This document shows positions 1 to 64,000 of a DNA stretch of 64,000 bases, piece by piece. Below the pieces are notes generated by a model, which saw only the letters and a program-made list of their open reading frames with translations, searched no databases and had not been told where the DNA came from. The first letter of the stretch is position 1. Every line of letters starts with the position of its first letter. The translations under genes were made by a program, and so were the position numbers. The DNA comes from Escherichia phage ECp13. The stretch lies in sequence record PP274704.1; one strand, written 5' to 3'.

Positions 1-1
1 T

Positions 2-1621
2 GATATTGATTATTCCCCTGCTCTTCCATTTACTAATTGCTGTTTAGTAGATTTAAAAGGAATGCTTGAGAACGGATTTAAGCTCGGTAATGCGCAGATT
101 GAAACTCCTAAATCAATCGGCGTTGCTACTGCAATTATGGCACAAATTACTGCGCAGGTTGCTTCTCATCAATATGGCGGAACGACTTTTGCGAATGTAG
201 ATAAAGTACTTTCTCCTTATGTTAAACGCACCTATGCAAAACATATTGAGGATGCAGAAAAATGGCAAATCGCTGATGCGTTGAATTACGCCCAGTCTAA
301 AACAGAAAAAGACGTATACGATGCATTCCAAGCTTATGAATATGAAGTAAATACTCTCTTTAGTTCAAACGGACAAACACCTTTTGTAACAATTACGTTT
401 GGTACGGGAACTGACTGGACTGAACGAATGATTCAGAAAGCAATTCTGAAAAATCGTATTAAAGGCCTTGGTCGCGATGGGATAACTCCTATTTTCCCTA
501 AGCTTGTTATGTTCGTTGAAGAGGGCGTCAATCTTTATAAAGATGATCCGAACTATGATATTAAGCAGCTTGCTCTAGAGTGTGCAAGCAAAAGAATGTA
601 TCCTGATATTATTTCAGCTAAGAATAATAAAGCTATCACCGGTTCATCTGTTCCTGTTTCTCCAATGGGTTGCCGCAGTTTCTTGAGTGTATGGAAAGAT
701 TCGACTGGTAATGAAATTCTTGATGGACGTAATAATCTTGGCGTTGTAACACTGAATCTTCCTCGCATTGCACTAGATTCTTATATTGGAACACAGTTCA
801 ATGAACAGAAATTTGCCGAATTGTTCAATGAACGAATGGATTTGTGTTTTGAAGCTTTGATGTGTAGAATTAGTTCCTTAAAAGGAGTTAAAGCGACTGT
901 TGCTCCTATTCTTTACCAAGAAGGTGCATTCGGGGTTCGTCTTAAACCTGATGATGACATAATTGAGTTATTTAAAAACGGTAGAAGTTCAGTGTCTTTA
1001 GGATACATTGGTATTCACGAATTGAATATTCTTGTCGGTCGTGATATTGGACAGGAAATTTTAACTAAAATGAATGCTCGTCTTAAGCAGTGGACTGAAA
1101 GAACCGGTTTTGCTTTTAGCTTGTATTCTACTCCTGCTGAAAACCTTTGCTATCGCTTCTGTAAACTTGATACTGAAAAATATGGAAGTGTAAAAGATGT
1201 TACTGATAAAGGCTGGTACACTAATAGTTTCCATGTTTCAGTAGAAGAAAATATTACTCCATTTGAAAAGATTTCCCGCGAAGCTCCATATCATTTCATT
1301 GCGACAGGTGGTCACATTTCTTATGTTGAACTTCCTGATATGAAAAATAACCTAAAAGGTCTTGAGGCTGTATGGGATTATGCTGCACAGCATTTAGATT
1401 ATTTTGGCGTTAATATGCCAGTAGATAAGTGTTTTACATGCGGAAGTACACATGAAATGACTCCTACTGAAAACGGATTTGTTTGTTCTATTTGTGGAGA
1501 AACTGATCCTAAAAAGATGAACACAATAAGAAGAACTTGTGGTTATTTGGGAAATCCGAATGAACGCGGATTTAATCTCGGCAAAAATAAAGAAATCATG
1601 CATAGGGTTAAACACCAATGA
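2..1621 (+). CDS. nrdD: Anaerobic ribonucleoside-triphosphate reductase NrdD, C-terminal ~540 codons (5' end lies outside window)
   Basis: Frame is open from window edge; C-terminal Zn-ribbon CFTCGS...CSICGE and glycyl-radical motif RTCGYLG; followed by nrdG as in T4. Confidence 0.9.
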   Translation, partial: DIDYSPALPFTNCCLVDLKGMLENGFKLGNAQIETPKSIGVATAIMAQITAQVASHQYGGTTFANVDKVLSPYVKRTYAKHIEDAEKWQIADALNYAQSKTEKDVYDAFQAYEYEVNTLFSSNGQTPFVTITFGTGTDWTERMIQKAILKNRIKGLGRDGITPIFPKLVMFVEEGVNLYKDDPNYDIKQLALECASKRMYPDIISAKNNKAITGSSVPVSPMGCRSFLSVWKDSTGNEILDGRNNLGVVTLNLPRIALDSYIGTQFNEQKFAELFNERMDLCFEALMCRISSLKGVKATVAPILYQEGAFGVRLKPDDDIIELFKNGRSSVSLGYIGIHELNILVGRDIGQEILTKMNARLKQWTERTGFAFSLYSTPAENLCYRFCKLDTEKYGSVKDVTDKGWYTNSFHVSVEENITPFEKISREAPYHFIATGGHISYVELPDMKNNLKGLEAVWDYAAQHLDYFGVNMPVDKCFTCGSTHEMTPTENGFVCSICGETDPKKMNTIRRTCGYLGNPNERGFNLGKNKEIMHRVKHQ

Positions 1622-2088
1622 ATTATGATAGATTTTATCCTTGCGATTTTGTGAATGGCCCTGGATGCAGGGTCGTTCTTTTCGTTACGGGGTGTTTGCA
1701 TAAATGCGAAGGGTGTTATAATAAATCAACATGGAATGCTAGAAATGGCGTTCCATTCACTGGTGAAACACTAGAACAATTAATTGAATGTTTGAATAAT
1801 GATTATATAGAAGGATTAACTATAACTGGAGGAGACCCTCTCTATCCTGATAACCGAGATGCTGTTCATTGCATTGTTCAAACAGTAAAAAATCTTTATC
1901 CAAATAAAAGCATTTGGTTGTGGACAGGATATAAGTTTGAAGATATTAAACAACTAGAAATGCTTAAATATGTTGATGTTATTATTGATGGGAAGTATGA
2001 GAAAAATCTTCCGACCAAAAAGCTGTGGCGAGGATCAGATAATCAGCGACTTTGGTCAAATACCGATGGGGTGTGGAAACATGATTAA
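1618..2088 (+). CDS. nrdG: Anaerobic RNR activating enzyme NrdG (radical SAM)
   Basis: 156 aa; CLHKCEGC (CxxxCxxC) cluster motif; ATGA overlap with nrdD stop. Confidence 0.9.
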   Translation: MNYDRFYPCDFVNGPGCRVVLFVTGCLHKCEGCYNKSTWNARNGVPFTGETLEQLIECLNNDYIEGLTITGGDPLYPDNRDAVHCIVQTVKNLYPNKSIWLWTGYKFEDIKQLEMLKYVDVIIDGKYEKNLPTKKLWRGSDNQRLWSNTDGVWKHD

Positions 2089-2203
2089 ATTGAATTATAT
2101 TATGGACACTATAAATGATATGATTTTTCATTTTGGTCCAGAATTTTATTCGCAATATAGTTTAGTGCTTATCAATGCTTGGTTAATCAATTAAGGGTAA
2201 AAT

Positions 2204-2416
2204 ATGTATAAATTTCGCAAAGGTTTAGCTGATTTTCTTACAACTGTAACATTCTTTCTGTTTATGGCAGTTGGAGCTATTTTCCTTATTCCTTTTATTG
2301 CTATATTTTTCGTGATTAGTTTGATTTCTCCAGAAAAAGGACTGTCTTCTAGCGAGTTCAATGAGCGTCTGGATAAAATTACTAATAAGCTGAATTCTGC
2401 TCTTAGTAAGGAATAG
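2204..2416 (+). CDS. Hypothetical small membrane protein (70 aa)
   Basis: ATG with upstream AAGGG; hydrophobic core FFLFMAVGAIFLIPFIAIFFVI. Confidence 0.5.
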   Translation: MYKFRKGLADFLTTVTFFLFMAVGAIFLIPFIAIFFVISLISPEKGLSSSEFNERLDKITNKLNSALSKE

Positions 2417-2418
2417 TT

Positions 2419-2727
2419 GTGAAACAGAACAAGATTGAAGTCTATGGAATTCCAGATGAAGTAGGTCGTTGTCCTGGATGTCAATCAGTTACAAAACTTC
2501 TAAAGGAGCTCAATGCTCCTTTTACTTTCTATAAAGTTCTTACAAATAATGGTAAGATTGAGTATGATCGTCCACTGATTGTATCTCTTGCTAAACGCGC
2601 TGGATTCACATCTCTTAACATTCGTTATCCAGTCATTTTCATCAATGATTCTAGACAAAAGAATATTAAACACTTCAAAGAAACTCTCATTTCACTTGGA
2701 TATGATAGAGATATCATAGAAGATTAA
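2419..2727 (+). CDS. nrdH: Glutaredoxin-like protein NrdH (GTG start)
   Basis: 102 aa with CPGC redox motif; position next to nrdG. Confidence 0.7.
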   Translation: MKQNKIEVYGIPDEVGRCPGCQSVTKLLKELNAPFTFYKVLTNNGKIEYDRPLIVSLAKRAGFTSLNIRYPVIFINDSRQKNIKHFKETLISLGYDRDIIED

Positions 2728-2729
2728 GA

Positions 2730-2752
2730 CGGGCCCTCTGGGCCTTTCTTTC
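2730..2752 (+). terminator. Hairpin GGCCC-tct-GGGCC followed by T-rich tract
   Basis: Inverted repeat immediately after nrdH stop. Confidence 0.45.
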
Positions 2753-2780
2753 TCACATTCTGTATATTACCATTCTAAGC

Positions 2781-2819
2781 TATCGTTCCCTTCTTATCGT
2801 TCCCTTCTTATCGTTCCCT
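2781..2819. repeat. Tandem direct repeat, 14-nt unit TATCGTTCCCTTCT x ~2.8
   Basis: Read directly: tatcgttcccttct tatcgttcccttct tatcgttccct. Confidence 0.9.
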
Positions 2820-2832
2820 AAAATAATTTTCA

Positions 2833-2872
2833 CAAAGTTGTTTACAACAAGTTCAAACTGTGGTATTATTAA
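2833..2872 (+). promoter_or_regulatory. T4-type early promoter (GTTTAC -35, 18 nt, TATTAT -10)
   Basis: aaagttGTTTACaacaagttcaaactgtggTATTAT. Confidence 0.55.
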
Positions 2873-2899
2873 CATATGAATTGCCTTTGAGGATTTGAT

Positions 2900-3076
2900 A
2901 TGGTTGATAAAGAGATTAAAAGAGATCAGTATTATCGTGTTAACGGACATATTGTTATTGTTACAGCAGTAGATGATCTAGATGTTCATTATACTGTACT
3001 TAAATGGAATAAACAGATGATTTGCGATCGTGCTGTATTTAGTTCAGTTGCTAAGGAAATTAAACTCCATGGGTAA
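2900..3076 (+). CDS. Hypothetical protein (58 aa)
   Basis: ATG-initiated ORF downstream of early promoter, below ORF-track size cut-off. Confidence 0.3.
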   Translation: MVDKEIKRDQYYRVNGHIVIVTAVDDLDVHYTVLKWNKQMICDRAVFSSVAKEIKLHG

Positions 3077-3362
3077 AACGTATCGTCGTAAAGATTTAAA
3101 AGTACGTGATTATGACTATTTCGGAAAGCGTAAAGCTCCTGATGGTGTAAGTCATAAAGATATGGTTGAAAACATTTTTCGCTCTGATAAATGGCGTAGA
3201 ATGAAAGGCATTGATTCAGAAGTTAAAGATGAGCTAAATCGCCAATTACGTGGTGAAGTAAGAAAGTTGAAAAAATCAGTTTACATTGATGATGATTTTG
3301 ATTATAATACTTCTCAACGAGTTGCTAAGCGCAAATCAAACGAGTGCTATCGTTACAGCTGA
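3069..3362 (+). CDS. Hypothetical basic protein (97 aa from first ATG)
   Basis: ORF track 3030..3362; first in-frame ATG at 3069. Confidence 0.5.
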   Translation: MGKTYRRKDLKVRDYDYFGKRKAPDGVSHKDMVENIFRSDKWRRMKGIDSEVKDELNRQLRGEVRKLKKSVYIDDDFDYNTSQRVAKRKSNECYRYS

Positions 3363-3369
3363 GGAAAAT

Positions 3370-3501
3370 ATGAATATCAAACGCATGCTTTTTAAACAAG
3401 GATTATACACTTTAAATGTTGCTCCAAAAGGCGATACGACCAAGTGGTCAGTAAATGATTGGATTAAATTTATTGATGAAAATGGTAACTGGAAAATTTA
3501 A
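3370..3501 (+). CDS. Hypothetical protein (43 aa)
   Basis: ATG preceded by GAGGAAAA Shine-Dalgarno; in frame with ORF 3286..3501. Confidence 0.4.
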   Translation: MNIKRMLFKQGLYTLNVAPKGDTTKWSVNDWIKFIDENGNWKI

Positions 3502-3702
3502 ATGAATCCTGAATCTAAATTATCGCAACGAATTGCTGAAGCTCGTCGTCAGTTCTTTGAAAATATGATAGCCCAAGGTATTGATGACGAAGTTTTTCTA
3601 AATTGGTTTTGGAATCACAAATATTCAAGTTGCTCAGGAGCAATATTAATATCAGCTGCAATGATGTACGAAGGCTGGAAGGGTGCCAAACAGTTTAGCT
3701 AA
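3502..3702 (+). CDS. Hypothetical protein (66 aa)
   Basis: ORF track; tight packing with flanking genes; terminator follows. Confidence 0.5.
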   Translation: MNPESKLSQRIAEARRQFFENMIAQGIDDEVFLNWFWNHKYSSCSGAILISAAMMYEGWKGAKQFS

Positions 3703-3720
3703 GGGCTTCGGCCCTTTTTG
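3701..3720 (+). terminator. Intrinsic terminator, GGGC-UUCG-GCCC hairpin plus T-run
   Basis: aagggcttcggccctttttg. Confidence 0.65.
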
Positions 3721-3754
3721 GATAATAAAATTTTAATGAAATTGAGGATAATGT

Positions 3755-4081
3755 ATGACTATTCAAATTAAAAACGCCATCAATTCTTACGCATATGATA
3801 AAGTAGTTTCTTTGCTAGAAAAAGGCAATATTGTAACTCCTCAAATTTTGGATAAATGGGAAAAAGAGCTTCATCAGACGATGAAACAGAATGATCAGAA
3901 AATTGGTCGCAATACTGTCCGTGAATTGTTGGTTCAATATATCTTGTCAGAATTTGATGTTAAAGCTTTTGGCGTAGAATCTAAAGCTTATCAAAAGCAT
4001 GAAATTTCTGATAAAACTATTCGTCGTATGAAAAATCAACGCAAGAAAAAATTTGCTGATCTGAAAATTGCTAAGGTATGA
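3755..4081 (+). CDS. Hypothetical protein (108 aa)
   Basis: ORF with GAGGA SD; unassigned small ORF block between nrdH and gene 55. Confidence 0.55.
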   Translation: MTIQIKNAINSYAYDKVVSLLEKGNIVTPQILDKWEKELHQTMKQNDQKIGRNTVRELLVQYILSEFDVKAFGVESKAYQKHEISDKTIRRMKNQRKKKFADLKIAKV

Positions 4082-4299
4082 ATATGAACGAAGCTCTTAT
4101 TAACGATTTACGTCTTGCCGGATATGAAGTAAATACAAATGGCATTGGTTTAACTCAAATTGAAGGAAATGGATTCATCCTTGAGTATGAATTTAGCCAA
4201 TGGTGGTTATATGCTAATTATGGCGAATTGATTGAATACGTTGACCAGTTTGATTCACTAGATGCAGCTCTTGAAGCGGCTAAGTTGATGAATGTATGA
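4078..4299 (+). CDS. Hypothetical protein (73 aa)
   Basis: ORF track; ATGA-type overlap with upstream ORF. Confidence 0.5.
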   Translation: MNMNEALINDLRLAGYEVNTNGIGLTQIEGNGFILEYEFSQWWLYANYGELIEYVDQFDSLDAALEAAKLMNV

Positions 4300-4565
4300 A
4301 ATTTATTAATATTTCTATTACTATTGAAAATTATGGCATTTTCTATGTTGATCAATATATGAAAATTTCATTTTTCCCAAATAAGACTGGGGTTGGATAT
4401 TGGGAAAGCCATGTTTCTGAATTAAATGAAAGTGAATATGTTAGCACGCATGAAAAGTTTTTAGACTTTTTATATCACGCTGATTTAACTAGTCATTATA
4501 TAGATATTCATGAATTTAAAAAGATGATGGAGAAAGTGTTCCAAGCATACTGCTTACTTAGATAA
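4296..4565 (+). CDS. Hypothetical protein (89 aa)
   Basis: ORF track; overlapping start/stop with upstream ORF. Confidence 0.5.
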   Translation: MKFINISITIENYGIFYVDQYMKISFFPNKTGVGYWESHVSELNESEYVSTHEKFLDFLYHADLTSHYIDIHEFKKMMEKVFQAYCLLR

Positions 4566-4643
4566 TTGATATCCTCTATGCTTTAAGATAGATCTTCAAA
4601 TATTATGATATAATAGATCTATGAATTGAGCTAAGAGGTGAAA

Positions 4644-5201
4644 ATGTCAGAAACTAAGCCTAAATATAATTACGTAAACAATAAAGAGCTTTTACAAGCT
4701 ATTATTGATTGGAAAACAGAATTAGCAAATAATAAAGACCCAAATAAAGTAGTTCGTCAGAATGATACTATCGGATTAGCCATTATGCTTATTGCAGAAG
4801 GCTTATCTAAACGTTTCAACTTTTCAGGATACACCCAATCCTGGAAACAAGAAATGATTGCAGATGGTATAGAAGCTTCTATTAAGGGGCTTCATAATTT
4901 TGATGAAACGAAATATAAAAACCCACATGCATATATAACTCAAGCTTGTTTTAATGCATTCGTCCAACGTATTAAAAAAGAACGTAAGGAAGTTGCAAAG
5001 AAATACAGTTACTTCGTTCACAATGTCTATGACAGTCGTGACGACGATATGGTTGCGTTAGTGGATGAAACTTTTATTCAAGACATCTACGATAAAATGA
5101 CGCATTACGAAGAATCAACCTATAGAACACCGGGGGCTGAAAAGAAAAGTGTTGTAGACGATTCTCCTAGTTTGGATTTTTTATATGAGGCTAACGATTA
5201 A
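4644..5201 (+). CDS. 55: Late-transcription sigma factor gp55
   Basis: 185 aa from ATG 4644 ([23 protein letters not shown]...), matches remembered T4 gp55 N-terminus and length. Confidence 0.9.
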
Positions 5202-5403
5202 CCTCTCCGGATTCTTGGAAGAAATACCTGAAGTTGAAGCTATTCCCTATTTACTTAAAATGTATCTCAGGGAAGTTTTAGCTCTTGACATTGATATTGA
5301 TCCAGAAAATCCGTATGATACCGCTTTTAAATCTAATGGTGTAGAATTAAACTATCGGTATCATTTAACAGATGATGATTTTTATTTTATATTAGAGAAA
5401 TAA
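5185..5403 (+). CDS. Hypothetical protein (72 aa)
   Basis: ORF track; overlaps 3' end of gene 55. Confidence 0.45.
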
Positions 5404-5404
5404 T

Positions 5405-5722
5405 ATGACTGATAAACCCGAAATTAATGATGAAGTGGAAAAGCTTATTTCTTCTATTGAAGAAAAGAACCGTCTTGAAGCAGAAAGAAAAGCAAATAAG
5501 TTATTGTCTAAAAACAAACGCGAACTGAACCGTCTTTATAAGCACGCTCAGATTGCAGCTGAAAACAATAATTTTGCTCAATACGAATATGCTATCAAGA
5601 AAAGTCGGGATATTCTAAAACAGCCATATAACGATGAACTCATTAGTATTCTTTGGAAGACTACTAGATCGCAGATTGAGGATATGATTGATGCTTACAC
5701 ACGTAAAATTCAAGCGTCTTAA
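5405..5722 (+). CDS. Hypothetical protein (105 aa), predicted coiled coil
   Basis: ORF track. Confidence 0.55.
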   Translation: MTDKPEINDEVEKLISSIEEKNRLEAERKANKLLSKNKRELNRLYKHAQIAAENNNFAQYEYAIKKSRDILKQPYNDELISILWKTTRSQIEDMIDAYTRKIQAS

Positions 5723-5894
5723 AATTAATGCAGGATTTACTGAATCTTTGAATGGTCATCTTTGCGTGAAAATTTCTGAAAAAGAATACCATGATAGTTC
5801 AATTAAAGAAGTTAATCCTCCTATTGTAAGAGCAGACCCTAATATGAAAGTGTGGGTTGATTCCTATCAAGTCAAAAAATGGTGGCAACTGTGA
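5691..5894 (+). CDS. Hypothetical protein (67 aa from ATG)
   Basis: ORF track 5688 start is TTG; ATG at 5691. Confidence 0.4.
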   Translation: MLTHVKFKRLKINAGFTESLNGHLCVKISEKEYHDSSIKEVNPPIVRADPNMKVWVDSYQVKKWWQL

Positions 5895-5897
5895 AAG

Positions 5898-6071
5898 ATG
5901 AACACCCAGACTTCTGAAATAGATTATAATAAAATTCGTTCCTCTAAAGTAGAAATGATGAGACGCTTTAAAGAGTCTCATGATAAAGCTAAAGCAGAAG
6001 GAACTATAACATATAAGCGTATAAAATTTAGAAGCTCTAATGAGCCTCTGTATGGTGTATTATGCGGATAG
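5898..6071 (+). CDS. Hypothetical protein (57 aa)
   Basis: ATG ORF ending at hairpin GGAGC-UUCG-GCUCC; below ORF-track cut-off. Confidence 0.35.
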   Translation: MNTQTSEIDYNKIRSSKVEMMRRFKESHDKAKAEGTITYKRIKFRSSNEPLYGVLCG

Positions 6072-6090
6072 GAGCTTCGGCTCCTATATT
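6069..6090 (+). terminator. Hairpin GGAGC-UUCG-GCUCC
   Basis: ggagcttcggctcc followed by tatatt. Confidence 0.45.
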
Positions 6091-6114
6091 GCTTTATAAA
6101 TTTTTGGTAAAATA
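6086..6114 (+). promoter_or_regulatory. Middle promoter: MotA box TGCTTTA, 11 nt, -10 TAAAAT
   Basis: tatTGCTTTAtaaatttttggTAAAATaaacc upstream of agt. Confidence 0.5.
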
Positions 6115-6137
6115 AACCAAAACAATGAGGATATTAA

Positions 6138-7340
6138 ATGAAAGTATGCATTTTTATGGCTCGAGGTCTTGAAGGTTGCGGCGTAACTAAATTTTCTCTC
6201 GAGCAGCGTGATTGGTTTATTAAAAATGGTCATGAAGTAACTTTGGTTTATGCTAAAGATAAATCATTTACCCGTAATTGCGCGCATGATTATAAATCAT
6301 TTTCAATTCCGGTTTTATTGGCAAAAGAATACGATAAAACACTTAAGCTGGTAAATGATTGTGATATTCTAATTATCAATTCAGTTCCTGCTACTTCAGT
6401 CGAAGAAGACACTATTAATAACTATAAAAAAATTATTGATAACATTAAACCTTCAGTTCGTGTTGTAGTTTATCAACATGACCATTCTTCTCTTTCTTTG
6501 CGCCGAAATTTGGGATTAGAAGAAACTGTTCGTCGAGCTGATGTTATTTTTAGTCATTCTGATAATGGCGATTTTAATAAAGTTTTGATGAAAGAATGGT
6601 ATCCAGAAACAGTTTCTCTGTTTGATGATATTGAAGAAGCACCGACTGTATACAACTTTCAGCCTCCTATGGATATTGCGAAGGTTCGATCAACCTACTG
6701 GAAAGATGTTTCTGAAATTAATATGAATGTCAACCGTTGGATCGGTCGTACGACTACATGGAAAGGTTTTTATCAGATGTTTGATTTTCACGAAAAACAT
6801 CTTAAACCTGCGGGATTAAGTACTATTATGGAAGGTCTGGAACGTTCTCCTGCGTTCATTCCTATTAAAGAAAAAGGAATTCCATACGAATATTATCGTC
6901 TTCATCAAGTAGACCAAATTAAAATTGCTCCTAATTTGCCGACGCAAATTCTCGACCGTTATGTAAATAGCGAAATGCTTGAACGCATGAGTAAATCCGG
7001 ATTTGGTTATCAGCTGAGTAAGTTGGATAAAAAATATCTACAACGTTCTTTAGAATATACTCATCTCGAGCTTGGTGCGTGTGGAACAATTCCAGTATTT
7101 TGGAAATCTACTGGCGAAAATTTAAAATTCCGTGTTGATAATACTCCGTTAATTTCTCATGATAGCGGTATCGTTTGGTTTGATGAAAATGACATGGAAT
7201 CAACATTTGAGCGTATTAAAGAACTGTCATCTGACCGAAATCTTTATGACCGTGAACGCGAAAAAGCTTATGAATTTTTGTATCAGCATCAAGATTCAAG
7301 CTTCTGCTTTAAAGAACAGTTTGACATTATTACAAAATAA
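6138..7340 (+). CDS. agt: DNA alpha-glucosyltransferase
   Basis: 400 aa; N-terminus MKVCIFMARGLEGCGVTKFSLEQ matches remembered T4 alpha-gt; between 55 and 47. Confidence 0.85.
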   Translation: MKVCIFMARGLEGCGVTKFSLEQRDWFIKNGHEVTLVYAKDKSFTRNCAHDYKSFSIPVLLAKEYDKTLKLVNDCDILIINSVPATSVEEDTINNYKKIIDNIKPSVRVVVYQHDHSSLSLRRNLGLEETVRRADVIFSHSDNGDFNKVLMKEWYPETVSLFDDIEEAPTVYNFQPPMDIAKVRSTYWKDVSEINMNVNRWIGRTTTWKGFYQMFDFHEKHLKPAGLSTIMEGLERSPAFIPIKEKGIPYEYYRLHQVDQIKIAPNLPTQILDRYVNSEMLERMSKSGFGYQLSKLDKKYLQRSLEYTHLELGACGTIPVFWKSTGENLKFRVDNTPLISHDSGIVWFDENDMESTFERIKELSSDRNLYDREREKAYEFLYQHQDSSFCFKEQFDIITK

Positions 7341-7358
7341 AGGGCTTCGGCCCTTTAG
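7340..7358 (+). terminator. Intrinsic terminator GGGC-UUCG-GCCC plus T-run
   Basis: agggcttcggcccttt directly after agt stop. Confidence 0.6.
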
Positions 7359-7379
7359 CTTTATACGGAGTTTGATATA

Positions 7380-7520
7380 ATGATATTTCTTGGATATGTG
7401 ATACTTTTTCTCGCGTTTTATCTATTCACTAGAGCATGTTGGATTGGGTTCTTTAGCACTCCAGATGGATTTATTTCAATAATTTTATTTTGCATTTCAA
7501 TGACGGTTCTTGATATATGA
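7380..7520 (+). CDS. Hypothetical hydrophobic peptide (46 aa)
   Basis: ATG ORF filling the agt-47 gap; stop overlaps gene 47 ATG. Confidence 0.35.
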   Translation: MIFLGYVILFLAFYLFTRACWIGFFSTPDGFISIILFCISMTVLDI

Positions 7521-8536
7521 AAATTTTAAATTTAGGTGATTGGCATTTAGGTGTTAAAGCCGACGACGAGTGGGTTCAATCCATTCAGTTGGATGGAATT
7601 AAACAAGCAATAGAATATTCTAAGAAAAACGGAATTACTACATGGATTCAATACGGCGATATTTTTGATGTGCGAAAAGCAATCACGCATAAAACTATGG
7701 AGTTCGCTCGTGAAATAGTTCAAATGCTTGATGATGCTGGTATTATCCTACATACTGTTGTAGGAAACCATGATATGCACTTTAAAAATACTTTAACTCC
7801 AAATGCTTCTACTGAGCTTTTGGCTAAATATCCTAATGTTAAAGTATATGATAAGCCTACTACAGTAGATTTTGACGGATGTTTGATTGATTTAATTCCT
7901 TGGATGTGTGAAGAAAATACTGGTGAAATTCTTGAACACATCAAAACTTCATCTGCTTCTTTTTGTGTTGGTCACTGGGAGCTGAATGGATTTTATTTTT
8001 ATAAAGGAATGAAATCTCACGGTCTTGAACCTGATTTCCTTAAGACTTATAAAGAAGTGTGGTCTGGTCACTTCCATACTATCTCTGAGGCTGCTAACGT
8101 CAGATATATTGGGACACCATGGACACTAACTGCGGGTGACGAGAATGACCCTCGCGGGTTCTGGATGTTTGATACAGAAACAGAACGAATGGAATTTATT
8201 CCAAACAACACTACCTGGCATCGTCGAATTCAATATCCATTTAAGGGAAAAATTGACTATAAAGATTTTACAAATCTATCAGTGCGTGTTATAGTAACTG
8301 AAGTAGACAAAAATCTAACGAAGTTCGAATCTGAACTAGAAAAAGTTGTGCATTCATTACGAGTTGTGTCAAAGATTGATAACTCTGTTGAGTCAGATGA
8401 TAGTGAAGAAGTTGAAGTTCAATCTCTTCAGACGTTAATGGAAGAATACATTAATGCAATTCCAGACATCACTGATTCTGATCGCGAAGCACTTATTCAA
8501 TATGCAAACCAGTTATATGTAGAGGCAACACAATGA
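7517..8536 (+). CDS. 47: Recombination endonuclease subunit gp47 (Mre11-like)
   Basis: 339 aa; phosphoesterase motifs GDWHLG and VVGNHDMH. Confidence 0.9.
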   Translation: MKILNLGDWHLGVKADDEWVQSIQLDGIKQAIEYSKKNGITTWIQYGDIFDVRKAITHKTMEFAREIVQMLDDAGIILHTVVGNHDMHFKNTLTPNASTELLAKYPNVKVYDKPTTVDFDGCLIDLIPWMCEENTGEILEHIKTSSASFCVGHWELNGFYFYKGMKSHGLEPDFLKTYKEVWSGHFHTISEAANVRYIGTPWTLTAGDENDPRGFWMFDTETERMEFIPNNTTWHRRIQYPFKGKIDYKDFTNLSVRVIVTEVDKNLTKFESELEKVVHSLRVVSKIDNSVESDDSEEVEVQSLQTLMEEYINAIPDITDSDREALIQYANQLYVEATQ

Positions 8537-8796
8537 CTTTTGATGAATTTAAAAATGTTATGATGAGTCAGCATTTTGAATGCGAAGTAAAAGATGATAT
8601 TGGGCATAAAGAAATTATTGAATATTGGTTTGAACCGCTAGAGGTTGAAGATAATTGTATTAAAAAGGTTACGGTCTGCACTGACTGGGCTGTATCTTTT
8701 AACTTCAACATTTTAGATAATGACACACCTAAATCATTACAAGATATGGCTGTATCTTGTATTAAGGATGCATATTGTGAAGTTTTCGACATTTGA
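8533..8796 (+). CDS. Hypothetical protein (87 aa)
   Basis: ORF track; ATGA overlap with gene 47 stop. Confidence 0.5.
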   Translation: MTFDEFKNVMMSQHFECEVKDDIGHKEIIEYWFEPLEVEDNCIKKVTVCTDWAVSFNFNILDNDTPKSLQDMAVSCIKDAYCEVFDI

Positions 8797-8983
8797 CATT
8801 AACGATGAATTCATAGCAAATATTGATTACACCGAAGAAGATTCTAGATATGTTGGAATAATTTATATCACATCAAAAGCAGCGCAAGGTGTTGTTTGCA
8901 TGGCTGAATTTGATGAATACTTTTTAGATTATGATGATATGATAGAATGGTCTAAAAGATACATTAAAAGGAATCTTTTGTGA
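8768..8983 (+). CDS. Hypothetical protein (71 aa from ATG 8768)
   Basis: ORF track 8720..8983; first ATG at 8768; stop overlaps gene 46 GTG start. Confidence 0.45.
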   Translation: MHIVKFSTFDINDEFIANIDYTEEDSRYVGIIYITSKAAQGVVCMAEFDEYFLDYDDMIEWSKRYIKRNLL

Positions 8984-10662
8984 AGAATTTTAAACTAAAC
9001 CGAGTTAGGTATCAAAATATAATGTCAGTAGGTGGAAATCCTATTGACATTCAACTAGATAAGGTTCAAAAAACTCTTATTACTGGACGAAATGGCGGTG
9101 GTAAGTCTACTATGTTAGAAGCCATCACATTTGGGCTTTTTGGCAAGCCATTCCGTGATGTAAAGAAAGGCCAATTAATAAACAGCACAAATAAGAAAGA
9201 ACTTTTAGTTGAACTGTGGATGGAATATGATGAGAAAAAGTACTATATCAAAAGAGGACAAAAACCAAATGTTTTCGAAATCACCGTTAACGGTACACGT
9301 CTTAATGAATCTGCCAGCAGTAAAGATTTCCAAGCAGAATTTGAACAGCTTATCGGAATGTCATATGCCAGTTTCAAGCAGATTGTTGTCCTTGGTACAG
9401 CAGGGTATACCCCTTTCATGGGTTTGTCGACCCCTGCACGAAGAAAGCTTGTGGAAGACCTGCTCGAGGTAGGAACATTAGCTGAAATGGATAAGCTTAA
9501 TAAAGCACTAATACGTGAATTAAATTCACAAAACCAAGTGCTTGATGTTAAAAAAGATAGTATTATCCAACAAATTAAAATATATAATGATAACGTTGAA
9601 CGCCAGAAAAAATTAACTGGTGATAACCTTACTCGTCTACAGAATATGTATGATGATTTGGCAAAAGAAGCCAGAACGTTAAAATCGGAAATAGAAGAAG
9701 CTAATGAAAGATTAGTTAATATTGTTTTGGATGAAGACCCGACTGATGCATTTAATAAAATCGGTCAAGAAGCATTTTTAATTAAATCAAAAATTGACTC
9801 GTATAATAAAGTCATTAATATGTATCACGAAGGTGGATTATGTCCAACCTGTTTGTCACAATTAAGTTCCGGTGATAAAGTTGTTTCTAAAATTAAAGAT
9901 AAAGTTTCTGAATGCACGCATTCGTTTGAACAGCTTTCAACACATCGTGATAATTTAAAAGTTCTCGTTGATGAATACCGAGATAATATTAAAACCCAAC
10001 AGACGTTGGCAAATGATATTCGCAATAAAAAGCAATCTCTAATCACGACTGTAGATAAAGCTAAAAAAGTTAAAGCAGCTATAGAAAAAGCATCATCTGA
10101 GTTTATTGACCATGCTGATGAAATAGCACTGCTTCAAGAAGAACTTGATAAAATTGTTAAGACAAAAACTAATTTAGTAATGGAAAAATACCACAGAGGA
10201 ATTTTGACTGATATGCTCAAAGATTCTGGTATTAAAGGTGCTATTATTAAAAAGTACATTCCATTATTTAATAAGCAGATTAACCATTATCTTAAAATAA
10301 TGGAAGCGGATTATGTGTTTACATTAGATGAAGAATTTAATGAGACAATTAAATCCCGCGGTCGTGAAGATTTTAGTTATGCTTCATTTAGTCAAGGCGA
10401 AAAAGCACGAATTGATATTGCTCTTTTATTTACTTGGCGTGATATTGCTGAAAAAGTTTCAGGTGTTAAAATAAACACATTAATTCTTGACGAAGTTTTT
10501 GATTCAGCAACTGATGTTGAAGGTGTAAAAGCTATTTCAACTATTTTAGATAGTTTAAAAAATACTAATGTTTTTGTTATTTCGCATAGAGACCATGATC
10601 CACAAGCATACGGTCAGCATCTTCAAATGAAGAAAGTTGGTCGATTTACTGTAATGGTTTAA
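8980..10662 (+). CDS. 46: Recombination ATPase gp46 (Rad50/SbcC-like), GTG start
   Basis: 560 aa; Walker A GRNGGGKST; zinc-hook CPTC within long coiled coil. Confidence 0.9.
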   Translation: MKNFKLNRVRYQNIMSVGGNPIDIQLDKVQKTLITGRNGGGKSTMLEAITFGLFGKPFRDVKKGQLINSTNKKELLVELWMEYDEKKYYIKRGQKPNVFEITVNGTRLNESASSKDFQAEFEQLIGMSYASFKQIVVLGTAGYTPFMGLSTPARRKLVEDLLEVGTLAEMDKLNKALIRELNSQNQVLDVKKDSIIQQIKIYNDNVERQKKLTGDNLTRLQNMYDDLAKEARTLKSEIEEANERLVNIVLDEDPTDAFNKIGQEAFLIKSKIDSYNKVINMYHEGGLCPTCLSQLSSGDKVVSKIKDKVSECTHSFEQLSTHRDNLKVLVDEYRDNIKTQQTLANDIRNKKQSLITTVDKAKKVKAAIEKASSEFIDHADEIALLQEELDKIVKTKTNLVMEKYHRGILTDMLKDSGIKGAIIKKYIPLFNKQINHYLKIMEADYVFTLDEEFNETIKSRGREDFSYASFSQGEKARIDIALLFTWRDIAEKVSGVKINTLILDEVFDSATDVEGVKAISTILDSLKNTNVFVISHRDHDPQAYGQHLQMKKVGRFTVMV

Positions 10663-10669
10663 TTTATAA

Positions 10670-10700
10670 GAGATTATGCTTTAATTTATTAGAGTATAAT
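10670..10700 (+). promoter_or_regulatory. Middle promoter: MotA box TGCTTTA, 11 nt, TATAAT
   Basis: attaTGCTTTAatttattagagTATAAT. Confidence 0.5.
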
Positions 10701-10717
10701 CTCTATGGAGGAAAAAC

Positions 10718-10906
10718 ATGGAATATTCAACTGGACAGCATCTATTAACTATTCCTGAAATAAAACGATATATTCTGAGAAATAATTTTTCTAATGAAGA
10801 GCATATAGTTACTGAATCTATGCTTAAGAATGCATTTAAAGCAGAATATACGAAAATAATGTCCAACAGAAATGAAGCTTGGACTGTTACTGATTATTAT
10901 GACTAA
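10718..10906 (+). CDS. Hypothetical protein (62 aa)
   Basis: ORF with GGAGGAAAAAC SD. Confidence 0.5.
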   Translation: MEYSTGQHLLTIPEIKRYILRNNFSNEEHIVTESMLKNAFKAEYTKIMSNRNEAWTVTDYYD

Positions 10907-10915
10907 AGGTGTATT

Positions 10916-11305
10916 ATGACTAAAATTACTGTGAATTATACTGTTGATGTAAAAGATATTCAGCCAAAACACGTGCGTTCTGAATCAAATCCACAAAACC
11001 AAAATAAAATTCGTCGAGCATGGGTTTTGTCTCTTTCTGATAACGCGATGGAAGTTATTCAGAGCAAAATTAAATCTGCACCTGCTCGTCATGCGTATTA
11101 TGAAGCTATCGATCGTGAAGTAAGCAATAAATGGATTGAACTAATGCGCAAACATACGGCAGAATCTCTAAATGCTGGTGCTAAATTTATTATGACTTCA
11201 TGTGGTGAACGCCTTGAAGACGATTATTGTGGTAATGCAGATGAACGTCTAATTGTTGCTGCTCAAATTGTTGCAGAAACAATTGCTGCCGATTTTAATC
11301 GTTAA
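10916..11305 (+). CDS. rpbA: RNA polymerase-binding protein RpbA (probable)
   Basis: 129 aa ORF between 46 and 45, same length and position as T4 rpbA. Confidence 0.6.
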
Positions 11306-11330
11306 TTGCTTTATTAAATTAGTTATAAAA
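11304..11330 (+). promoter_or_regulatory. Probable middle promoter upstream of gene 45 (MotA-box-like TGCTTTA plus TATAAA)
   Basis: aatTGCTTTAttaaattagtTATAAA. Confidence 0.4.
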
Positions 11331-11360
11331 TTAAATCTCATTTGAATTGAAGGAAATTAC

Positions 11361-12047
11361 ATGAAACTGTCTAAAGATACTACTGCTCTGCTTAAAAATT
11401 TCGCTACTATTAACTCTGGTATTATGCTTAAATCTGGTCAATTTATTATGACTCGCGCAGTTAATGGTACAACTTATGCGGAAGCAAATATTTCTGACAC
11501 TATTGATTTTGATGTAGCGATTTACGATTTGAACGGTTTTCTCGGTATTCTGTCTCTAGTTAATGATGATGCAGAAATTTCCCAGTCAGAAGATGGTAAT
11601 ATTAAAATTGCTGATGCCCGTTCAACAATTTTTTGGCCAGCAGCCGATCCGAGTACAGTAGTTGCTCCTAATAAACCAATTCCATTCCCGGTAGCATCTG
11701 TTGTTACCGAAATTAAAGCTGAAGACCTTCAACAGCTGTTGCGTGTATCTCGCGGTCTGCAGATTGATACAATTGCTATCACAGTAAAAGAAGGTAAAAT
11801 CGTAATTAACGGTTTTAATAAAGTAGAAGATTCTGCTTTGACTCGTGTTAAATATTCTTTGACTCTTGGTGATTATGATGGTGAAAATACATTTAATTTC
11901 ATTATCAATATGGCAAATATGAAAATGCAACCAGGAAATTATAAACTTCTGCTCTGGGCAAAAGGTAAACAGGGTGCTGCTAAATTTGAAGGTGAACACG
12001 CGAATTATGTAGTAGCTCTTGAAGCTGATTCTACCCACGACTTTTAA
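11361..12047 (+). CDS. 45: Sliding clamp gp45
   Basis: 228 aa; position and length as T4 gp45. Confidence 0.85.
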   Translation: MKLSKDTTALLKNFATINSGIMLKSGQFIMTRAVNGTTYAEANISDTIDFDVAIYDLNGFLGILSLVNDDAEISQSEDGNIKIADARSTIFWPAADPSTVVAPNKPIPFPVASVVTEIKAEDLQQLLRVSRGLQIDTIAITVKEGKIVINGFNKVEDSALTRVKYSLTLGDYDGENTFNFIINMANMKMQPGNYKLLLWAKGKQGAAKFEGEHANYVVALEADSTHDF

Positions 12048-12048
12048 T

Positions 12049-12068
12049 AAAGGGCTTCGGCCCTTAAA
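12049..12068 (+). terminator. Hairpin GGGC-UUCG-GCCC after gene 45
   Basis: aaagggcttcggccctt. Confidence 0.5.
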
Positions 12069-12096
12069 TTTACACTAAAACTTGAATGAGGAAATT

Positions 12097-13056
12097 ATGA
12101 TTACTGTAAATGAAAAAGAACACATTCTTGAACAGAAATATCGTCCATCTACTATCGATGAATGTATTCTTCCCGCCTTTGATAAAGAAACCTTTAAATC
12201 TATTACAAGTAAAGGTAAAATTCCACATATTATTCTTCATTCTCCTTCTCCAGGAACAGGTAAAACAACTGTAGCAAAAGCATTGTGTCATGATGTAAAT
12301 GCTGATATGATGTTTGTGAATGGATCAGATTGTAAAATTGATTTCGTTCGTGGTCCTTTGACTAATTTTGCTAGTGCAGCTTCATTTGATGGTCGTCAAA
12401 AAGTAATCGTTATTGATGAATTTGACCGTTCAGGGTTAGCAGAGTCTCAGCGACATCTTCGTTCCTTTATGGAAGCTTATAGTTCAAACTGTAGTATTAT
12501 TATTACTGCTAACAATATTGATGGTATTATTAAACCGCTTCAGTCACGCTGCCGAGTTATTACATTCGGTCAACCGACCGATGAAGATAAAATTGAAATG
12601 ATGAAGCAGATGATTCGTCGATTGACTGAAATCTGCAAGCATGAAGGAATTGCTATAGCTGATATGAAAGTTGTAGCAGCTTTGGTTAAAAAGAATTTTC
12701 CTGATTTTCGTAAAACTATTGGTGAGCTCGATAGTTATTCATCTAAAGGTGTTTTGGATGCTGGTATTTTATCACTGGTTACTAACGATCGTGGTGCTAT
12801 TGATGATGTTCTTGAGTCTCTCAAAAATAAAGATGTTAAACAGCTCAGAGCTTTAGCACCAAAATATGCAGCTGATTATTCGTGGTTCGTAGGTAAACTT
12901 GCCGAAGAAATCTATACACGTGTAACTCCGCAAAGTATTATTCGTATGTATGAAATTGTTGGTGAAAATAACCAGTATCATGGAATTGCGGCTAATACGG
13001 AATTACATTTAGCATATCTTTTCATTCAATTAGCATGCGAAATGCAGTGGAAGTGA
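12097..13056 (+). CDS. 44: Clamp loader large subunit gp44 (AAA+)
   Basis: 319 aa from ATG 12097 (MITVNEKEH...); Walker A GTGKTT; SRC motif QSRCRV; ORF track start 12082 is TTG. Confidence 0.9.
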
Positions 13057-13057
13057 T

Positions 13058-13621
13058 ATGAGCTTATTTGAAGATGATATTCAATTAAACGAGCATCAAG
13101 TTGCTTGGTATTCAAAAGATTGGACAGCTGTCCAATCTGCTGCTGATTCTTTTAAGGAAAAAGCTGAAAATGAATTTTTTGAAATAATTGGAGCTATTAA
13201 TAATAAAACTAAATGCTCTATTGCTCAAAAAGATTATTCAAAATACATGGTTGAGAATGCATTATCACAATTTCCTGAATGCATGCCAGCTGTATATGCT
13301 ATGAATTTAATTGGATCAGGTTTAAGCGATGAAGCCCATTTTAATTATCTGATGGCTGCTGTTCCTCGTGGTAAAAGATATAGTAAATGGGCAAAACTGG
13401 TTGAAGATTCTACCGAAGTATTGATTATTAAGTTACTTGCTAAGCGGTATCAAGTTAATACAAATGATGCAATTAACTATAAATCAATTCTTACTAAAAA
13501 TGGAAAACTACCTTTAGTATTAAAAGAACTAAAAGGTTTAGTCACGGATGATTTTTTGAAAGAAGTGACTAAGAACGTAAAAGAACAGAAACAACTCAAA
13601 AAACTAGCATTGGAATGGTAA
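13058..13621 (+). CDS. 62: Clamp loader small subunit gp62
   Basis: 187 aa immediately after gp44. Confidence 0.85.
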
Positions 13622-13622
13622 A

Positions 13623-13991
13623 ATGATTGAAATTACTCTTAAAAAACCTGAAGATTTTCTGAAAGTAAAAGAAACTTTGACTCGTATGGGAATTGCTAAT
13701 AATAAAGATAAAGTTCTGTATCAGTCCTGCCACATTCTTCAGAAAAAAGGACTATACTATATCGTCCATTTTAAAGAAATGCTTCGTATGGATGGTCGCC
13801 AGGTTGAAATGACAGAAGAAGATGAAGTTCGCCGTGATTCGATTGCGTGGCTGTTAGAAGATTGGGGGCTGATTGAAATCGTTCCTGGTCAAAGAACTTT
13901 TATGAAAGATTTAACTAATAACTTCCGAGTTATTTCTTTTAAACAAAAACACGAATGGAAACTCGTTCCTAAATATACGATTGGTAATTAA
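13623..13991 (+). CDS. regA: Translational repressor RegA
   Basis: 122 aa between 62 and 43. Confidence 0.85.
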   Translation: MIEITLKKPEDFLKVKETLTRMGIANNKDKVLYQSCHILQKKGLYYIVHFKEMLRMDGRQVEMTEEDEVRRDSIAWLLEDWGLIEIVPGQRTFMKDLTNNFRVISFKQKHEWKLVPKYTIGN

Positions 13992-13993
13992 GC

Positions 13994-14016
13994 AAGGGGC
14001 TTCGGCCCCTTATTTG
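13994..14016 (+). terminator. Hairpin GGGGC-UUCG-GCCCC plus U-rich tail
   Basis: aaggggcttcggccccttattt. Confidence 0.6.
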
Positions 14017-14029
14017 GAGTATAATATAT

Positions 14030-14069
14030 CAAGAGCCTAATAACTCGGGCTATAAACTAAGGAATATCT
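14030..14069 (+). promoter_or_regulatory. Possible gene 43 translational operator (hairpin plus SD region)
   Basis: AGCC-taataactcg-GGCT hairpin 20 nt upstream of AAGGAA SD; gp43 autoregulation is known in T4. Confidence 0.4.
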
Positions 14070-16766
14070 ATGAAAGAATTTTATATCTCTATCGAAACAG
14101 TCGGAAATAACATTGTTGAGCGTTATATTGATGAAAATGGAAAGGAACGTACTCGTGAAGTAGAATATCTTCCGACTATGTTTAGGCATTGTAAGGAAGA
14201 GTCAAAATACAAAGACATTTATGGTAAAAATTGTGCTCCTCAAAAATTTCCATCAATGAAAGATGCACGAGACTGGATGAAGCGAATGGAAGACATCGGT
14301 CTCGAAGCTCTTGGTATGAACGATTTTAAACTCGCTTATATCAGTGATACATATGGTTCAGAAATTGTTTATGACCGAAAATTTGTTCGTGTAGCTAACT
14401 GTGACATTGAGGTTACTGGCGATAAATTTCCTGACCCAATGAAAGCAGAATATGAAATTGATGCTATCACTCATTACGATTCAATTGACGACCGTTTTTA
14501 CGTCTTTGATTTGTTGAATTCAATGTACGGTTCAGTATCAAAATGGGATGCAAAGTTAGCTGCTAAGCTTGACTGTGAAGGTGGTGATGAAGTTCCTCAA
14601 GAAATTCTTGACCGAGTAATTTATATGCCATTCGATAATGAGCGTGATATGCTCATGGAATATATTAATCTCTGGGAACAGAAACGACCTGCTATTTTTA
14701 CCGGTTGGAATATTGAGGGATTTGACGTTCCGTATATTATGAATCGCGTTAAAATGGTTCTCGGTGAACGCAGTATGAAACGCTTCTCTCCAATCGGTCG
14801 AGTAAAATCTAAACTAATTCAAAATATGTACGGTAGCAAAGAAATTTATTCTATTGATGGCGTATCTATTCTTGATTATTTAGATTTGTACAAGAAATTC
14901 GCATTTACTAATTTGCCATCGTTCTCTTTGGAATCAGTTGCTCAACATGAAACCAAAAAAGGTAAATTGCCGTACGATGGTCCTATTAATAAACTTCGTG
15001 AAACTAATCATCAACGATACATTAGTTATAACATCATTGACGTAGAATCAGTTCAAGCAATTGATAAAATTCGTGGGTTTATCGATCTAGTTTTAAGTAT
15101 GTCTTATTACGCTAAAATGCCTTTTTCTGGTGTAATGAGTCCTATTAAAACTTGGGATGCTATTATTTTTAACTCACTGAAAGGTGAACATAAGGTTATT
15201 CCTCAACAAGGTTCGCACGTTAAACAGAGTTTTCCAGGTGCATTTGTGTTTGAACCTAAACCGATTGCTCGTCGATACATTATGAGTTTTGACTTGACGT
15301 CTCTGTATCCTAGCATTATTCGTCAGGTTAACATTAGTCCTGAGACTATTCGCGGGCAGTTTAAAGTTCATCCAATTCATGAATATATCGCAGGAACAGC
15401 TCCTAAGCCAAGTGATGAATATTCTTGCTCTCCGAATGGATGGATGTATGATAAGCACCAAGAAGGTATCATTCCAAAGGAAATCGCTAAAGTATTTTTC
15501 CAGCGTAAAGATTGGAAAAAGAAAATGTTCGCGGAAGAAATGAATGCCGAAGCTATTAAAAAGATTATTATGAAAGGTGCAGGGTCTTGCTCAACTAAAC
15601 CAGAAGTTGAACGATATGTTAAGTTCAGTGATGATTTCTTAAACGAATTATCGAATTACACCGAATCTGTTCTTAATAGTCTGATCGAAGAATGTGAAAA
15701 AGCAGCTACACTTGCTAACACAAATCAGCTGAACCGTAAAATTCTTATTAACAGTCTTTATGGTGCTCTTGGTAATATTCATTTCCGTTACTATGATTTG
15801 CGAAATGCTACTGCTATCACAATTTTCGGTCAAGTCGGTATTCAGTGGATTGCTCGCAAAATTAATGAATATCTGAATAAAGTATGTGGAACTAATGGTG
15901 AAGATTTCATCGCAGCAGGTGATACTGATTCGGTATATGTTTGTGTAGATAAAGTTATTGAAAAAGTAGGTCTTGATCGCTTTAAAGAACAAAATGATTT
16001 AGTTGAATTCATGAATCAGTTTGGTAAGAAAAAGATGGAACCTATGATTGATGTTGCATATCGTGAGTTATGTGATTATATGAATAACCGCGAGCATCTG
16101 ATGCATATGGACCGTGAAGCTATTTCTTGCCCTCCGCTTGGTTCAAAGGGTGTTGGTGGATTTTGGAAAGCGAAAAAACGTTATGCTCTGAACGTTTATG
16201 ATATGGAAGATAAGCGATTTGCCGAACCGCATCTAAAAATCATGGGTATGGAAACTCAGCAGAGCTCAACACCAAAAGCAGTACAAGAAGCTCTCGAAGA
16301 AAGTATTCGTCGTATTCTTCAGGAAGGCGAAGAGTCTGTCCAAGAATACTACAAGAACTTTGAGAAAGAATATCGTCAACTTGACTATAAAGTTATTGCT
16401 GAAGTAAAAACTGCGAACGATATAGCGAAATATGATGATAAAGGTTGGCCAGGATTTAAATGCCCGTTCCATATTCGTGGCGTACTAACTTATCGTCGAG
16501 CTGTTAGCGGTTTAGGTGTAGCTCCAATTTTGGATGGAAATAAGGTAATGGTTCTTCCATTACGTGAAGGAAATCCATTTGGTGATAAGTGCATTGCTTG
16601 GCCATCAGGCACAGAACTTCCAAAAGAAATTCGTTCTGACGTACTGTCTTGGATTGACTACTCAACTTTGTTCCAAAAATCGTTTGTTAAACCGCTTGCG
16701 GGTATGTGTGAATCGGCAGGTATGGACTATGAGGAAAAAGCTTCGTTAGACTTCCTGTTTGGCTGA
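14070..16766 (+). CDS. 43: DNA polymerase gp43 (family B)
   Basis: 898 aa; motifs DLTSLYPS and AAGDTDSVY; 3'-5' exo domain. Confidence 0.95.
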   Translation: MKEFYISIETVGNNIVERYIDENGKERTREVEYLPTMFRHCKEESKYKDIYGKNCAPQKFPSMKDARDWMKRMEDIGLEALGMNDFKLAYISDTYGSEIVYDRKFVRVANCDIEVTGDKFPDPMKAEYEIDAITHYDSIDDRFYVFDLLNSMYGSVSKWDAKLAAKLDCEGGDEVPQEILDRVIYMPFDNERDMLMEYINLWEQKRPAIFTGWNIEGFDVPYIMNRVKMVLGERSMKRFSPIGRVKSKLIQNMYGSKEIYSIDGVSILDYLDLYKKFAFTNLPSFSLESVAQHETKKGKLPYDGPINKLRETNHQRYISYNIIDVESVQAIDKIRGFIDLVLSMSYYAKMPFSGVMSPIKTWDAIIFNSLKGEHKVIPQQGSHVKQSFPGAFVFEPKPIARRYIMSFDLTSLYPSIIRQVNISPETIRGQFKVHPIHEYIAGTAPKPSDEYSCSPNGWMYDKHQEGIIPKEIAKVFFQRKDWKKKMFAEEMNAEAIKKIIMKGAGSCSTKPEVERYVKFSDDFLNELSNYTESVLNSLIEECEKAATLANTNQLNRKILINSLYGALGNIHFRYYDLRNATAITIFGQVGIQWIARKINEYLNKVCGTNGEDFIAAGDTDSVYVCVDKVIEKVGLDRFKEQNDLVEFMNQFGKKKMEPMIDVAYRELCDYMNNREHLMHMDREAISCPPLGSKGVGGFWKAKKRYALNVYDMEDKRFAEPHLKIMGMETQQSSTPKAVQEALEESIRRILQEGEESVQEYYKNFEKEYRQLDYKVIAEVKTANDIAKYDDKGWPGFKCPFHIRGVLTYRRAVSGLGVAPILDGNKVMVLPLREGNPFGDKCIAWPSGTELPKEIRSDVLSWIDYSTLFQKSFVKPLAGMCESAGMDYEEKASLDFLFG

Positions 16767-16777
16767 TAGAAAAAATC

Positions 16778-16802
16778 TAGGGACCTCCGGGTCCCTTTTT
16801 CA
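16778..16802 (+). terminator. Intrinsic terminator GGGACC-UCCG-GGUCCC plus T5
   Basis: tagggacctccgggtcccttttt. Confidence 0.65.
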
Positions 16803-16869
16803 TACAAGTAATATAAATCTATACTTAGGAAAAATAGATGATTCTAGGTCCTGTAAATTCATTAAAAAT

Positions 16870-16915
16870 TTTTTCACAAAACTGTTTACAAGACTGTTCC
16901 TCTGTGGTACTATTA
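16870..16915 (+). promoter_or_regulatory. Early promoter (GTTTAC, 18 nt, TACTAT); near-identical copy at 43590-43632
   Basis: aaactGTTTACaagactgttcctctgtggTACTATtac. Confidence 0.55.
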
Positions 16916-16947
16916 CTCTATCAACCAATACAAATTTGGAGAATGAA

Positions 16948-17328
16948 ATGAAAATTGCTATTTTGGTTATTGCATTGGGTCTTACTGGTTGTGTAGCTCA
17001 AGGACCAGTAGTAAATCAGTCTGATGCAGGAAAAATTGTAAACTGTTCAAGCAAATTTTATAATCCTAACGTCAAGTGTTATAAAGAAGCTCCAAAACAG
17101 ACAGTAGAACAAATGCAGGCGAATTTTGACGAAGCTATTCGTCCAGATGAATCTGCTCAAGCATATCGTAATTCAGATGTAATTACACGCGAAGAAAAAA
17201 TTGAAAACTACTGCGCCGAACTTTGGGCTAATTGGGCTAATAATTACCAATGGCGAACTGGTAAAAATGCTCCAATGGAGTATGTAGTGAATTCTTATAA
17301 TTCATGTGTAAAAAATTTGACTAAGTGA
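16948..17328 (+). CDS. Putative lipoprotein (126 aa)
   Basis: Signal peptide with lipobox LTGC; ORF track N-terminal extension 16759.. runs through the promoter and is rejected. Confidence 0.6.
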   Translation: MKIAILVIALGLTGCVAQGPVVNQSDAGKIVNCSSKFYNPNVKCYKEAPKQTVEQMQANFDEAIRPDESAQAYRNSDVITREEKIENYCAELWANWANNYQWRTGKNAPMEYVVNSYNSCVKNLTK

Positions 17329-17335
17329 GGAAAAG

Positions 17336-17587
17336 ATGGAAACTTTAGTAGCAGGTTCAATTTTTATGGTTTTAGTTTCATGCGTGTTGGCTATTATTAT
17401 ATACATGCTTCCATGGTTCATCGCCTTGATGCGCGGGTCAAAATCGACAGTAGGAATCTTTTTCACATCTTTACTGTTTAACTGGTCAATTATTGGTTGG
17501 TTTATTACATTTATTTGGTCAATTGCGGGTGAAACTAAAAAATCTGTGCAGCAAAATCAAGTAATTATCATCAGAGAGAAGGAATGA
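17336..17587 (+). CDS. imm: Superinfection immunity protein Imm
   Basis: 83 aa two-helix membrane protein between 43 and 42. Confidence 0.8.
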   Translation: METLVAGSIFMVLVSCVLAIIIYMLPWFIALMRGSKSTVGIFFTSLLFNWSIIGWFITFIWSIAGETKKSVQQNQVIIIREKE

Positions 17588-17733
17588 AAAGCAAAATTTT
17601 AACAGTATTGCTTTTAATCTTGATGATTATAATAAGTATATACTATAGCGTAACGGTTCCTTGTATGATTCCAACGCTTATTATAGGGTGGAGTTTATTA
17701 CTGTTACAAGTTAAATATGAATGTATCAATTGA
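17584..17733 (+). CDS. Hypothetical hydrophobic peptide (49 aa)
   Basis: ATGA overlap with imm stop; fills gap before gene 42. Confidence 0.35.
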   Translation: MKSKILTVLLLILMIIISIYYSVTVPCMIPTLIIGWSLLLLQVKYECIN

Positions 17734-17740
17734 GGTTTAA

Positions 17741-18481
17741 ATGATTAATGACTCTTTGACAGTTGAAGAAACTCGTCTTCATTTGGGAATTGCGTTAAAG
17801 GAAAAAGATTTCGTAATTGATAAAACTGGCGTTAAAACTATTGAAATTATTGGCGCATCATTTGTAGCAGATGAACCGTTTATTTTTGGCGCTCTTAATG
17901 ATGAATACATTCAGCGTGAACTTGAATGGTATAAATCTAAAAGTTTGTTTGTTAAAGATATTCCGGGTGAAACACCGAAGATTTGGCAACAGGTAGCATC
18001 TTCTAAAGGCGAAATTAACTCGAATTATGGTTGGGCCATCTGGTCAGAAGATAACTATGCCCAGTATGATATGTGTTTAGCTGAACTTGGTCAAAATCCT
18101 GATTCTCGACGTGGTATCATGATTTATACTCGTCCATCCATGCAGTTTGACTACAATAAAGATGGTATGTCAGATTTCATGTGTACGAATACAGTACAGT
18201 ACCTGATTCGTGATAAGAAAGTCAATGCAGTAGTAAGCATGCGTTCAAATGACGTGGTCTTCGGATTCCGTAATGATTATGCATGGCAAAAATACGTACT
18301 AGATAAATTAGTATCTGATTTGAATGCAGGTGATTCAACTCGTCAGTATAAAGCAGGTTCCATTATATGGAATGTCGGGAGCCTTCATGTGTATTCCCGT
18401 CATTTTTATTTGGTTGACCATTGGTGGAAAACTGGCGAAACTCATATTGCGAAAAAAGATTATAACGGTGAGTGGAAATGA
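17741..18481 (+). CDS. 42: dCMP hydroxymethylase gp42
   Basis: 246 aa; thymidylate-synthase-like; position next to imm. Confidence 0.85.
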   Translation: MINDSLTVEETRLHLGIALKEKDFVIDKTGVKTIEIIGASFVADEPFIFGALNDEYIQRELEWYKSKSLFVKDIPGETPKIWQQVASSKGEINSNYGWAIWSEDNYAQYDMCLAELGQNPDSRRGIMIYTRPSMQFDYNKDGMSDFMCTNTVQYLIRDKKVNAVVSMRSNDVVFGFRNDYAWQKYVLDKLVSDLNAGDSTRQYKAGSIIWNVGSLHVYSRHFYLVDHWWKTGETHIAKKDYNGEWK

Positions 18482-19320
18482 TTCAATTCGTAATTCCAAG
18501 CTATCAACGCGTAGGGGCAGTTTCTGCCCTTGATATGTTTCCGACTGATTATGAACCTCATATTGTAGTACGTGAACACGAAGAAAAAGCTTATTATGAC
18601 GCTTACGGGTCTAGAGCTAAAATTATAACTATTCCTGATGATGTTAATGGAATTGCTGGTACTCGTAAAGCAATTACTGATATGTATGCAGGTCAACGAA
18701 TTTGGATGATTGATGATGATACTACTATTCGTATGAGTTCAATGCGAAAGAAAGATGATCGTCGCTGCGTAGATAAAATTAATCAGTTAACTCGTGAACA
18801 GTTCTATGAATTGATTCAATACGTTGAAGATGCCATGGATTGCGGGTATTATCACGGTCATGCTCGTCTACCTATTTTTAAAATTACTTCATCTTGGGGT
18901 AATTATCGTGAAAATTCATATGGATTCACGAATACTTGGTATGACCTCGGGAAACTTACAACAGAACAAATTGGGTATGGAAAAATTGATTTATGCGAAG
19001 ATATGTATGCATTTCTCAATTTAATTAATCAAGGTTATCCGCATTTGGCCTTGTTCAAATATCTGGTTGTGTCTGGAAAAGCACAGGCTCCTGGCGGATG
19101 TAGTTCAATTCGTAGTAATTCAAAACATAATAGAGCTCTTGAGCAAATCAATAGAGAGTTTCCAGAGCAAGCTCGTTGGAAAACATCGAATATCGAAAAG
19201 AGAAAATCGTTGGGTGAAGAAGACGAGCCATTAAAAGTTCTTCGCATGTGTGTTTCGCGCAAAGAAAAATCAGAAGCATTTCATAAGTTTAATGCTATTC
19301 ATCCAATAGCAGTTGATTAA
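18478..19320 (+). CDS. Putative DNA glycosyltransferase at the bgt locus (possibly T2/T6-type beta-glucosyl-HMC-alpha-glucosyltransferase)
   Basis: 280 aa from ATG 18478 (ATGA overlap with gene 42); DxD-like WMIDDDTTI; unlike the 351 aa T4 beta-gt as I recall it. Confidence 0.45.
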   Translation: MIQFVIPSYQRVGAVSALDMFPTDYEPHIVVREHEEKAYYDAYGSRAKIITIPDDVNGIAGTRKAITDMYAGQRIWMIDDDTTIRMSSMRKKDDRRCVDKINQLTREQFYELIQYVEDAMDCGYYHGHARLPIFKITSSWGNYRENSYGFTNTWYDLGKLTTEQIGYGKIDLCEDMYAFLNLINQGYPHLALFKYLVVSGKAQAPGGCSSIRSNSKHNRALEQINREFPEQARWKTSNIEKRKSLGEEDEPLKVLRMCVSRKEKSEAFHKFNAIHPIAVD

Positions 19321-19397
19321 TGCCTAAATTTATTGTGTTATAATTACTCTATCTTTAACCAGTGAGGAAAATATAATGTTGCCTATGGAAAAAATGA

Positions 19398-20579
19398 ATG
19401 TCTATTGCAGATTTAAAATCCCGTTTGATTAAAGCTTCCACTTCTAAAATGACTGCTGAACTGACTACATCTAAATTCTTTAATGAAAAGGATGTAATCC
19501 GTACAAAAATTCCAATGCTTAATATCGCTATTTCTGGTGCGATTGATGGTGGTATGCAGTCTGGTTTAACCATTTTTGCAGGTCCTTCTAAACACTTTAA
19601 ATCAAATATGTCTTTGACTATGGTTGCGGCGTATTTGAACAAATATCCTGACGCGGTATGTCTATTCTATGATAGCGAATTTGGTATTACTCCAGCTTAT
19701 TTGCGATCCATGGGAGTTGACCCGGAACGAGTAATTCATACACCAATCCAGTCAGTTGAACAGCTGAAAATTGATATGGTGAATCAGCTTGAAGCTATTG
19801 AGCGTGGTGAAAAAGTTATTGTATTCATCGACTCAATTGGTAATATGGCTTCTAAGAAAGAAACGGAAGATGCCTTGAATGAAAAATCTGTGGCAGATAT
19901 GACTCGTGCTAAATCACTGAAGTCATTATTCCGTATTGTTACTCCTTATTTTAGTATTAAAAACATTCCATGCGTTGCGGTTAACCATACAATTGAAACA
20001 ATTGAAATGTTTAGTAAAACCGTGATGACAGGTGGTACAGGCGTAATGTATTCGGCTGATACCGTATTCATTATCGGTAAGCGCCAGATTAAAGATGGTT
20101 CTGATCTTCAGGGGTATCAATTTGTTCTAAATGTAGAAAAATCTCGTACCGTTAAAGAAAAAAGTAAATTCTTTATTGATGTTAAATTTGACGGTGGTAT
20201 CGATCCTTATTCTGGATTGTTAGATATGGCTCTTGAATTAGGATTTGTGGTAAAACCTAAAAATGGCTGGTATGCTCGTGAATTTCTTGACGAAGAAACC
20301 GGCGAGATGATTCGCGAAGAAAAATCTTGGCGTGCAAAAGATACCAACTGCACTACATTCTGGGGTCCTTTATTTAAGCATCAGCCATTCCGAGACGCTA
20401 TTAAACGTGCTTATCAGTTAGGTGCTATTGATAGTAATGAAATTGTTGAAGCTGAAGTTGATGAATTGATTAACTCAAAGGTTGAAAAATTTAAATCTCC
20501 AGAAAGTAAAAGTAAATCAGCAGCTGATTTAGAAACTGACCTAGATCAGTTAAGTGATATGGAAGAATTTAATGAATAA
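19398..20579 (+). CDS. uvsX: Recombinase UvsX (RecA-like)
   Basis: 393 aa; Walker A GPSKHFKS; close match to remembered T4 UvsX. Confidence 0.9.
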   Translation: MSIADLKSRLIKASTSKMTAELTTSKFFNEKDVIRTKIPMLNIAISGAIDGGMQSGLTIFAGPSKHFKSNMSLTMVAAYLNKYPDAVCLFYDSEFGITPAYLRSMGVDPERVIHTPIQSVEQLKIDMVNQLEAIERGEKVIVFIDSIGNMASKKETEDALNEKSVADMTRAKSLKSLFRIVTPYFSIKNIPCVAVNHTIETIEMFSKTVMTGGTGVMYSADTVFIIGKRQIKDGSDLQGYQFVLNVEKSRTVKEKSKFFIDVKFDGGIDPYSGLLDMALELGFVVKPKNGWYAREFLDEETGEMIREEKSWRAKDTNCTTFWGPLFKHQPFRDAIKRAYQLGAIDSNEIVEAEVDELINSKVEKFKSPESKSKSAADLETDLDQLSDMEEFNE

Positions 20580-20916
20580 AGATGATTTAGATTTAGATCT
20601 AGAAATTATCGATGAATCCCCCTCTTCGGAGGGGGAAGAAGAAAGAAAAGAACGTCTTTTTAATGAATCTCTTAAGATAATTAAATCTGCCATGGAAAAT
20701 GTTATCCAGGAGATTGTTATTAAACTAGAAGACGGTTCTACACACATTGTGTATGTGACAAAATTAGATTGGGTTGATGGAAAAGTCGTAATGGACTTTG
20801 CTGTTCTTGACCAAGAAAGAAAAGCTGAGTTAGCTCCTCATGTAGAAAAATGTATTACAATGCAACTACAAGATGCATTTAATAAAAGGTCAAAGAAAAA
20901 ATTTAAATTCTTTTAA
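20572..20916 (+). CDS. 40: gp40-like head assembly protein (assigned by position)
   Basis: 114 aa from ATG 20572 overlapping uvsX stop; between uvsX and 41. Confidence 0.5.
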   Translation: MNKDDLDLDLEIIDESPSSEGEEERKERLFNESLKIIKSAMENVIQEIVIKLEDGSTHIVYVTKLDWVDGKVVMDFAVLDQERKAELAPHVEKCITMQLQDAFNKRSKKKFKFF

Positions 20917-20925
20917 GGAGTAAGT

Positions 20926-22353
20926 GTGGTAGAAATTATTCTTTCTCATCTCATATTTGATCAAGCTTATTTTTCAAAAGTTTGGCCATATATGGATTCA
21001 GAATATTTTGAAAGTGGTCCAGCTAAAAATACATTCAAATTAATTAAATCTCATGTTAATGAGTACCATAGCGTTCCATCTATTAATGCGTTAAATGTTG
21101 CATTAGAAAATAGTTCATTTACTGAAACAGAATATTCTGGTGTAAAAACACTTATTTCGAAACTAGCCGATTCTCCAGAAGACCACAGCTGGTTAGTAAA
21201 AGAAACAGAAAAATATGTTCAGCAAAGGGCGATGTTTAATGCTACGTCTAAAATAATTGAAATTCAAACCAATGCTGAGCTTCCTCCGGAAAAACGAAAT
21301 AAGAAAATGCCGGATGTTGGTGCTATTCCTGACATTATGCGCCAAGCATTATCAATTTCATTTGATAGCTACGTTGGTCATGATTGGATGGATGACTACG
21401 AAGCACGTTGGCTATCTTATATGAATAAAGCTCGTAAGGTTCCATTTAAACTCAAAATTCTAAATAAAATTACTAAAGGCGGAGCTGAAACTGGAACACT
21501 AAACGTTTTAATGGCTGGTGTTAACGTTGGTAAGTCATTAGGTCTGTGTTCATTGGCAGCAGATTATTTACAGCTCGGTCATAATGTTCTTTACATTTCA
21601 ATGGAAATGGCAGAAGAAGTCTGTGCTAAGCGTATTGACGCTAATATGCTTGATGTTTCTCTTGATGACATTGATGACGGGCATATTTCTTACGCTGAGT
21701 ATAAAGGAAAAATGGAAAAATGGCGTGAGAAATCTACTCTCGGCCGTTTAATCGTTAAGCAATATCCTACTGGTGGAGCAGACGCTAACACATTTCGATC
21801 GCTTTTAAACGAATTGAAGCTCAAGAAGAATTTTGTTCCAACAATCATTATTGTTGACTATCTGGGTATTTGTAAATCTTGCCGCATTAGAGTTTATTCA
21901 GAAAATAGTTACACAACTGTTAAAGCTATCGCAGAGGAATTGCGTGCTCTGGCTGTTGAAACTGAAACTGTTCTTTGGACTGCAGCACAGGTTGGTAAAC
22001 AAGCTTGGGATTCTTCTGATGTTAACATGAGCGATATCGCAGAATCTGCCGGTCTTCCAGCAACAGCCGATTTTATGCTTGCGGTCATTGAAACCGAGGA
22101 GTTAGCAGCTGCTGAACAACAACTCATTAAGCAAATCAAATCACGATATGGTGATAAGAATAAATGGAATAAGTTTTTGATGGGTGTTCAAAAAGGAAAT
22201 CAGAAATGGGTAGAAATTGAACAAGATTCTACTCCAACTGAAGTGAACGAAGTAGCAGGTTCACAGCAGATTCAGGCTGAACAGAATCGCTATCAAAGAA
22301 ACGAATCTGCTCGAGCTCAGTTAGATGCTTTGGCAAATGAATTAAAATTTTAG
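20926..22353 (+). CDS. 41: Replicative helicase gp41 (DnaB-like), GTG start
   Basis: 475 aa; Walker A GVNVGKS; N-terminus VEIILSHLIFDQAYF. Confidence 0.9.
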   Translation: MVEIILSHLIFDQAYFSKVWPYMDSEYFESGPAKNTFKLIKSHVNEYHSVPSINALNVALENSSFTETEYSGVKTLISKLADSPEDHSWLVKETEKYVQQRAMFNATSKIIEIQTNAELPPEKRNKKMPDVGAIPDIMRQALSISFDSYVGHDWMDDYEARWLSYMNKARKVPFKLKILNKITKGGAETGTLNVLMAGVNVGKSLGLCSLAADYLQLGHNVLYISMEMAEEVCAKRIDANMLDVSLDDIDDGHISYAEYKGKMEKWREKSTLGRLIVKQYPTGGADANTFRSLLNELKLKKNFVPTIIIVDYLGICKSCRIRVYSENSYTTVKAIAEELRALAVETETVLWTAAQVGKQAWDSSDVNMSDIAESAGLPATADFMLAVIETEELAAAEQQLIKQIKSRYGDKNKWNKFLMGVQKGNQKWVEIEQDSTPTEVNEVAGSQQIQAEQNRYQRNESARAQLDALANELKF

Positions 22354-22383
22354 TTTACAAGCTGACAAGACTATGGTATAGTA
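22345..22383 (+). promoter_or_regulatory. Early promoter (GTTTAC, 18 nt, TATAGT)
   Basis: tagtttacaagctgacaagactatggtatagt upstream of dmd. Confidence 0.5.
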
Positions 22384-22411
22384 GTCTTGTTGGTTAAATG
22401 AGGAGATTGTT

Positions 22412-22594
22412 ATGGAATTGGTAAAGGTAGTTTTTATGGGGTGGTTTAAGAACGAAAGCATATTTGCTAAAGAAATCACAATGATGAAAGATGACGTTCA
22501 ATGGGCTACTACTCAATATGCTGAAGTTAATAAAGCGCTAGTTAAAGCTTTCATTGATGACAAGAAAGTATGTGAAGTGGATTGCCGAGGATAA
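22412..22594 (+). CDS. dmd: Dmd antitoxin (inhibitor of host RnlA/LsoA RNases)
   Basis: 60 aa; sequence agrees with remembered T4 Dmd; first gene after 41. Confidence 0.7.
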   Translation: MELVKVVFMGWFKNESIFAKEITMMKDDVQWATTQYAEVNKALVKAFIDDKKVCEVDCRG

Positions 22595-22595
22595 T

Positions 22596-22853
22596 ATGCA
22601 TATTGTTTTATTTAAACCTACTCCGTATAATGTCAGGAAAAATACTCAATTCAAAGCACTTATTGCAGATACGTGGGAATTAGTATTAGATATTCCAGCA
22701 GAAGAAAGTCCTCCATTTGGTCGAGTGGAATTTATTAAGTTTGCTGTGCGCCCTACGAAGCGACAGATTCGTCAATGCAAAAGATACTTTCGTAAAATCG
22801 TCAAGTTAGAGAAACAGTTTGTAACATGTGATTATACAGAAGTTTTAAAATAA
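22596..22853 (+). CDS. Hypothetical protein (85 aa from ATG)
   Basis: ORF track 22554..22853; first ATG after dmd stop at 22596. Confidence 0.5.
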   Translation: MHIVLFKPTPYNVRKNTQFKALIADTWELVLDIPAEESPPFGRVEFIKFAVRPTKRQIRQCKRYFRKIVKLEKQFVTCDYTEVLK

Positions 22854-22911
22854 TTGTTTACTTTTATTGGAAATTGAGATACTATAAACATAAACTACTG
22901 AGGAGATTATC

Positions 22912-23205
22912 ATGAAAAAATTTATCTTTGCTGCAATTTTTGCTTTATCTTCTTGCGCTGCTCAGCCTGCTATGGCGGGTTATGACAAAGATTTGTGTGA
23001 ATGGTCTATGACTGCAGATCAGACTGAAGTTGAAACTCAAATTGAAGCGGATATTATGAATATCGTTGAGCGTGATCATCCTGAAATGAAAGCTGAAGTG
23101 CAAAAACAACTTAAGTCTGGTGGTGTAATGCAGTATAATTACGTTCTGTATTGCGATAAAAACTTTAATAATAAAAATATCATCGCTGAAGTGGTAGGTG
23201 AGTAA
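22912..23205 (+). CDS. sp: Periplasmic protein Spackle (probable)
   Basis: 97 aa with N-terminal signal peptide; position between 41 and 61. Confidence 0.6.
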   Translation: MKKFIFAAIFALSSCAAQPAMAGYDKDLCEWSMTADQTEVETQIEADIMNIVERDHPEMKAEVQKQLKSGGVMQYNYVLYCDKNFNNKNIIAEVVGE

Positions 23206-23217
23206 TTAGAGGTTAGT

Positions 23218-23574
23218 ATGTACAGTTCTGAATTTTCATATTTAAAAATGGAAAAAATTTCATACGATTTCATAGATGAAAAGATTTATTACAGCTTCCA
23301 TGAACCGCGTTTTAATAGTGAGGTTGGGTTTATTGTAGTAAAAGACAATTTCATTTTAAAGATATATTCGGCATTAAAGGATTTTCATTACGAAAATATT
23401 AACCTAAAATTTGATAAAGAAAACGTTCGTAATTGTGCAGTAACAATTACAGGAAATAAAGGTACATGTGTTATGCTATCTGATGAAATTAATGATTTGT
23501 TAAATGATGTAGAAAAGGTTGCTATTCCATCTATTGATGACCAAATTTTTAATGCTTTTATGAATAGAGGTTAA
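23218..23574 (+). CDS. Hypothetical protein (118 aa)
   Basis: ORF track. Confidence 0.55.
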   Translation: MYSSEFSYLKMEKISYDFIDEKIYYSFHEPRFNSEVGFIVVKDNFILKIYSALKDFHYENINLKFDKENVRNCAVTITGNKGTCVMLSDEINDLLNDVEKVAIPSIDDQIFNAFMNRG

Positions 23575-23575
23575 T

Positions 23576-23740
23576 ATGAAAACATATAAAGAATTTATTA
23601 AAGAAGATATGGTAGCTGGAGATTCAGGTGGTAATCCTGAAAATATCTCCACTGGAACAACGTCAGGTGCTGTAGTAAATAAAGGTCCTGAACAGATTCC
23701 TAAAAAGAAAAAAGAGGAATCTAAAGAAAAAGAAGAGTAA
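23576..23740 (+). CDS. Hypothetical protein (54 aa), lysine/glutamate-rich tail
   Basis: ATG ORF exactly filling the gap before gene 61. Confidence 0.4.
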   Translation: MKTYKEFIKEDMVAGDSGGNPENISTGTTSGAVVNKGPEQIPKKKKEESKEKEE

Positions 23741-23742
23741 AA

Positions 23743-24771
23743 ATGTCATCAATACCTTGGATTGATAATGAGTTTGCATACCGTGCATTAGCTCATTTAC
23801 CTAAATTCACACAAGTAAATAATAGTTCAACTTTTAAATTGCGGTTTAGATGCCCTGTTTGTGGAGATTCAAAAACCGACCAAAATAAAGCCCGTGGATG
23901 GTATTATGGTGATAATAATGAAGGAAATATTCATTGTTATAACTGCAACTATCATGCACCAATCGGAATATATTTAAAGGAGTTTGAACCTGATTTATAT
24001 CGTGAGTATATCTTTGAAATAAGAAAAGAAAAAGGTAAAAGTCGTCCAGTAGAAAAACCTAAAGAACTTCCTAAACAACCTGAGAAGAAAATAATTAAAT
24101 CTCTTCCGTCATGCATTAGATTAGATAAACTGGCGGAAGACCATCCAATTATAAAATATGTAAAAGCTCGTTGTATTCCAAAGAATAAATGGAAATATCT
24201 TTGGTTTACAACCGAATGGCCTAAATTAGTTAATAGTATAGCGCCAGGAACATATAAAAAGGAAATACCTGAGCCTCGTCTTGTTATTCCAATTTATAAT
24301 GCTAACGGAAAAGCTGAGTCTTTTCAAGGACGTGCATTAAAGAAAGATGCTCCTCAAAAATATATCACCATCAAAGCTTATCCTGAGGCAACAAAAATTT
24401 ATGGAGTTGAACGGGTTAAAGATGGTGATGTATATGTTCTAGAAGGACCTATAGATTCACTTTTTATTGAAAATGGTATAGCTATTACGGGCGGTCAATT
24501 AGACCTAGAAATTGTTCCATTTAAAGATAGACGTGTATGGGTTTTAGATAATGAACCTCGTCATCCTGACACTATTAAACGAATGACTAAATTGGTCGAT
24601 GCAGGAGAAAGGGTTATGTTTTGGGACAAATCTCCCTGGAAATCAAAAGATGTTAATGATATGATTAGAAAGGAAGGTGCAACCCCTAAACAAATTATGG
24701 AATATATGAAAAATAATATTGCCCAAGGGTTGATGGCTAAAATGCGGCTATCTAAATATGCTAAGATTTAA
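23743..24771 (+). CDS. 61: DNA primase gp61
   Basis: 342 aa; Zn ribbon CPVCGDS...CYNC; TOPRIM domain. Confidence 0.9.
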   Translation: MSSIPWIDNEFAYRALAHLPKFTQVNNSSTFKLRFRCPVCGDSKTDQNKARGWYYGDNNEGNIHCYNCNYHAPIGIYLKEFEPDLYREYIFEIRKEKGKSRPVEKPKELPKQPEKKIIKSLPSCIRLDKLAEDHPIIKYVKARCIPKNKWKYLWFTTEWPKLVNSIAPGTYKKEIPEPRLVIPIYNANGKAESFQGRALKKDAPQKYITIKAYPEATKIYGVERVKDGDVYVLEGPIDSLFIENGIAITGGQLDLEIVPFKDRRVWVLDNEPRHPDTIKRMTKLVDAGERVMFWDKSPWKSKDVNDMIRKEGATPKQIMEYMKNNIAQGLMAKMRLSKYAKI

Positions 24772-24968
24772 ATTAACCCAACTAAAGCAAATGCTAAATC
24801 TACGAATGTATCAAGAGTAATTACTGGAATATTAACGCCATGAGCAATAGCAATTGGCGATAAAACAAAATTCCAGAGTAAAATTCCTACCATAGCAGAA
24901 ATAGTAAAAGCTATACGTTTTTTATTACCTTTTATGGCATTAACAAGTGCCATTAATTTTTGTACCAT
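24768..24968 (-). CDS. Hypothetical two-helix membrane protein (66 aa) on the opposite strand
   Basis: Minus-strand ATG preceded by AAGGAGG; convergent with gene 61. Confidence 0.5.
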   Translation of the reverse strand: MVQKLMALVNAIKGNKKRIAFTISAMVGILLWNFVLSPIAIAHGVNIPVITLDTFVDLAFALVGLI

Positions 24969-24977
24969 ATGTCCTCC

Positions 24978-25006
24978 TTATTGCTTTATATATTTATTGT
25001 ATAATT
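24978..25006 (+). promoter_or_regulatory. Middle promoter: MotA box TGCTTTA, 11 nt, TATAAT
   Basis: ttaTTGCTTTAtatatttattgTATAAT upstream of gene 56. Confidence 0.5.
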
Positions 25007-25039
25007 AATCTACTAACCCATGAATTGAAAGGAAAAATA

Positions 25040-25557
25040 ATGGCTTACTTTAATGAATGTAGTCAACTGATTGAAGGCGCTGATAAAGCTCAAAATGAAT
25101 ACTGGGATATTCTCGGCGATGAAAAAGACCCGCTGCAGGTTATGCTTGATATGCAGAAATCTCTGCAGGTTCGTTTAGCTAAAGATAAACCTGAATATAA
25201 CCGTCATCCTGATGATTTGGCTACTGCAGGTGAAGTTGTTGATTGGCTGCGTAATCAGAAAGATTATATTGATGATGAATTCCGCGAACTTCTGACTTCT
25301 CTTGGTGGTATGAGCAATGGCGAAAAAGATGCATCTGCTGTATGGAAGCTTGGAAGTCGCAACACGGTGAACGTCGTGAAACTCTGATTACTGACTTATC
25401 TCCACAAGACCAGTTGGAAATTAAATTCGAAATGATTGATATTCTTCATTTCGTTCTGAACATGTTCCAAGGTCTCGGTCTTACGGCTGAAGAAATCTTT
25501 AAACTTTATTATCTGAAAAATGCTGAAAACTTCGCTCGTCAAGACCGAGGTTATTAA
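25040..25557 (+). pseudogene. 56: dCTPase/dUTPase gp56, interrupted by apparent 1-nt deletion near 25346-25350
   Basis: Frame A ends ...ASAVWK then runs to a stop at 25387; frame B resumes (E)AWKSQ...ARQDRGY; the two pieces sum to ~172 aa, the intact length. Confidence 0.6.
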
Positions 25558-25591
25558 TATAAACGACGGCTTAAAAGCTGTGAGAATTTAT

Positions 25592-25599
25592 TATAAATA
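25592..25599 (+). promoter_or_regulatory. Late promoter TATAAATA
   Basis: ttaTTATAAATAgtc about 30 nt upstream of soc. Confidence 0.55.
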
Positions 25600-25629
25600 G
25601 TCATGTAATTTAAATAAAAGGAGAATTAC

Positions 25630-25875
25630 ATGGCTAGTACTCGCGGTTATGTTAATATTAAAACATTTGAGCAGAAATTAGATGGAAATAAGAAAATTGA
25701 AGGAAAGGAAATTTCTGTAGCTTTCCCTCTTTATTCTGACGTTCACAAAATTTCTGGTGCTCATTACCAGACATTCCCTTCAGAAAAAGCAGCATATACT
25801 ACTGTATACGAAGAAAATCAACGTGATGCATGGATTGCTGCAAACGAAGATCTGTGGAAAGTAACTGGTGGTTAA
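25630..25875 (+). CDS. soc: Small outer capsid protein Soc
   Basis: 81 aa; MASTRGYVNIKTFEQKLDGNKKIEGKEISVAFPLY matches remembered T4 Soc. Confidence 0.85.
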   Translation: MASTRGYVNIKTFEQKLDGNKKIEGKEISVAFPLYSDVHKISGAHYQTFPSEKAAYTTVYEENQRDAWIAANEDLWKVTGG

Positions 25876-25882
25876 TAAATTC

Positions 25883-25910
25883 AAGGACTCCTTCGGGAGT
25901 CCTTTTTTCA
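25883..25910 (+). terminator. Intrinsic terminator GGACUCC-UUCG-GGAGUCC plus T6
   Basis: aaggactccttcgggagtcctttttt. Confidence 0.7.
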
Positions 25911-25974
25911 TTTTACCGGTTTACTTTCCAAAACAAGTATGGTATAATAAAATTATCTTATAGAGGAGAGCACT

Positions 25975-26187
25975 ATGTTAAATCGTTGGATTAAACCAAA
26001 TGAAGACCTCCAGAAGGTTCTTGATAAAGCTATCTCTGATAAATGGGGTATGAAAAGCTGGGATTGTGATATCGTCACGCATTCATTCATGATGCATGCA
26101 GATGGTTCAGTCGAGTTCAATGCTGAAATGCGATACACTGACTGGGGTGGATTTCAAAGAGTCGAATTTCAAAGAGGCTTTTTGTAA
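25975..26187 (+). CDS. Hypothetical protein (70 aa)
   Basis: ORF track; GAGGAGAG SD. Confidence 0.5.
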   Translation: MLNRWIKPNEDLQKVLDKAISDKWGMKSWDCDIVTHSFMMHADGSVEFNAEMRYTDWGGFQRVEFQRGFL

Positions 26188-26307
26188 TGTTTATCTTTAA
26201 TTGGTTTAAAAGTTTCTTTACGGATTTTTTTCTCTACAACTCCCGGAGAAGGTGTAGTTCCTATTTCAAATGACTACCTTCCTTTAACTGTAGTTGAATA
26301 TGTTTAT

Positions 26308-26526
26308 ATGGGAGATGGAACAGTAGAAGCGGTTACTATGACTTATGAAGAAGCCCAGGAATATTATAAAAATCCTTGGCGCTGGTCAACACCTACATCA
26401 TCTAATGCGCAGAATACACAGTCTAGTTCTGATTCATATGACACTAATGTTCCTGTTCATGTATGGACGGGCGATTCATGTGGAAGTTCTTGTGATTCTA
26501 GTTGTTCATCTACATCTTGTGATTGA
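26308..26526 (+). CDS. Hypothetical protein (72 aa), Ser/Cys-rich C-terminus
   Basis: ORF track; tail [18 protein letters not shown]. Confidence 0.45.
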
Positions 26527-26534
26527 GGAAAATT

Positions 26535-27020
26535 ATGGAAGCGATTTTGTTTGAAATGTATATTAGCAGTAATAGTTTGTCGTTTGCTAAAGACGTTCCA
26601 ATTACCGTAGCAGTAATGATTGATAAGGGTTATTGTGACCCAATGTATCTTGTAGAAAATTTCGTTTCAATGCCAGTTCCAGAAGATGCTGAAATAAAAC
26701 TTAAAAAGATTGGTATTATTGAAACTGTACCAAATATTCCATTTAGAGCAATTGAAGCATTTACTAAATCAGAATACATTAATGTTAGCGCAGAACAATA
26801 TAATGATAATCCTTTATCTTTCTATTCGTATGATTCAGTATATAGTTGGAAAATAGATAAAGGAAATAAATTTATAATTGCGAGTGAAGATGCTTTATCA
26901 TACTTTATTTCTTCTGTATGGAATAGTTTACATCCAAATTTGCTAAAAATTCATGAATTTGATGATGCTCCTACTGTTATTTTAGGTAAAACAAATGAAA
27001 GTTCTGAAGAAGATGCTTGA
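26535..27020 (+). CDS. Hypothetical protein (161 aa), possibly Mrh by length and position
   Basis: ATG 26535 with GAGGAAAA SD; ORF track start 26523 is TTG. Confidence 0.45.
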
Positions 27021-27198
27021 ATGGTTCAATAGACCAAACTCAATGTATATTGACGATGGTTGGGTTGAACAAGCAAATAAAGAAATGCAGAACGAATCGG
27101 AAGAATGGATGAAATCAATGATTAGTGCTGAGAAAGAAAAGAAATTAGAACGCTCAGCACTTAAATTAATGAGAGACATCTATGGGGATAAATCGTGA
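26995..27198 (+). CDS. Hypothetical protein (67 aa)
   Basis: ORF track. Confidence 0.45.
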
Positions 27199-27206
27199 AC
27201 AAAGAT

Positions 27207-27359
27207 ATGACATTAGAAGAGGCTAAAGCTAAAGCAAACGAAGCACTGGATTTGCTTCTTAAAATCGGTAGTAAAATGATGGAAGAAAATGAGAAATATA
27301 TCCAGGAAAACAAAATTCCTGACGGCCCATTAGTAGGCAAGAGGAAATCACATGATTGA
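27207..27359 (+). CDS. Hypothetical protein (50 aa)
   Basis: ATG ORF bridging the gap between flanking ORFs; below track cut-off. Confidence 0.3.
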
Positions 27360-27822
27360 AGTAGCAAAACGATATTCAATAGAATTTATGTCTAAAGAAG
27401 GTAAATCAGTAAATACACTTAATAAAAATTGCTCATTAATTATTCCTTTAGCAGAAAATCCGGATCGTTTAATTAAAGATATAAAAGAAAGAAAATATCC
27501 AGAAAATGTTATTCTAGTTATAAAGCATACTGAAGATATTTTGCATAATACAGATTCACCGTTTTCTTCTTCTGAAGCTTTAACTATTAAAGGCTATAAA
27601 AGAGCTCATGAATATAGTCTTTTTGACCTGTTTGAAGACGATAAAGTTAAATTAGCTAGTCAACCTTCTAAAAGTAAAACATTCATTATTGAAGATATTA
27701 AAGATATAAATGCATTTATTAAGATGGTCTGGGCTCATTTTGATGTTGGACTACGCTGGAGAATGTCCGAAGAAGAAAGAAAGATTATTGAAGCTAATCG
27801 TCATTTTGGTTTTTATCGCTAG
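27352..27822 (+). CDS. Hypothetical protein (156 aa)
   Basis: ORF with GAGGAAA SD; no motif recognised. Confidence 0.55.
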
Positions 27823-27830
27823 GAATTAAT

Positions 27831-28013
27831 ATGGATTTATTTGAGATGTTAGAAGATAATCATTCTACGAATATCCAGAATGATTCTAGTGATTATAAGA
27901 AAGAGTACCGTATAGTATTACAGAATTATGGAATTGAAGCCCCAGATGCTCTTCTAGAAGAACTAGCTTCATACCATCTTGACCCTCCGCCCTGGGCTCC
28001 CTGGGCAAAATAA
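27831..28013 (+). CDS. Hypothetical acidic protein (60 aa)
   Basis: ORF track. Confidence 0.45.
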   Translation: MDLFEMLEDNHSTNIQNDSSDYKKEYRIVLQNYGIEAPDALLEELASYHLDPPPWAPWAK

Positions 28014-28056
28014 TTCAAAAAGTTGTTTACTTTCCTTCCTAACAATGATATGATAG
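28014..28056 (+). promoter_or_regulatory. Early promoter (GTTTAC, 18 nt, TATGAT)
   Basis: aaagttGTTTACtttccttcctaacaatgaTATGAT. Confidence 0.5.
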
Positions 28057-28080
28057 CTTCTGAAGTATATGGAGGCTATC

Positions 28081-28704
28081 ATGATTATTAATCTCGCAGA
28101 TGTTGAACAGTTATCTATAAAAGCTGAAAGTGTCGATTTTCAATATGATATGTATAAAAAGGTCTGTGAAAAATTTACTGACTTTGAACAGTCAATTCTT
28201 TGGCAATGTATGGAAGCCAAAAAGAATGAAGCTCTTCATCGGCAGTTGAATAAAATCGTTAAAAAGCATTTAACTAAATCGCCTTATCAGCTATATCGTG
28301 GTATATCAAAATCGACAAAAGAACTCATTAAAGATTTACAAGTTGGAGAAGTGTTTTCAACGAACAGAGTAGATTCATTTACTACTAGTTTGCATACAGC
28401 ATGTGGTTTTTCTTATGTTGAATATTCCACTGAAATAATATTTCGCTTAAAAACTGATAAAGCTTTTAATTATTCTGACCATATCAGCGATATTATACTT
28501 TCTTCTCCTAATACTGAGTTTAAGTATACATATGAAGATACTGATGGATTAGATTCAGAACGTACTGATAACTTAACGATGATTGTACGTGAACAAGAAT
28601 GGATGATTCCAATTGGAAAGTATAAAATAACTTCTATTTCAAAAGAAAAATTACACGATTCATTTGGAACATTTAAAGTGTATGATATTGAGGTAGTTGA
28701 ATGA
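28081..28704 (+). CDS. modB: ADP-ribosyltransferase ModB
   Basis: 207 aa from ATG 28081 (GGAGG SD); R-S-E triad LYRG / STN / EQEWMIP. Confidence 0.75.
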   Translation: MIINLADVEQLSIKAESVDFQYDMYKKVCEKFTDFEQSILWQCMEAKKNEALHRQLNKIVKKHLTKSPYQLYRGISKSTKELIKDLQVGEVFSTNRVDSFTTSLHTACGFSYVEYSTEIIFRLKTDKAFNYSDHISDIILSSPNTEFKYTYEDTDGLDSERTDNLTMIVREQEWMIPIGKYKITSISKEKLHDSFGTFKVYDIEVVE

Positions 28705-29303
28705 AATATTCAGCAATGCAATTAAAAGATTTTAAAATCAAATCAATGGATGCATCGGTGCGTGCTTCTATTCGCGAAGAATTACTTTCTGAAGGATTTA
28801 ATTTATCCGAAATTGAACTTTTAATTCATTGTATTACTAATAAGCCAGACGATCATTCTTGGTTAAATGAAATAATCAAATCTCGTTTGGAACCAAACGA
28901 TAAACCTCTTTGGAGAGGTGTTCCAGTTGAGACTAAGCAGGTGTTAAATCAAGGAATTGATATTATTACATTTGATAAAGTAGTATCAGCTTCATATGAT
29001 AAAAATATAGCTCTACATTTTGCTTCTGGATTAGAATACAATACACAAGTTATTTTTGAATTCAAAGCTCCTATGGTATTTAATTTCCAGGAGTATGCTA
29101 TAAAAGCTCTACGTTGTAAAGAATATAGTCCGAGTTTTAAGTTTCCAGATAGCCATCGCTATCGTAATATGGAATTAGTTTCAGATGAACAAGAAGTAAT
29201 GATACCTGCTGGAAGTGTATTTAGAATTGCGGATAGATACGAGTATAAAAAGTATTCAACATACACTATCTATACTCTTGATTTTGAAGGATTTAATCTA
29301 TAA
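28701..29303 (+). CDS. modA: ADP-ribosyltransferase ModA
   Basis: 200 aa; paralog of ModB; LWRG / SAS / EQEVMIP; ATGA overlap. Confidence 0.75.
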   Translation: MKYSAMQLKDFKIKSMDASVRASIREELLSEGFNLSEIELLIHCITNKPDDHSWLNEIIKSRLEPNDKPLWRGVPVETKQVLNQGIDIITFDKVVSASYDKNIALHFASGLEYNTQVIFEFKAPMVFNFQEYAIKALRCKEYSPSFKFPDSHRYRNMELVSDEQEVMIPAGSVFRIADRYEYKKYSTYTIYTLDFEGFNL

Positions 29304-29349
29304 TGGAAGGACTTAGATTCATTATACCACGAAAGTTTTAAAGCATTTT

Positions 29350-29392
29350 TCATAAAGTTGTTTACAAACTGAAGTAAAAATGTTATAGTATA
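29350..29392 (+). promoter_or_regulatory. Early promoter (GTTTAC plus TATAGT)
   Basis: cataaagttGTTTACaaactgaagtaaaaatgtTATAGT. Confidence 0.5.
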
Positions 29393-29419
29393 AGTAGTTA
29401 ACCCGTCCGTGAGAAAAAT

Positions 29420-30166
29420 ATGAAACTGTCTAAAAATCAAATTCGTAAAATTACACGTCGTCTAGAGCATACCCAGGCATCTGCTAAAAGACGTTCTAAA
29501 GATTTTAACTTAGACTTCAATTACATTAAGAACATTTTAGATCAGAAAGTTTGCGCTTACTCAGGAGAACCTTTTGATAATCGTATTGAAGGAGAGAAAT
29601 TATCATTAGAACGTTTTGATAATAACGTTGGATACATTAAAGGGAATGTTATTGCAGTAAAGAAAAAGTACAATACATTTCGTTCTGATTATACTTTAGA
29701 AGAGTTGATTGAAAAGCGTGATTTATTTGCTTTGCGAATTGGTCGTTCATCTGCGAAAAAGGTTCATAAACTAAATTTAGATGAAAAGAAATGGGCTAAA
29801 ATCAAAAAGACTTATAATCAAATTAAAGCTATACAGAAAAAACGTGAAAACCGAATTGAACACATTTCTCAGCTTTCTAAATCAAAACAAACCTCTGACA
29901 TTAAGCTAACGATTGTAGCACTCAAAGCTCGTATTGATGGTTCTCGTATAGCAGAAGGAACTGAAGTTGTTAAATTGAACGTTCTTCTTAAAGGCTCTGA
30001 TTGGAAAACTGTGAAAAAGTTGTCAGAAGCAGAAATGCAATATGATATGTGTGATAAAATTATTCAAGGTGTAGAGCGGTATCAAAACTTGTCTTTTATT
30101 GATAAACTTAAACTGAAAAGAGGATACCCGCTAAATTGTTCAATTTTTAAACTTATCCGAGGATAA
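29420..30166 (+). CDS. srd: Srd-like protein (assigned by position)
   Basis: 248 aa basic protein between modA and dda.1. Confidence 0.5.
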   Translation: MKLSKNQIRKITRRLEHTQASAKRRSKDFNLDFNYIKNILDQKVCAYSGEPFDNRIEGEKLSLERFDNNVGYIKGNVIAVKKKYNTFRSDYTLEELIEKRDLFALRIGRSSAKKVHKLNLDEKKWAKIKKTYNQIKAIQKKRENRIEHISQLSKSKQTSDIKLTIVALKARIDGSRIAEGTEVVKLNVLLKGSDWKTVKKLSEAEMQYDMCDKIIQGVERYQNLSFIDKLKLKRGYPLNCSIFKLIRG

Positions 30167-30167
30167 T

Positions 30168-30479
30168 ATGTTTTATGTATATGCGATAGTGTATAGAGAC
30201 AAAGATGGATTTGCAGTGCCTGTTCCTCTTGATGAACATCGTCCTGCTGTATTTTTTGAAAGGGAGATTGCTGATAAAGTTTTTACAACTCTTAAAGAGC
30301 AGTATCTACTAGCTTTAGGTATGGGAATTCCTAGATTAGTTGAGACTCCACGCAAGTTTTGGTTTAATAAAATAGAAGTTAAACATGTTAAGCCTGATGT
30401 AGACACACAAAGATTATATCGGCGAATTTTAGATACTGGGCGTATTGTTAGTATACCAATTGCAGGGAATTTACGATGA
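30168..30479 (+). CDS. Hypothetical protein (103 aa), dda.1 position
   Basis: ORF track; coupled to dda. Confidence 0.55.
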   Translation: MFYVYAIVYRDKDGFAVPVPLDEHRPAVFFEREIADKVFTTLKEQYLLALGMGIPRLVETPRKFWFNKIEVKHVKPDVDTQRLYRRILDTGRIVSIPIAGNLR

Positions 30480-31795
30480 CATTTGATGATTTGACAGAAG
30501 GCCAGAAAAATGCCTTTAACATCGTTATGAGGGCTATTAAAGAAAAGAAACATCATGTAACTATTAATGGACCTGCTGGTACTGGTAAGACTACTCTTAC
30601 TAAGTTCATCATTGAAGCCTTAATATCTACGGGCGAAACTGGCATTATTTTAGCAGCTCCTACTCATGCAGCTAAAAAGATTCTTTCAAAACTGTCAGGG
30701 AAAGAAGCGAGTACTATTCACAGTATTCTCAAAATTAACCCGGTAACATATGAAGAAAACGTTCTTTTTGAACAAAAAGAAGTACCGGATTTAGCTAAAT
30801 GTAGAGTATTAATCTGCGACGAAGTGTCAATGTATGATAGAAAGCTATTTAAAATTCTGCTTTCAACTATCCCGCCGTGGTGTACTATAATTGGAATAGG
30901 CGATAATAAGCAAATTAGACCTGTTGACCCAGGAGAAAACACCGCTTATATCAGTCCGTTCTTTACACATAAAGATTTTTATCAGTGTGAACTCACTGAA
31001 GTTAAACGCAGTAATGCTCCTATTATTGATGTAGCTACTGATGTTCGCAACGGTAAGTGGATTTATGATAAAGTTGTTGACGGGCATGGAGTACGTGGAT
31101 TTACTGGTGATACCGCTTTACGTGATTTTATGGTAAATTATTTTTCAATCGTAAAATCACTAGACGATTTGTTTGAAAATCGCGTAATGGCATTTACGAA
31201 TAAATCTGTTGATAAGTTAAATAGCATTATTCGCAAAAAGATTTTTGAAACTGATAAAGATTTTATCGTTGGTGAAATTATTGTAATGCAGGAACCATTA
31301 ATTAAAACATATAAAATTGATGGAAAGCCTGTGTCAGAAATTATTTTTAATAACGGACAATTAGTTCGTATTATAGAAGCAGAGTATACATCAACATTTG
31401 TTAAAGCTCGTGGTGTTTCTGGAGAATATCTAATTCGTCATTGGGATTTAACGGTAGAAACTTACGGCGATGATGAATATTATCGTGAAAAGATTAAAAT
31501 AATTTCATCTGATGAAGAGCTGTATAAGTTTAACTTATTTTTAGGTAAAACGGCAGAAACGTATAAAAATTGGAATAAAGGTGGAAAAGCTCCGTGGAGT
31601 GATTTTTGGGATGCTAAATCACAGTTTAGTAAAGTGAAAGCACTTCCTGCATCAACATTCCATAAAGCTCAGGGCATGTCTGTAGACCGTGCTTTCATCT
31701 ATACACCTTGTATTCATTATGCAGATGCTGAATTGGCTCAGCAGCTTCTTTATGTTGGTGTCACTCGTGGTCGTTATGATGTGTTTTATGTGTGA
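30476..31795 (+). CDS. dda: DNA helicase Dda (SF1B)
   Basis: 439 aa; Walker A GPAGTGKTT; close match to remembered T4 Dda. Confidence 0.9.
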   Translation: MTFDDLTEGQKNAFNIVMRAIKEKKHHVTINGPAGTGKTTLTKFIIEALISTGETGIILAAPTHAAKKILSKLSGKEASTIHSILKINPVTYEENVLFEQKEVPDLAKCRVLICDEVSMYDRKLFKILLSTIPPWCTIIGIGDNKQIRPVDPGENTAYISPFFTHKDFYQCELTEVKRSNAPIIDVATDVRNGKWIYDKVVDGHGVRGFTGDTALRDFMVNYFSIVKSLDDLFENRVMAFTNKSVDKLNSIIRKKIFETDKDFIVGEIIVMQEPLIKTYKIDGKPVSEIIFNNGQLVRIIEAEYTSTFVKARGVSGEYLIRHWDLTVETYGDDEYYREKIKIISSDEELYKFNLFLGKTAETYKNWNKGGKAPWSDFWDAKSQFSKVKALPASTFHKAQGMSVDRAFIYTPCIHYADAELAQQLLYVGVTRGRYDVFYV

Positions 31796-31801
31796 GGATA
31801 T

Positions 31802-32062
31802 ATGATTAACATCAATTCAAAATATTTAAATCGTCTAATAGATGGTATAAAGAAGCACACTGATAAGCAAGATAACCTCAGTGTTATGGTAACAGGAGCT
31901 GAGCTCCTTTATAAGCTTAATCTTATAAGTGATACTATACTAGCAATTAAACGAATTGAAAAACAATCATATCACAGTAATACAGACACGGTAATTACGC
32001 TAGATGAAAGTGTCTGTAAGCTGTTGATTAAATTTGAGGAAGCTATTCGTGGAAATAACTAA
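31802..32062 (+). CDS. Hypothetical protein (86 aa), member 1 of a tandem paralog trio
   Basis: ORF track; C-terminal region resembles the next two ORFs. Confidence 0.5.
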   Translation: MININSKYLNRLIDGIKKHTDKQDNLSVMVTGAELLYKLNLISDTILAIKRIEKQSYHSNTDTVITLDESVCKLLIKFEEAIRGNN

Positions 32063-32294
32063 AGACCAGTTTTATCTGCTTCAAGATAAAGTGAGCGAAA
32101 TTTATGAAATAGCTTATAGTAAAAATCGTACAAATGTAAAAATTGAATCAGGCAAGTTAATGCTTCAATTGGAAGAAATTGAACGAGATTTGATTGCGTT
32201 AGAATTCTTTTGCGGTGAAGTGAAAACTGTTACAATCAGTGATTATGTTTTAGGTGAAATTAGCCATCTTTATAAGGCGGTTATTAATGATTGA
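32034..32294 (+). CDS. Hypothetical protein, paralog 2 (start uncertain: TTG 32034 or GTG 32049)
   Basis: ORF track; ...LQLEEIERDLIALEFF...VTISDYVLGEISHLYKAV. Confidence 0.4.
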   Translation: MRKLFVEITKDQFYLLQDKVSEIYEIAYSKNRTNVKIESGKLMLQLEEIERDLIALEFFCGEVKTVTISDYVLGEISHLYKAVIND

Positions 32295-32529
32295 ATTAAG
32301 TTTGCATCAGTTTAAGTCTCTTATGGCAAATGTTAAAGCTGTCATTCAAGAAAATTCAGGACCTGATAATGTTACTATTCGCGAAAAAGCTTTAAAGATA
32401 GTATACAGTCTTGAAGAGATACAAAAAGATATTGAATCTATGGCAAAATTTATTGATGAGCCCATTAATAAAGTTTATATCCAAGATTATACTGTAGGTC
32501 AAATTCGCGATTTAGCGAGGAAAATTTAA
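32287..32529 (+). CDS. Hypothetical protein, paralog 3 (80 aa from ATG 32287; ORF track starts 32254)
   Basis: ...SLEEIQKDIESMAKF...VYIQDYTVGQIRDLARKI. Confidence 0.4.
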   Translation: MIELSLHQFKSLMANVKAVIQENSGPDNVTIREKALKIVYSLEEIQKDIESMAKFIDEPINKVYIQDYTVGQIRDLARKI

Positions 32530-33212
32530 TGTTTGATTTTATTATAGATTTTGAAACAATGGGAAGCGGTGAAAAGGCAGCTGTTATTGATTTGGCTGTT
32601 ATTGCCTTTGACCCTAATCCAGAAGTAGTTGAAACATTTGATGAATTAGTTTCACGCGGCATTAAAATCAAGTTTGATTTAAAAAGCCAAAAAGGACATC
32701 GTCTTTTTACTAAAAGCACTATCGAATGGTGGAAAAATCAATCTCCTGAAGCTCGAAAAAATATTGCACCATCAGATGAAGATGTAAGCACTATCGATGG
32801 TATTGCAAAATTTAATGATTACATCAATGCGCATAATATCGATCCTTGGAAATCTCAAGGCTGGTGCCGTGGAATGTCGTTTGATTTTCCAATTTTAGTT
32901 GATCTCATTCGTGATATTCAGCGTCTTAACGGCGTTTCCGAGAATGAGCTTGATACGTTTAAGTTAGAACCTTGTAAATTCTGGAATCAACGCGATATTC
33001 GCACCAGAATTGAAGCACTTCTGCTTGTTCGTGATATGACCACATGTCCTCTTCCAAAGGGAACTTTAGACGGGTTCGTTGCGCATGATTCTATTCATGA
33101 CTGTGCGAAAGACATCCTGATGATGAAGTATGCTTTGCGATATGCTATGGGTCTTGAAGATGCTCCGTCAGAGGAAGAGTGCGATCCTCTATCTCTTCCA
33201 ACAAAACGATAA
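32529..33212 (+). CDS. dexA: Exonuclease A DexA (DEDD family)
   Basis: 227 aa; N-terminal DFETMG motif. Confidence 0.85.
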   Translation: MFDFIIDFETMGSGEKAAVIDLAVIAFDPNPEVVETFDELVSRGIKIKFDLKSQKGHRLFTKSTIEWWKNQSPEARKNIAPSDEDVSTIDGIAKFNDYINAHNIDPWKSQGWCRGMSFDFPILVDLIRDIQRLNGVSENELDTFKLEPCKFWNQRDIRTRIEALLLVRDMTTCPLPKGTLDGFVAHDSIHDCAKDILMMKYALRYAMGLEDAPSEEECDPLSLPTKR

Positions 33213-33252
33213 AAAGTTGTTTACTTCCTCGGTTAGTTGTGGTATTATAACA
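33210..33252 (+). promoter_or_regulatory. Early promoter (GTTTAC plus TATTAT)
   Basis: aaaagttGTTTACttcctcggttagttgtggTATTATaac. Confidence 0.5.
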
Positions 33253-33275
33253 CCATAGCTACTGAGGATAATAAA

Positions 33276-33785
33276 ATGAAAATTTATCGTGTTGAATCAT
33301 CGTTTAGTATTCTTGATTATGAAGATGCTATAACAATACGTCGAAATCTTTGTGTTCAAATAACGCCGTACAGGAGTATAATAGATTCATGGAGCGAAGA
33401 GTGGCTATTACGTGTAGGTTATAGTAGACCTAATTTTATGCATCATAGCGATAATAATAAAAGAATTCCTCTTCCGCGCGAAGACAAATTATTAGTTAAA
33501 AATGCTAATATAGCAATTAATACTAAATTTGAGAAAGAGGAATATGTAGGCGTAGATCACTATATTCCAGGATGGTTTATAGCTCTTTATCATTTTGCTT
33601 TCGCTAGTGAATATGATATGATGAGATGGTTCACACGAGAAGAGCGTGAAGAATTATCTTCTAAAGGATTTTATCTCGCTGTATACGAAGTTCCTGAAGA
33701 TGAAGTTATCATTGGCGGACACCAAGTAATGTTCCGTAAATCCCATGCTGAACTTGTAGATTTTATTGAAATGAGACAATTATGA
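33276..33785 (+). CDS. Hypothetical protein (169 aa)
   Basis: ATG 33276 with GAGGATAA SD; track start 33237 is TTG inside the promoter -10. Confidence 0.55.
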   Translation: MKIYRVESSFSILDYEDAITIRRNLCVQITPYRSIIDSWSEEWLLRVGYSRPNFMHHSDNNKRIPLPREDKLLVKNANIAINTKFEKEEYVGVDHYIPGWFIALYHFAFASEYDMMRWFTREEREELSSKGFYLAVYEVPEDEVIIGGHQVMFRKSHAELVDFIEMRQL

Positions 33786-34324
33786 AATTTAATTATAATC
33801 CTGAATACACCCCAAATCCTATAGATAAAATATTTGATATGGATACAGCAAGCATGTACGGCACTCTTGTTAAACCATTAGAAATTAAGGAAACCTTTAT
33901 GACTGCTCGGATCATCGAAATTGGCAAAACCTACAAACTGGTTGAAACTGAAATTAAAACTACTGAACTAAGTTTGGGTTATAAAGCATTGACCAGTGTT
34001 TTGGGTGAAGGCGAGTTTGTGGTTAAAAGTTTTTCAAAAAGTAATTGGCATGATAAGAATAAAGCTTACGTGATTCGAGCACAACGCTTAGATAATGATG
34101 AAGTAATTAAAACTATAGTCTTTGAAGTAGAGCTTATCCTCTTCCAAGAATGCGATCCTACTGACCTTCTAACTCGTGCTGTAGCTATCAAGACTCCATT
34201 TGTTTCGGTCTATGGTTGGGTAACAGACCAGTGGATTGAAGATGGTGTTGAACTTCTGAACGTGGTTCATGCAGGCGATTTTAGCGTAGTACCTCGTAGT
34301 GCAGTGGTAGCTATTTTGAATTAA
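33782..34324 (+). CDS. Hypothetical protein (180 aa), paralog of 34401..34898
   Basis: C-termini align: VTDQWIEDGVELLNVVHAGDFSVVP vs ITDQWVEDGVKLYNAVFLGTYKVIP. Confidence 0.55.
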   Translation: MKFNYNPEYTPNPIDKIFDMDTASMYGTLVKPLEIKETFMTARIIEIGKTYKLVETEIKTTELSLGYKALTSVLGEGEFVVKSFSKSNWHDKNKAYVIRAQRLDNDEVIKTIVFEVELILFQECDPTDLLTRAVAIKTPFVSVYGWVTDQWIEDGVELLNVVHAGDFSVVPRSAVVAILN

Positions 34325-34358
34325 TAGTTTACAAACTCTTGGGACCAGAGTATAATGG
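34320..34358 (+). promoter_or_regulatory. Early promoter (GTTTAC, 18 nt, TATAAT)
   Basis: tagtttacaaactcttgggaccagagtataat. Confidence 0.55.
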
Positions 34359-34400
34359 TCCCGTGGAGTATAAAATCTTTTTAACAAGTGAGAGATAACT

Positions 34401-34898
34401 ATGATTATTAATATTGGTGAAATTGCTCGTGTATCTGATAAATCCCGTTCTAAAGCAGCAGGAAAATTGGTTGAAATTGTAAGCATTCAGCTTAAACACG
34501 GTGTTAAAGATGAAGATTCTGAAGTAAAAGTGCGTATCATTCCTAAAGATGGAAAATCTAAACCTCAGTTTGGCTATGTTCGTGCGAAATTTATTGAGTC
34601 TGCGTTTTTGAAAGCTGTTCCTGCTAAAGGAATTGAAACGATTGATACTTCGCATGTAGGCGTAGACTTTAAGTGGAAACTCGGTCAAGCTATTAAGTTC
34701 GTTGCTCCTTATGAATTCGAATTTACTGAAGATGAGGAAGGGGTTGTTCAAAAACACCGTACTCGCGCTATGTGTGCATACATTACCGATCAGTGGGTAG
34801 AAGATGGCGTTAAGTTGTACAACGCGGTATTTTTAGGAACATACAAAGTCATTCCAGAAAGTTGGATTAAACACTATAGCAAAGCCCGCTGTGCATAA
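34401..34898 (+). CDS. Hypothetical protein (165 aa), paralog of 33782..34324
   Basis: ORF with GAGAGATAA SD. Confidence 0.55.
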   Translation: MIINIGEIARVSDKSRSKAAGKLVEIVSIQLKHGVKDEDSEVKVRIIPKDGKSKPQFGYVRAKFIESAFLKAVPAKGIETIDTSHVGVDFKWKLGQAIKFVAPYEFEFTEDEEGVVQKHRTRAMCAYITDQWVEDGVKLYNAVFLGTYKVIPESWIKHYSKARCA

Positions 34899-34927
34899 AG
34901 TTTAAAATTTTTTCATAAAACTATATA

Positions 34928-34972
34928 CATCAGTAGTTGATTATGGTACTATATCAATATCAACTACTGATA
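34928..34972 (+). promoter_or_regulatory. Promoter-embedded stem-loop: 11-bp inverted repeat flanking a -10-like TATGGTACTATAT
   Basis: tcagtagttga (34930-40) pairs with tcaactactga (34960-70). Confidence 0.4.
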
Positions 34973-34995
34973 CAGAAAACAACTTGGAGAATAAA

Positions 34996-35265
34996 ATGGA
35001 AAACTTAATTATCATCGAACAATCTTTCAACGATTATGGTATGGCTTACGGTTATCGTGCGATAATGGAAGATTCTCGTGGATGTGTTATCGATATTGCT
35101 GAATGTAAAGATTTACTGCAGCTTTTGAAGATTGTTCGTAAAAATTGGGATTGTGAAAACATTAAAGTTCGTGTTGTAACGGAAGAAGAAACTGTTTTTC
35201 ATGATGTAAAATTCGCCAAAGGTGCTGCCACTCTTCTGAAACGCATCGCTCCAATGTTCAATTAA
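34996..35265 (+). CDS. Hypothetical protein (89 aa)
   Basis: ATG with GGAGAATAAA SD; track start 34984 is TTG. Confidence 0.5.
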   Translation: MENLIIIEQSFNDYGMAYGYRAIMEDSRGCVIDIAECKDLLQLLKIVRKNWDCENIKVRVVTEEETVFHDVKFAKGAATLLKRIAPMFN

Positions 35266-35278
35266 TGAGGAAATTGTA

Positions 35279-35494
35279 ATGAAACGTAAAAATGTTCAGA
35301 ATTGCACTAATGACGAATTTGAAGATGTATTATTCGATCCAGATTTGGTAGTAGTTCAAAAGGAACACACCGTTAAGTTTACTCACTTGACTTCGGTTTA
35401 TGTGTATGAAAAGGTTGGTGATAAACAACCCATTTACGGTGTATTCCGTGAAATTACTGAAAATGGCACAACTTACTGGAAGGAAATTTATTAA
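35279..35494 (+). CDS. Hypothetical protein (71 aa)
   Basis: ORF track; GAGGAAA SD. Confidence 0.5.
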
Positions 35495-35913
35495 TGGCTA
35501 TTAGATTTGAAGTTAATAAATGGTATCAATTTAAAAATAAACAAGCTCAAGAAAATTTTATTAAAGACCATACTGATAACGGAATCTATGCACGCCGTTT
35601 AGGTATGCATCCTTTTAAAATTTTAGATGTTGACCATCTTGGTCGTCCTACTAAAATTGTGACATCTACTGGCACAGTTGGATATGCAAAACATGGTGAT
35701 ATCCTTGATGAAAACTTTATCTGGCTCTCTACCAACGAAGCTGGGTTCTTTGATGAAGTGGAAAATCCATATCAGGCAGCTGAAGAGCAAGAGCAGGAAG
35801 AGCAAGAACAAATAGAAGATTTCACAGAATTTCCTATCATGAAAGTTACTATTGAAAATAATGAACAGGCATGGTCCTTGTATCAGATGTTGAAAGCACA
35901 CTTTAAGGAATAA
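35494..35913 (+). CDS. Hypothetical protein (139 aa) with acidic EQ-repeat
   Basis: ORF track; internal [15 protein letters not shown]. Confidence 0.55.
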
Positions 35914-35915
35914 TT

Positions 35916-36092
35916 ATGCCAATGTATGATTATAAATGCCAATCCGAAGATTGCGGGCATGAATATGAAAAAATTAAAAAGATTTCTGAACGAGAAAATG
36001 ATGTTTGTCCTAAATGTCATCGTCTGTCTACTCGTCGGCCTTCTGCTCCTAAGCATGTGAATGGTGGATTTTACGACTTACTTAAAGGGTGA
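35916..36092 (+). CDS. Small zinc-ribbon protein (58 aa), FmdB-like CxxC...CxxC
   Basis: MPMYDYKCQSEDCGHEYE...DVCPKCH; ATG follows previous stop. Confidence 0.45.
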   Translation: MPMYDYKCQSEDCGHEYEKIKKISERENDVCPKCHRLSTRRPSAPKHVNGGFYDLLKG

Positions 36093-36094
36093 TT

Positions 36095-36466
36095 ATGTTT
36101 AAAATCGGTAAGAAATATCGTGTTCGTGAAGGTGAAGAAAAGAAATATCTGCTTTCTTCTATTTATAGGAATGGTTCTATTAATGCCGTAATATCTACAA
36201 GCGAATTTATCGTTGAAGATATGAAAGGTAATAATGTTACAATGATTAGTACAGCATCTGGAAATGACGGAAAAATTCTTCACAGTTTTCAGAGTAATGT
36301 TCTAATATATGATGAAGAATTTGACTTCTTCGAAGAAGTTCCTGAAGATTTTAGTTTTGAATGCACTATCACTATGAAATCTGGCGACCCTCTTTCTTTT
36401 ACGGTTAAAGATGAAAGAAGCCGCTTGAGAATTATTAGTCTCCTTCAAGCCATTAAATTTGAGTGA
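36095..36466 (+). CDS. Hypothetical protein (123 aa)
   Basis: ORF track (GTG 36089 / ATG 36095). Confidence 0.5.
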   Translation: MFKIGKKYRVREGEEKKYLLSSIYRNGSINAVISTSEFIVEDMKGNNVTMISTASGNDGKILHSFQSNVLIYDEEFDFFEEVPEDFSFECTITMKSGDPLSFTVKDERSRLRIISLLQAIKFE

Positions 36467-36470
36467 AATT

Positions 36471-36731
36471 ATGAAATATGTTAATCGTTCTATCGCGGCA
36501 TTAGTATTAGCAGTGTCTTTAGCAGGATGTACTGATGCTGATAATGCAACCAAAGTTTTGTCTTCAAGTGGGTTTACTAATATTGAAATCACTGGATACA
36601 ATTGGTTCGGTTGCTCTGAAAATGATTTCCAACATACTGGATTTCGTGCTATTGGACCTACCGGGCAGAAAGTAGAAGGAACCGTATGTTCTGGTCTATT
36701 CTTCAAGGATTCGACTATCCGTTTTAAATAA
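36471..36731 (+). CDS. Putative lipoprotein (86 aa)
   Basis: Signal peptide with lipobox LAGC; ATG 36471. Confidence 0.5.
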   Translation: MKYVNRSIAALVLAVSLAGCTDADNATKVLSSSGFTNIEITGYNWFGCSENDFQHTGFRAIGPTGQKVEGTVCSGLFFKDSTIRFK

Positions 36732-36750
36732 AAGGCCTTCGGGCCTTTAG
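36731..36750 (+). terminator. Hairpin AGGCC-UUCG-GGCCU plus U-rich tail
   Basis: aaaggccttcgggccttt. Confidence 0.55.
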
Positions 36751-36800
36751 CTTTATGATTACCGGAGTATAATATTCCCGAAACCAAACGAGGATAAGTG

Positions 36801-38618
36801 ATGATTAAGAATGAAATTAAAATTCTGAGCGATATTGAACATATCAAAAAGCGTAGCGGCATGTACATTGGCTCTTCCGCTAATGAAATGCATGAGCGCT
36901 TTCTGTTTGGTAAATGGGAAAGTGTTCAGTATGTACCTGGTCTTGTTAAGCTTATTGATGAAATTATCGATAACTCAGTAGATGAAGGTATTCGTACTAA
37001 GTTTAAATTCGCGAATAAAATTAATGTTACTATCAAAAACAATCAAGTAACAGTTGAAGATAACGGTCGTGGTATTCCACAAGCGATGGTTAAAACACCT
37101 ACTGGTGAAGAAATTCCCGGTCCTGTTGCCGCCTGGACTATTCCAAAAGCAGGTGGTAACTTCGGTGATGATAAAGAACGTGTCACTGGCGGTATGAACG
37201 GTGTTGGTTCTAGTTTAACTAACATTTTTTCTGTGATGTTTGTCGGTGAAACTGGCGACGGTCAAAATAATATTGTAGTTCGTTGTTCAAATGGCATGGA
37301 AAATAAATCATGGGAAGATATTCCCGGAAAATGGAAAGGAACTCGTGTTACTTTCATTCCTGATTTTATGTCATTTGAAACTAATGAGCTGTCTCAAGTT
37401 TATCTTGACATTACACTGGATCGTCTCCAGACACTTGCAGTAGTTTATCCTGATATTCAATTTACCTTTAATGGTAAAAAGGTTCAGGGTAATTTTAAGA
37501 AATATGCACGCCAATATGATGAGCATGCTATTGTTCAAGAACAAGAAAATTGTTCTATTGCGGTTGGTCGTTCACCAGATGGTTTTCGTCAATTAACATA
37601 CGTCAATAACATTCATACTAAGAATGGTGGCCATCACATTGACTGCGTTATGGATGATATTTGTGAAGACCTTATTCCACAAATCAAACGTAAGTTCAAA
37701 ATTGATGTAACTAAAGCACGTGTTAAAGAATGTTTGACTATCGTTATGTTTGTTCGTGATATGAAAAACATGCGATTTGATTCTCAGACTAAAGAGCGTT
37801 TGACTTCTCCATTTGGTGAAATTCGTAGTCATATTCAGCTTGATGCTAAAAAGATTTCACGTGCTATTTTAAATAATGAAGCAATTTTAATGCCAATTAT
37901 TGAAGCTGCCTTGGCTCGTAAATTGGCAGCAGAAAAAGCAGCAGAAACTAAAGCAGCTAAAAAGGCTTCTAAAGCTAAGGTTCATAAACATATTAAAGCG
38001 AATCTTTGTGGTAAAGACGCTGACACTACTCTTTTCTTGACTGAGGGTGATTCTGCTATCGGATATCTTATTGATGTTCGTGATAAAGAACTTCATGGTG
38101 GTTATCCATTGCGTGGTAAAGTTCTCAACAGTTGGGGTATGTCATATGCTGATATGCTTAAAAACAAAGAACTGTTTGATATTTGTGCAATTACTGGATT
38201 AGTTCTTGGTGAAAAAGCTGAAAACTTGAATTATCATAATATTGCTATTATGACCGATGCTGACCATGATGGTCTAGGAAGCATTTATCCTTCTCTGCTC
38301 GGATTTTTTAGTAATTGGCCAGAACTGTTTGAACAAGGAAGAATTCGCTTCGTCAAAACTCCTGTAATCATCGCTCAGGTCGGTAAAAAACAAGAATGGT
38401 TTTATACAGTCGCTGAATATGAGAGTGCCAAAGATGCTCTACCTAAACATAGCATCCGTTATATTAAGGGACTTGGCTCTTTGGAAAAATCTGAATATCG
38501 TGAGATGATTCAAAACCCAGTATATGATGTTGTTAAACTTCCTGAGAACTGGAAAGAGCTTTTTGAAATGCTCATGGGAGATAATGCTGACCTTCGTAAA
38601 GAATGGATGAGCCAATAG
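36801..38618 (+). CDS. 39: Topoisomerase II large subunit gp39, uninterrupted full-length form (includes the part T4 encodes as gene 60)
   Basis: 605 aa; GHKL ATPase N-domain; TOPRIM LTEGDSAIGY; PLRGK. Confidence 0.9.
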   Translation: MIKNEIKILSDIEHIKKRSGMYIGSSANEMHERFLFGKWESVQYVPGLVKLIDEIIDNSVDEGIRTKFKFANKINVTIKNNQVTVEDNGRGIPQAMVKTPTGEEIPGPVAAWTIPKAGGNFGDDKERVTGGMNGVGSSLTNIFSVMFVGETGDGQNNIVVRCSNGMENKSWEDIPGKWKGTRVTFIPDFMSFETNELSQVYLDITLDRLQTLAVVYPDIQFTFNGKKVQGNFKKYARQYDEHAIVQEQENCSIAVGRSPDGFRQLTYVNNIHTKNGGHHIDCVMDDICEDLIPQIKRKFKIDVTKARVKECLTIVMFVRDMKNMRFDSQTKERLTSPFGEIRSHIQLDAKKISRAILNNEAILMPIIEAALARKLAAEKAAETKAAKKASKAKVHKHIKANLCGKDADTTLFLTEGDSAIGYLIDVRDKELHGGYPLRGKVLNSWGMSYADMLKNKELFDICAITGLVLGEKAENLNYHNIAIMTDADHDGLGSIYPSLLGFFSNWPELFEQGRIRFVKTPVIIAQVGKKQEWFYTVAEYESAKDALPKHSIRYIKGLGSLEKSEYREMIQNPVYDVVKLPENWKELFEMLMGDNADLRKEWMSQ

Positions 38619-38650
38619 TTTACTTTACCACAAGGATGTGGTATAATTAA
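38610..38650 (+). promoter_or_regulatory. Early promoter (GTTTAC, 18 nt, TATAAT)
   Basis: tagtttactttaccacaaggatgtggtataat. Confidence 0.55.
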
Positions 38651-38672
38651 TTGGGCAAATGAGGATATTGAA

Positions 38673-38876
38673 ATGAAATCATATAGAGTAAATTTAGAAC
38701 TTTTTGATAAAGCAGTTCATCGAGAATATAGAATCATTCAACGCTTTTTCGATATGGGAGAAGCTGAAGAGTTTAAAAACCGCTTTAAGGATATTAGAGA
38801 TAAAATTCAATCCGACACCGCAACTAAAGATGAACTACTAGAAGTTGCTGAAGTTATTAAACGCAATATGAATTAA
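38673..38876 (+). CDS. Hypothetical protein (67 aa), rIIA.1 position
   Basis: ORF track; GAGGATATTG SD. Confidence 0.5.
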
Positions 38877-38886
38877 TGAGGAAATT

Positions 38887-41063
38887 ATGATTATCACCAC
38901 TGAAAAAGAAACAATTCTTGGTAATGGTTCTAAATCAAAAGCATTTAGCATCACAGCATCTCCTAAAGTATTCAAAATTCTGTCATCTGATTTGTATACA
39001 AACAAGATTCGCGCAGTAGTCCGTGAATTGATTACCAACATGATTGATGCCCATGCTCTCAATGGAAATCCTGAAAAATTTATCATTCAAGTTCCAGGAC
39101 GATTAGATCCGCGATTTGTTTGTCGAGATTTTGGTCCAGGTATGAGCGATTTTGATATTCAAGGTGATGATAATTCTCCTGGGTTGTATAATTCATACTT
39201 TAGTTCATCTAAGGCTGAATCTAACGATTTCATTGGTGGATTTGGTTTAGGTTCTAAATCTCCGTTTAGTTATACTGATACATTTAGTATTACTTCATAT
39301 CATAAAGGCGAAATTCGTGGTTATGTAGCTTACATGGATGGCGATGGTCCACAAATTAAACCTACATTTGTAAAAGAAATGGGTCCAGATGATAAAACTG
39401 GTATTGAAATCGTAGTTCCAGTTGAAGAAAAAGACTTTAGAAACTTTGCTTATGAAGTTTCTTATATCATGCGACCATTCAAAGATTTAGCTATCATTAA
39501 TGGTCTTGACCGCGAAATTGATTATTTTCCGGATTTTGATGACTATTACGGCGTAAATCCAGAAAGATACTGGCCAGATCGTGGTGGATTGTATGCTATC
39601 TATGGCGGTATTGTTTATCCTATCGATGGTGTTATTAGAGACCGTAACTGGTTAAGCATCCGTAATGAAGTGAATTACATTAAGTTTCCAATGGGTTCAC
39701 TTGATATTGCTCCATCACGCGAAGCTCTTTCACTAGATGATCGTACTCGTAAAAATATTATTGAGCGTGTTAAAGAGCTTAGTGAGAAGGCATTCAATGA
39801 AGATGTAAAACGATTTAAAGAATCTACATCTCCTCGTCATACATACCGTGAATTGATGAAGATGGGATATTCTGCTCGAGATTATATGATTAGTAATTCA
39901 GTCAAATTTACGACTAAAAATCTGTCATATAAGAAGATGCAAAGCATGTTTGAACCAGATAGTAAGCTATGCAATGCAGGAGTTGTGTATGAAGTAAATC
40001 TTGACCCTCGACTGAAACGCATTAAGCAAAGTCATGAAACTTCAGCCGTTGCATCAAGTTATCGTCTGTTCGGTATTAATACAACAAAAATTAATATCGT
40101 TATTGATAATATTAAAAATCGCGTTAATATTGTCCGTGGATTAGCGCATGCGTTAGATGATAAAGAATTTAATAACACTTTAAATATTCATCACAACGAG
40201 CGTCTTCTGTTTATTAATCCGGAAGTAGAATCGCAGATTGATTTACTCCCTGATATTATGGCAATGTTTGAAAGTGATGAAGTTAACTTCATCACTTGTC
40301 AGAAATTGAAGCTTTAGTTAAAAGTTATATTCCGAAGGCAGTTAAAAGTAAAGCTCCTCGTCCTAAAGCTGCTACTGCGTTTAAGTTTGAAATTAAAGAC
40401 GGGCGCTGGGAAAAAGAGGAACTGTTTACACTTACGTCAGAAGCAGATGAAATTACTGGTTATGTAGCATACATGCATCGTTCTGATATTTTCTCTATGG
40501 ATGGTACTACATCGCTCTGTAATCCGTCTACGAGTATTTTGACTCGTATGGCTAATCTTATTGGCATTAATGAATTTTATGTTATTCGTCCACTTTTGCA
40601 GAAAAAGGTAAAAGAACTTGGTCAGTGCCAATGTATTTTTGAAACTCTACGTGATTTATATGTAGATGCTTTTGATGATGTAGATTATGATAAGTATGTA
40701 GGTTATTCAAGTTCAGCTAAACGATATATTGATAAAATTATCAAGTATCCTGAGTTAGATTTTATGATGAAGTACTTCAGTGTAGATGAAGTTTCCGAAG
40801 AATATACACGACTCGCTAATATGGTTAGTTCATTACAGGGTGTATATTTCAACTGTGGAAAAGATACCATCGGTCATGACATCTGGACAGTAACTAATCT
40901 TTTTGATGTATTATCAAACAATGCTTCAAAAAACAGTGATAAAATGGTTACTGAGTTTACTAAGAAATTCCGTATTGTTTCCGACTTCATCGGTTATCGC
41001 AACTCTTTAAGTGATGATGAAGTTTCCCAAATCGCTAAAACTATGAAGGCCCTTGCGGCCTAA
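38887..41063 (+). pseudogene. rIIA: rIIA, split by apparent 1-nt deletion between 40284 and 40296
   Basis: ORF 38887..40317 (476 aa) plus ORF 40296..41063 (255 aa) together match remembered 725 aa rIIA; frame changes at ...FESDEV / [10 protein letters not shown]. Confidence 0.7.
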
Positions 41064-41074
41064 TAAGGAAAATT

Positions 41075-42013
41075 ATGTACAATATTAAATGCCTGACCAA
41101 AAACGAACAATCTGAAATTGTCAAACTGTATTCAAGTGGTAATTACACCCAACAGGAATTGGCTGATTGGCAAGGTGTATCGGTGGACACAATCCGTCGT
41201 GTTTTGAAAAATGCTGAAGAAGCTGAGCGCTCTAAAGTTACTATTAGTGGTGATATTACAGTTAAAGTTAATAGCGATGCAGTTATTGCTCCAGTTGCTA
41301 AATCTGACATTATTTGGAATGCATCTAAAAAATTCATTTCAATTACTGTTGACGGTGTAACTTATAACGCAACTCCTAATACTCATTCAAACTTCCAGGA
41401 AATTCTTAATCTGCTTGTTGCAGATAAATTGGAAGAAGCGGCACAAAAAATTAATGTTCGACGCGCTGTTGAAAAATATATTTCCGGTGATGTTCGAATT
41501 GAAGGTGGAAGCTTGTTCTATCAAAATATTGAATTGCGATCTGGTTTAGTTGATCGTATTCTCGATTCGATGGAAAAAGGCGAAAACTTTGAATTTTATT
41601 TTCCGTTCTTGGAAAATCTGTTGGAAAACCCGAGCCAAAAAGCGGTATCTCGACTCTTTGATTTCTTGGTAGCAAACGATATTGAAATCACAGAAGATGG
41701 TTACTTCTATGCTTGGAAAGTAGTTCGCAGTAATTACTTTGATTGTCATTCAAATACTTTTGATAACAGTCCTGGTAAAGTAGTTAAAATGCCACGTACT
41801 CGTGTGAATGACGATGATACACAAACTTGTTCTCGTGGTCTGCATGTGTGTTCTAAATCTTATATTCGTCACTTTGGCAGTTCAACCAGCCGAGTTGTAA
41901 AAGTTAAAGTACATCCTCGCGATGTAGTATCAATTCCGATTGATTACAATGATGCTAAAATGCGTACCTGCCAATACGAAGTAGTTGAAGACGTTACTGA
42001 ACAATTTAAATAA
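41075..42013 (+). CDS. rIIB: rIIB
   Basis: 312 aa; MYNIKCLTKNEQSEIVKLYSSGNYTQQELADWQGVS matches remembered T4 rIIB. Confidence 0.8.
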   Translation: MYNIKCLTKNEQSEIVKLYSSGNYTQQELADWQGVSVDTIRRVLKNAEEAERSKVTISGDITVKVNSDAVIAPVAKSDIIWNASKKFISITVDGVTYNATPNTHSNFQEILNLLVADKLEEAAQKINVRRAVEKYISGDVRIEGGSLFYQNIELRSGLVDRILDSMEKGENFEFYFPFLENLLENPSQKAVSRLFDFLVANDIEITEDGYFYAWKVVRSNYFDCHSNTFDNSPGKVVKMPRTRVNDDDTQTCSRGLHVCSKSYIRHFGSSTSRVVKVKVHPRDVVSIPIDYNDAKMRTCQYEVVEDVTEQFK

Positions 42014-42030
42014 GGGCTTCGGCCCTTAAC
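42011..42030 (+). terminator. Hairpin GGGC-UUCG-GCCC
   Basis: taagggcttcggccctt overlapping rIIB stop. Confidence 0.45.
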
Positions 42031-42041
42031 TAAGGAAAATT

Positions 42042-42236
42042 ATGTTAGGTTATCAAGCACGAGTAAAAGAAGAATACGATCAATTAATGCTCAAAATTAA
42101 TGCACTGAGCAAATTTTTAGAAAGCACAAAGTTTCTAACGATTAATGAAGTTGAGCAAGAACTGCTGCTTTCGCAGCTCATCTCAATGAAATCTTACGCA
42201 GATTGTTTAGAAAAAAGAATTGCACAATTCAAATAA
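42042..42236 (+). CDS. Hypothetical protein (64 aa)
   Basis: ORF track; AAGGAAAA SD. Confidence 0.45.
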   Translation: MLGYQARVKEEYDQLMLKINALSKFLESTKFLTINEVEQELLLSQLISMKSYADCLEKRIAQFK

Positions 42237-42239
42237 AAT

Positions 42240-42262
42240 AAGGGGCTTCGGCCCTTTTGTTT
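42240..42262 (+). terminator. Intrinsic terminator GGGC-UUCG-GCCC plus T4
   Basis: aaggggcttcggcccttttg. Confidence 0.6.
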
Positions 42263-42274
42263 TAAGGAAAAATT

Positions 42275-42604
42275 ATGATTTATTGTATGAATATCGGTGA
42301 TTCCGACATAAAAGAGATTAAACTGCACGGAAATCATCATGCTAATATTGTGTACTGCAATAAATTTGAGTTTGGTCACGAAAAACTTGGGTTTCTTTAC
42401 TGCAATGATATTATAGTCATGGATAAAAAGGAACTCGATGAACTTGACCATGAGTCTTTAGATGAAAATGACCGAATTTATTACGGCACTCTTAAAGTAT
42501 ATAACGCTTATCTCAGCGGTAAAAAGGAAAGTCTAAATGCAGAAAACGAATCCGGGTTTACAGAGACTATTTCAGATTCCGACATTTACCCTATCGAACA
42601 GTGA
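42275..42604 (+). CDS. Hypothetical protein (109 aa); 3' end overlaps denB by 68 nt
   Basis: ORF track; AAGGAAAAA SD. Confidence 0.45.
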   Translation: MIYCMNIGDSDIKEIKLHGNHHANIVYCNKFEFGHEKLGFLYCNDIIVMDKKELDELDHESLDENDRIYYGTLKVYNAYLSGKKESLNAENESGFTETISDSDIYPIEQ

Positions 42605-43094
42605 CTTGACTAGTGAAATGAAGGTCAAAATTGCTGATACAGCAAGATACTCTTTAAAACAAAATCCAAATCAGGATAAAGCAGAAGTTATTGAAAGATG
42701 TCGTATCGCGGTGTACGCAGAATTTTTTGTAGCAGATTGGCTAAGTGGGTATGTTAACAAAGGCCAAGAAGATGTTAATGACCCGTATACATATGCATGG
42801 GATGTATTGGCGCATCCAAGATACTGCGGGCTTCGTGTAGAAGTTAAGACACATCAAACTGACTCACGTTGGATTTCTGTAACAACAGGATGCAGCGGAG
42901 AGTATCCATATGGTTCTGGAATAAATCTAGGGCCCATTCTGAATCATCAGGTCGCTGACTGTATAATTATATTCAACACTAAAGAAATTCATCCAGGTGT
43001 CATCCAGTACACTCCGAAGTTCATTGGTGATAGAGAAGACCTTCGTAAGGTTGTAAGAAAAAGCAACTACAACGGATGGTATCTTTCCATTTAA
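42537..43094 (+). CDS. denB: Endonuclease IV DenB (probable, by length and position)
   Basis: 185 aa ATG ORF with AGGAAA SD between rIIB and ndd. Confidence 0.55.
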   Translation: MQKTNPGLQRLFQIPTFTLSNSDLTSEMKVKIADTARYSLKQNPNQDKAEVIERCRIAVYAEFFVADWLSGYVNKGQEDVNDPYTYAWDVLAHPRYCGLRVEVKTHQTDSRWISVTTGCSGEYPYGSGINLGPILNHQVADCIIIFNTKEIHPGVIQYTPKFIGDREDLRKVVRKSNYNGWYLSI

Positions 43095-43145
43095 AAAATT
43101 TTCACAAAACGGTTTACATACCACAAGGACTGTGGTACTATACAA
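43095..43145 (+). promoter_or_regulatory. Early promoter cassette (GTTTAC, 18 nt, TACTAT) with conserved upstream AAAATTTTCACAAAACG
   Basis: Same cassette family at 46885-46935 and 63565-63612. Confidence 0.55.
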
Positions 43146-43175
43146 CTATCAACTGATACGGATTTGGAGAATAAA

Positions 43176-43382
43176 ATGTTTACTACAGCTGAATTAAAAC
43201 GAGCAAAAGCTAAGAAAGGGCAAGGAAAATATAAAGCTGAATTAGTTAAAGAACTTCAGTTTGCTGAGGCTGAATTGAATTCAATGATTATTCAAAATGC
43301 TCCAGAAACTGAAATTGCTCTTAAACGTATTGCGAATAAGTGTCTTCGTGATGCAATCGTCGATCTTTTAGCAGATTATTGA
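43176..43382 (+). CDS. Hypothetical protein (68 aa)
   Basis: ATG with GGAGAATAAA SD; track start 43164 is TTG. Confidence 0.5.
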   Translation: MFTTAELKRAKAKKGQGKYKAELVKELQFAEAELNSMIIQNAPETEIALKRIANKCLRDAIVDLLADY

Positions 43383-43589
43383 GTAAAATGAAAATCATTG
43401 AGATTGAACTATGAGTTCATTGTGGTGGTGTTTTGTTTGGTTAATTAGTATTCCATTAATTTGTTTAACATTTACTTTTGTAATGAGGTTATTATGAAAA
43501 TTTTGAATTCTGTGCTTATTGCTTGTGCGTGGTGGGTTGCGCAAGTTTCGGCAGTGGTGATTGGTATTCACATTTATTACGAATATTTT

Positions 43590-43632
43590 TAAAAAAGTTG
43601 TTTACAAGACTGTTCCTCTGTGGTATTATTAC
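43590..43632 (+). promoter_or_regulatory. Early promoter, near-identical copy of the 16870-16915 cassette
   Basis: aaagttGTTTACaagactgttcctctgtggTATTATtac. Confidence 0.55.
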
Positions 43633-43657
43633 CCTATCAACTACGGAGGAACAGAAA

Positions 43658-43771
43658 ATGAAAAAGATTGTTAAAGCTATATGGAATGTAGTTATAATAC
43701 TAGTAGTTTTGAGTATATTCCCAATCGTTTTAATGATTGATGTATTAAACGCTTACTTTGGATTTATGTGA
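43658..43771 (+). CDS. Hypothetical membrane peptide (37 aa)
   Basis: ATG with GGAGGAACAG SD; single predicted TM helix. Confidence 0.4.
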   Translation: MKKIVKAIWNVVIILVVLSIFPIVLMIDVLNAYFGFM

Positions 43772-43778
43772 GGAAAAT

Positions 43779-43976
43779 ATGAAGCGTAAACGCAGTGCTT
43801 TTACATTTATTGAATGGTTTTTCGATAATATTTTTCCAGCTTTATTCATTTTCATGCTGATTTTTGCCTTAGGTTCAGTTGTAGTTGGAATTTATTTGAT
43901 GGCAGTTGTCGGAATGGACATTCATCAAAATGGCTTAAAATCTGTTGTTGAAACAATTTGGAATGGTGTAAAATAA
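43779..43976 (+). CDS. Hypothetical membrane protein (65 aa)
   Basis: ATG with GAGGAAAA SD; in frame with ORF track 43758..43976. Confidence 0.45.
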   Translation: MKRKRSAFTFIEWFFDNIFPALFIFMLIFALGSVVVGIYLMAVVGMDIHQNGLKSVVETIWNGVK

Positions 43977-44091
43977 TGAATTTACTAAGCATTTGGTTTT
44001 ATATTTTCATGTTTTACGTTGGTGCAAATTTTCCGTATTGGATGGGATGGTCAACAACTGCATTTGGATTTTATACTCCCTGAGGTGAATT

Positions 44092-44307
44092 ATGAAAATT
44101 TTTAAAGATGTAAAAGTTGGTGAAATTTTTTGCTTGGATAGTGGTGATCAGTTAATTCGTATTTCACCTCTTAAGAGCACTAGCGAGAAAATGACAGTTA
44201 ATGCTACTTTAGCAAATAACAGTAATGAACGTTTCTGTATTGAAAACGATACTGAAACTTATACTGTAGAAGAGTTCTGGGAATTGAGCGTCGACTGCGA
44301 CGATTAA
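44092..44307 (+). CDS. Hypothetical protein (71 aa)
   Basis: ORF track; GAGGTGAA SD. Confidence 0.5.
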   Translation: MKIFKDVKVGEIFCLDSGDQLIRISPLKSTSEKMTVNATLANNSNERFCIENDTETYTVEEFWELSVDCDD

Positions 44308-44366
44308 TTTATCGGCCGTGTGTATTCATGCGGCCTTGGAGTAGAAAATAATTAGAGGAAATTAAT

Positions 44367-44822
44367 ATGAAATACATGACTGTTACTGATTTGAATAATG
44401 CAGGTGCTACTGTTATTGGTACAATCAAGGGCGGTGAATGGGTTTTTGGAACTCCACATAAAGACATTTTATCTACACCTGGATTTTACTTTTTAGTGAG
44501 TAAATTTGGTGGTCCATTTGATAGTCCGTGTGTATCTGCACGATTTTATGTAGGTAATCAGCGTTCTAAGCAAGGATTCAGTGCAGTTCTAAGTCATATT
44601 CGTCAGCGTCGGTCTCAGCTTGCGCGTACTATTGCAAATAATAATGTTCCATATACAGTATTTTATCTTCCTGCTTCTAAGATGAAACCTTTGACGACAG
44701 GATTTGGAAAAGGTCAGTTAGCTTTAGCGTTTACTCGTAATCATCATTCTGAGTATCAAACACTTGAAGAAATGAATCGTATGTTGGCTGATAACTTTAA
44801 ATTTGTTTTACAGGCATACTAA
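44367..44822 (+). CDS. ndd: Nucleoid disruption protein Ndd
   Basis: 151 aa; position and length as T4 ndd. Confidence 0.75.
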
Positions 44823-44995
44823 TGAAAGCTCTATTTGTAATGGGTTACCTATTAGTTTTAGCCTTATTCACAGTGACCGGAATCTTTATGGCTTTAGGTC
44901 TACCTCTTAATGATAATGCGGCTGTCGTGATGTGTGTAGGTGGCGGATTTATCTGTTTTGAACGTTTATGCAAAATGTGTGGTGTGTATGAGTAA
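44822..44995 (+). CDS. Hypothetical membrane protein (57 aa)
   Basis: ATG overlapping ndd stop; hydrophobic. Confidence 0.4.
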
Positions 44996-45068
44996 TTTCC
45001 ATAACGAACATGTGATGCAGTTCTATCGTAACAATCTTAAAACCAAAGGCGTCTTCGGACGCCAGTGA
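44988..45068 (+). CDS. stp: Stp peptide (26 aa), activator of host PrrC anticodon nuclease
   Basis: [26 protein letters not shown], 26 codons, next to ac and 52. Confidence 0.75.
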
Positions 45069-45075
45069 GGAAAAT

Positions 45076-45234
45076 ATGAATATCGCAAAATTATTAGGAG
45101 TTATTTCATTTATTTGTTGGATAGTAGCATGTGTTTTAACTATCTGTATCGATGCTAGCAGTGTGTTTTCACAAGCTTTAGCCCAGGGTATGTGTGCATA
45201 TTTAACATTTGTGTTGTTATCTACTAATGATTAA
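45076..45234 (+). CDS. ac: Ac (acridine sensitivity) membrane protein, probable
   Basis: 52 aa hydrophobic ORF with GAGGAAAA SD between stp and 52. Confidence 0.6.
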   Translation: MNIAKLLGVISFICWIVACVLTICIDASSVFSQALAQGMCAYLTFVLLSTND

Positions 45235-45367
45235 GAAAATCTTGGGCTATTCATTAGCCCTTGCTACTTTATTGGTAGCACTATATTATGGAGTAATGTT
45301 CGGATTAATTCAAGTCGTGCTTTTCATTTCTGATGTTATTATGGCACTACATTCACTAGTATGGTAA
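45227..45367 (+). CDS. Hypothetical membrane peptide (46 aa), 52.1 position
   Basis: ATG overlapping ac stop; ends 4 nt before gene 52. Confidence 0.4.
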   Translation: MIKKILGYSLALATLLVALYYGVMFGLIQVVLFISDVIMALHSLVW

Positions 45368-45371
45368 ATTT

Positions 45372-46700
45372 ATGCAACTGAATAATCGCGATTTAAAAAG
45401 TATCATTGATAATGAAGCATTGGCTTATGCTATGTACACGGTTGAAAATCGTGCTATCCCAAATATGATTGATGGATTTAAGCCAGTTCAACGATTTGTT
45501 ATTGCTCGAGCTCTTGATTTGGCACGAGGAAATAAAGATAAGTTTCACAAACTCGCTTCTATTGCAGGTGGTGTAGCAGACCTTGGATATCATCATGGTG
45601 AAAACTCTGCACAAGATGCTGGGGCTTTGATGGCTAATACTTGGAATAATAACTTTCCTTTGTTAGACGGTCAAGGAAACTTTGGTTCTCGTACCGTTCA
45701 AAAAGCAGCGGCAAGTCGTTATATTTTTGCTCGTGTAAGTAAAAATTTCTATAACGTATATAAAGATACTGAATATGCTCCGGTACATCAAGATAAAGAA
45801 CACATTCCGCCTGCTTTCTATTTGCCTATTATTCCTACTGTTCTTCTTAATGGTGTTTCCGGTATTGCAACTGGTTATGCAACTTACATTCTTCCTCATA
45901 GTGTTTCTTCTGTCAAGAAAGCTGTATTGCAAGCTCTTCAAGGAAAGAAAGTAACTAAACCGAAGGTAGAATTCCCAGAATTTCGCGGTGAAGTCGTTGA
46001 AATTGACGGTCAATATGAAATTCGTGGAACATACAAGTTTACTTCACGAACTCAAATGCATATCACTGAGATTCCATATAAGTATGATCGTGAAACTTAC
46101 GTGAGTAAAATCTTAGACCCGCTTGAAGATAAAGGTTTCATTACGTGGGATGATGCTTGCGGTGAGCATGGTTTTGGCTTTAAAGTTAAATTCCGTAAAG
46201 AATACTCTTTGAGTGATAACGAAGAAGAACGTCATGCAAAAATTATGAAAGACTTCGGGTTGATTGAGCGTCGTTCCCAGAATATTACCGTTATTAATGA
46301 GAAAGGAAAACTACAAGTTTACGATAACGTAGTTGATTTAATCAAAGACTTCGTTGAAGTTCGTAAAACTTATGTCCAAAAACGAATTGATAACAAAATC
46401 AAAGAAACTGAATCAGCATTTCGTTTAGCCTTTGCCAAGGCACATTTCATTAAGAAAGTAATTTCAGGTGAAATTGTTGTACAGGGTAAAACTCGCAAAG
46501 AACTGACCGAAGAACTTTCTAAAATTGATATGTATTCTTCTTATGTTGATAAACTAGTTGGAATGAATATTTTTCATATGACTTCCGACGAAGCAAAGAA
46601 ACTTGCTGAAGAAGCTAAAGCTAAAAAAGAAGAAAACGAATATTGGAAAACTACTGATGTAGTTACAGAATACACCAAAGATTTAGAGGAAATCAAATGA
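45372..46700 (+). CDS. 52: Topoisomerase II medium subunit gp52 (GyrA/ParC-like)
   Basis: 442 aa; MQLNNRDLKSIIDNEALAYAMYTVENRAIPNMIDGFKPVQRF matches remembered T4 gp52. Confidence 0.9.
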   Translation: MQLNNRDLKSIIDNEALAYAMYTVENRAIPNMIDGFKPVQRFVIARALDLARGNKDKFHKLASIAGGVADLGYHHGENSAQDAGALMANTWNNNFPLLDGQGNFGSRTVQKAAASRYIFARVSKNFYNVYKDTEYAPVHQDKEHIPPAFYLPIIPTVLLNGVSGIATGYATYILPHSVSSVKKAVLQALQGKKVTKPKVEFPEFRGEVVEIDGQYEIRGTYKFTSRTQMHITEIPYKYDRETYVSKILDPLEDKGFITWDDACGEHGFGFKVKFRKEYSLSDNEEERHAKIMKDFGLIERRSQNITVINEKGKLQVYDNVVDLIKDFVEVRKTYVQKRIDNKIKETESAFRLAFAKAHFIKKVISGEIVVQGKTRKELTEELSKIDMYSSYVDKLVGMNIFHMTSDEAKKLAEEAKAKKEENEYWKTTDVVTEYTKDLEEIK

Positions 46701-46846
46701 GTCCATTCATAGGTATTACAAGCGCTGCATTAGTATCTGGTAGCATTTTACTGGCGGGTTTAGGTGTTGTTCCTGCCGTAGCAGGAGGTCTTCTTGCGTT
46801 CGGAATTCAACGTGTTATCATGACAGTTATCACAGTCATGCAGTAA
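46697..46846 (+). CDS. Hypothetical membrane peptide (49 aa)
   Basis: ATGA overlap with gene 52 stop; terminator follows. Confidence 0.35.
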   Translation: MSPFIGITSAALVSGSILLAGLGVVPAVAGGLLAFGIQRVIMTVITVMQ

Positions 46847-46849
46847 TTT

Positions 46850-46880
46850 TAGGGAGAGCCAAGGCTCTCCCTTTTTTATT
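46850..46880 (+). terminator. Intrinsic terminator GGGAGAGCC-AA-GGCTCTCCC plus T6
   Basis: agggagagccaaggctctccctttttt. Confidence 0.7.
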
Positions 46881-46884
46881 TCAA

Positions 46885-46935
46885 AAATTTTTTCACAAAA
46901 CGGTTTACAACCAAAGCATACTGTGGTATTATACA
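46885..46935 (+). promoter_or_regulatory. Early promoter cassette (GTTTAC, 18 nt, TATTAT)
   Basis: ttttttcacaaaacgGTTTACaaccaaagcatactgtggTATTAT. Confidence 0.55.
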
Positions 46936-46973
46936 ACTATCAACTACTGATACAGAATTACGGAGATTAGAAA

Positions 46974-47609
46974 ATGTCTAAAGTAACTTACATCATCAAA
47001 GCTTCTAACGATGTTCTGAATGAAAAAACTGCTGCGATTTTAATTACCATTGCTAAGAAAGATTTCATTACAGCTGCAGAAGTTCGTGAGGTGCATCCAG
47101 ATTTAGGTAACGCAGTAGTTAATAGTAATATTGGGGTATTGATTAAAAAAGGCCTGGTGGAGAAATCTGGTGATGGATTAATCATTACAGGTGAAGCTCA
47201 GGATATTATTTCAAATGCAGCAACTTTATATGCGCAGGAAAATGCTCCTGAACTGCTGAAAAAACGAGCAACTCGTAAAGCTCGTGAGATTACTTCCGAT
47301 ATGGAAGAAGATAAAGACTTCATGTTAAAACTTTTAGATGAAAATGGATTTGTTCTTAAAAAGGTTGAAACTTACCGCAGTAACTATCTTGCTATTTTAG
47401 AAAAACGCACTCACGGAATTCGTAATTTTGAAATTAATAACAATGGAAATATGCGAATTTTTGGATACAAAATGATGGAACACCATATTCAGAAATTTAC
47501 TGATATCGGAATGTCATGTAAAATCGCTAAAAACGGCAATGTGTATCTTGACATTAAACGCTCAGCAGACAACATTGAAGCAGTAATCACCGTAGCATCC
47601 GAACTGTGA
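46974..47609 (+). CDS. motA: Middle-transcription activator MotA
   Basis: 211 aa; position next to gene 52. Confidence 0.8.
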   Translation: MSKVTYIIKASNDVLNEKTAAILITIAKKDFITAAEVREVHPDLGNAVVNSNIGVLIKKGLVEKSGDGLIITGEAQDIISNAATLYAQENAPELLKKRATRKAREITSDMEEDKDFMLKLLDENGFVLKKVETYRSNYLAILEKRTHGIRNFEINNNGNMRIFGYKMMEHHIQKFTDIGMSCKIAKNGNVYLDIKRSADNIEAVITVASEL

Positions 47610-47619
47610 GGAATAAATA

Positions 47620-47949
47620 ATGAACAAGTTAGAAATTGTTAATGAACTTCGTCGTTGTGCAGAACCCACTCAAGAGGGGTGGGACATCTGGTACCATGGA
47701 GCTTATCTTGGAAGTATCGTAAAGATTAAGACTGGTAAATACATGATTATTCGTGAAAGTAAAGATGCTCCAGTAGGTATTCGCAATAATTTTATGGCAG
47801 CGATAAGTTCCTTTACAGATTCAGCTTATGAAATTTATCTCGCCGATTGTAAAGAATTCCAGGAATCTCAACCGGTTATTCGCTCAATTGGTGTTAACAA
47901 AGCACAGCAGAAAACTTTGTGGCAGCGTATTAAAGGATGGTTTAAATGA
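47620..47949 (+). CDS. Hypothetical protein (109 aa)
   Basis: ORF track. Confidence 0.5.
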
Positions 47950-48407
47950 ACCCATTTATTAATCGTTTAAAAATGCTGAATGTGCCTTTATCTCGTGAAA
48001 CTCCAGAAAGTCTTGTTGAAAAATTTAAAGCGCATGGTTATAAATGCACAGAAGAAGATATTCTTACAGAAGTTCCTGAAATCTGTTGGCAGACTGCGTA
48101 TTGGGACGAAAACCAAAAATATCAACGACGAATTGTTTGCGCAGCCAACCGTTTTAAATTAAAAGATGGACGAACTCTTGTTATTCCGGGTGCTCGTCAT
48201 TATTCTAAAGATATGGCAGAAGTTTTAGATGTAGTTAAACCTCAATTAGTTACTCAACAAGTTTGTGATGATGACCAAGGGTTTATTGATCAGTATAGTA
48301 ATTATTGGACACGTGAAGAAGCAATGATTATTGCAACTTACGCCGGACAAGTACGTATTGAACGCGGTGGTAGTGAAAAAGAACTTTACTCTGAGGACCT
48401 TTACTAA
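47946..48407 (+). CDS. Hypothetical protein (153 aa)
   Basis: ORF track; ATGA overlap. Confidence 0.55.
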
Positions 48408-48703
48408 TGAATATTAAAAAGTTTCAAATTGATGGAATTAAGAATCAAATCCAGGCGTTGGAATATGCCAATAAAATGATGTCAACTAATTGGGGAATTT
48501 ATGCCAATGAACCGGCATTTCAATTCTGTAATATGGAATTCACGAAAAAGCTCGTAGGAAAAGATTATGTATGTCCATTTAGTTCTCCAGTAAATGGAAT
48601 GTTAAAACCTGCTTTACGCGATCTTTATATTGCGATGAACGAAGAAATGATAAAAGAACTAAAACGTCAACTGAAGGTGATTCAATTTGGCCAGGGAAAT
48701 TAA
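48407..48703 (+). CDS. Hypothetical protein (98 aa)
   Basis: ORF track. Confidence 0.5.
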   Translation: MNIKKFQIDGIKNQIQALEYANKMMSTNWGIYANEPAFQFCNMEFTKKLVGKDYVCPFSSPVNGMLKPALRDLYIAMNEEMIKELKRQLKVIQFGQGN

Positions 48704-48905
48704 TTCAAAATCCGATTATTTTAATTCTCTCAATGATAAAGATAAAAATTTAATACGGCATTTTATTGTTGAGATGGGATATACTGACACACGTGATTTA
48801 AGAGAACATATATTTGAATGTGGTGTAGCTAAAAAGTTTTCATTCACATGCAAATGTTTGAGAGAGGTAATTCAGCACTATGAACAATTTAGTCGCAAAA
48901 CATAA
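48687..48905 (+). CDS. Hypothetical protein (72 aa), TTG start only
   Basis: ORF track; no ATG near 5' end. Confidence 0.3.
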   Translation: MAREINSKSDYFNSLNDKDKNLIRHFIVEMGYTDTRDLREHIFECGVAKKFSFTCKCLREVIQHYEQFSRKT

Positions 48906-48988
48906 TTTTAATAAAGCTTCTGTCCATAAGGATAAGAAGAAAGCGTTTAAAGAATCTAATCGCAAACAGAAACATAAGGGGAAGGTCT

Positions 48989-49267
48989 ATGATTATTGAT
49001 TCTCAGTCTGTGGTTCAATACACAATCAAAATTGATATTCTAGAAAAGCTATATAAGTTTTTACCAAATTTATACCACTCAATTGTTAATGAATTAGTTG
49101 AAGAACTGCATCTTGAGAATAATGATTTCTTGGTTGGAACTTATAAAGACCTCTCAAAAGCAGGATATTTTTACGTAATTCCAGCTCCAGGAAAAAGTAT
49201 TGATGATGTATTAAAAACTATAATGATTTATGTCCATGATTATGAAATTGAAGATTATTTCGAATGA
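48989..49267 (+). CDS. arn: Arn (anti-restriction nuclease, McrBC inhibitor), probable
   Basis: 92 aa ORF with AAGGGGAAGG SD, two genes upstream of asiA. Confidence 0.5.
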   Translation: MIIDSQSVVQYTIKIDILEKLYKFLPNLYHSIVNELVEELHLENNDFLVGTYKDLSKAGYFYVIPAPGKSIDDVLKTIMIYVHDYEIEDYFE

Positions 49268-49416
49268 GTCATAATCTTGAAAAGGTAATCGAGCATAATG
49301 TAGCTCAGGAACGTAAGTCGTTCAAGGAATTCGTAGAAAAAATTTTTGAAGAAAATACTACAGACCAGTTTACAAATCAAGCGTCTGATGATATTATAAC
49401 AAAGTCAACTAATTGA
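49264..49416 (+). CDS. Hypothetical protein (50 aa)
   Basis: ATGA overlap with arn stop. Confidence 0.3.
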   Translation: MSHNLEKVIEHNVAQERKSFKEFVEKIFEENTTDQFTNQASDDIITKSTN

Positions 49417-49428
49417 GTGGTATAGTTA

Positions 49429-49701
49429 ATGAATAAAAATATTGATACAGTTCGTGAAATTATTACTGTTGCGTCTATTTTGATTAAATTTTCCAGAGAA
49501 GATATTGTTGAGAATCGCGCTAATTTTATTGCATTTCTGAATGAGATTGGAGTAACGCATGAAGGTAGAAAGTTAAATCAGAATTCATTCCGTAAAATTG
49601 TTTCTGAATTAACTCAAGAAGATAAGAAAACCCTCATCGACGAATTCAACGAGGGTTTTGAGGGTGTATATCGATATCTAGAGATGTATACAAACAAATA
49701 A
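49429..49701 (+). CDS. asiA: Anti-sigma70 factor AsiA
   Basis: 90 aa; MNKNIDTVREIITVASILIKFSREDIVENRANFIAFLNEIGVTHEG matches remembered T4 AsiA. Confidence 0.85.
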   Translation: MNKNIDTVREIITVASILIKFSREDIVENRANFIAFLNEIGVTHEGRKLNQNSFRKIVSELTQEDKKTLIDEFNEGFEGVYRYLEMYTNK

Positions 49702-50358
49702 TTATTTAGCCCTTCCTAATATTCTGGCCGCCTGAGCACATATTGATTCAAGGCGGTCATTACTTATATGATCATTTCTATACCAGTACATGGTTATTGT
49801 TCCAGCATAGATATTATCCAAATTGAAATATGGACAACTGTACATGTAATTTATTTCGGGAGTAGGCTTTTTAGTCGGTAAAAAAGCAAATTTTGAGTTG
49901 GAATAATAATGACGTCCATTTAAATGAACTGCATATTCATCCATAGTTTTATCAACAGGATATCCTCCAAGTGATTTTTCACTTATTGTTGAAGGTAATT
50001 TTCCTTCATATGCTATAATATCAACAAAATAGTTTAAGTTTTTAGGGCGGAAAGAATACACCGCACTAAAGTCTGCCTCAGATGATATATGAACTATCTG
50101 GAGTTGTTCCAGGGCGACAGATTCAAAGCGTGCATTTCTTTCCTTTTCAATAATTTCACTGTATGTTTCATACTTTGATTGCTTATAGTACTCAAAGAAA
50201 CTATCTCCCCTATACCAAACAATCGCCATTATAAACAAAAGAATTACGACAGCTACCCGGGAAGCAAGAACTTTCCCGGTAGCGTTATCTTTGAACAAGC
50301 GATCTAGAACACCAAACAGAACATCAGAGGGCGAAAATGATATTCTAGGTGCTGCCAT
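49702..50358 (-). CDS. t: Holin T
   Basis: 218 aa; MAAPRISFSPSD...; one N-terminal TM helix plus large periplasmic domain. Confidence 0.9.
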   Translation of the reverse strand: MAAPRISFSPSDVLFGVLDRLFKDNATGKVLASRVAVVILLFIMAIVWYRGDSFFEYYKQSKYETYSEIIEKERNARFESVALEQLQIVHISSEADFSAVYSFRPKNLNYFVDIIAYEGKLPSTISEKSLGGYPVDKTMDEYAVHLNGRHYYSNSKFAFLPTKKPTPEINYMYSCPYFNLDNIYAGTITMYWYRNDHISNDRLESICAQAARILGRAK

Positions 50359-50388
50359 AGACCCTCCTTTTAAGGATATTTATTCAAA

Positions 50389-54511
<4,123 letters not shown>

Positions 54512-54519
54512 AAGTCCTC

Positions 54520-55176
54520 TTAATAATAGCCGAAATCTTGAACAGAATCCTTAATAACAATTTGATCAAATCGTGGAACATGCGAAGGTTGAGATGCAGG
54601 ATTCTGTGAAAAAAGGTTTGGCGCGGTTAAGTTACCTGTCATAGTATCTCCAGAGCGTAATACCCTAGAGTTTGCGTTTGCTGTAACAATATTTATTGCT
54701 CCATCGACATAATCTTTCCGCGTGAGGTCATAATTATTTACTGGAGATAATGAAGTTGCGCGTATTTGTGATGCTTCAATTACGCCCTTTGAGCTAATAT
54801 CTCCATTTCGTGTGTTAATTACTACAGTTCTACCTGCTGTTCCTTGTGATGATTTAAAACCAATACCATACCACGAAACAATATCCATATTTGTAGTATC
54901 ATACGTGGCATTATCACCAGGACCAGCAAAAATACCATTGTCACCTGACCCTGCACCGGGAACAGTCATTCCTTTATTAAAAATTACTTTATTTAAATAC
55001 GTGCCACCATTAGCTTTAGAAACGAAATCATTATCAGCAGCTTGTGGTTTATTATATTCTGAATATATTTTAAATGATTTATAGAGTACATCGTCACCGG
55101 CTGGATTCAATGGAAAATTTCCTTGATGCCAAATGACAGAGCCTCCAGTTGTTGAACCTACTTTTAAATCAGCCAT
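54520..55176 (-). CDS. 36: Long tail fiber subunit gp36
   Basis: 218 aa; immediately upstream of gp37. Confidence 0.8.
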   Translation of the reverse strand: MADLKVGSTTGGSVIWHQGNFPLNPAGDDVLYKSFKIYSEYNKPQAADNDFVSKANGGTYLNKVIFNKGMTVPGAGSGDNGIFAGPGDNATYDTTNMDIVSWYGIGFKSSQGTAGRTVVINTRNGDISSKGVIEASQIRATSLSPVNNYDLTRKDYVDGAINIVTANANSRVLRSGDTMTGNLTAPNLFSQNPASQPSHVPRFDQIVIKDSVQDFGYY

Positions 55177-55199
55177 TGTATGCCCCTTTATTTTAATAG

Positions 55200-55207
55200 T
55201 ATTTATA
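55200..55207 (-). promoter_or_regulatory. Late promoter TATAAATA (minus strand) for gene 36
   Basis: plus strand TATTTATA, 24 nt upstream of gp36 ATG. Confidence 0.5.
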
Positions 55208-55210
55208 AAG

Positions 55211-55234
55211 AAAAAGGGAACCCGAAGGCTCCCT
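55211..55234 (-). terminator. Hairpin with UUCG loop and T-run downstream of gene 35 (minus strand)
   Basis: plus strand gggaacccgaaggctccc with flanking A-run. Confidence 0.5.
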
Positions 55235-55238
55235 CAAT

Positions 55239-56354
55239 TTAAACTTCTCTAAATTCTTGTCCAAACACTTTACCAGTTTTAGACGATGCTTGTGTAGGAA
55301 GTACCATTATATCCGGAGGTGAAGCAGATTCACAGACATAATTAACTCGAATACCATTGACGCCAAATTCAGCAGGTTTTGAAATTCCGCCATTTCTTGA
55401 TACTTCAGAAAAGCTTAAATTTTTCATGCCACCTTGACCTGCTTGCGCAGTTCTTTGTGCATATATCGTAAATCCTACTGCATTTTCTGGAATAACTACA
55501 TAATCTTCCTTTAATTCCCATGACCCAGCTTGTCCAGTAAACTCGGCATGTGTTGAAGAAATATATCCATTCGATTCATCATAAAAACGGATAGATATAT
55601 TTGTAGTTCCAAGCGCAAGTAAATCTGCATCAGCATATAACTGCGCTTTAAGATAAAGAACATCGCCAGGAATTAAATTATAATCAGAGAGTTTACTTAT
55701 TGCGGATGAAGTTGGTAAACGTGCAATTTCGTTATTAGTTCCACCGACTGCTGACATAAATTGCTCCACGCTTTCATATGTTCTTTTAGGAAATCCCGTA
55801 GCTCCAACGTCTTCTAAACTGTCAAATACAACATCTAAAATAGTTTGATAGTCATCTGTGCTTTTTCTATTACTTAGTTTAACATGTTCTAATGCAATAG
55901 CTCCTTTGGAAGAAGTATAAAAGGCAGCATATGATACGTCAAATCTTGACAATAAAGAATCAGATGGAAAAGCAGACGTTCCTGCTGCTCTTAACCAAGA
56001 TACTACTTCAGGAGGAAAATTAACCTTTCCGCTAGTTAATATAGCAACAAGTCTGTTATTCGCCAAAGAATTCATGAAACTAACAAAAGCAGCTGATGTA
56101 GTATCATTTGAAGTCGAAAAAGCATATGACTTACTATCAACTAATGCTCCAGTGGAAGGGTCAAAAACTCTTAAATGAAGACCTGCGCTAAATGTTTGGC
56201 TTCCAACAAGATTATCCTGAAATTTAACATATGGACCTGCTGTAGAAAGCGGGCAAGAACCCGCTATACTTATTTTATATCTTACTGAATTGCTTTCCGA
56301 TAAAAATGGCGTTTGGACATATCCTTGTCCAAACTCTGCCATAAATTTTTCCAT
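55239..56354 (-). CDS. 35: Long tail fiber hinge protein gp35
   Basis: 371 aa; between 34 and 36. Confidence 0.8.
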   Translation of the reverse strand: MEKFMAEFGQGYVQTPFLSESNSVRYKISIAGSCPLSTAGPYVKFQDNLVGSQTFSAGLHLRVFDPSTGALVDSKSYAFSTSNDTTSAAFVSFMNSLANNRLVAILTSGKVNFPPEVVSWLRAAGTSAFPSDSLLSRFDVSYAAFYTSSKGAIALEHVKLSNRKSTDDYQTILDVVFDSLEDVGATGFPKRTYESVEQFMSAVGGTNNEIARLPTSSAISKLSDYNLIPGDVLYLKAQLYADADLLALGTTNISIRFYDESNGYISSTHAEFTGQAGSWELKEDYVVIPENAVGFTIYAQRTAQAGQGGMKNLSFSEVSRNGGISKPAEFGVNGIRVNYVCESASPPDIMVLPTQASSKTGKVFGQEFREV

Positions 56355-56362
56355 AATACCTC

Positions 56363-59300
56363 TTATTCAACCCATTCAAATTTAACCGTTTTATTCACTG
56401 GGTCAGGAATAATGCGAACATTACCAATTCGTAAGAAATCACGAATAGTAAGATTCCCCATTATAGCATTATCAGATGGTAAAGCACCGATATCAGATGG
56501 CTGAGGAGGGTTACCTCCATCAAATACCTGAACAAAACTTGACCAAGAGTTTTTGGTTTTCTGCCATGTACGCGTCCAGCGAGTGGTACGTGCTTCTGGA
56601 GTCGTTGGATAAGTAATCCAATCTTGGTAAAGTGAATCGAGTGTGTTACCAAACTGAGTCAATGTACCAGGAGATTTAACCTCTTCGCCACGTTCTAAGT
56701 ATGGAAGCCCAGTCACTTCATTAGTTTTTTCAACCATTTCAAAATAACCCGGGAACTGGTTATAAGTGGCTGAATCATTAATATCGATTGACCAGAATCC
56801 TACAGTATCAGATGTTGGCGCACGGGTATATAAGTCAGATGTTTTAACACCTTGAGAACGAATTCTCGAGTTAACAGTCAAACCACCTGAATTTATAGTA
56901 GCACCTTTGGCAATGATTAAGCTTTCACCAATCGTTACTTGACCAGATGCATTATTAATAGTTAATGGACGTAATCCATTAAATCCACCAGTCTGATCGC
57001 CCGATGCAGTAAGCATAAAATTCGTTACTGACCCGTCATTGCGAACAATAAAACCATAATTTCCGTTAATAGCACGGAAAGCATTTGCGCTTCGAGAAAT
57101 AATTTCACCACTTGCAGTGACTGAATTACCAAATGTTGCTACACCATTTGCATTCAATGTTCCTAAAGCATTCACATTTATTGGCATTACAGTACCATTA
57201 ATGCTAAATGCTATATTACCATCTTTATCGCGTTGAGAATAAAAGTGATAAGATGTTTCATCACTAACTTCAAATACGGTAGAACGTGTTGTGTTTGATT
57301 CCCCACTAAATTGATTCCCCCACACGCTGACTGTCATCGTTTGAGCCGGGTTCGTTCCAGTTTGAGGTCCTTTCTCAAAAATCAGACGAGTTGCTGTTCC
57401 ATCAGTATTAGAAATAGTTAGTGTACTATTTGCCGAAACTGATCCACCAAACGTAGCAGTACTAGATGATACAAGAGGGGCACTCAGATTCGTTTGTTGT
57501 GTTAAGGTTAGTGAACCATTAACCGTCTGCGCAATATCCCTACGAATGAACTGGGATGAATCTAGACCATCCAATAAATTACTATCTGCAGCTTTTGCTT
57601 TTAACGGCAAATAATTTGCTAATACACGGTTTAATTCATATGGCGATACTGCATAGCTATTTTTTTCGTATAATTCTAATGACTGTGTTGAACCAACGGT
57701 ATCATTACCAACGAATGTAATTGAACCAGATGAAGTTTTAACAAAACCTCTTACCAGAGTAGTTGCTGCCCAAGTAGGTTCACTCTGTACAATCCATTTT
57801 AAATTTTTTGGAGATACAGCAGTATTTGCTGACGTTCCAGCTACAGTTTCAACCTGAGTTGCAACTTTAATAACGCCTTCTTGCGCTTCAGTAGATTTAG
57901 TACCTAAAAGCTTTTTAGGAGTTATTAGAACATTATCTAATGTTCCTGCAGCAGCTTCAACTTGTGTAGCCACACGAAGTGTACCACGCTGTGTCTCATT
58001 TGCTTCAAGAATATTAAGGGTATAATGGTCCCAGAGAGTTCCTGATTCAACTAATCCAGATAGAGCAACAACAGAAGTACGATCAGTACTATTAAATCTA
58101 GTTTTAATTTTTAATGGTGTAGAGATACGAGTATCGTCGACGCCTGCGTCGAATTCAACTTGTGTAGCAATTTCAGCTATACCACTTAAACTTTCAGTTG
58201 CTTTACGGTCATTTAAAGTTTTAGGAGTGACTGCACGAGTATAATCAGTTCCAGTATTAACTTCACTTTGCGTAGCAATTTCAATTAAACCAATTCTTCC
58301 ATCAGTTGATGTCTTTTTATGTAACGTTTCTGGCGTTACAACCGCATTTGCCCATCCTTCTTGACTCTGTCCAGCAATTACTTCACTTTCAACTGCTAAA
58401 ATTACTGCGCCTTGCTGTGTTGGAGTAGCTTTATACTGATCCAGTGCTTTAGGCGAAACAACTAAATTATTAGTGTTTTTATTGTAAACATTTGTACCAT
58501 TTAATTCACGACTAGAAGCTGGAGTAGCTCCTGCAGTAGATACAAAGGTTACAATACCAGATAATGATTCAGAACCTTGTCGAGCTTGAAGCTTTTTAGG
58601 AGTGATGATTGTAGTATCATCAGTACCTGCGTTAGTTTCTTGCTGTGTAGCAATTTCAGCAACACCTCTACGAGTTTCTGTAGCAGTTCTTTCATTCAGC
58701 TTTTTAGGAGTGATGATAATATCGTCAGCAAAAGAGAACGTAGTATCCTGATTCACTTGAGCGGTAGTTGCTATTCTTGCGATACCTCTACGAGTTTCTG
58801 TAGCAGTACGGTTAGCTAATGTTTCTGGAGTAATTGCTAATTCTTTTTGTGGAGAATTTTCTAAATCGACGTTAGCTTGAGCTTGTGTAGCTAAAGCAAT
58901 TACACCTAATCTTGCTCTAGTAGAATTATTTAAAGAATCGACTCTTTCAACCGTTGGAACGTTTTGCTGTACAACCCAGTATTTTCCGTCAGAATCTTCG
59001 ATATAAGCAAGTTGTAAAACTGGAACATAATTAGTTTCACCGTTAAAAACTAATTCTTGAACAGTCACCCATTCAGCCTCAGGCGGATATTCTGAACGTT
59101 TTGGGAATTGCAGCAATTGAACTGAAGAAGCAATTTTATCTTCACCGGCAGCTTTGATTTTAACTGTTTGGCCTTTTCTCATGTAATTCATGGAAATTTT
59201 AACAGTATCACCAATTGAAATATCGGTCGGAAGCTGAAGCTCAATCGTTTGAGTTGTTCCGTTATTCGCACCAAATACCATAACTTCTTCATTTGGACGA

Positions 59301-60235
59301 ATATTAGAATTAGTTGTTATAACGCGTAAACGTGCTTTACTATCCCCGTCAAATAATCTCCATAATTTCTCATTATCATCATACATCAAGAAACCATCAA
59401 TAGATGTACGGCCTTCAATGGAATGAGTTCCATCTTCTTGTACTGATGTAGTTTCATCATATGTAGTAACAATTGTATGATAAAGAGGATTTAATTTATC
59501 TAAATCAACGAAATTAATAATATCGCCATGATTAGCAAATCTCGGAAGTTTAATATTTATCGGTGCAGCAGAAGTAAATCTGCGCACGATAAAATCGTTT
59601 GACTGCGCCTGGTAGAGACTTGCTGGCGTCACAACTACCGCTTCTCTGCTATAATCAGCCACATACATTTGCCACAGACGATTACTAAAAATTAAAACTA
59701 TCTGTGATTTTGGATGTGTCATTAGTACTGATCGTACTTGTTCGCCTCTAAAGTTTACAATACTTTGCACTGGAGCTACAATTAAAACTTGGTTAACTCC
59801 GGGTTTTCCACCAATATCTTGAAGAACGATAGTATCTCCATCAATTGGAGAAGTTGGCAAAGTAAATGTGATATCATTTCCTGCTGCAGTATTAACTGAA
59901 ATTGATTCACCTGACTTTAATTGATAAGGTCCTGACGAAACAGTTGTCCAGTTTGCATCAGTACGTAATGCTCTCCAGCGCACGCTATTAAAAGCTCCTG
60001 CCGGTTTTGGAATATCATTTATAGCAGCCCAAAAGCGGTTATCATAAATGATTACAAAATCTTTTAAATATCCACGAGTTGGATCGTATTGTTGAACTGT
60101 GTTTTCTTGAATTAGGTAATCAACGTTAACACCGTCAGTTCCTACGGCACGATCAGCTAAAGCTACGTTGATTATTTTATCGCCACCTGCGTCCAGACCA
60201 TCTTCTGCTCTGAACTTTCTTTTAATCTCGGCCAT
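56363..60235 (-). CDS. 34: Long tail fiber proximal subunit gp34
   Basis: 1290 aa; repetitive beta-rich sequence. Confidence 0.85.
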   Translation of the reverse strand: MAEIKRKFRAEDGLDAGGDKIINVALADRAVGTDGVNVDYLIQENTVQQYDPTRGYLKDFVIIYDNRFWAAINDIPKPAGAFNSVRWRALRTDANWTTVSSGPYQLKSGESISVNTAAGNDITFTLPTSPIDGDTIVLQDIGGKPGVNQVLIVAPVQSIVNFRGEQVRSVLMTHPKSQIVLIFSNRLWQMYVADYSREAVVVTPASLYQAQSNDFIVRRFTSAAPINIKLPRFANHGDIINFVDLDKLNPLYHTIVTTYDETTSVQEDGTHSIEGRTSIDGFLMYDDNEKLWRLFDGDSKARLRVITTNSNIRPNEEVMVFGANNGTTQTIELQLPTDISIGDTVKISMNYMRKGQTVKIKAAGEDKIASSVQLLQFPKRSEYPPEAEWVTVQELVFNGETNYVPVLQLAYIEDSDGKYWVVQQNVPTVERVDSLNNSTRARLGVIALATQAQANVDLENSPQKELAITPETLANRTATETRRGIARIATTAQVNQDTTFSFADDIIITPKKLNERTATETRRGVAEIATQQETNAGTDDTTIITPKKLQARQGSESLSGIVTFVSTAGATPASSRELNGTNVYNKNTNNLVVSPKALDQYKATPTQQGAVILAVESEVIAGQSQEGWANAVVTPETLHKKTSTDGRIGLIEIATQSEVNTGTDYTRAVTPKTLNDRKATESLSGIAEIATQVEFDAGVDDTRISTPLKIKTRFNSTDRTSVVALSGLVESGTLWDHYTLNILEANETQRGTLRVATQVEAAAGTLDNVLITPKKLLGTKSTEAQEGVIKVATQVETVAGTSANTAVSPKNLKWIVQSEPTWAATTLVRGFVKTSSGSITFVGNDTVGSTQSLELYEKNSYAVSPYELNRVLANYLPLKAKAADSNLLDGLDSSQFIRRDIAQTVNGSLTLTQQTNLSAPLVSSSTATFGGSVSANSTLTISNTDGTATRLIFEKGPQTGTNPAQTMTVSVWGNQFSGESNTTRSTVFEVSDETSYHFYSQRDKDGNIAFSINGTVMPINVNALGTLNANGVATFGNSVTASGEIISRSANAFRAINGNYGFIVRNDGSVTNFMLTASGDQTGGFNGLRPLTINNASGQVTIGESLIIAKGATINSGGLTVNSRIRSQGVKTSDLYTRAPTSDTVGFWSIDINDSATYNQFPGYFEMVEKTNEVTGLPYLERGEEVKSPGTLTQFGNTLDSLYQDWITYPTTPEARTTRWTRTWQKTKNSWSSFVQVFDGGNPPQPSDIGALPSDNAIMGNLTIRDFLRIGNVRIIPDPVNKTVKFEWVE

Positions 60236-60269
60236 TCTCCCGGGCTCCTATTGTGTTTTCAATAATAAG

Positions 60270-60277
60270 TATTTATA
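60270..60277 (-). promoter_or_regulatory. Late promoter TATAAATA (minus strand) for gene 34
   Basis: plus strand TATTTATA; AGGAG SD before gp34 ATG. Confidence 0.55.
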
Positions 60278-60312
60278 CTTGTTTACTTTAAGATTTGGAT
60301 AGTATATAATAG
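60275..60312 (+). promoter_or_regulatory. Early promoter (GTTTAC, 18 nt, TATAAT) for rnh
   Basis: gtttactttaagatttggatagtatataat; divergent from gene 34 late promoter. Confidence 0.5.
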
Positions 60313-60339
60313 AAATCTCACTAATTGAACGAGGTTCAT

Positions 60340-61257
60340 ATGGATTTAGAAATGATGCTGGATGAAGATTACAAAGAAGGAATCTGCTTAATTGACTTTA
60401 GTCAGATTGCGCTTTCAACTGCTTTGGTAAACTTTCCAGATAAAGAAAAAATTAATTTATCAATGGTTCGTCATTTGATATTGAACTCAATTAAGTTTAA
60501 TGTCAAAAAAGCAAAAACTCTTGGATACACTAAAATTGTACTGTGTATTGATAACGCGAAATCTGGATACTGGCGTCGTGATTTTGCTTATTATTATAAG
60601 AAAAACCGTGGAAAAGCACGAGAAGAATCTACTTGGGATTGGGAAGGTTATTTTGAATCCAGTCATAAAGTTATAGATGAACTGAAAGCTTATATGCCAT
60701 ACATCGTTATGGATATTGATAAGTATGAAGCAGATGACCATATTGCTGTTCTTGTTAAAAAGTTCTCTTTAGAAGGACATAAGATTTTAATCATTTCGTC
60801 GGATGGTGACTTTACTCAACTTCACAAATACCCAAATGTTAAGCAATGGTCACCAATGCACAAGAAATGGGTTAAAATTAAAAGCGGTTCTGCTGAAATT
60901 GACTGTATGACTAAAATCCTTAAAGGTGACAAAAAGGATAACGTTGCTTCAGTTAAAGTACGATCTGACTTTTGGTTTACCAGAGTTGAAGGTGAACGAA
61001 CTCCTTCAATGAAAACATCTATTGTCGAAGCTATTGCTAATGACCGCGAGCAAGCTAAGGTGCTTCTTACCGAATCTGAATATAATCGTTATAAAGAAAA
61101 TTTAGTTCTAATTGATTTTGATTATATTCCTGATAATATTGCTTCAAACATTGTGAATTACTATAATTCATATAAATTACCACCACGTGGCAAAATTTAT
61201 TCATATTTTGTAAAAGCGGGTCTTTCTAAATTAACTAATAGCATTAATGAATTTTGA
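60340..61257 (+). CDS. rnh: RNase H (5'-3' exonuclease, FEN-1 family)
   Basis: 305 aa from ATG 60340; track start 60325 is TTG. Confidence 0.85.
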   Translation: MDLEMMLDEDYKEGICLIDFSQIALSTALVNFPDKEKINLSMVRHLILNSIKFNVKKAKTLGYTKIVLCIDNAKSGYWRRDFAYYYKKNRGKAREESTWDWEGYFESSHKVIDELKAYMPYIVMDIDKYEADDHIAVLVKKFSLEGHKILIISSDGDFTQLHKYPNVKQWSPMHKKWVKIKSGSAEIDCMTKILKGDKKDNVASVKVRSDFWFTRVEGERTPSMKTSIVEAIANDREQAKVLLTESEYNRYKENLVLIDFDYIPDNIASNIVNYYNSYKLPPRGKIYSYFVKAGLSKLTNSINEF

Positions 61258-61265
61258 GGTGAATA

Positions 61266-61535
61266 ATGGCTAAAAAAGAAATGGTTGAATTTGATGAAGC
61301 TATCCATGGCGAAGATTTGGCTAAATTTATTAAAGAAGCATCTGATCATAAACTGAAAATTTCTGGTTATAATGAATTGATTAAAGATATTCGAATTCGT
61401 GCCAAAGATGAACTTGGTGTTGATGGTAAGATGTTTAATCGTCTGTTAGCTTTGTATCATAAAGATAACCGTGATGTGTTTGAAGCTGAAACTGAAGAGG
61501 TAGTTGAACTTTATGACACAGTTTTCTCTAAATGA
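61266..61535 (+). CDS. dsbA: Double-stranded DNA binding protein DsbA
   Basis: 89 aa; between rnh and 33. Confidence 0.75.
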   Translation: MAKKEMVEFDEAIHGEDLAKFIKEASDHKLKISGYNELIKDIRIRAKDELGVDGKMFNRLLALYHKDNRDVFEAETEEVVELYDTVFSK

Positions 61536-61851
61536 TATTCGTCCGGTCGATGAGACCGGTCTTTCAGAAAAAGAACTTTCAATTAAGAAAGAAAAGGATG
61601 AAATTGCAAAGCTTCTTGACCGCCAAGAAAATGGATTTATTATTGAAAAAATGGTAGAAGAGTTTGGAATGAGTTATCTTGAAGCTACAACAGCATTCTT
61701 AGAAGAAAATTCTATTCCTGAAACTCAATTTGCTAAATTTATTCCTTCGGGTATAATTGAAAAAATTCAGTCAGAAGCTATTGACGAAAATCTTTTACGT
61801 CCTTCTGTTGTTCGTTGTGAAAAAACTAATACATTAGATTTTCTACTATGA
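61513..61851 (+). CDS. 33: Late transcription co-activator gp33
   Basis: 112 aa from ATG 61513; track start 61504 is TTG. Confidence 0.8.
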   Translation: MTQFSLNDIRPVDETGLSEKELSIKKEKDEIAKLLDRQENGFIIEKMVEEFGMSYLEATTAFLEENSIPETQFAKFIPSGIIEKIQSEAIDENLLRPSVVRCEKTNTLDFLL

Positions 61852-62501
61852 TTAAACTCCGCATGCCTGCTGGTGGTGAAAGATACATTGATGGTAAATC
61901 AGTTTATAAATTATACTTAATGATAAAACAACATATGAATGGAAAGTATGATGTAATTAAGTATAATTGGTGCATGCGGGTGTCTGATGCCGCTTATCAA
62001 AAGCGAAGGGATAAGTATTTTTTCCAGAAGTTATCAGAAAAATATAAATTAAAGGAACTTGCTTTAATCTTTATAAGCAATCTGGTTGCTAACCAAGATG
62101 CTTGGATTGGTGACATCTCTGACGCTGATGCACTTGTGTTTTATCGTGAATATATCGGACGCTTAAAGCAAATTAAATTTAAGTTTGAAGAAGATATTCG
62201 CAACATTTATTATTTTAGTAAAAAAGTTGAAGTTTCTGCTTTTAAAGAAATCTTTGAGTATAATCCAAAAGTTCAATCAAGTTATATTTTTAAACTACTT
62301 CAATCGAATATAATTTCGTTTGAGACGTTTATCTTGCTTGATTCGTTTTTAAATATAATCGATAAACATGATGAACAGACTGATAATTTAGTCTGGAATA
62401 ATTATTCTATAAAGTTAAAGGCTTATAGAAAAATTTTAAATATTGATTCACAGAAAGCTAAAAGTGTTTTCATTGAAACCGTGAAATCTTGCAAGTATTA
62501 A
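61848..62501 (+). CDS. 59: Helicase loader gp59
   Basis: 217 aa; ATGA overlap with gene 33. Confidence 0.85.
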   Translation: MIKLRMPAGGERYIDGKSVYKLYLMIKQHMNGKYDVIKYNWCMRVSDAAYQKRRDKYFFQKLSEKYKLKELALIFISNLVANQDAWIGDISDADALVFYREYIGRLKQIKFKFEEDIRNIYYFSKKVEVSAFKEIFEYNPKVQSSYIFKLLQSNIISFETFILLDSFLNIIDKHDEQTDNLVWNNYSIKLKAYRKILNIDSQKAKSVFIETVKSCKY

Positions 62502-62509
62502 TTGCTTAT

Positions 62510-62517
62510 TATAAATA
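62510..62517 (+). promoter_or_regulatory. Late promoter TATAAATA upstream of gene 32
   Basis: attgcttatTATAAATAgat. Confidence 0.45.
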
Positions 62518-62534
62518 GATTATAATTATCTCAC

Positions 62535-62600
62535 TGACCAGCTATGAGGTCATACATCGTCATAGCACCAACTGTTAATTAAATTAAAAAGGAAATAAAA
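62535..62600 (+). promoter_or_regulatory. Gene 32 autoregulatory operator: H-type pseudoknot plus A/U-rich gp32 binding tract
   Basis: TGACC(62535-39) pairs GGTCA(62548-52); GCTATGA(62541-47) pairs TCATAGC(62560-66); then ttaattaaattaaaaaggaaataaaaATG. Confidence 0.65.
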
Positions 62601-63509
62601 ATGTTTAAACGTAAATCTACTGCTGAACTCGCTGCACAAATGGCTAAACTGGCTGGAAATAAAGGTGGTTTTTCTTCTGAAGATAAAGGCGAGTGGAAAC
62701 TGAAACTCGACAATGCGGGTAACGGTCAAGCAGTAATTCGTTTTCTTCCGTCTAAAAATGATGAACAAGCACCATTCGCAATTCTTGTAAATCACGGTTT
62801 CAAGAAAAATGGTAAATGGTATATTGAAAACTGCTCATCTACCCACGGTGATTACGATTCCTGTCCAGTATGTCAGTACATCAGTAAAAATGATTTGTAC
62901 AATACTGACAATAAAGAGTACGGTCTTGTTAAACGTAAAACTTCTTACTGGGCTAACATTCTTGTAGTAAAAGACCCAGCTGCTCCAGAAAATGAAGGTA
63001 AAGTATTTAAATACCGTTTCGGTAAGAAAATCTGGGATAAAATCAATGCAATGATTGCAGTTGATGTTGAAATGGGTGAAACTCCGGTTGATGTAACTTG
63101 TCCGTGGGAAGGTGCTAACTTTGTACTGAAAGTTAAACAAGTTTCTGGTTTTAGTAACTACGACGAATCTAAATTCCTGAATCAATCTGCGATTCCAAAC
63201 ATTGATGATGAATCTTTCCAGAAAGAACTGTTCGAACAAATGGTTGACCTTTCTGAAATGACTTCTAAAGATAAATTCAAATCGTTTGAAGAACTGAGCA
63301 CTAAGTTCAGTCAAGTTATGGGAACTGCTGCTATGGGTGGTGCCGCAGCGACTGCCGCTAAGAAAGCTGATAAAGTTGCTGATGATTTGGATGCATTCAA
63401 TGTTGATGACTTCAATACAAAAACTGAAGATGATTTTATGAGCTCAAGCTCTGGCAGTTCATCTAGTGCTGATGACACGGACCTGGATGACCTTTTGAAT
63501 GACCTTTAA
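62601..63509 (+). CDS. 32: Single-stranded DNA binding protein gp32
   Basis: 302 aa; Zn site HGF...[14 protein letters not shown]; acidic Ser/Asp-rich C-terminus. Confidence 0.95.
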
Positions 63510-63529
63510 TAGATTATATTACTAATTAA

Positions 63530-63558
63530 TTGGGGACCCTAGAGGTCCCCTTTTTTAT
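63530..63558 (+). terminator. Intrinsic terminator GGGGACC-loop-GGTCCCC plus T6
   Basis: ggggaccctagaggtcccctttttt. Confidence 0.7.
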
Positions 63559-63564
63559 TTCAAA

Positions 63565-63612
63565 AATTTTTTCACAAAACGGTTTACATACTATAAGAAC
63601 TGTGGTACTATA
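63565..63612 (+). promoter_or_regulatory. Early promoter cassette (GTTTAC, 18 nt, TACTAT)
   Basis: ttttttcacaaaacgGTTTACatactataagaactgtggTACTAT. Confidence 0.55.
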
Positions 63613-63654
63613 CAACTATCGGCAATACTGCTGATGATTAAAGAGGAAAATAAT

Positions 63655-63882
63655 ATGGCTAAAGTTGATATTGACATCGTTGATTTTGAATATATTGAAG
63701 AAGTTATTCGTAATCGTTATCCTGAACTTAGTATCACAAGCGTACAAGATTCTAAGTTTTGGAGTATTCAAATCGTTATTGAAGGTCCTCTTGAAGACCT
63801 CACTCGTTTTATGGCTAATGAATATTGTGATGGTATGGATTCTGAAGACGCAGAATTTTACATGGGACTGATTGAACAATAA
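63655..63882 (+). CDS. Hypothetical acidic protein (75 aa), frd.3 position
   Basis: ATG 63655 with AAAGAGGAAAA SD; track start 63634. Confidence 0.5.
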
Positions 63883-63925
63883 TTATCAAGGGCTTTATAG
63901 CCCCTATTAAAATGAGGAAAACGTA

Positions 63926-64000
63926 ATGTATAATGGCAAAAAGTATGAGCTTGTTCCAAGACTTATTGATACATTTATTAGTTATCGCCCACGTTCTAAT
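63926..64000 (+). CDS. Hypothetical protein, 5' fragment (runs off window end)
   Basis: ATG with GAGGAAAA SD; 25 codons visible. Confidence 0.3.
   Translation, partial: MYNGKKYELVPRLIDTFISYRPRSN

Follow-up and report, generated by a model that had tools for sequence, protein, structure and literature searches.

The early promoters of bacteriophage T4 have been characterised for decades. They have been described as "über" UP/-35/TGn/-10 promoters with extra consensus regions (Hinton 2010, PMC2988021), and their GTTTAC has been placed at -36 to -31 (Nolan 2006, PMC1524935). Promoter-early stem-loops (PeSLs) were presented as recombination cassettes by Arbiol et al. 2010 (PMC2839356), and Comeau et al. 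2014 (PMC4122927) extended the PeSL concept to T4 versus PST, with an ndd.4/.5 exchange downstream of denB in their Fig. 6A. A stem-loop adjoining the promoter is the defining feature of a PeSL. Another related system is that of the IP loci of T-even phages, which have conserved promoter- and terminator-like flanks (Repoila et al. 1994, as cited in PMC2839356 and PMC4122927). Like the cassettes described here, the IP loci are a case in T-even phages where conserved regulatory sequence brackets interchangeable small genes, at a different locus. Both the promoters and the recombination-cassette idea are already known, having been published in 2010 and 2014. Our study adds a gene-boundary control, of low power, and evidence pointing to spacer and leader conversion in a high-homology subfamily of these promoters.

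The DNA that we analysed, called the window here, is a stretch of 64,000 nucleotides of Escherichia phage ECp13 (sequence record PP274704.1), from the genome of a Tequatrovirus (T4-like) phage. Between 42 and 48 kb it has 96–98% identity with many Tequatrovirus genomes and carries the genes rIIB, denB, ndd, ac, gene 52, motA, and arn. Its plus strand is the early-transcribed strand of T4, and the T4 equivalent of the whole window runs from ~41 kb, back through 0, to ~146 kb. BLAST blocks of comparator genomes were chained against the window, using homologous stretches of 24–50 kb each from T4, ESh26, GiZh, G3F7, LF73P3, TH09, and KNP5, plus 8 kb of ime09. An exact-pattern scan of IMG/VR for the cassette core gave 10 stretches on few contigs, and GenBank phages were used for comparison instead. 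Compared with T4, the window is without mobB, dam, segF, segG, and the mobA/60.1/gene 60 split, and its gene 39 is continuous; the sites of these absences (6122-6147, 24979-25000, 25520-25592, 38218-38283, and 62502-62538) are all away from the promoter cassettes. The largest non-homologous block of the window is the gp37/gp38 distal tail-fibre/adhesin region at 50383-54365, a known host-range module, which is replaced relative to T4, GiZh, ESh26, G3F7, and LF73P3. Gene 34 (proximal long tail fibre), on the minus strand, contains direct repeats ~110–120 bp apart (58590-58609/58698-58717 and 58664-58687/58784-58807).

The first-pass annotation of this DNA drew attention to a sequence at 43095-43175 as one of several early-promoter cassettes, and it was correct both in recognising early promoters and in invoking the published PeSL idea. 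This plus-strand cassette is the entire gap from the denB stop codon to the next ATG (43176). Its -35, GTTTAC, is at 43112, followed by the spacer ataccacaaggactg, then TGGTACTAT, and the leader ACAACTATCAACTGATACGGATTT; a UP element and a GGAG Shine-Dalgarno are also present. Naming each cassette by the position of its -35, we find the same order of parts throughout: an A/T-rich UP element, the -35 GTTTAC, a 15-bp spacer, the extended -10 TGGTAYTAT, a leader, a Shine-Dalgarno, and an ATG. Six copies have AAAAATTTTTTCACAAAAC before the -35, and the remaining copies are A-rich upstream (a UP-like element at ~-40 to -60). The leader frequently takes the form ACAACTATCAACT(AC)TGATAC. In each cassette the ATG stands 45–75 nt 3' of the -10 with the Shine-Dalgarno between, and in 6 of the 11 strong copies the latter is GGAG, which the T4 endoribonuclease RegB targets. 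All cassettes are co-directional with the gene just downstream, and the genes that follow them (imm.1, motA, asiA, frd.3, and ndd.x) are T4 early genes.

Based on their consensus and on their orthology to T4, from which we infer their activity, the cassettes are T4-type sigma-70 early promoters. The motif, the spacing, the A/T-rich upstream element, the orientation, and the place before early genes are the same as in T4 early promoters, and we see no substantive difference between the two, the window genome being ~92–98% identical to T4 over aligned blocks and carrying other accessory ORFs. Promoter features are absent from the annotation of the RefSeq and GenBank T4 records. Small ORFs, annotated or merely open, lie over early promoter cores in Melville (1394-1498, CPT_Melville_088) and in the window (16838-16951 and 43076-43156), and these are probably not genes.

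The other cassettes are also on the plus strand. Downstream of 43112 is a variable 68-aa ORF of the RB32ORF266c family (43176..43382, plus strand), and the next early promoter, before an ndd.4-like ORF, spans 43575-43657, with its -35 at 43600 and the spacer aagactgttcctctg. The imm.1 early promoter is at 16859-16947 (-35 at 16884). At motA, a terminator hairpin that stands after motA.1 (46851-46872, then a T-run) and the early promoter (-35 at 46903) together occupy 46851-46973, and the gene 32 terminator hairpin (63532-63550, then a T-run) is similarly placed before the frd.3 early promoter (63532-63654, -35 at 63582). A PeSL-type arrangement is also present at 25883-25974, where a hairpin and T-run are 14 nt upstream of the early promoter (-35 at 25919), whose spacer is orthologously stable. 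Spacers are likewise stable among orthologues at 2815-2899 (-35 at 2840), at 38593-38672 over the 3' end of gene 39 (-35 at 38618), and at 49343-49428 before asiA (-35 at 49368), and that of the early promoter at 33194-33275 (-35 at 33219) is invariant in all genomes compared. A weak early-promoter-like site is found at 28000-28068 (-35 at 28025, PWM score 12.7). The cassettes had been proposed to flank exactly the small-ORF islands, which holds for the 43112/43600 pair only; the remaining ones head ordinary early operons (imm.1/imm/42, motA, asiA, rIIA.1, and frd.3).

One further copy, at 34898-34995, has a degenerate -35 (ATATAC at 34923) and carries its -10 in the loop of a palindrome at 34929-34971. 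The inverted repeat that had been described here at 34928-34972 is real, but its size was given as 11 bp, and the arms (34929-34948, ATCAGTAGTTGAT, and 34952-34971, ATCAACTACTGAT) are in fact 20 nt long and 85% complementary (perfectly so over the outer 13 nt); the DNA fold z is -4.6. The common early leader makes up the right arm, and the spacer's place is taken by the left one. The palindrome could bind a dimeric protein, or it could form a cruciform. This cassette was recovered from six comparator genomes, all with an identical sequence. Elsewhere in the window, perfect palindromes lie inside coding regions at 13117-13138 (22 bp, AGATTGGACAGCTGTCCAATCT) and 40272-40297 (26 bp, AAGTGATGAAGTTAACTTCATCACTT).

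An unbiased self-BLAST of the window shows that the cassettes are its main dispersed repeats. All six copies named in the first-pass annotation are present at the coordinates given there, and the self-BLAST recovers the same repeats: 46869-46909 is identical to 63548-63588 (41 bp, 100%, E=1e-15), 43099-43150 resembles 63569-63620 (52 bp, 94%, E=4e-15), 43099-43154 resembles 46890-46945 (58 bp, 90%), and the leader at 34958-34977 is identical to 46938-46957 (20 bp, 100%). The near-identity that had been reported between 16865-16925 and 43590-43650 is found as a match of 16883-16925 to 43599-43641 (43 bp, 95%, E=4e-12). PeSL exchange requires recombination-grade similarity, and the matches of 41, 52, and 43 bp (100%, 94%, and 95%, respectively) provide it. 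The number of copies in the window is 12, as against the six named. The motif GTTTAC-N15-TGGTAYTAT with at most one mismatch occurs at 10 sites in the 64-kb window, all on the plus strand, compared with 0.03 expected from shuffles, and a PWM scan of the window gives 12 sites on the plus strand and 0 on the minus strand, adding the degenerate 34923 copy and the weak 28025 copy to the strict-motif set. A generic sigma-70 scan had no discriminating power in DNA this rich in AT (19 sites vs. 17 expected), although the only plus-strand sites that combine a TG extension with a spacer of 17 nt in the stretch it covered were the three cassettes located there. Rfam families had no match anywhere in the window, and the leader that the cassettes share is therefore no known RNA element. 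A second dispersed family, unrelated to the promoter cassettes, is made up of AAAGGGCTTCGGCCCTTT hairpins with a UUCG-type tetraloop between genes (7339-7356, 12050-12067, 36733-36750, 42012-42029, and 42240-42257), which we take to be the known very stable T4 terminator/mRNA hairpins. Identical 19-bp ribosome-binding-site/start-codon blocks also occur before unrelated genes, with 12085-12103 matching 38875-38893 (AATGAGGAAATTATGATTA) and 3360-3378 matching 45066-45084 (TGAGGAAAATATGAATATC).

The stem-loop half of the PeSL is less general. A terminator hairpin with a T-run stands directly upstream in only 3 of the 12 cassettes (25919, 46903, and 63582), and this sets the cassettes apart from the PeSLs of PMC2839356 and PMC4122927; 46903, for one, is a true PeSL-type arrangement. 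At 2840 and 16884 the hairpin is ~82–85 nt away (~82 nt upstream at 16884), and the hairpin search found no adjoining stem-loop at the named 43112 cassette, at 43600, or at the remaining cassettes. Because 43095-43175 has no stem-loop, the named cassette is a promoter and not the composite PeSL of Arbiol et al. In other respects the cassettes resemble PeSLs: repeated early-promoter cassettes lie beside variable small ORFs, and promoter-ORF-promoter modules occur.

In its strong form, the PeSL model holds that the cassettes are what chiefly drives modular gene shuffling, with recombination between neighbouring cassettes excising promoter-plus-ORF mini-circles that reintegrate at other cassettes. 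The model is published, with mini-circles detected in RB49 and phi1 (PMC2839356), and it was extended to T4/PST apparently at the same locus as here, the ndd.4/.5 exchange locus of PMC4122927 Fig. 6A appearing to be 43.1–43.8 kb of the window. It is also favoured by the interval between 43112 and 43600, the only close cassette pair, being the most polymorphic small region. On the other hand, an adjoining stem-loop in 3 of 12 cassettes speaks against it, as do the positions of the junctions. The strong cassettes are at the same orthologous position in every genome whose compared region covers them, with one exception, the 38618 site in GiZh, which has no PWM match and where the spacer has one base fewer. 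Within the genus the cassettes stay in place.

To compare junctions, we counted a junction as cassette-associated if it fell within -60 to +85 of a cassette -35. We counted 24 distinct events, indels or replacements, among 8 genomes, and five have a cassette junction: an extra ORF in five genomes directly after the ATG of cassette 16884 (16948-16961), the 5' edge of cassette 34923 (34892), ATG+7 of the same cassette (35003), the leader/ATG of cassette 43112 (43154-43178), and the interior of cassette 46903 (46924-46946). The 19 events without a cassette junction include the homing-endonuclease insertions mobB, segF, segG, and mobA with the gene 60 split, as well as dam, exchanges of a glucosyltransferase and of the gp37/38 adhesin, and several indels of small ORFs. 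With uniform placement as the null, five cassette events exceed the 1.2 expected (P=0.006). We rejected this enrichment as evidence of a hotspot, because the indels are gene-precise and the cassettes sit at gene boundaries. Most early-region junctions (31 of 39) are within 60 nt of a gene boundary, which makes gene boundaries the fair null. On this null, junctions occur at 4 of 12 cassette-bearing boundaries and 23 of 88 others (OR 1.4, P=0.41; P=0.36 in a cruder form of the comparison), where 8 genomes and ~24 phylogenetically non-independent events can exclude only strong (roughly >2.5-fold) enrichment. The suggestion that the cassettes are special synteny breakpoints is not borne out: in this data set, at low power, they are no likelier to be indel junctions than other gene boundaries. 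This absence of a junction excess, together with the 19 events that have no junction at a cassette, argues against the strong PeSL model and distinguishes our results from the PeSL papers. No gene-boundary control for cassette junctions was found in the main text of PMC4122927 or in searches of PMC2839356.

Most gene-sized indels, including the cassette-adjacent ones, end in 7–14 bp direct repeats at start codons, and the events at cassettes 16884, 34923, and 43112 have one end only at the cassette, the other being a start-codon microhomology of 7–14 bp. After cassette 16884, the extra ORF of five comparators (233–258 bp) is flanked by ATGAAAATTG, a direct repeat of 10 bp (16948-16957 in the window) with which the extra ORF and imm.1 both begin, and no second promoter was found at this extra ORF. 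The 68-aa ORF after 43112 is flanked by TAAAATG repeats (43172-43178 and 43384-43390) and is missing in T4, which looks like a precise deletion between these repeats. These start-codon repeats suggest microhomology-mediated gain and loss of small ORFs with MKI... N-termini. Deletion between short direct repeats is a known illegitimate route (Albertini et al. 1982, as cited in PMC4122927), and the 7–14 bp repeats at the indel ends (ATGAAAATTG, TAAAATG, and GCGGTAGTAG) are of the same kind. Unlike in the deletions reported there, the repeats here are concentrated at translation starts, which probably reflects which deletions survive selection and not where deletions arise. The shortened T4 genome MZ375356 was considered as a cassette-to-cassette deletion and rejected; it is a laboratory genome-reduced mutant, and its deletion in this region joins at GCGGTAGTAG, a 10-bp microhomology inside coding sequence.

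Some junctions do fall inside cassettes. An unrelated ORF takes the place of the 68-aa ORF in GiZh, G3F7, KNP5, and JK08, and the last three diverge from the window within the 43112 leader, between ACAACTATCA and GCTACGGAGGA, with an incoming leader that resembles the leader of cassette 43600. Junctions between the -10 and the ATG are found at 43154 (G3F7 and KNP5) and at 46924-46946 (G3F7 and LF73P3), in agreement with the crossover zone from the -10 to the Shine-Dalgarno/ATG that was mapped experimentally in RB49 (PMC2839356). The insertion at 46903 is the only event that brings a second promoter. Contrary to the strong PeSL model, the right-hand junctions in the 43112–43600 interval are at 43381-43393, the ndd.6 start codon, and never at cassette 43600. 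Junction positions as given here are where homology ends, not necessarily where strands crossed, and homology of the flanks from phage to phage lets ordinary recombination during co-infection move junction alleles. In 128 records the 68-aa ORF has one place per genome, and in those with T4's start point its distance from the record end does not vary, with no movement there.

The cassette might also be a site that a dedicated recombinase or nuclease recognises, comparable to an integron attC or a homing site. A stem-loop-binding protein was speculated upon by Arbiol et al. (PMC2839356), and a dimeric protein could bind the palindrome at 34929-34971. However, the junctions lie anywhere from the UP element to ATG+7, with no fixed point, the copies are immobile within the genus, and the homing-endonuclease events (mobB, segF, segG, and mobA) are all away from the cassettes. 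We regard a dedicated site of this kind as extremely improbable.

Apparent conversion of spacers and leaders is a clearer sign of exchange from cassette to cassette than the indels are. The frd.3 spacer has 5 forms in 7 genomes, with nearly invariant flanks. In LF73P3 the frd.3 locus carries the 43112 spacer (15/15) and the motA locus carries the frd.3 spacer of T4, ESh26, and KNP5 (15/15), and the 43600 spacer is found at 16884 in both the window and G3F7 (15/15). Orthologous spacers differ at 8 or more of 15 positions, while identical 15-mers recur at different loci; the chance identity of two 15-mers is ~1e-9. Shuffling of spacers occurs only in the five long-arm cassettes (16884, 43112, 43600, 46903, and 63582), and the six divergent ones keep their orthologous spacers. 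For population counts we used synthetic 130-nt queries differing in the spacer only, at the frd.3 locus of ~460 genomes and at least 95% identity. By this count ~266 records are 16884-like, ~96 are T4-type, and ~58 are 43112-type, with invariant flanks. Thirteen of the 43112-type records match at 99% or more, and three, among the matches listed, match all 130 nt; the window's own frd.3 spacer has 3 mismatches to that of 43112. An assembly artefact is unlikely to lie behind the spacer swaps, each class being present in dozens of independently sequenced genomes.

These spacers also bear on another reading, in which the cassettes are promoters alone. The copies would then not recombine, and their likeness would be due only to functional convergence or to purifying selection, the promoters being very strong. 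This would agree with a T4 early consensus that reaches well past the -35 and -10 (PMC2988021), with the fixed positions of the cassettes, and with the lack of junction enrichment. Yet the spacer is outside the consensus, and identical 15-mers at different loci contradict such a reading, as do flanks that are invariant across the frd.3 spacer classes, and we find it very hard to credit. We lean instead, with some caution, towards a subfamily of early promoters that evolves in concert, in which ectopic short-patch conversion would swap the 15-bp spacer, and sometimes the leader, so that several alleles segregate per promoter in natural populations of Tequatrovirus. Spacer swapping or gene conversion is undescribed in the main text of PMC4122927 and was not found in searches of PMC2839356, with the subscription literature outside the scope of this comparison.

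A tandem module is found at motA, where G3F7 and LF73P3 have a promoter, a leader, a 75-aa ORF, a second promoter, the same 23-bp leader, and then motA. This promoter-ORF75-promoter arrangement supports the strong PeSL model. The 75-aa ORF family also occurs in Gelderlandvirus Melville, at an unrelated locus beside a nucleotidyl-transferase gene, and in Jiaodavirus Metamorpho, at an unrelated locus beside a tRNA cluster, and at each locus in the three genera (Tequatrovirus, Gelderlandvirus, and Jiaodavirus) an early promoter is found on both sides of it, which is a further point in favour of the model. Within Tequatrovirus, by contrast, the 75-aa ORF is present once per genome at a constant locus, and like the 68-aa ORF it keeps to that single place. 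Taken with the junction data, we judge the strong PeSL model to be unlikely for these cassettes. The description of the cassettes as portable recombination modules stands in part: there is spacer exchange, there are some in-cassette junctions, and there is one promoter-ORF-promoter module, but there is no breakpoint excess over other gene boundaries, at low power, and the positions are fixed.

We therefore consider it likely that the cassettes are early promoters first, that exchange between them is a by-product of homology and not a dedicated function, and that they are not preferred indel junctions. Their primary job would be the recruitment of host RNA polymerase right after infection, and it would be because of this early-promoter function that they share the UP element, the -35, the extended -10, and GGAG, and that they are uniformly oriented upstream of genes. 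Five copies (16884, 43112, 43600, 46903, and 63582) have in addition identical arms of 25–40 bp around a free 15-bp spacer, and arms of this length would allow the phage homologous recombination machinery to pair copies ectopically. The visible result would be short-patch gene conversion that carries spacers (and leaders) from one locus to another, and in rarer cases a promoter-plus-ORF module may be inserted or replaced, with the crossover between the -10 and the ATG. A rare ectopic event could create a spacer allele, and orthologous recombination in co-infections could then spread it. The recombination pathway, like promoter activity, is inferred here, while the significance of the motif, the orthology of the positions, the identity of spacers at different loci, and the places of the junctions are observed.

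For the biology of these phages, the result is first of all one of calibration: on a fair null the cassettes of the window are not preferred breakpoints, and the clearest trace of recombination is the swapping of spacers, not the shuffling of genes. If true, spacer conversion could re-tune promoter strength or Alt-responsiveness while leaving the recognition elements untouched. Should it hold genus-wide, it would provide a natural read-out of ectopic recombination between homologies of 25–40 bp in T4, and would also supply naturally occurring spacer variants for the study of promoter strength.

Follow-up and report, generated by a model that had tools for sequence, protein, structure and literature searches.

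The interval between denB and ndd in Escherichia phage ECp13, part of the 64,000-nucleotide stretch of record PP274704.1 that was analysed here (the window), is very probably, taken as a whole, the ndd.6-ndd.5-ndd.4-ndd.2a-ndd.2-ndd.1 cluster of Tequatrovirus, the T4-like phages. A preliminary description of this DNA had treated its small ORFs as unnamed, but all six are genes already annotated and named in T4, ndd.6 to ndd.1, such that the cluster is a re-discovery rather than a new locus, and this finding alone therefore changes little. The ndd.x genes are some of the many conserved T4 early genes that have no assigned function. In line with the earlier remark that they are largely uncharacterised, Kutter 2018 (PMC6071114) gives the ndd.1 to ndd.6 products as unknown, and our literature search on ndd.x, DUF7248, PF26909 and the PHROG families found no functional study.

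The assignment follows from both gene order and sequence. From denB through the six ORFs to ndd, T4 order and T4 strand are kept in alignments with T4, ime09 and ESh34, and the ORFs match gene by gene the annotations of T4, ime09, SA21RB, T6 and PST. By megablast, 508 phage records match, almost all of them Tequatrovirus. Amino acid identity to the T4 products is 89-100% (tblastn: ndd.6 96%, ndd.5 97%, ndd.4 92%, ndd.2a 98%, ndd.2 89%, ndd.1 96%), and a PHROG family match was obtained for all six ORFs, with E values from 1e-17 to 1e-37. The ATG ORFs of 28, 32, 37, 65, 35 and 71 codons that had been listed are all present, on the + strand, at 43411-44307. The start given for the island, 43388, belongs to an 8-codon ORF outside the six, the first of which begins at 43411; furthermore, two features between denB and the island had been overlooked, a 68-aa ORF at 43176-43382 and, at 43113-43141, another early promoter. 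The features to which we refer are the following.

16883..16925, + strand: second copy of the 43599-43641 promoter (41/43 identity)
43099..43150, + strand: T4-type early promoter downstream of denB (regex and consensus scans)
43176..43382, + strand: 68-aa soluble ORF of the Yersinia phage PST ORF269 type, phrog_4535 (PST annotation)
43388..43414, + strand: 8-codon ORF MKIIEIEL, its stop overlapping the ndd.6 start (ATGA)
43411..43497, + strand: ndd.6, 28 aa, one hydrophobic span (phrog_8851, E 3e-17; 25-residue uncharged run)
43494..43592, + strand: ndd.5, 32 aa, one hydrophobic span (phrog_5011)
43600..43629, + strand: internal T4-type early promoter (10/12 consensus match with TG)
43610..43654, + strand: 15-bp hairpin over the internal promoter (inverted repeat; fold)
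43658..43771, + strand: ndd.4, 37 aa, one predicted transmembrane span (phrog_3098)
43779..43976, + strand: ndd.2a, full length, 65 aa (Pfam DUF7248, phrog_2401)
43976..44083, + strand: ndd.2, 35 aa, aromatic-rich, hydrophobic, zero charged residues (phrog_4135)
44092..44307, + strand: ndd.1, 71 aa, soluble, acidic, net charge -8 (hydrophobicity/charge analysis)
44314..44335, + strand: 9-bp GC-rich hairpin between ndd.1 and ndd (dG -16 kcal/mol, z -2.3)

Judged by their coverage and variation, the six ORFs are all real coding genes on which purifying selection acts. ATG ORFs of at least 28 codons occupy 0.89 of 43388-44310 on the + strand, as compared to 0.24±0.15 (maximum 0.75) in dinucleotide shuffles of this interval, none of which (0/1000) reached the observed value. 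The pN/pS ratio is 0.08 for ndd.6, 0.06 for ndd.5, 0.07 for ndd.2a, 0.13 for ndd.2 and 0.09 for ndd.1, with 0.07 for ndd, and selection on the ndd.x genes thus appears as strong as on ndd itself. Since ndd.4 shows zero synonymous variation among 16 genomes, pN/pS is uninformative for this gene, and its coding status rests on protein conservation across genera; protein homologues are found in other genera at 35-60% identity. As had been stated, most ORFs have a ribosome binding site: clear SD motifs precede the 32-aa (GAGG), 37-aa (GGAGG), 65-aa (GAGG) and 71-aa ORFs (GAGGTGA), while at the 28- and 35-aa ORFs the SD is weak or absent and the start overlaps the preceding stop instead (ATGA and TAATG). 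The more general idea that the ORFs start at the previous stop is true of three overlapping junctions (8-codon ORF/28-aa, 28/32 and 65/35, the last being the TAATG shared by ndd.2a and ndd.2), but two further junctions have spacings of 7-8 nt and one is a 65-nt gap that holds a promoter.

At the level of expression, the evidence comes from T4, where the ndd.x RNAs are all classed as early and the Ndd.1 protein was detected, likewise early, whereas the five hydrophobic peptides are listed as not detected by proteomics (PMC9697503 supplement). A missing signal is expected for such hydrophobic peptides, which is not proof that they are present. The combination of absent translation and absent conservation, named at the outset as grounds for abandoning these ORFs, is not what is found, given the strong conservation and the T4 Ndd.1 protein seen by proteomics.

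The locus had further been called hypervariable. This does not hold within Tequatrovirus, where all six genes form a fixed block: of 585 phage records that match, 493 align over 80% or more of its length with an identity of at least 90%, and pN/pS lies at 0.06-0.13. Variation is confined to the flanks (68-, 87- and 57-aa ORFs) and to the gene content between genera. The 68-aa ORF is a variable cassette that T4 lacks and that is found in only 117 phage records; its SD, GGAGAATAAAA (43166-43176), equals the RegB cleavage consensus GGAGRAYARAA (PMC3014915). The 8-codon ORF corresponds in the alignment to the last 8 codons of an 87-aa ORF retained by ime09, T6 and PST and is therefore a deletion scar; its pN/pS of 0.83 indicates that the MKIIEIEL peptide is unconstrained, and the probable role of this ORF is that of a leader for coupling to ndd.6. 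Both the 68-aa and the 87-aa ORF indels lie directly downstream of promoter 43113. On the other side, the window carries a 57-aa ORF at 44822-44995 that is absent in T4. Between genera, ndd.4 and ndd.2a are the conserved members, which shows an experimenter where to begin. Within the interval, conservation is widest for ndd.4, which is present in 42/47 loci and found by tblastn in 595 phage records (about 100 of them below 80% identity), whereas ndd.5 is present in 16/47 loci, all in Tequatrovirus.

Five of the six products are predicted to be bitopic inner-membrane micro-proteins. In each of the five, hydrophobicity analysis shows a single uncharged stretch of 21-35 residues, which suggests one transmembrane span and leaves no room for two; of the one or two helices that had been proposed, one span per peptide in five ORFs stands, and two helices per peptide can be ruled out, since the longest uncharged runs are 21-35 residues. 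Ndd.4 has a basic N-terminus (KK..K), an invariant Asp28 and an aromatic tail in the alignment. Ndd.2a has an N-terminal KRKR, one 30-residue hydrophobic span and a conserved C-terminal tail, GLKSVVETIWNG. By the positive-inside rule, both would adopt an N-in/C-out topology, such that the GLKSVVETIWNG tail is expected to be exposed on the periplasmic side. Ndd.2a matches Pfam DUF7248 (PF23906) over residues 6-63 with 71.9 bits (E 4.4e-20), well beyond the gathering threshold of 27 bits. A single-sequence HMMER search of Ndd.2a against 1.8 billion representatives gave three credible relatives only, the long matches being hydrophobic repeats. Ndd.1 is probably cytoplasmic and is predicted to fold as an SH3-like small beta-barrel with a C-terminal helix; a structure search with it gave no functional lead, and a PDB sequence search with its profile returned nothing below E 0.5. 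Scans of the six products against Pfam, PHROG, NCBIfam and PADLOC yielded families of unknown function only. The sole PADLOC match, of Ndd.4 to KwaA (E 0.0085, 13.8 bits), covers the transmembrane segment and was rejected as hydrophobic-composition noise.

With respect to transcription, the promoter downstream of denB consists of an AT-rich upstream element, a -35 box TTTACA (43113-43118), a TGn and a -10 box TACTAT (43136-43141); its sequence recurs with 49/52 identity at 63569-63620 and with about 90% identity at 46890-46945. The internal promoter has GTTTAC at 43600-43605, a TGn and a -10 box TATTAT at 43624-43629. Both are annotated in phage SA21RB. It had been noted that the internal promoter is duplicated in the window, and indeed 43599-43641 and 16883-16925 are identical at 41/43 positions, with the copy driving a 126-aa lipoprotein-like ORF at 16948. 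This arrangement suggests two immediate-early units, the first of which would run from promoter 43113 through the 68-aa ORF, the 8-codon scar, ndd.6 and ndd.5, and the second from promoter 43600 through ndd.4, ndd.2a, ndd.2 and ndd.1 to the hairpin at 44314-44335, with the cistrons inside each unit presumably coupled through stop and start codons that overlap or lie close together. The two-unit architecture can be read from the DNA; that it functions in this way we infer. The hairpin at 44314..44335 is not followed by a U-tract, is conserved in T4, ime09 and ESh34 and is labelled a terminator in the SA21RB annotation; it is possibly an attenuator or RNA-stability element that closes the second unit.

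A second hairpin, at 43610..43654, bears on the translation of ndd.4. Its 5′ arm lies in the promoter spacer and TGn, the -10 box sits in its loop, and its 3′ arm covers the ndd.4 SD (GGAGG). The predicted stability is -23.2 kcal/mol (z -4.15), and none of 200 shuffles folded equally well. In the predicted fold of a long transcript, which as read-through RNA holds both arms, all 10 nt of the ndd.4 SD region are paired. With the -10 box in the loop, transcription would begin about 7 nt downstream, near 43636 as deduced from the promoter geometry, and would exclude the 5′ arm; RNA from this start folds with the ndd.4 SD free. Because the promoter spacer pairs with the ndd.4 SD, we propose that ndd.4 would be translated solely from RNA begun at its own early promoter and not from read-through RNA, which would limit Ndd.4 production to the opening minutes of infection. 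The copy at 16883..16925 has the same spacer, that is, the 5′ arm, without a complementary 3′ arm, and folds poorly (-5.8 kcal/mol, z +1.6). The hairpin can be ruled out as an intrinsic terminator of the first unit, as no U-tract follows it. A promoter-nested hairpin of the same design is also seen at a motB-type promoter within the window.

Similar hairpins, built from other arm sequences (z -4 to -5.3), precede the ndd.4 homologues of other genera, and the proposed gating hairpin would have been rebuilt with different arms in at least four other lineages, whereas two lineages have no significant hairpin at this place (z -1.9 and -0.8). These comparisons rest on folds and z-scores for each lineage; a column-by-column count of covariation was dropped, because in a promoter-anchored alignment the arms of different genera do not occupy homologous positions. 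We thus put forward, tentatively and in the knowledge that the case falls somewhat short of even, that ndd.4, usually together with ndd.2a, constitutes a cross-genus membrane micro-protein module whose translation is gated by a promoter-nested hairpin. If this is true, and not previously described, it would be a general T4 device that limits immediate-early translation to RNA from a gene's own promoter and shields such genes from read-through RNA, perhaps also from RegB cleavage, and it would imply that the dose or timing of ndd.4 is important. The promoter-nested hairpin is a candidate regulatory device that would be cheap to test.

As for what the peptides do, we consider it most likely, as an inference, that they serve as accessory factors specific to certain hosts or conditions and act on the inner membrane and envelope of the host soon after infection, within its first minutes. 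Their accessory nature, suspected before, is borne out by three observations: the T4 deletion saΔ9, which removes the ndd.x region, is viable (PMC6071114); CRISPRi-ART knock-down scored all six genes as 'Not Fit', i.e., without a fitness effect individually (PMC11879866 supplement); and Shigella phage ESH35 has a natural deletion from ndd.2a through stp. The T4 counterparts are early-transcribed, and laboratory E. coli supports the phage without any one of them. A single phenotype has been mapped here, a failure of T4 to stimulate phosphatidylglycerol and phospholipid synthesis: with saΔ9, phospholipid synthesis is no longer stimulated by T4, and with rIIΔDD2, which partly overlaps saΔ9, it is the stimulation specific to phosphatidylglycerol that is lost (PMC6071114). 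The mapping was by multi-gene deletions in multiply mutant strains only, and the genes responsible could be 52.1, ac, ndd or denB, or the effect an indirect one. That at least one of the ndd.x peptides causes it is possible, if on the doubtful side, and part of the likelihood falls to roles other than this one and the exclusion and shut-off roles considered below. Since the ndd.x genes make up most of the functionally unassigned genes within the phosphatidylglycerol-stimulation deletion, this old question becomes testable by single-gene deletions.

Among the alternatives to a general envelope function, we consider it unlikely that the peptides are superinfection-exclusion or counter-defence factors, which would block the DNA entry of a secondary phage or neutralise membrane-associated defences. 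Early expression, membrane location, dispensability in the laboratory and mosaicism between genera fit the general profile of such genes, the conserved tail of Ndd.2a is predicted to face the periplasm, and the adjoining stp is, by its annotation, a known interactor with host defence. However, Pfam, PHROG and PADLOC show no similarity to Imm, Sp or any defence-related profile, no such phenotype is reported in the literature, and a block that is fixed in about 490 Tequatrovirus genomes does not resemble anti-defence genes, which are usually patchy within a genus. Another possibility, and quite an improbable one, is that they are host shut-off peptides in the manner of TisB or Hok that depolarise or permeabilise the inner membrane early, their dose being limited by brief early transcription, the hairpin at the ribosome binding site and RegB cleavage. 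Their size, hydrophobicity and single-span design would suit this, as would the predicted tight gating of ndd.4 translation, the RegB consensus site in the leader of the first unit and the note in Kutter 2018 (PMC6071114) that many of the small immediate-early genes of T4 kill the host once they are cloned; yet T4 development itself needs an energised membrane, and there is no sequence relation to known toxins.

It is highly improbable that the block is merely cargo of mobile promoter cassettes, shuffled in modular fashion as in PeSL elements and retained because it travels with strong promoters, not for anything it does itself. Near-identical promoter copies do occur elsewhere in the genome, whole-ORF indels fall exactly at SD/ATG junctions adjoining promoters, and the locus is an example in Comeau 2014 (PMC4122927), but purifying selection on the peptides and their fixation in the genus argue for function, the stem-loop that defines PeSL upstream of the promoter is absent here, and part of the published 'exchange' at the locus is an annotation difference. 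The notion that these short ORFs arose by chance in a promoter-rich spacer that codes for nothing and in which only regulatory cassettes matter is almost certainly wrong and is already contradicted: every ORF is tiny, automatic annotations differ in which ones they call and peptide evidence exists for only one of six products, but variation is biased to third codon positions (pN/pS 0.06-0.13), ORF coverage exceeds that of all 1000 shuffles, protein homologues occur in genera whose DNA no longer aligns, and SD motifs and coupled stop and start codons are in place.

The closest known system is T4 itself, whose counterparts (NC_000866, T4p275-T4p269) belong to the same PHROG families (ids also in the PMC11879866 supplement). 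In the window, ndd.2a is intact at 65 aa, whereas in the T4 RefSeq sequence the omission of 1 nt at codon 2 splits it into ndd.3 and a 40-aa ndd.2a; an independent T4 assembly carries the intact ORF. The annotated ndd.4 of T4 differs as well, as it begins 5 codons upstream, at an ATG made by a C>T change. These errors (ndd.3, truncated ndd.2a, long ndd.4) continue to be carried over into new phage genomes, as does the erroneous label 'naphthalene 1,2-dioxygenase'.

The PeSL cassettes (Arbiol 2010, PMC2839356; Comeau 2014, PMC4122927) resemble the locus in their AT-rich element, TTTACW-N17-TAYWAT promoter, SD and ATG, a promoter consensus found here at 43113-43141 and 43601-43629, and likewise in their repeated genomic copies and in the whole-ORF indels beside the cassettes. 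In the published cassettes, a stem-loop directly upstream of the promoter serves as terminator (PMC2839356, PMC4122927), whereas upstream of both promoters here we found no terminator-like site or inverted repeat. Instead, the strong hairpin here surrounds the -10 box, its stem being formed by the spacer and the SD further downstream.

Imm and Sp are small early T4 membrane proteins that are non-essential on laboratory hosts, and the type I toxins TisB, Hok, Ibs and Ldr are hydrophobic peptides with one span and 20-50 residues, the translation of which is controlled by structure in the mRNA around the SD. The toxins share single-span peptides and, by prediction, SD gating with the ndd.x locus, but no sequence relation. 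The likeness to Imm, Sp, Ac and the 'monkey wrench' genes of Kutter (PMC6071114) is that all are early, small, membrane-associated, non-essential and located in deletable regions; the ndd.x products differ from Imm and Sp in that they have no detectable sequence or profile relation to them.

The nearest precedent for the gating of ndd.4 is found in the T4 genes e, soc, 49 and I-TevI, in which the SD is locked in a helix of the read-through RNA and a promoter inside the structure gives rise to a shorter, translatable RNA without the 5′ arm (reviewed in PMC3014915). There, the internal promoter is a late one and the device delays expression, whereas the internal promoter of ndd.4 is of the early type (-35/TGn/-10). 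Since it is nested downstream of a further promoter of the early class, it would turn the same device to a different use, restricting expression to the earliest period of infection.

The small-ORF block at 43388-44310 of the window, which derives from a Tequatrovirus, is already known as the ndd.1-ndd.6 cluster of T4. By megablast, a 1.3-kb query around the island hit 508 phage records, and in 310 of these the match spanned at least 80% of the query. Alignment to the annotated genomes of T4, ime09, SA21RB, T6 and PST identified the ORFs as ndd.6, ndd.5, ndd.4, ndd.2a, ndd.2 and ndd.1, and the six products are 89-98% identical to the T4 proteins. All six match PHROG families, each of unknown function; furthermore, Ndd.2a matches Pfam DUF7248, and Ndd.1 has a precomputed Pfam assignment (PF26909). 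Since the ORFs match T4 genes and known families, the island is both named and catalogued.

Features of the denB-ndd interval, with pN/pS (16 Tequatrovirus sequences) and presence among 47 denB-ndd loci from T4-like phages
42537-43094: denB, upstream neighbour of the cluster
43411-43497, + strand: ndd.6, ATG ORF of 28 aa; pN/pS 0.08; 24/47 loci, patchy between genera
43494-43592, + strand: ndd.5, ATG ORF of 32 aa; pN/pS 0.06; 16/47 loci, Tequatrovirus only
43658-43771, + strand: ndd.4, ATG ORF of 37 aa
43779-43976, + strand: ndd.2a, ATG ORF of 65 aa; pN/pS 0.07; 28/47 loci, patchy between genera
43976-44083, + strand: ndd.2, ATG ORF of 35 aa; pN/pS 0.13; 24/47 loci, patchy between genera
44092-44307, + strand: ndd.1, ATG ORF of 71 aa; pN/pS 0.09; 24/47 loci, patchy between genera
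44367-44822: ndd, downstream neighbour, followed by stp and ac; pN/pS 0.07 (comparison)

The preliminary description had reported six ATG ORFs, and all are present on the + strand at the sizes it gave. ORF coverage of 43388-44310 is 89%, as compared to 24±15% (maximum 75%) in 1000 dinucleotide-preserving shuffles, none of which reached the observed value. The island's start at 43388, however, belongs to an 8-codon ORF outside the six, and a 68-aa ORF (43176-43382) and a second early promoter (43113-43141) had been overlooked. Shine-Dalgarno (SD) sequences precede the 32-, 37-, 65- and 71-codon ORFs (GAGG, GGAGG, GAGG and GAGGTGA), but those of the 28- and 35-codon ORFs, whose starts overlap the previous stop (ATGA and TAATG), are weak. 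The ndd.1 SD and AUG (44082-44096) are 87% complementary to 44156-44170, which lies within the gene itself (codons 22-27); folding 44072-44178 gives -23.9 kcal/mol but a z-score of only -2.3, and the complementarity may reflect translational masking or chance.

Two annotations of the cluster need correction. T4 'ndd.3' (26 aa) and 'ndd.2a' (40 aa) represent a single 65-aa ORF (window 43779-43976) divided by a one-base gap: at codon 2, a G is absent from the T4 RefSeq sequence (NC_000866; ATGAA-CGT versus ATGAAGCGT). Because the ORF is intact in an independent T4 assembly (OZ035787.1) and in about 490 other Tequatrovirus genomes, 'ndd.3' is probably a reference-sequence artefact. Furthermore, many GenBank/RefSeq records label Ndd.1 (71 aa), and some Ndd.4 (37 aa), as 'naphthalene 1,2-dioxygenase', a name that such short products rule out; the misnomer is spreading via annotation pipelines.

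One or two transmembrane helices had been predicted for most products. Five of the six do carry a single uncharged stretch of 21-35 residues, but none has room for two spans, and the 71-aa Ndd.1 is soluble with a net charge of -8. Common to Ndd.4 homologues are a basic N-terminus, a single span ending in an invariant Asp, and an aromatic tail. Those of Ndd.2a also begin with basic residues, followed by one long span and the conserved C-terminal sequence I-Q-x-x-G-L-K-S-V-V-E-x-I-W-N-G. The positive-inside rule would orient both proteins N-in/C-out, which would place the Ndd.2a tail in the periplasm. The presence of ndd.4 in 27 of the 28 loci with ndd.2a, usually immediately upstream of it, suggests that the two proteins form a module.

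The identity of the genes and their coding status are established here; third codon positions hold most of the variable sites among the 16 Tequatrovirus sequences. For ndd.4, pN/pS is uninformative, because it has just five variable sites, none of them at a third position (its neighbours have 8-22); its coding status is supported instead by the wide conservation of its product. Across ndd.4 and the 5' half of ndd.2a, nucleotide diversity forms a valley (43655-43865; pi 0.01-0.02 versus 0.04-0.10 around it), for which possible causes are a recent sweep, recombinational homogenisation and an extra RNA-level constraint.

Early expression and dispensability are established by data from T4. All ndd.1-ndd.6 RNAs were classed as early, and proteomics detected Ndd.1 early, but not the hydrophobic ndd.x products (PMC9697503 supplement). 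T4 carrying saΔ9, a deletion from 52.1 through denB, is viable and produces phage at approximately half the wild-type rate (PMC6071114), and CRISPRi-ART scored every ndd.x gene as 'Not Fit' (PMC11879866 supplement). In Shigella phage ESH35 (ON528745.1, a record marked UNVERIFIED), a natural deletion fuses ndd.4 directly to ac, such that ndd.2a, ndd.2, ndd.1, ndd and stp are missing. These observations bear out the accessory character proposed for the island.

The flagged block itself is not 'hypervariable', a term that suits the island edges and the comparison between genera: of 585 matching records, 493 span at least 80% of 43388-44310, with identities of 90% or above in nearly all, and 493 records carry an intact 65-aa Ndd.2a. 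The six-gene core thus is fixed within Tequatrovirus, whereas its flanks vary and the denB-ndd interval is a mosaic between genera. The most widely conserved product is that of ndd.4, found by iterated HMM search in 42 of the 47 loci across many T4-like genera, and by tblastn in 595 phage records; roughly 100 of these, Enterobacter and Edwardsiella phages included, fall under 80% identity.

At the upstream edge, the 68-aa soluble ORF (phrog_4535, PST ORF269 type) occurs in just 117 phage records and not in T4; its insertion lies exactly between the SD/ATG nearest the promoter and the one that follows. The SD of this ORF, GGAGAATAAAA, which leads the transcription unit from promoter 43113 through ndd.5, perfectly matches the RegB cleavage consensus GGAGRAYARAA (PMC3014915); a leader site of this kind fits a quick functional shut-down of the early transcripts. 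Several phages, ime09, T6 and PST among them, carry an 87-aa ORF (PST ORF268/RB69ORF270c type) that neither the window nor T4 has. The 8-codon ORF at 43388-43414 (MKIIEIEL) corresponds exactly to its last eight codons, overlaps the ndd.6 start via ATGA and has a pN/pS of 0.83, that is, no peptide constraint. It looks like a deletion scar that would retain translational coupling to ndd.6. At the other edge, a 57-aa hydrophobic ORF (44822-44995, phrog_5941) overlaps the ndd stop with its start and the stp start (44988) with its end; it is absent from T4 and present in 26 of 47 T4-like loci, often in genera without stp.

The island is accessory and uncharacterised, as first described, but neither new nor hypervariable within the genus. 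Kutter 2018 (PMC6071114) gives the ndd.1-ndd.6 products as unknown, and no function is assigned to them in this analysis or in the searchable literature. Mapping has tied just one phenotype to the region, and it concerns lipids: T4 stimulates phospholipid synthesis, a response that is lost in saΔ9, and rIIΔDD2, a deletion sharing part of the same stretch, loses the increase specific to phosphatidylglycerol; a protein made in the first five minutes is required for the effect (PMC6071114). Since ac, stp, ndd and denB, the deleted genes with known roles, act in ways unrelated to this effect, 52.1 and the ndd.x peptides are the remaining candidates, and on this basis we regard it as possible, but less likely than not, that one or more of the membrane peptides cause it. 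Superinfection exclusion or counter-defence by these peptides appears unlikely. Host shut-off by membrane perturbation is more doubtful still. Searches of families, defence systems and solved structures gave no function lead. Recordable by-products are the probable reference-sequence origin of 'ndd.3', the apparent scar leader ORF at 43388, the cross-genus pairing of ndd.4 and ndd.2a, and an SD hairpin nested in the ndd.4 promoter.

The internal early promoter that had been noted upstream of ndd.4 is supported by its consensus (GTTTAC at 43600-43605, TGn, TATTAT at 43624-43629), and its duplication by 41 of 43 identical positions between 43599-43641 and 16883-16925. The ORF under the duplicate (16948-17328, 126 aa) carries a lipoprotein-type signal, MKIAILVIALGLTGC, so both copies head genes for envelope-targeted products. 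The two island promoters conform to the extended T4 early consensus, and each has at least one almost identical copy at another site of the window. Between 43099-43150 and 63569-63620, 49 of 52 positions agree, and 46890-46945, which lies upstream of a MotA-like ORF (46974), matches 43099-43150 at approximately 90%. These three copies (90-94%) share the spacer and a downstream ACAACTATC motif.

A predicted 15-bp hairpin overlaps the ndd.4 promoter (43610-43654; dG -23.2 kcal/mol, z -4.15, a stability reached by 0 of 200 shuffles): the promoter spacer and TGn form its 5' arm, the loop contains the -10 box, and the 3' arm contains the ndd.4 SD. RNA from promoter 43600, for which 43636 is the approximate putative start, would lack the 5' arm, and its predicted fold leaves the SD free; in read-through RNA from promoter 43113, the SD would be paired. 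Within Tequatrovirus, pairing survives most arm substitutions through G·U or C-G changes, as it does for each of the three by which T4 differs and for a further one in PST; only a G>C, carried by two variants (loci L043/L005 and L008), drops the outermost pair and leaves a predicted 13-bp stem. Among the loci considered in other genera (L009-L015, L019, L021, L022, L034, L038), the same design recurs upstream of ndd.4 homologues with different arms, CATCTCCGGTGG/CTACTGGAGATG, CATCTCCATTAG/CTAATGGAGATG and CTCCGTTAG/CTAACGGAG (z -5.3, -5.2 and -4.05); in two lineages the hairpin is not significant (z -1.9 and -0.8). At 16885, the duplicated promoter has the 5' arm too, but lacks both a 3' arm and structure (z +1.6). 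The spacer-to-SD design was seen at just one other of 15 early-promoter-like sites in the window, 33226-33268 (dG -23.7 kcal/mol, z -5.5), upstream of a 169-aa ORF (start 33276) annotated as MotB/modifier of transcription in relatives. At a third early-type promoter (34328), a hairpin around the -10 box falls short of the SD.

Promoter repeats of the same kind as both island promoters have been termed PeSL (promoter-early stem-loop) cassettes and linked to ORF shuffling (Arbiol 2010, PMC2839356; Comeau 2014, PMC4122927), and Fig. 6A of Comeau 2014 takes this very locus as its example. The 'exchange of ndd.4/.5 for ORF268/269' shown there is partly an annotation difference, because Yersinia phage PST (KF208315.1) carries ndd.6 and ndd.5 intact but unannotated at 658-901, and has ORF269 and ORF268 in addition to them, not in their place. 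The defining PeSL stem-loop lies upstream of the promoter (Comeau 2014, Fig. 3 legend, PMC4122927), where we looked for one at both island promoters and found none; the hairpin at 43610-43654 instead encloses the -10 box. The nearest known parallel, found at T4 e, soc, 49 and I-TevI (PMC3014915), uses a late promoter in the hairpin; at ndd.4 the promoter is early, so that the hairpin would confine ndd.4 translation to the immediate-early period.

What the first reader, a model, noticed from the sequence alone, without database searches (positions are those of the whole stretch)
44822..45370. Chain of overlapping micro-genes including the Stp peptide
Four ORFs of 57, 26, 52 and 46 codons are chained by overlapping or abutting start/stop codons between ndd and gene 52. 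The 26-codon ORF ([26 protein letters not shown]) matches Stp, the T4 peptide that inhibits EcoprrI restriction and thereby releases the PrrC anticodon nuclease. The stp coding sequence itself contains a GGCGUC-UUCG-GACGCC hairpin. The flanking hydrophobic ORFs (one probably Ac) are poorly understood.
Basis: partly seen in the sequence, partly recalled or inferred. Interest (0 to 1): 0.5.

Follow-up and report, generated by a model that had tools for sequence, protein, structure and literature searches.

The report
T4-type stp, ac, 52.1 micro-gene chain
This is the well-known ndd-to-gene-52 stretch of a T4-like coliphage: it carries the 26-residue Stp peptide (identical to T4's), the Ac and gp52.1 membrane mini-proteins, and one extra conserved mini-protein that T4 itself lacks, so it is ordinary.

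Summary
Four same-strand ORFs of 57, 26, 52 and 46 codons tile 44822-45367 between ndd and gene 52, joined by 1- or 8-nt overlaps or 4-7-nt spacers.

- **Stp:** the 26-codon ORF is 100% identical to T4 Stp.
- **Ac:** the 52-codon ORF is Ac, with one extra residue compared with T4.
- **gp52.1:** the 46-codon ORF is gp52.1 (DUF7396).
- **ORF57:** the 57-codon ORF is absent from T4. It is a real two-helix membrane micro-protein of unknown function (phrog_5941). It sits directly after ndd in most Tevenvirinae sampled. Its DNA is 96% identical between this Tequatrovirus and Dhakavirus-type phages whose ndd is only 66% identical, so the ORF57-stp module has been exchanged recently.
- **Hairpin:** GGCGUC-UUCG-GACGCC lies at 45048-45063, in stp codons 21-26, and is identical in T4. 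It is one of 11 C(UUCG)G hairpins on this strand, against about 0.2 expected. It is built from rare C-ending codons, with a chance probability of about 8e-5 given the peptide. There is no compensatory covariation, and siphophage Stp homologues keep GVFG without the hairpin.

Everything central is already described for T4. Interest is low.

The parts
44367..44822 (+). ndd (nucleoid disruption protein), upstream neighbour. Its TAA stop overlaps the ORF57 ATG (TAATG).
   Evidence: Pfam PF06591, E = 8e-89. 95% identical to T4 Ndd.
44822..44995 (+). ORF57: a 57-aa two-helix membrane micro-protein, absent from T4 and of unknown function (phrog_5941). Conserved C-terminal motif: F-E-R-L-x-x-x-x-G.
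   Evidence: phrog_5941, E = 1.5e-26. No Pfam or NCBIfam match. Found in 219 phage records. Sits directly after ndd in 23 of 37 loci compared, and in 2 more behind an intervening Ac-like ORF. AF2 model: helices 2-25 and 31-53, pLDDT 72. E47, R48 and G54 are near-invariant.
44988..45068 (+). stp: 26-aa Stp peptide, inhibitor of the type IC restriction enzyme EcoprrI and trigger of the PrrC anticodon nuclease.
   Evidence: 100% identical to T4 Stp. PF08133, 75.3 bits. phrog_6763. The same peptide occurs in at least 422 phage records.
45048..45063 (+). C(UUCG)G tetraloop hairpin, GGCGUC-UUCG-GACGCC, inside stp codons 21-26. It ends 3 nt before the ac Shine-Dalgarno.
   Evidence: All 132 pair cells are paired in 22 distinct T4-like sequences, with three one-sided G.U changes and no compensatory change. 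Rare-codon argument, P about 8e-5.
45066..45078 (+). stp stop / Shine-Dalgarno / ac start junction, TGAGGAAAATATG.
   Evidence: The stop-plus-SD core TGAGGAAA and the ATG are identical in all 22 T4-like stp sequences, and one sequence (L057) has a single T in the spacer. This holds whichever gene family follows. GAGGAAAATATG is a generic ribosome-binding site of this phage: 10 matches within 1 mismatch against 0.8 expected.
45076..45234 (+). ac: 52-aa Ac membrane protein (acridine sensitivity).
   Evidence: 96% identical to T4 Ac, with one extra Thr. phrog_2501, E = 3.7e-25.
45227..45367 (+). Gene 52.1: 46-aa predicted membrane protein (DUF7396). It has no Shine-Dalgarno of its own, and its start overlaps the ac stop (ATGATTAA).
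   Evidence: PF24129, 81.9 bits against a cut-off of 27. 97.8% identical to T4 gp52.1. Substitutions fall mostly at third codon positions.
45372..46700 (+). Gene 52 (topoisomerase II medium subunit), downstream neighbour.
   Evidence: 99.8% identical to T4 gp52.

Best explanation
The window comes from a T4-like phage (genus Tequatrovirus). The finding is the delayed-early segment ndd - ORF57 - stp - ac - 52.1 - 52.

**Shown here:**
- stp encodes a peptide identical to T4 Stp.
- ac and 52.1 are the T4 genes.
- ORF57 is a genuine, conserved two-helix membrane micro-protein. T4 lacks it, but most other Tevenvirinae carry it immediately after ndd.
- The four genes are packed with start/stop overlaps, and only ac has a strong Shine-Dalgarno.

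**Taken from the literature:**
- Stp binds and inhibits the type IC restriction enzyme EcoprrI. In prr+ hosts this unmasks PrrC, which cuts tRNA-Lys. The phage repairs the cut with Pnk and Rnl1.
- Ac inserts in the inner membrane and makes infected cells accumulate acridines, possibly by blocking AcrAB-TolC.

**Inferred here:**
- The chain is read from one polycistronic early mRNA that starts upstream of ndd.
- ORF57, stp and 52.1 are translated mainly by termination-reinitiation coupling to the gene ahead of them.
- The C(UUCG)G hairpin in the last six stp codons was selected at the RNA level in the T4 lineage. It belongs to the phage's population of inter-cistronic UUCG hairpins.
- It most likely acts as a fast-folding, nuclease-resistant boundary between the stp and ac cistrons. 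That would stabilise mRNA ends and keep the ac ribosome-binding site free of long-range pairing. It probably does not act as a terminator.
- The module boundaries (TAATG after ndd; hairpin plus consensus ribosome-binding site after stp) are also the points where cassettes have been swapped between phage lineages.
For: **Gene identity**
- establish the four genes.
- Stp residues 1-26 are identical to T4's, so residues 4-14 and the N-proximal 18, reported as critical, are intact (PMC3014915).

**ORF57 is a real gene**
- It occurs in 219 phage genomes.
- Its frame and its 57-61-aa length are kept in phages whose ndd is only 45-64% identical.
- Its start lies within about 5 nt of the ndd stop.
- AF2 predicts a helical hairpin.

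**Coupling**
- The overlaps TAATG, ATGAGTAA and ATGATTAA are visible in the sequence, and 52.1 has no Shine-Dalgarno.
- No MotA-box motif lies on the + strand between 40922 and 48610.
- Sigma-70-like promoters lie upstream, from 43601 to 43977. The only 10-of-12 match between there and the terminator after gene 52 lies inside gene 52 (45442-45469) and is not above chance for this scan. A good terminator appears only after gene 52, at 46851-46872.

**Hairpin**
- 11 C(UUCG)G hairpins with stems of at least 6 bp lie on the + strand, against 0.19 expected for both strands.
- Most sit between a stop codon and the next ribosome-binding site or promoter.
- The stp hairpin uses GGC, GTC, TTC and CGC, which are rare here. 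P(all Watson-Crick 6-bp stem | GVFGR peptide and this phage's codon usage) is about 8e-5.
- It is fully paired in 22 distinct T4-like sequences.

**Modular exchange**
- Against Dhakavirus-like L036, nucleotide identity is: ndd 65.6%, ORF57 96.4%, stp plus junction 96.7%, the next gene 47% (a different family), 52.1 89%.
- Dhakavirus phage C6 carries ORF57 at 96.5% aa identity.
- At least three unrelated gene families follow the same stp-hairpin-RBS junction.
Against: - Nothing here shows expression of ORF57, ac or 52.1, or any Stp activity in this phage.
- pnk and rnlA lie outside the window, so the counter-defence could not be checked.
- The hairpin has no compensatory base changes. The three observed changes are third-position transitions that would give G.U pairs anyway.
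- Stp homologues in Kagunavirus and Drexlerviridae phages keep GVFG(K) or GVLGK without any hairpin. One T4-like contig (L060) also lacks it. The RNA element is therefore dispensable for Stp, and its role is unproven.
- GAGGAAAATATG is simply the phage's consensus ribosome-binding site, so its invariance needs no special explanation.
- On the opposite strand the same palindrome is followed by UUUGGUUUU and matches a terminator pattern.
Confidence: 0.85

Rival explanations
1. The hairpin is only a by-product of coding the conserved peptide tail G-V-F-G-R and has no RNA-level function.
For: - There is no compensatory covariation; the only changes are one-sided G.U changes.
- GVFG is conserved in siphophage Stp homologues that have no hairpin.
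- A 6-bp stem that allows G.U pairs arises with P of about 0.04 from the peptide alone.
Against: - The actual stem is all Watson-Crick and uses four rare C-ending codons, with P of about 8e-5.
- It carries the exact C(UUCG)G loop that is about 60-fold enriched on this strand.
- It occupies the same place, just 5' of a ribosome-binding site, as the intergenic copies.
- Deleting the last 8 stp codons only moderately lowers Stp activity (PMC3014915), yet in all 22 distinct T4-like sequences carrying the stp-RBS junction every change at these codons keeps the stem paired. One T4-like contig (L060) lacks both the hairpin and that junction.
Confidence: 0.3
2. The hairpin is a transcription terminator. 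It either works on the sense strand, as annotated by WebGeSTer in two GenBank records, or on the opposite strand, where it would stop antisense or late read-through transcripts.
For: - It is annotated as a 'rho-independent terminator' in OL960580 and is listed as a terminator under the stp match in MK327945.
- On the minus strand the stem is followed by TTTGGTTTTA and passes the terminator pattern scan.
Against: - On the sense strand there is no U-tract (AGUGAGGAAAAU follows).
- ac, 52.1 and the topoisomerase gene 52 lie downstream. Before gene 52 only weak 9-of-12 sigma-70-like matches were found, and no MotA-box motif.
- On the minus strand the nearest late-promoter consensus upstream is about 10 kb away, at 55200. 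The holin gene ends about 4.6 kb away. No antisense transcript is known to need stopping here.
Confidence: 0.12
3. ORF57 is a non-functional remnant or a chance ORF inserted between ndd and stp.
For: - T4 and most Tequatroviruses do without it.
- It is unannotated in JS98.
- It evolves faster than 52.1, with more non-synonymous than synonymous codon changes against JS98.
Against: - It is present in 219 phage genomes of several genera, with intact frame, length and position.
- E47, R48 and G54 are conserved.
- It has its own family profile, phrog_5941.
- A 57-codon stop-free frame is unlikely in DNA of 35% G+C, and full tiling of the interval was seen in 1 of 5000 simulations.
Confidence: 0.05

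Closest known systems
Bacteriophage T4 stp (NP_049878; Pfam PF08133 'Anticodon nuclease activator')
   Same: The 26-aa sequence is identical. The hairpin and the stop/RBS junction are also identical, and the DNA differs at only two synonymous sites.
   Different: In T4, stp starts on the ndd stop codon (TAATG). Here ORF57 is interposed and stp starts inside the end of ORF57 (ATGAGTAA).
T4 ac (NP_049877; acridine sensitivity membrane protein, 51 aa)
   Same: 96% identity, the same position after stp, and the same overlap with 52.1.
   Different: One extra Thr near the C-terminus (…LLSTND against …LLSND). The 52-aa form is the common one among relatives.
T4 gene 52.1 (NP_049876; DUF7396)
   Same: 45 of 46 residues are identical and the position before gene 52 is the same.
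   Different: None of note.
phrog_5941 / 'hypothetical protein' of phage ime09, Dhakavirus C6 and Klebsiella T4-like phages
   Same: ORF57 matches the full 57-position profile. It is 94-96% identical to the ime09, SA21RB and C6 proteins.
   Different: The family has no assigned function and no T4 member. ORF57 is unrelated by profile comparison to two of the neighbouring micro-protein families, 52.1 and GVWxP. ORF57 was not compared with Ac.
C(UUCG)G hairpins of T4 mRNA (Tuerk et al. 1988, as recounted in PMC4371310)
   Same: The same tetraloop with a C-G closing pair, a G+C-rich stem, and a position at a cistron boundary just 5' of a ribosome-binding site.
   Different: It lies inside a coding sequence rather than between genes. 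Its stem is GGCGUC, whereas most other copies in this window have stems of the AAGGGC type.
PeSL cassettes (promoter-early stem-loops) of T4-type phages (PMC2839356, PMC4122927)
   Same: A conserved stem-loop at the boundary where unrelated genes have been swapped.
   Different: No early promoter follows the stem-loop. Only 12 nt, holding the stop codon and the RBS, separate it from the next ATG.

Membership tests
Stp (PF08133, anticodon nuclease activator / type IC restriction inhibitor) | Sequence match above the curated Pfam threshold | tested here: met
   75.3 bits against a cut-off of 25, E = 2e-21, residues 1-26 of 26.
Stp (PF08133, anticodon nuclease activator / type IC restriction inhibitor) | N-proximal 18 residues, including residues 4-14 where loss-of-function mutations cluster, are intact | tested here: met
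   The peptide is identical to T4 Stp over all 26 residues. The criterion is taken from PMC3014915.
Stp (PF08133, anticodon nuclease activator / type IC restriction inhibitor) | Inhibits EcoprrI/EcoR124I restriction and activates PrrC cleavage of tRNA-Lys | not testable with these tools
   This needs a prr+ host or an in-vitro assay. It is inferred from sequence identity only.
T4 Ac (acridine sensitivity protein) | Orthology to T4 ac by sequence and by position between stp and 52.1 | tested here: met
   96% identity over 51 residues. The gene order matches the T4 record. phrog_2501, E = 3.7e-25.
T4 Ac (acridine sensitivity protein) | Confers acriflavine sensitivity on infected cells | not testable with these tools
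   Phenotype described in bioRxiv 10.1101/2025.06.30.662393. Not assayable here.
gp52.1 / DUF7396 (PF24129) | Sequence match above the curated threshold, and position immediately 5' of gene 52 | tested here: met
   81.9 bits against a cut-off of 27. 97.8% identical to T4 gp52.1. The stop lies 4 nt before the gene 52 ATG.
phrog_5941 (ORF57 family, function unknown) | Full-length profile match, about 57-61 aa, two hydrophobic helices, located directly after ndd | tested here: met
   E = 1.5e-26 over positions 1-57 of 57. Helices 2-25 and 31-53. Position conserved in 25 of 37 loci.
C(UUCG)G hairpins of T4 mRNA | UUCG tetraloop closed by C-G on a stable stem | tested here: met
   GGCGUC-UUCG-GACGCC, -10 kcal/mol.
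C(UUCG)G hairpins of T4 mRNA | Inter-cistronic location | tested here: not met
   It lies within stp codons 21-26, though it ends only 2 nt before the stop. Nine of the other ten + strand copies are intergenic or lie at a stop codon.
Intrinsic (rho-independent) terminator | G+C-rich hairpin followed by a U-tract on the transcribed strand | tested here: not met
   On the + strand it is followed by AGUGAGGAAAAU. Only the minus-strand reading (…UUUGGUUUUA) passes the scan.
PeSL (promoter-early stem-loop) cassette | Stem-loop coupled to an early promoter in an intergenic spacer | tested here: not met
   No promoter-like site lies between 45064 and 45076. The spacer is 12 nt and holds the stop codon and the RBS.

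The most novel reading that the evidence does not exclude
The stp 3' end (UUCG hairpin, stop codon and consensus RBS) and the ndd TAATG junction act as portable joints. They let anti-defence and membrane micro-genes be swapped as cassettes between Tevenvirinae genera. ORF57, the ancestral micro-gene that is translationally welded to ndd in most of these phages but lost from T4, would be a membrane partner of the Ndd function, which carries the host nucleoid to the cell periphery, or of the effect on phospholipid synthesis that maps to this deletion interval.
Probability: 0.15. Interest if true: 0.4.

Novelty: already known. Interest (0 to 1): 0.15.

Why it matters
Very little is at stake.

- The Stp-EcoprrI-PrrC-Pnk/Rnl1 arms race is a textbook case, and this phage simply carries the T4 allele.
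- The modest additions are these:
  1. T4 is atypical in lacking a conserved micro-gene after ndd.
  2. The stp hairpin looks selected at the codon level, in a part of the peptide that is largely dispensable.
  3. The ORF57-stp module has moved recently between Tequatrovirus and Dhakavirus.
  4. Unannotated Stp-like ORFs occur in siphophages. One lies next to a polynucleotide kinase gene, which hints that the same defence and counter-defence game is played outside the T4 group.
- How Stp inhibits type IC enzymes is still unknown (PMC12707154). This window offers no new handle on that question.

Tried and rejected
- **Shared ancestry of the micro-proteins.** I tested whether the hydrophobic micro-proteins are diverged paralogues. 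Single-linkage blastp lumped ORF57 with 52.1, and Ac with the 'GVWxP' family. Profile-profile comparison gave probabilities of 2% or less for the three pairs tested (ORF57 vs 52.1, Ac vs GVWxP, ORF57 vs GVWxP). Those links are therefore compositional artefacts.
- **Solved structures.** I looked for solved relatives, for example the AcrB-binding AcrZ as a relative of Ac or 52.1. No PDB sequence match was found for Ac, 52.1, ORF57 or Stp, even at E = 10.
- **Other libraries.** NCBIfam gave nothing meaningful for any of the four proteins. Rfam gave no hit anywhere in the window.
- **Covariation support for the hairpin.** There is none. Pairing is 100% but there are no double changes.
- **The stp/ac junction as a special cassette.** The junction is the phage's generic RBS.
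- **A local middle or late promoter for the chain.** No MotA-box motif lies nearby on the + strand, and no late consensus lies nearby.
- **Wider relatives of ORF57.** The exhaustive search found only 8 short representatives, plus 3 long proteins hit over 20-30-residue stretches that I take as spurious.
- **An ORF57-Stp fusion by frameshifting.** I considered this (stp is in the +1 frame relative to ORF57), but saw no slippery sequence and did not pursue it.

Full report
**What is in the sequence**

Reading 44300-46000 and listing ORFs confirms four consecutive + strand ORFs between ndd (44367-44822) and gene 52 (45372-46700):
- 44822-44995, 57 aa.
- 44988-45068, 26 aa, [26 protein letters not shown].
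- 45076-45234, 52 aa.
- 45227-45367, 46 aa, starting MIKKILGY.

The junctions are as follows:
- ndd / ORF57: TAATG.
- ORF57 / stp: ATGAGTAA.
- stp / ac: UGA, then a 7-nt spacer, with the GAGG Shine-Dalgarno overlapping the stop.
- ac / 52.1: ATGATTAA.
- 52.1 / gene 52: a 4-nt spacer.

The four ORFs cover 98.2% of the interval. Only 1 of 5000 Markov simulations of the segment reached 95% coverage. The hairpin GGCGTC-TTCG-GACGCC is at 45048-45063.

**Identity of the genes**

The window is a T4-like phage of genus Tequatrovirus. Megablast of 1.2 kb hits 575 phage records, mostly Tequatrovirus, with a best identity of 98%. Over 24 kb the best identity is about 97%. The T4 record reads ndd - stp - ac - 52.1 - 52.

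Against T4:
- Stp is 26/26 identical, with two synonymous DNA differences.
- Ac is 96% identical, with one extra Thr.
- gp52.1 is 45/46 identical.
- gp52 is 99.8% identical.

Family searches agree:
- Stp: PF08133, 75 bits against a cut-off of 25; phrog_6763.
- gp52.1: DUF7396, 82 bits against a cut-off of 27.
- Ac: phrog_2501.
- Ndd: PF06591.

**The 57-codon ORF is the only element without a T4 counterpart**

In T4 the stp ATG sits on the ndd stop. Here 166 nt are interposed. ORF57 matches phrog_5941 end to end (E = 1.5e-26). It has no Pfam or NCBIfam family.

tblastn finds it in 219 phage records:
- About 21 records are at 90% identity or more (ime09-like Tequatroviruses and Dhakavirus C6).
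- About 15 are near 70% (the JS98 group).
- The rest are T4-like phages of Klebsiella, Serratia, Raoultella and Erwinia, at 37-56%.

In 37 loci spanning ndd to gene 52, 25 carry it. In 23 of these it begins within a few nucleotides of the ndd stop. In the other two (L022, L023) an Ac-like ORF lies between ndd and ORF57. In contrast, stp occurs in only 16 of the 37.

The recurrent architecture is ndd - ORF57 - (an Ac-like or a 'GVWxP' micro-gene) - 52.1 - 52. Stp is an addition in Tequatrovirus and the Dhakavirus-like group. T4 and most Tequatroviruses have lost ORF57.

Other properties of ORF57:
- Its alignment keeps E47, R48 and G54.
- AF2 gives a helical hairpin, helices 2-25 and 31-53, pLDDT 72.
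- An exhaustive search of 1.8 billion representatives finds only 8 short relatives.
- It is unannotated in JS98.

By profile-profile comparison, none of the three family pairs tested is related: ORF57 vs 52.1, Ac vs GVWxP, and ORF57 vs GVWxP. None of ORF57, 52.1 and Ac has a relative among solved structures. gp52.1 is under clear purifying selection, with 12-14 third-position changes against 0-2 second-position changes. ORF57 evolves faster.

**Mosaicism**

Nucleotide identity between the window and Dhakavirus-like L036 is uneven across the chain:

| Segment | Identity |
|---|---|
| ndd | 65.6% |
| ORF57 | 96.4% |
| stp plus junction | 96.7% |
| following gene (a different family) | 47% |
| 52.1 | 89% |
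| gene 52 | 80% |

Phage C6 is a Dhakavirus with ORF57 at 96.5% aa identity. So the ORF57-stp module has been exchanged recently, with breakpoints at the gene junctions.

After the stp stop, the stop-plus-SD core TGAGGAAA and the ATG are the same in all 22 distinct T4-like sequences. One sequence (L057) has a single T in the spacer. This holds although the next gene belongs to at least three unrelated families. That sequence is simply this phage's consensus ribosome-binding site: 10 matches within one mismatch, against 0.8 expected.

**The hairpin**

- It is identical in T4.
- The window has 11 C(UUCG)G hairpins with stems of at least 6 bp on the + strand, against 0.19 expected on both strands.
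- Nine of the other ten lie between a stop codon and the next RBS or promoter. The stp copy holds the equivalent place but, because stp is so short, falls within its last six codons.
- In 22 distinct T4-like stp sequences every pair cell is paired. Three pairs change on one side only, to G.U, and none changes on both sides. So there is no covariation evidence.
- The codons used (GGC, GTC, TTC, GGA, CGC) have frequencies of 0.14, 0.08, 0.26, 0.29 and 0.15 in this phage. Given the peptide GVFGR, an all-Watson-Crick 6-bp stem has a probability of about 8e-5, or 0.04 if G.U pairs are allowed.
- According to the literature, deleting the C-terminal 8 codons of stp only moderately reduces activity (PMC3014915).

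Against an essential RNA role:
- Stp homologues in 42-59-kb siphophage genomes and contigs keep the GVFG(K) tail with no hairpin.
- One T4-like contig (L060) lacks the hairpin.

As a terminator:
- On the sense strand no U-tract follows, so it is not a canonical terminator, although WebGeSTer annotations call it one.
- On the opposite strand it matches the terminator pattern. However, no late promoter lies within about 10 kb upstream on that strand.

My reading, which is inference, is that the hairpin is a selected mRNA structural boundary of the same class as the phage's other UUCG hairpins.

**How the parts work**

- **Stp (literature).** Stp inhibits the type IC enzymes EcoprrI and EcoR124I but not the type IA enzymes. 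In prr+ cells this unmasks the PrrC tRNA-Lys anticodon nuclease, with GTP hydrolysis, dTTP and unmodified DNA as co-factors. T4 Pnk and Rnl1 repair the tRNA (PMC3014915). The way Stp inhibits is still unknown (PMC12707154).
- **Ac (literature).** Ac is a 51-aa membrane protein. Its loss gives acriflavine resistance, and its expression sensitises E. coli. Interference with AcrAB-TolC has been proposed (10.1101/2025.06.30.662393; PMC13250531).
- **The whole interval (literature).** The T4 deletion saΔ9 removes 52.1 through denB. It is viable, and it abolishes the stimulation of phospholipid synthesis seen after infection (PMC6071114).
- **Transcription (inferred here).** No MotA-box motif lies on the + strand between 40922 and 48610. 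Sigma-70-like sites lie from 43601 to 43977. A good terminator appears only at 46851-46872. This is consistent with one polycistronic early transcript and with translational coupling through the overlaps.

**Verdict**

The genes are known T4 genes plus one catalogued hypothetical family, so novelty is 'already known'. The small new points do not change the picture. They are: the loss of ORF57 from T4, the codon-level selection of the stp hairpin, the recent ORF57-stp exchange, and the Stp-like ORFs in siphophages.

Noticed in passing
L009:3183-3315 and L012:3351-3483 (JS98, Dhakavirus): There is a second stp copy without a start codon, 96% identical to T4-type Stp over residues 2-25. It is fused behind a frameshifted N-terminal fragment of gene 52.1. 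The junction lies at the shared GAGTAAT (…TATTACGGAGTAAT…), which looks like an illegitimate-recombination scar. This copy keeps the hairpin and the RBS and is followed by a GVWxP-family micro-gene.
   Followed up: partly
L080:2501-2578 (Kagunavirus MH051334); L081:2483-2575 (Drexlerviridae P817, MZ826699); contigs L047, L048, L050, L051, L053, L059, L062, L063, L074: Unannotated Stp-like ORFs occur in 42-59-kb siphophage genomes and contigs ([14 protein letters not shown](H/N)[10 protein letters not shown]; in P817, [30 protein letters not shown]). They have their own RBS, their stop overlaps the next ATG, and they have no hairpin. In P817 the ORF lies about 760 nt downstream of a polynucleotide kinase gene.
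   Followed up: partly
L058, L061 and L076 (metagenome contigs): These ORFs share the exact Stp N-terminus [12 protein letters not shown] but have unrelated C-terminal halves (…YRKRIKEQMLSRKE; …WRHRVKNFEKYRHEWK…). The one in L058 is followed by a terminator-like hairpin. The genomic context was not examined.
   Followed up: no
window + strand: 3701, 6068, 7338, 12050, 13994, 20617, 25883, 36731, 42011, 42240; window - strand: 55235, 51196: C(UUCG)G hairpins are strongly enriched, mostly with AAGGGC…GCCCUU stems. They sit right after stop codons and are followed by an RBS, a TGCTTTA (MotA-box-like) motif or a -10-like sequence, which makes them resemble PeSL cassettes. The copy at 20617-20636 (TCCCCCTCTTCGGAGGGGGA) lies inside a 121-codon open frame.
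   Followed up: partly
L002:2278-2433 (phage vB_EcoM-101117BS1); also contigs L064, L065 and L068: An additional Ac-like micro-gene (MKFVHGIAFFCW…, about 40% identical to Ac) is inserted between stp and ac. It reuses the same hairpin-RBS junction and brings its own GAGGAGAATATTATG in front of ac.
   Followed up: partly
L011:3029-3241: This Dhakavirus-like contig has lost most of gene 52.1. The GVWxP micro-gene runs on as a 70-aa ORF, and only the last 15 codons of 52.1 are recognisable.
   Followed up: no
window 44312-44336: A 5-bp GGCCG/CGGCC stem with a 12-nt loop lies between ndd.1 and ndd. It is annotated as a rho-independent terminator in OL960580 but has no U-tract.
   Followed up: no
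window 44996-45000 with 45069-45073: In the minimum-free-energy fold of 44980-45090, UUUCC in stp codons 3-5 pairs with the GGAAA of the ac ribosome-binding site (z = -2.4). Both sides are invariant, so this cannot be tested by covariation.
   Followed up: no
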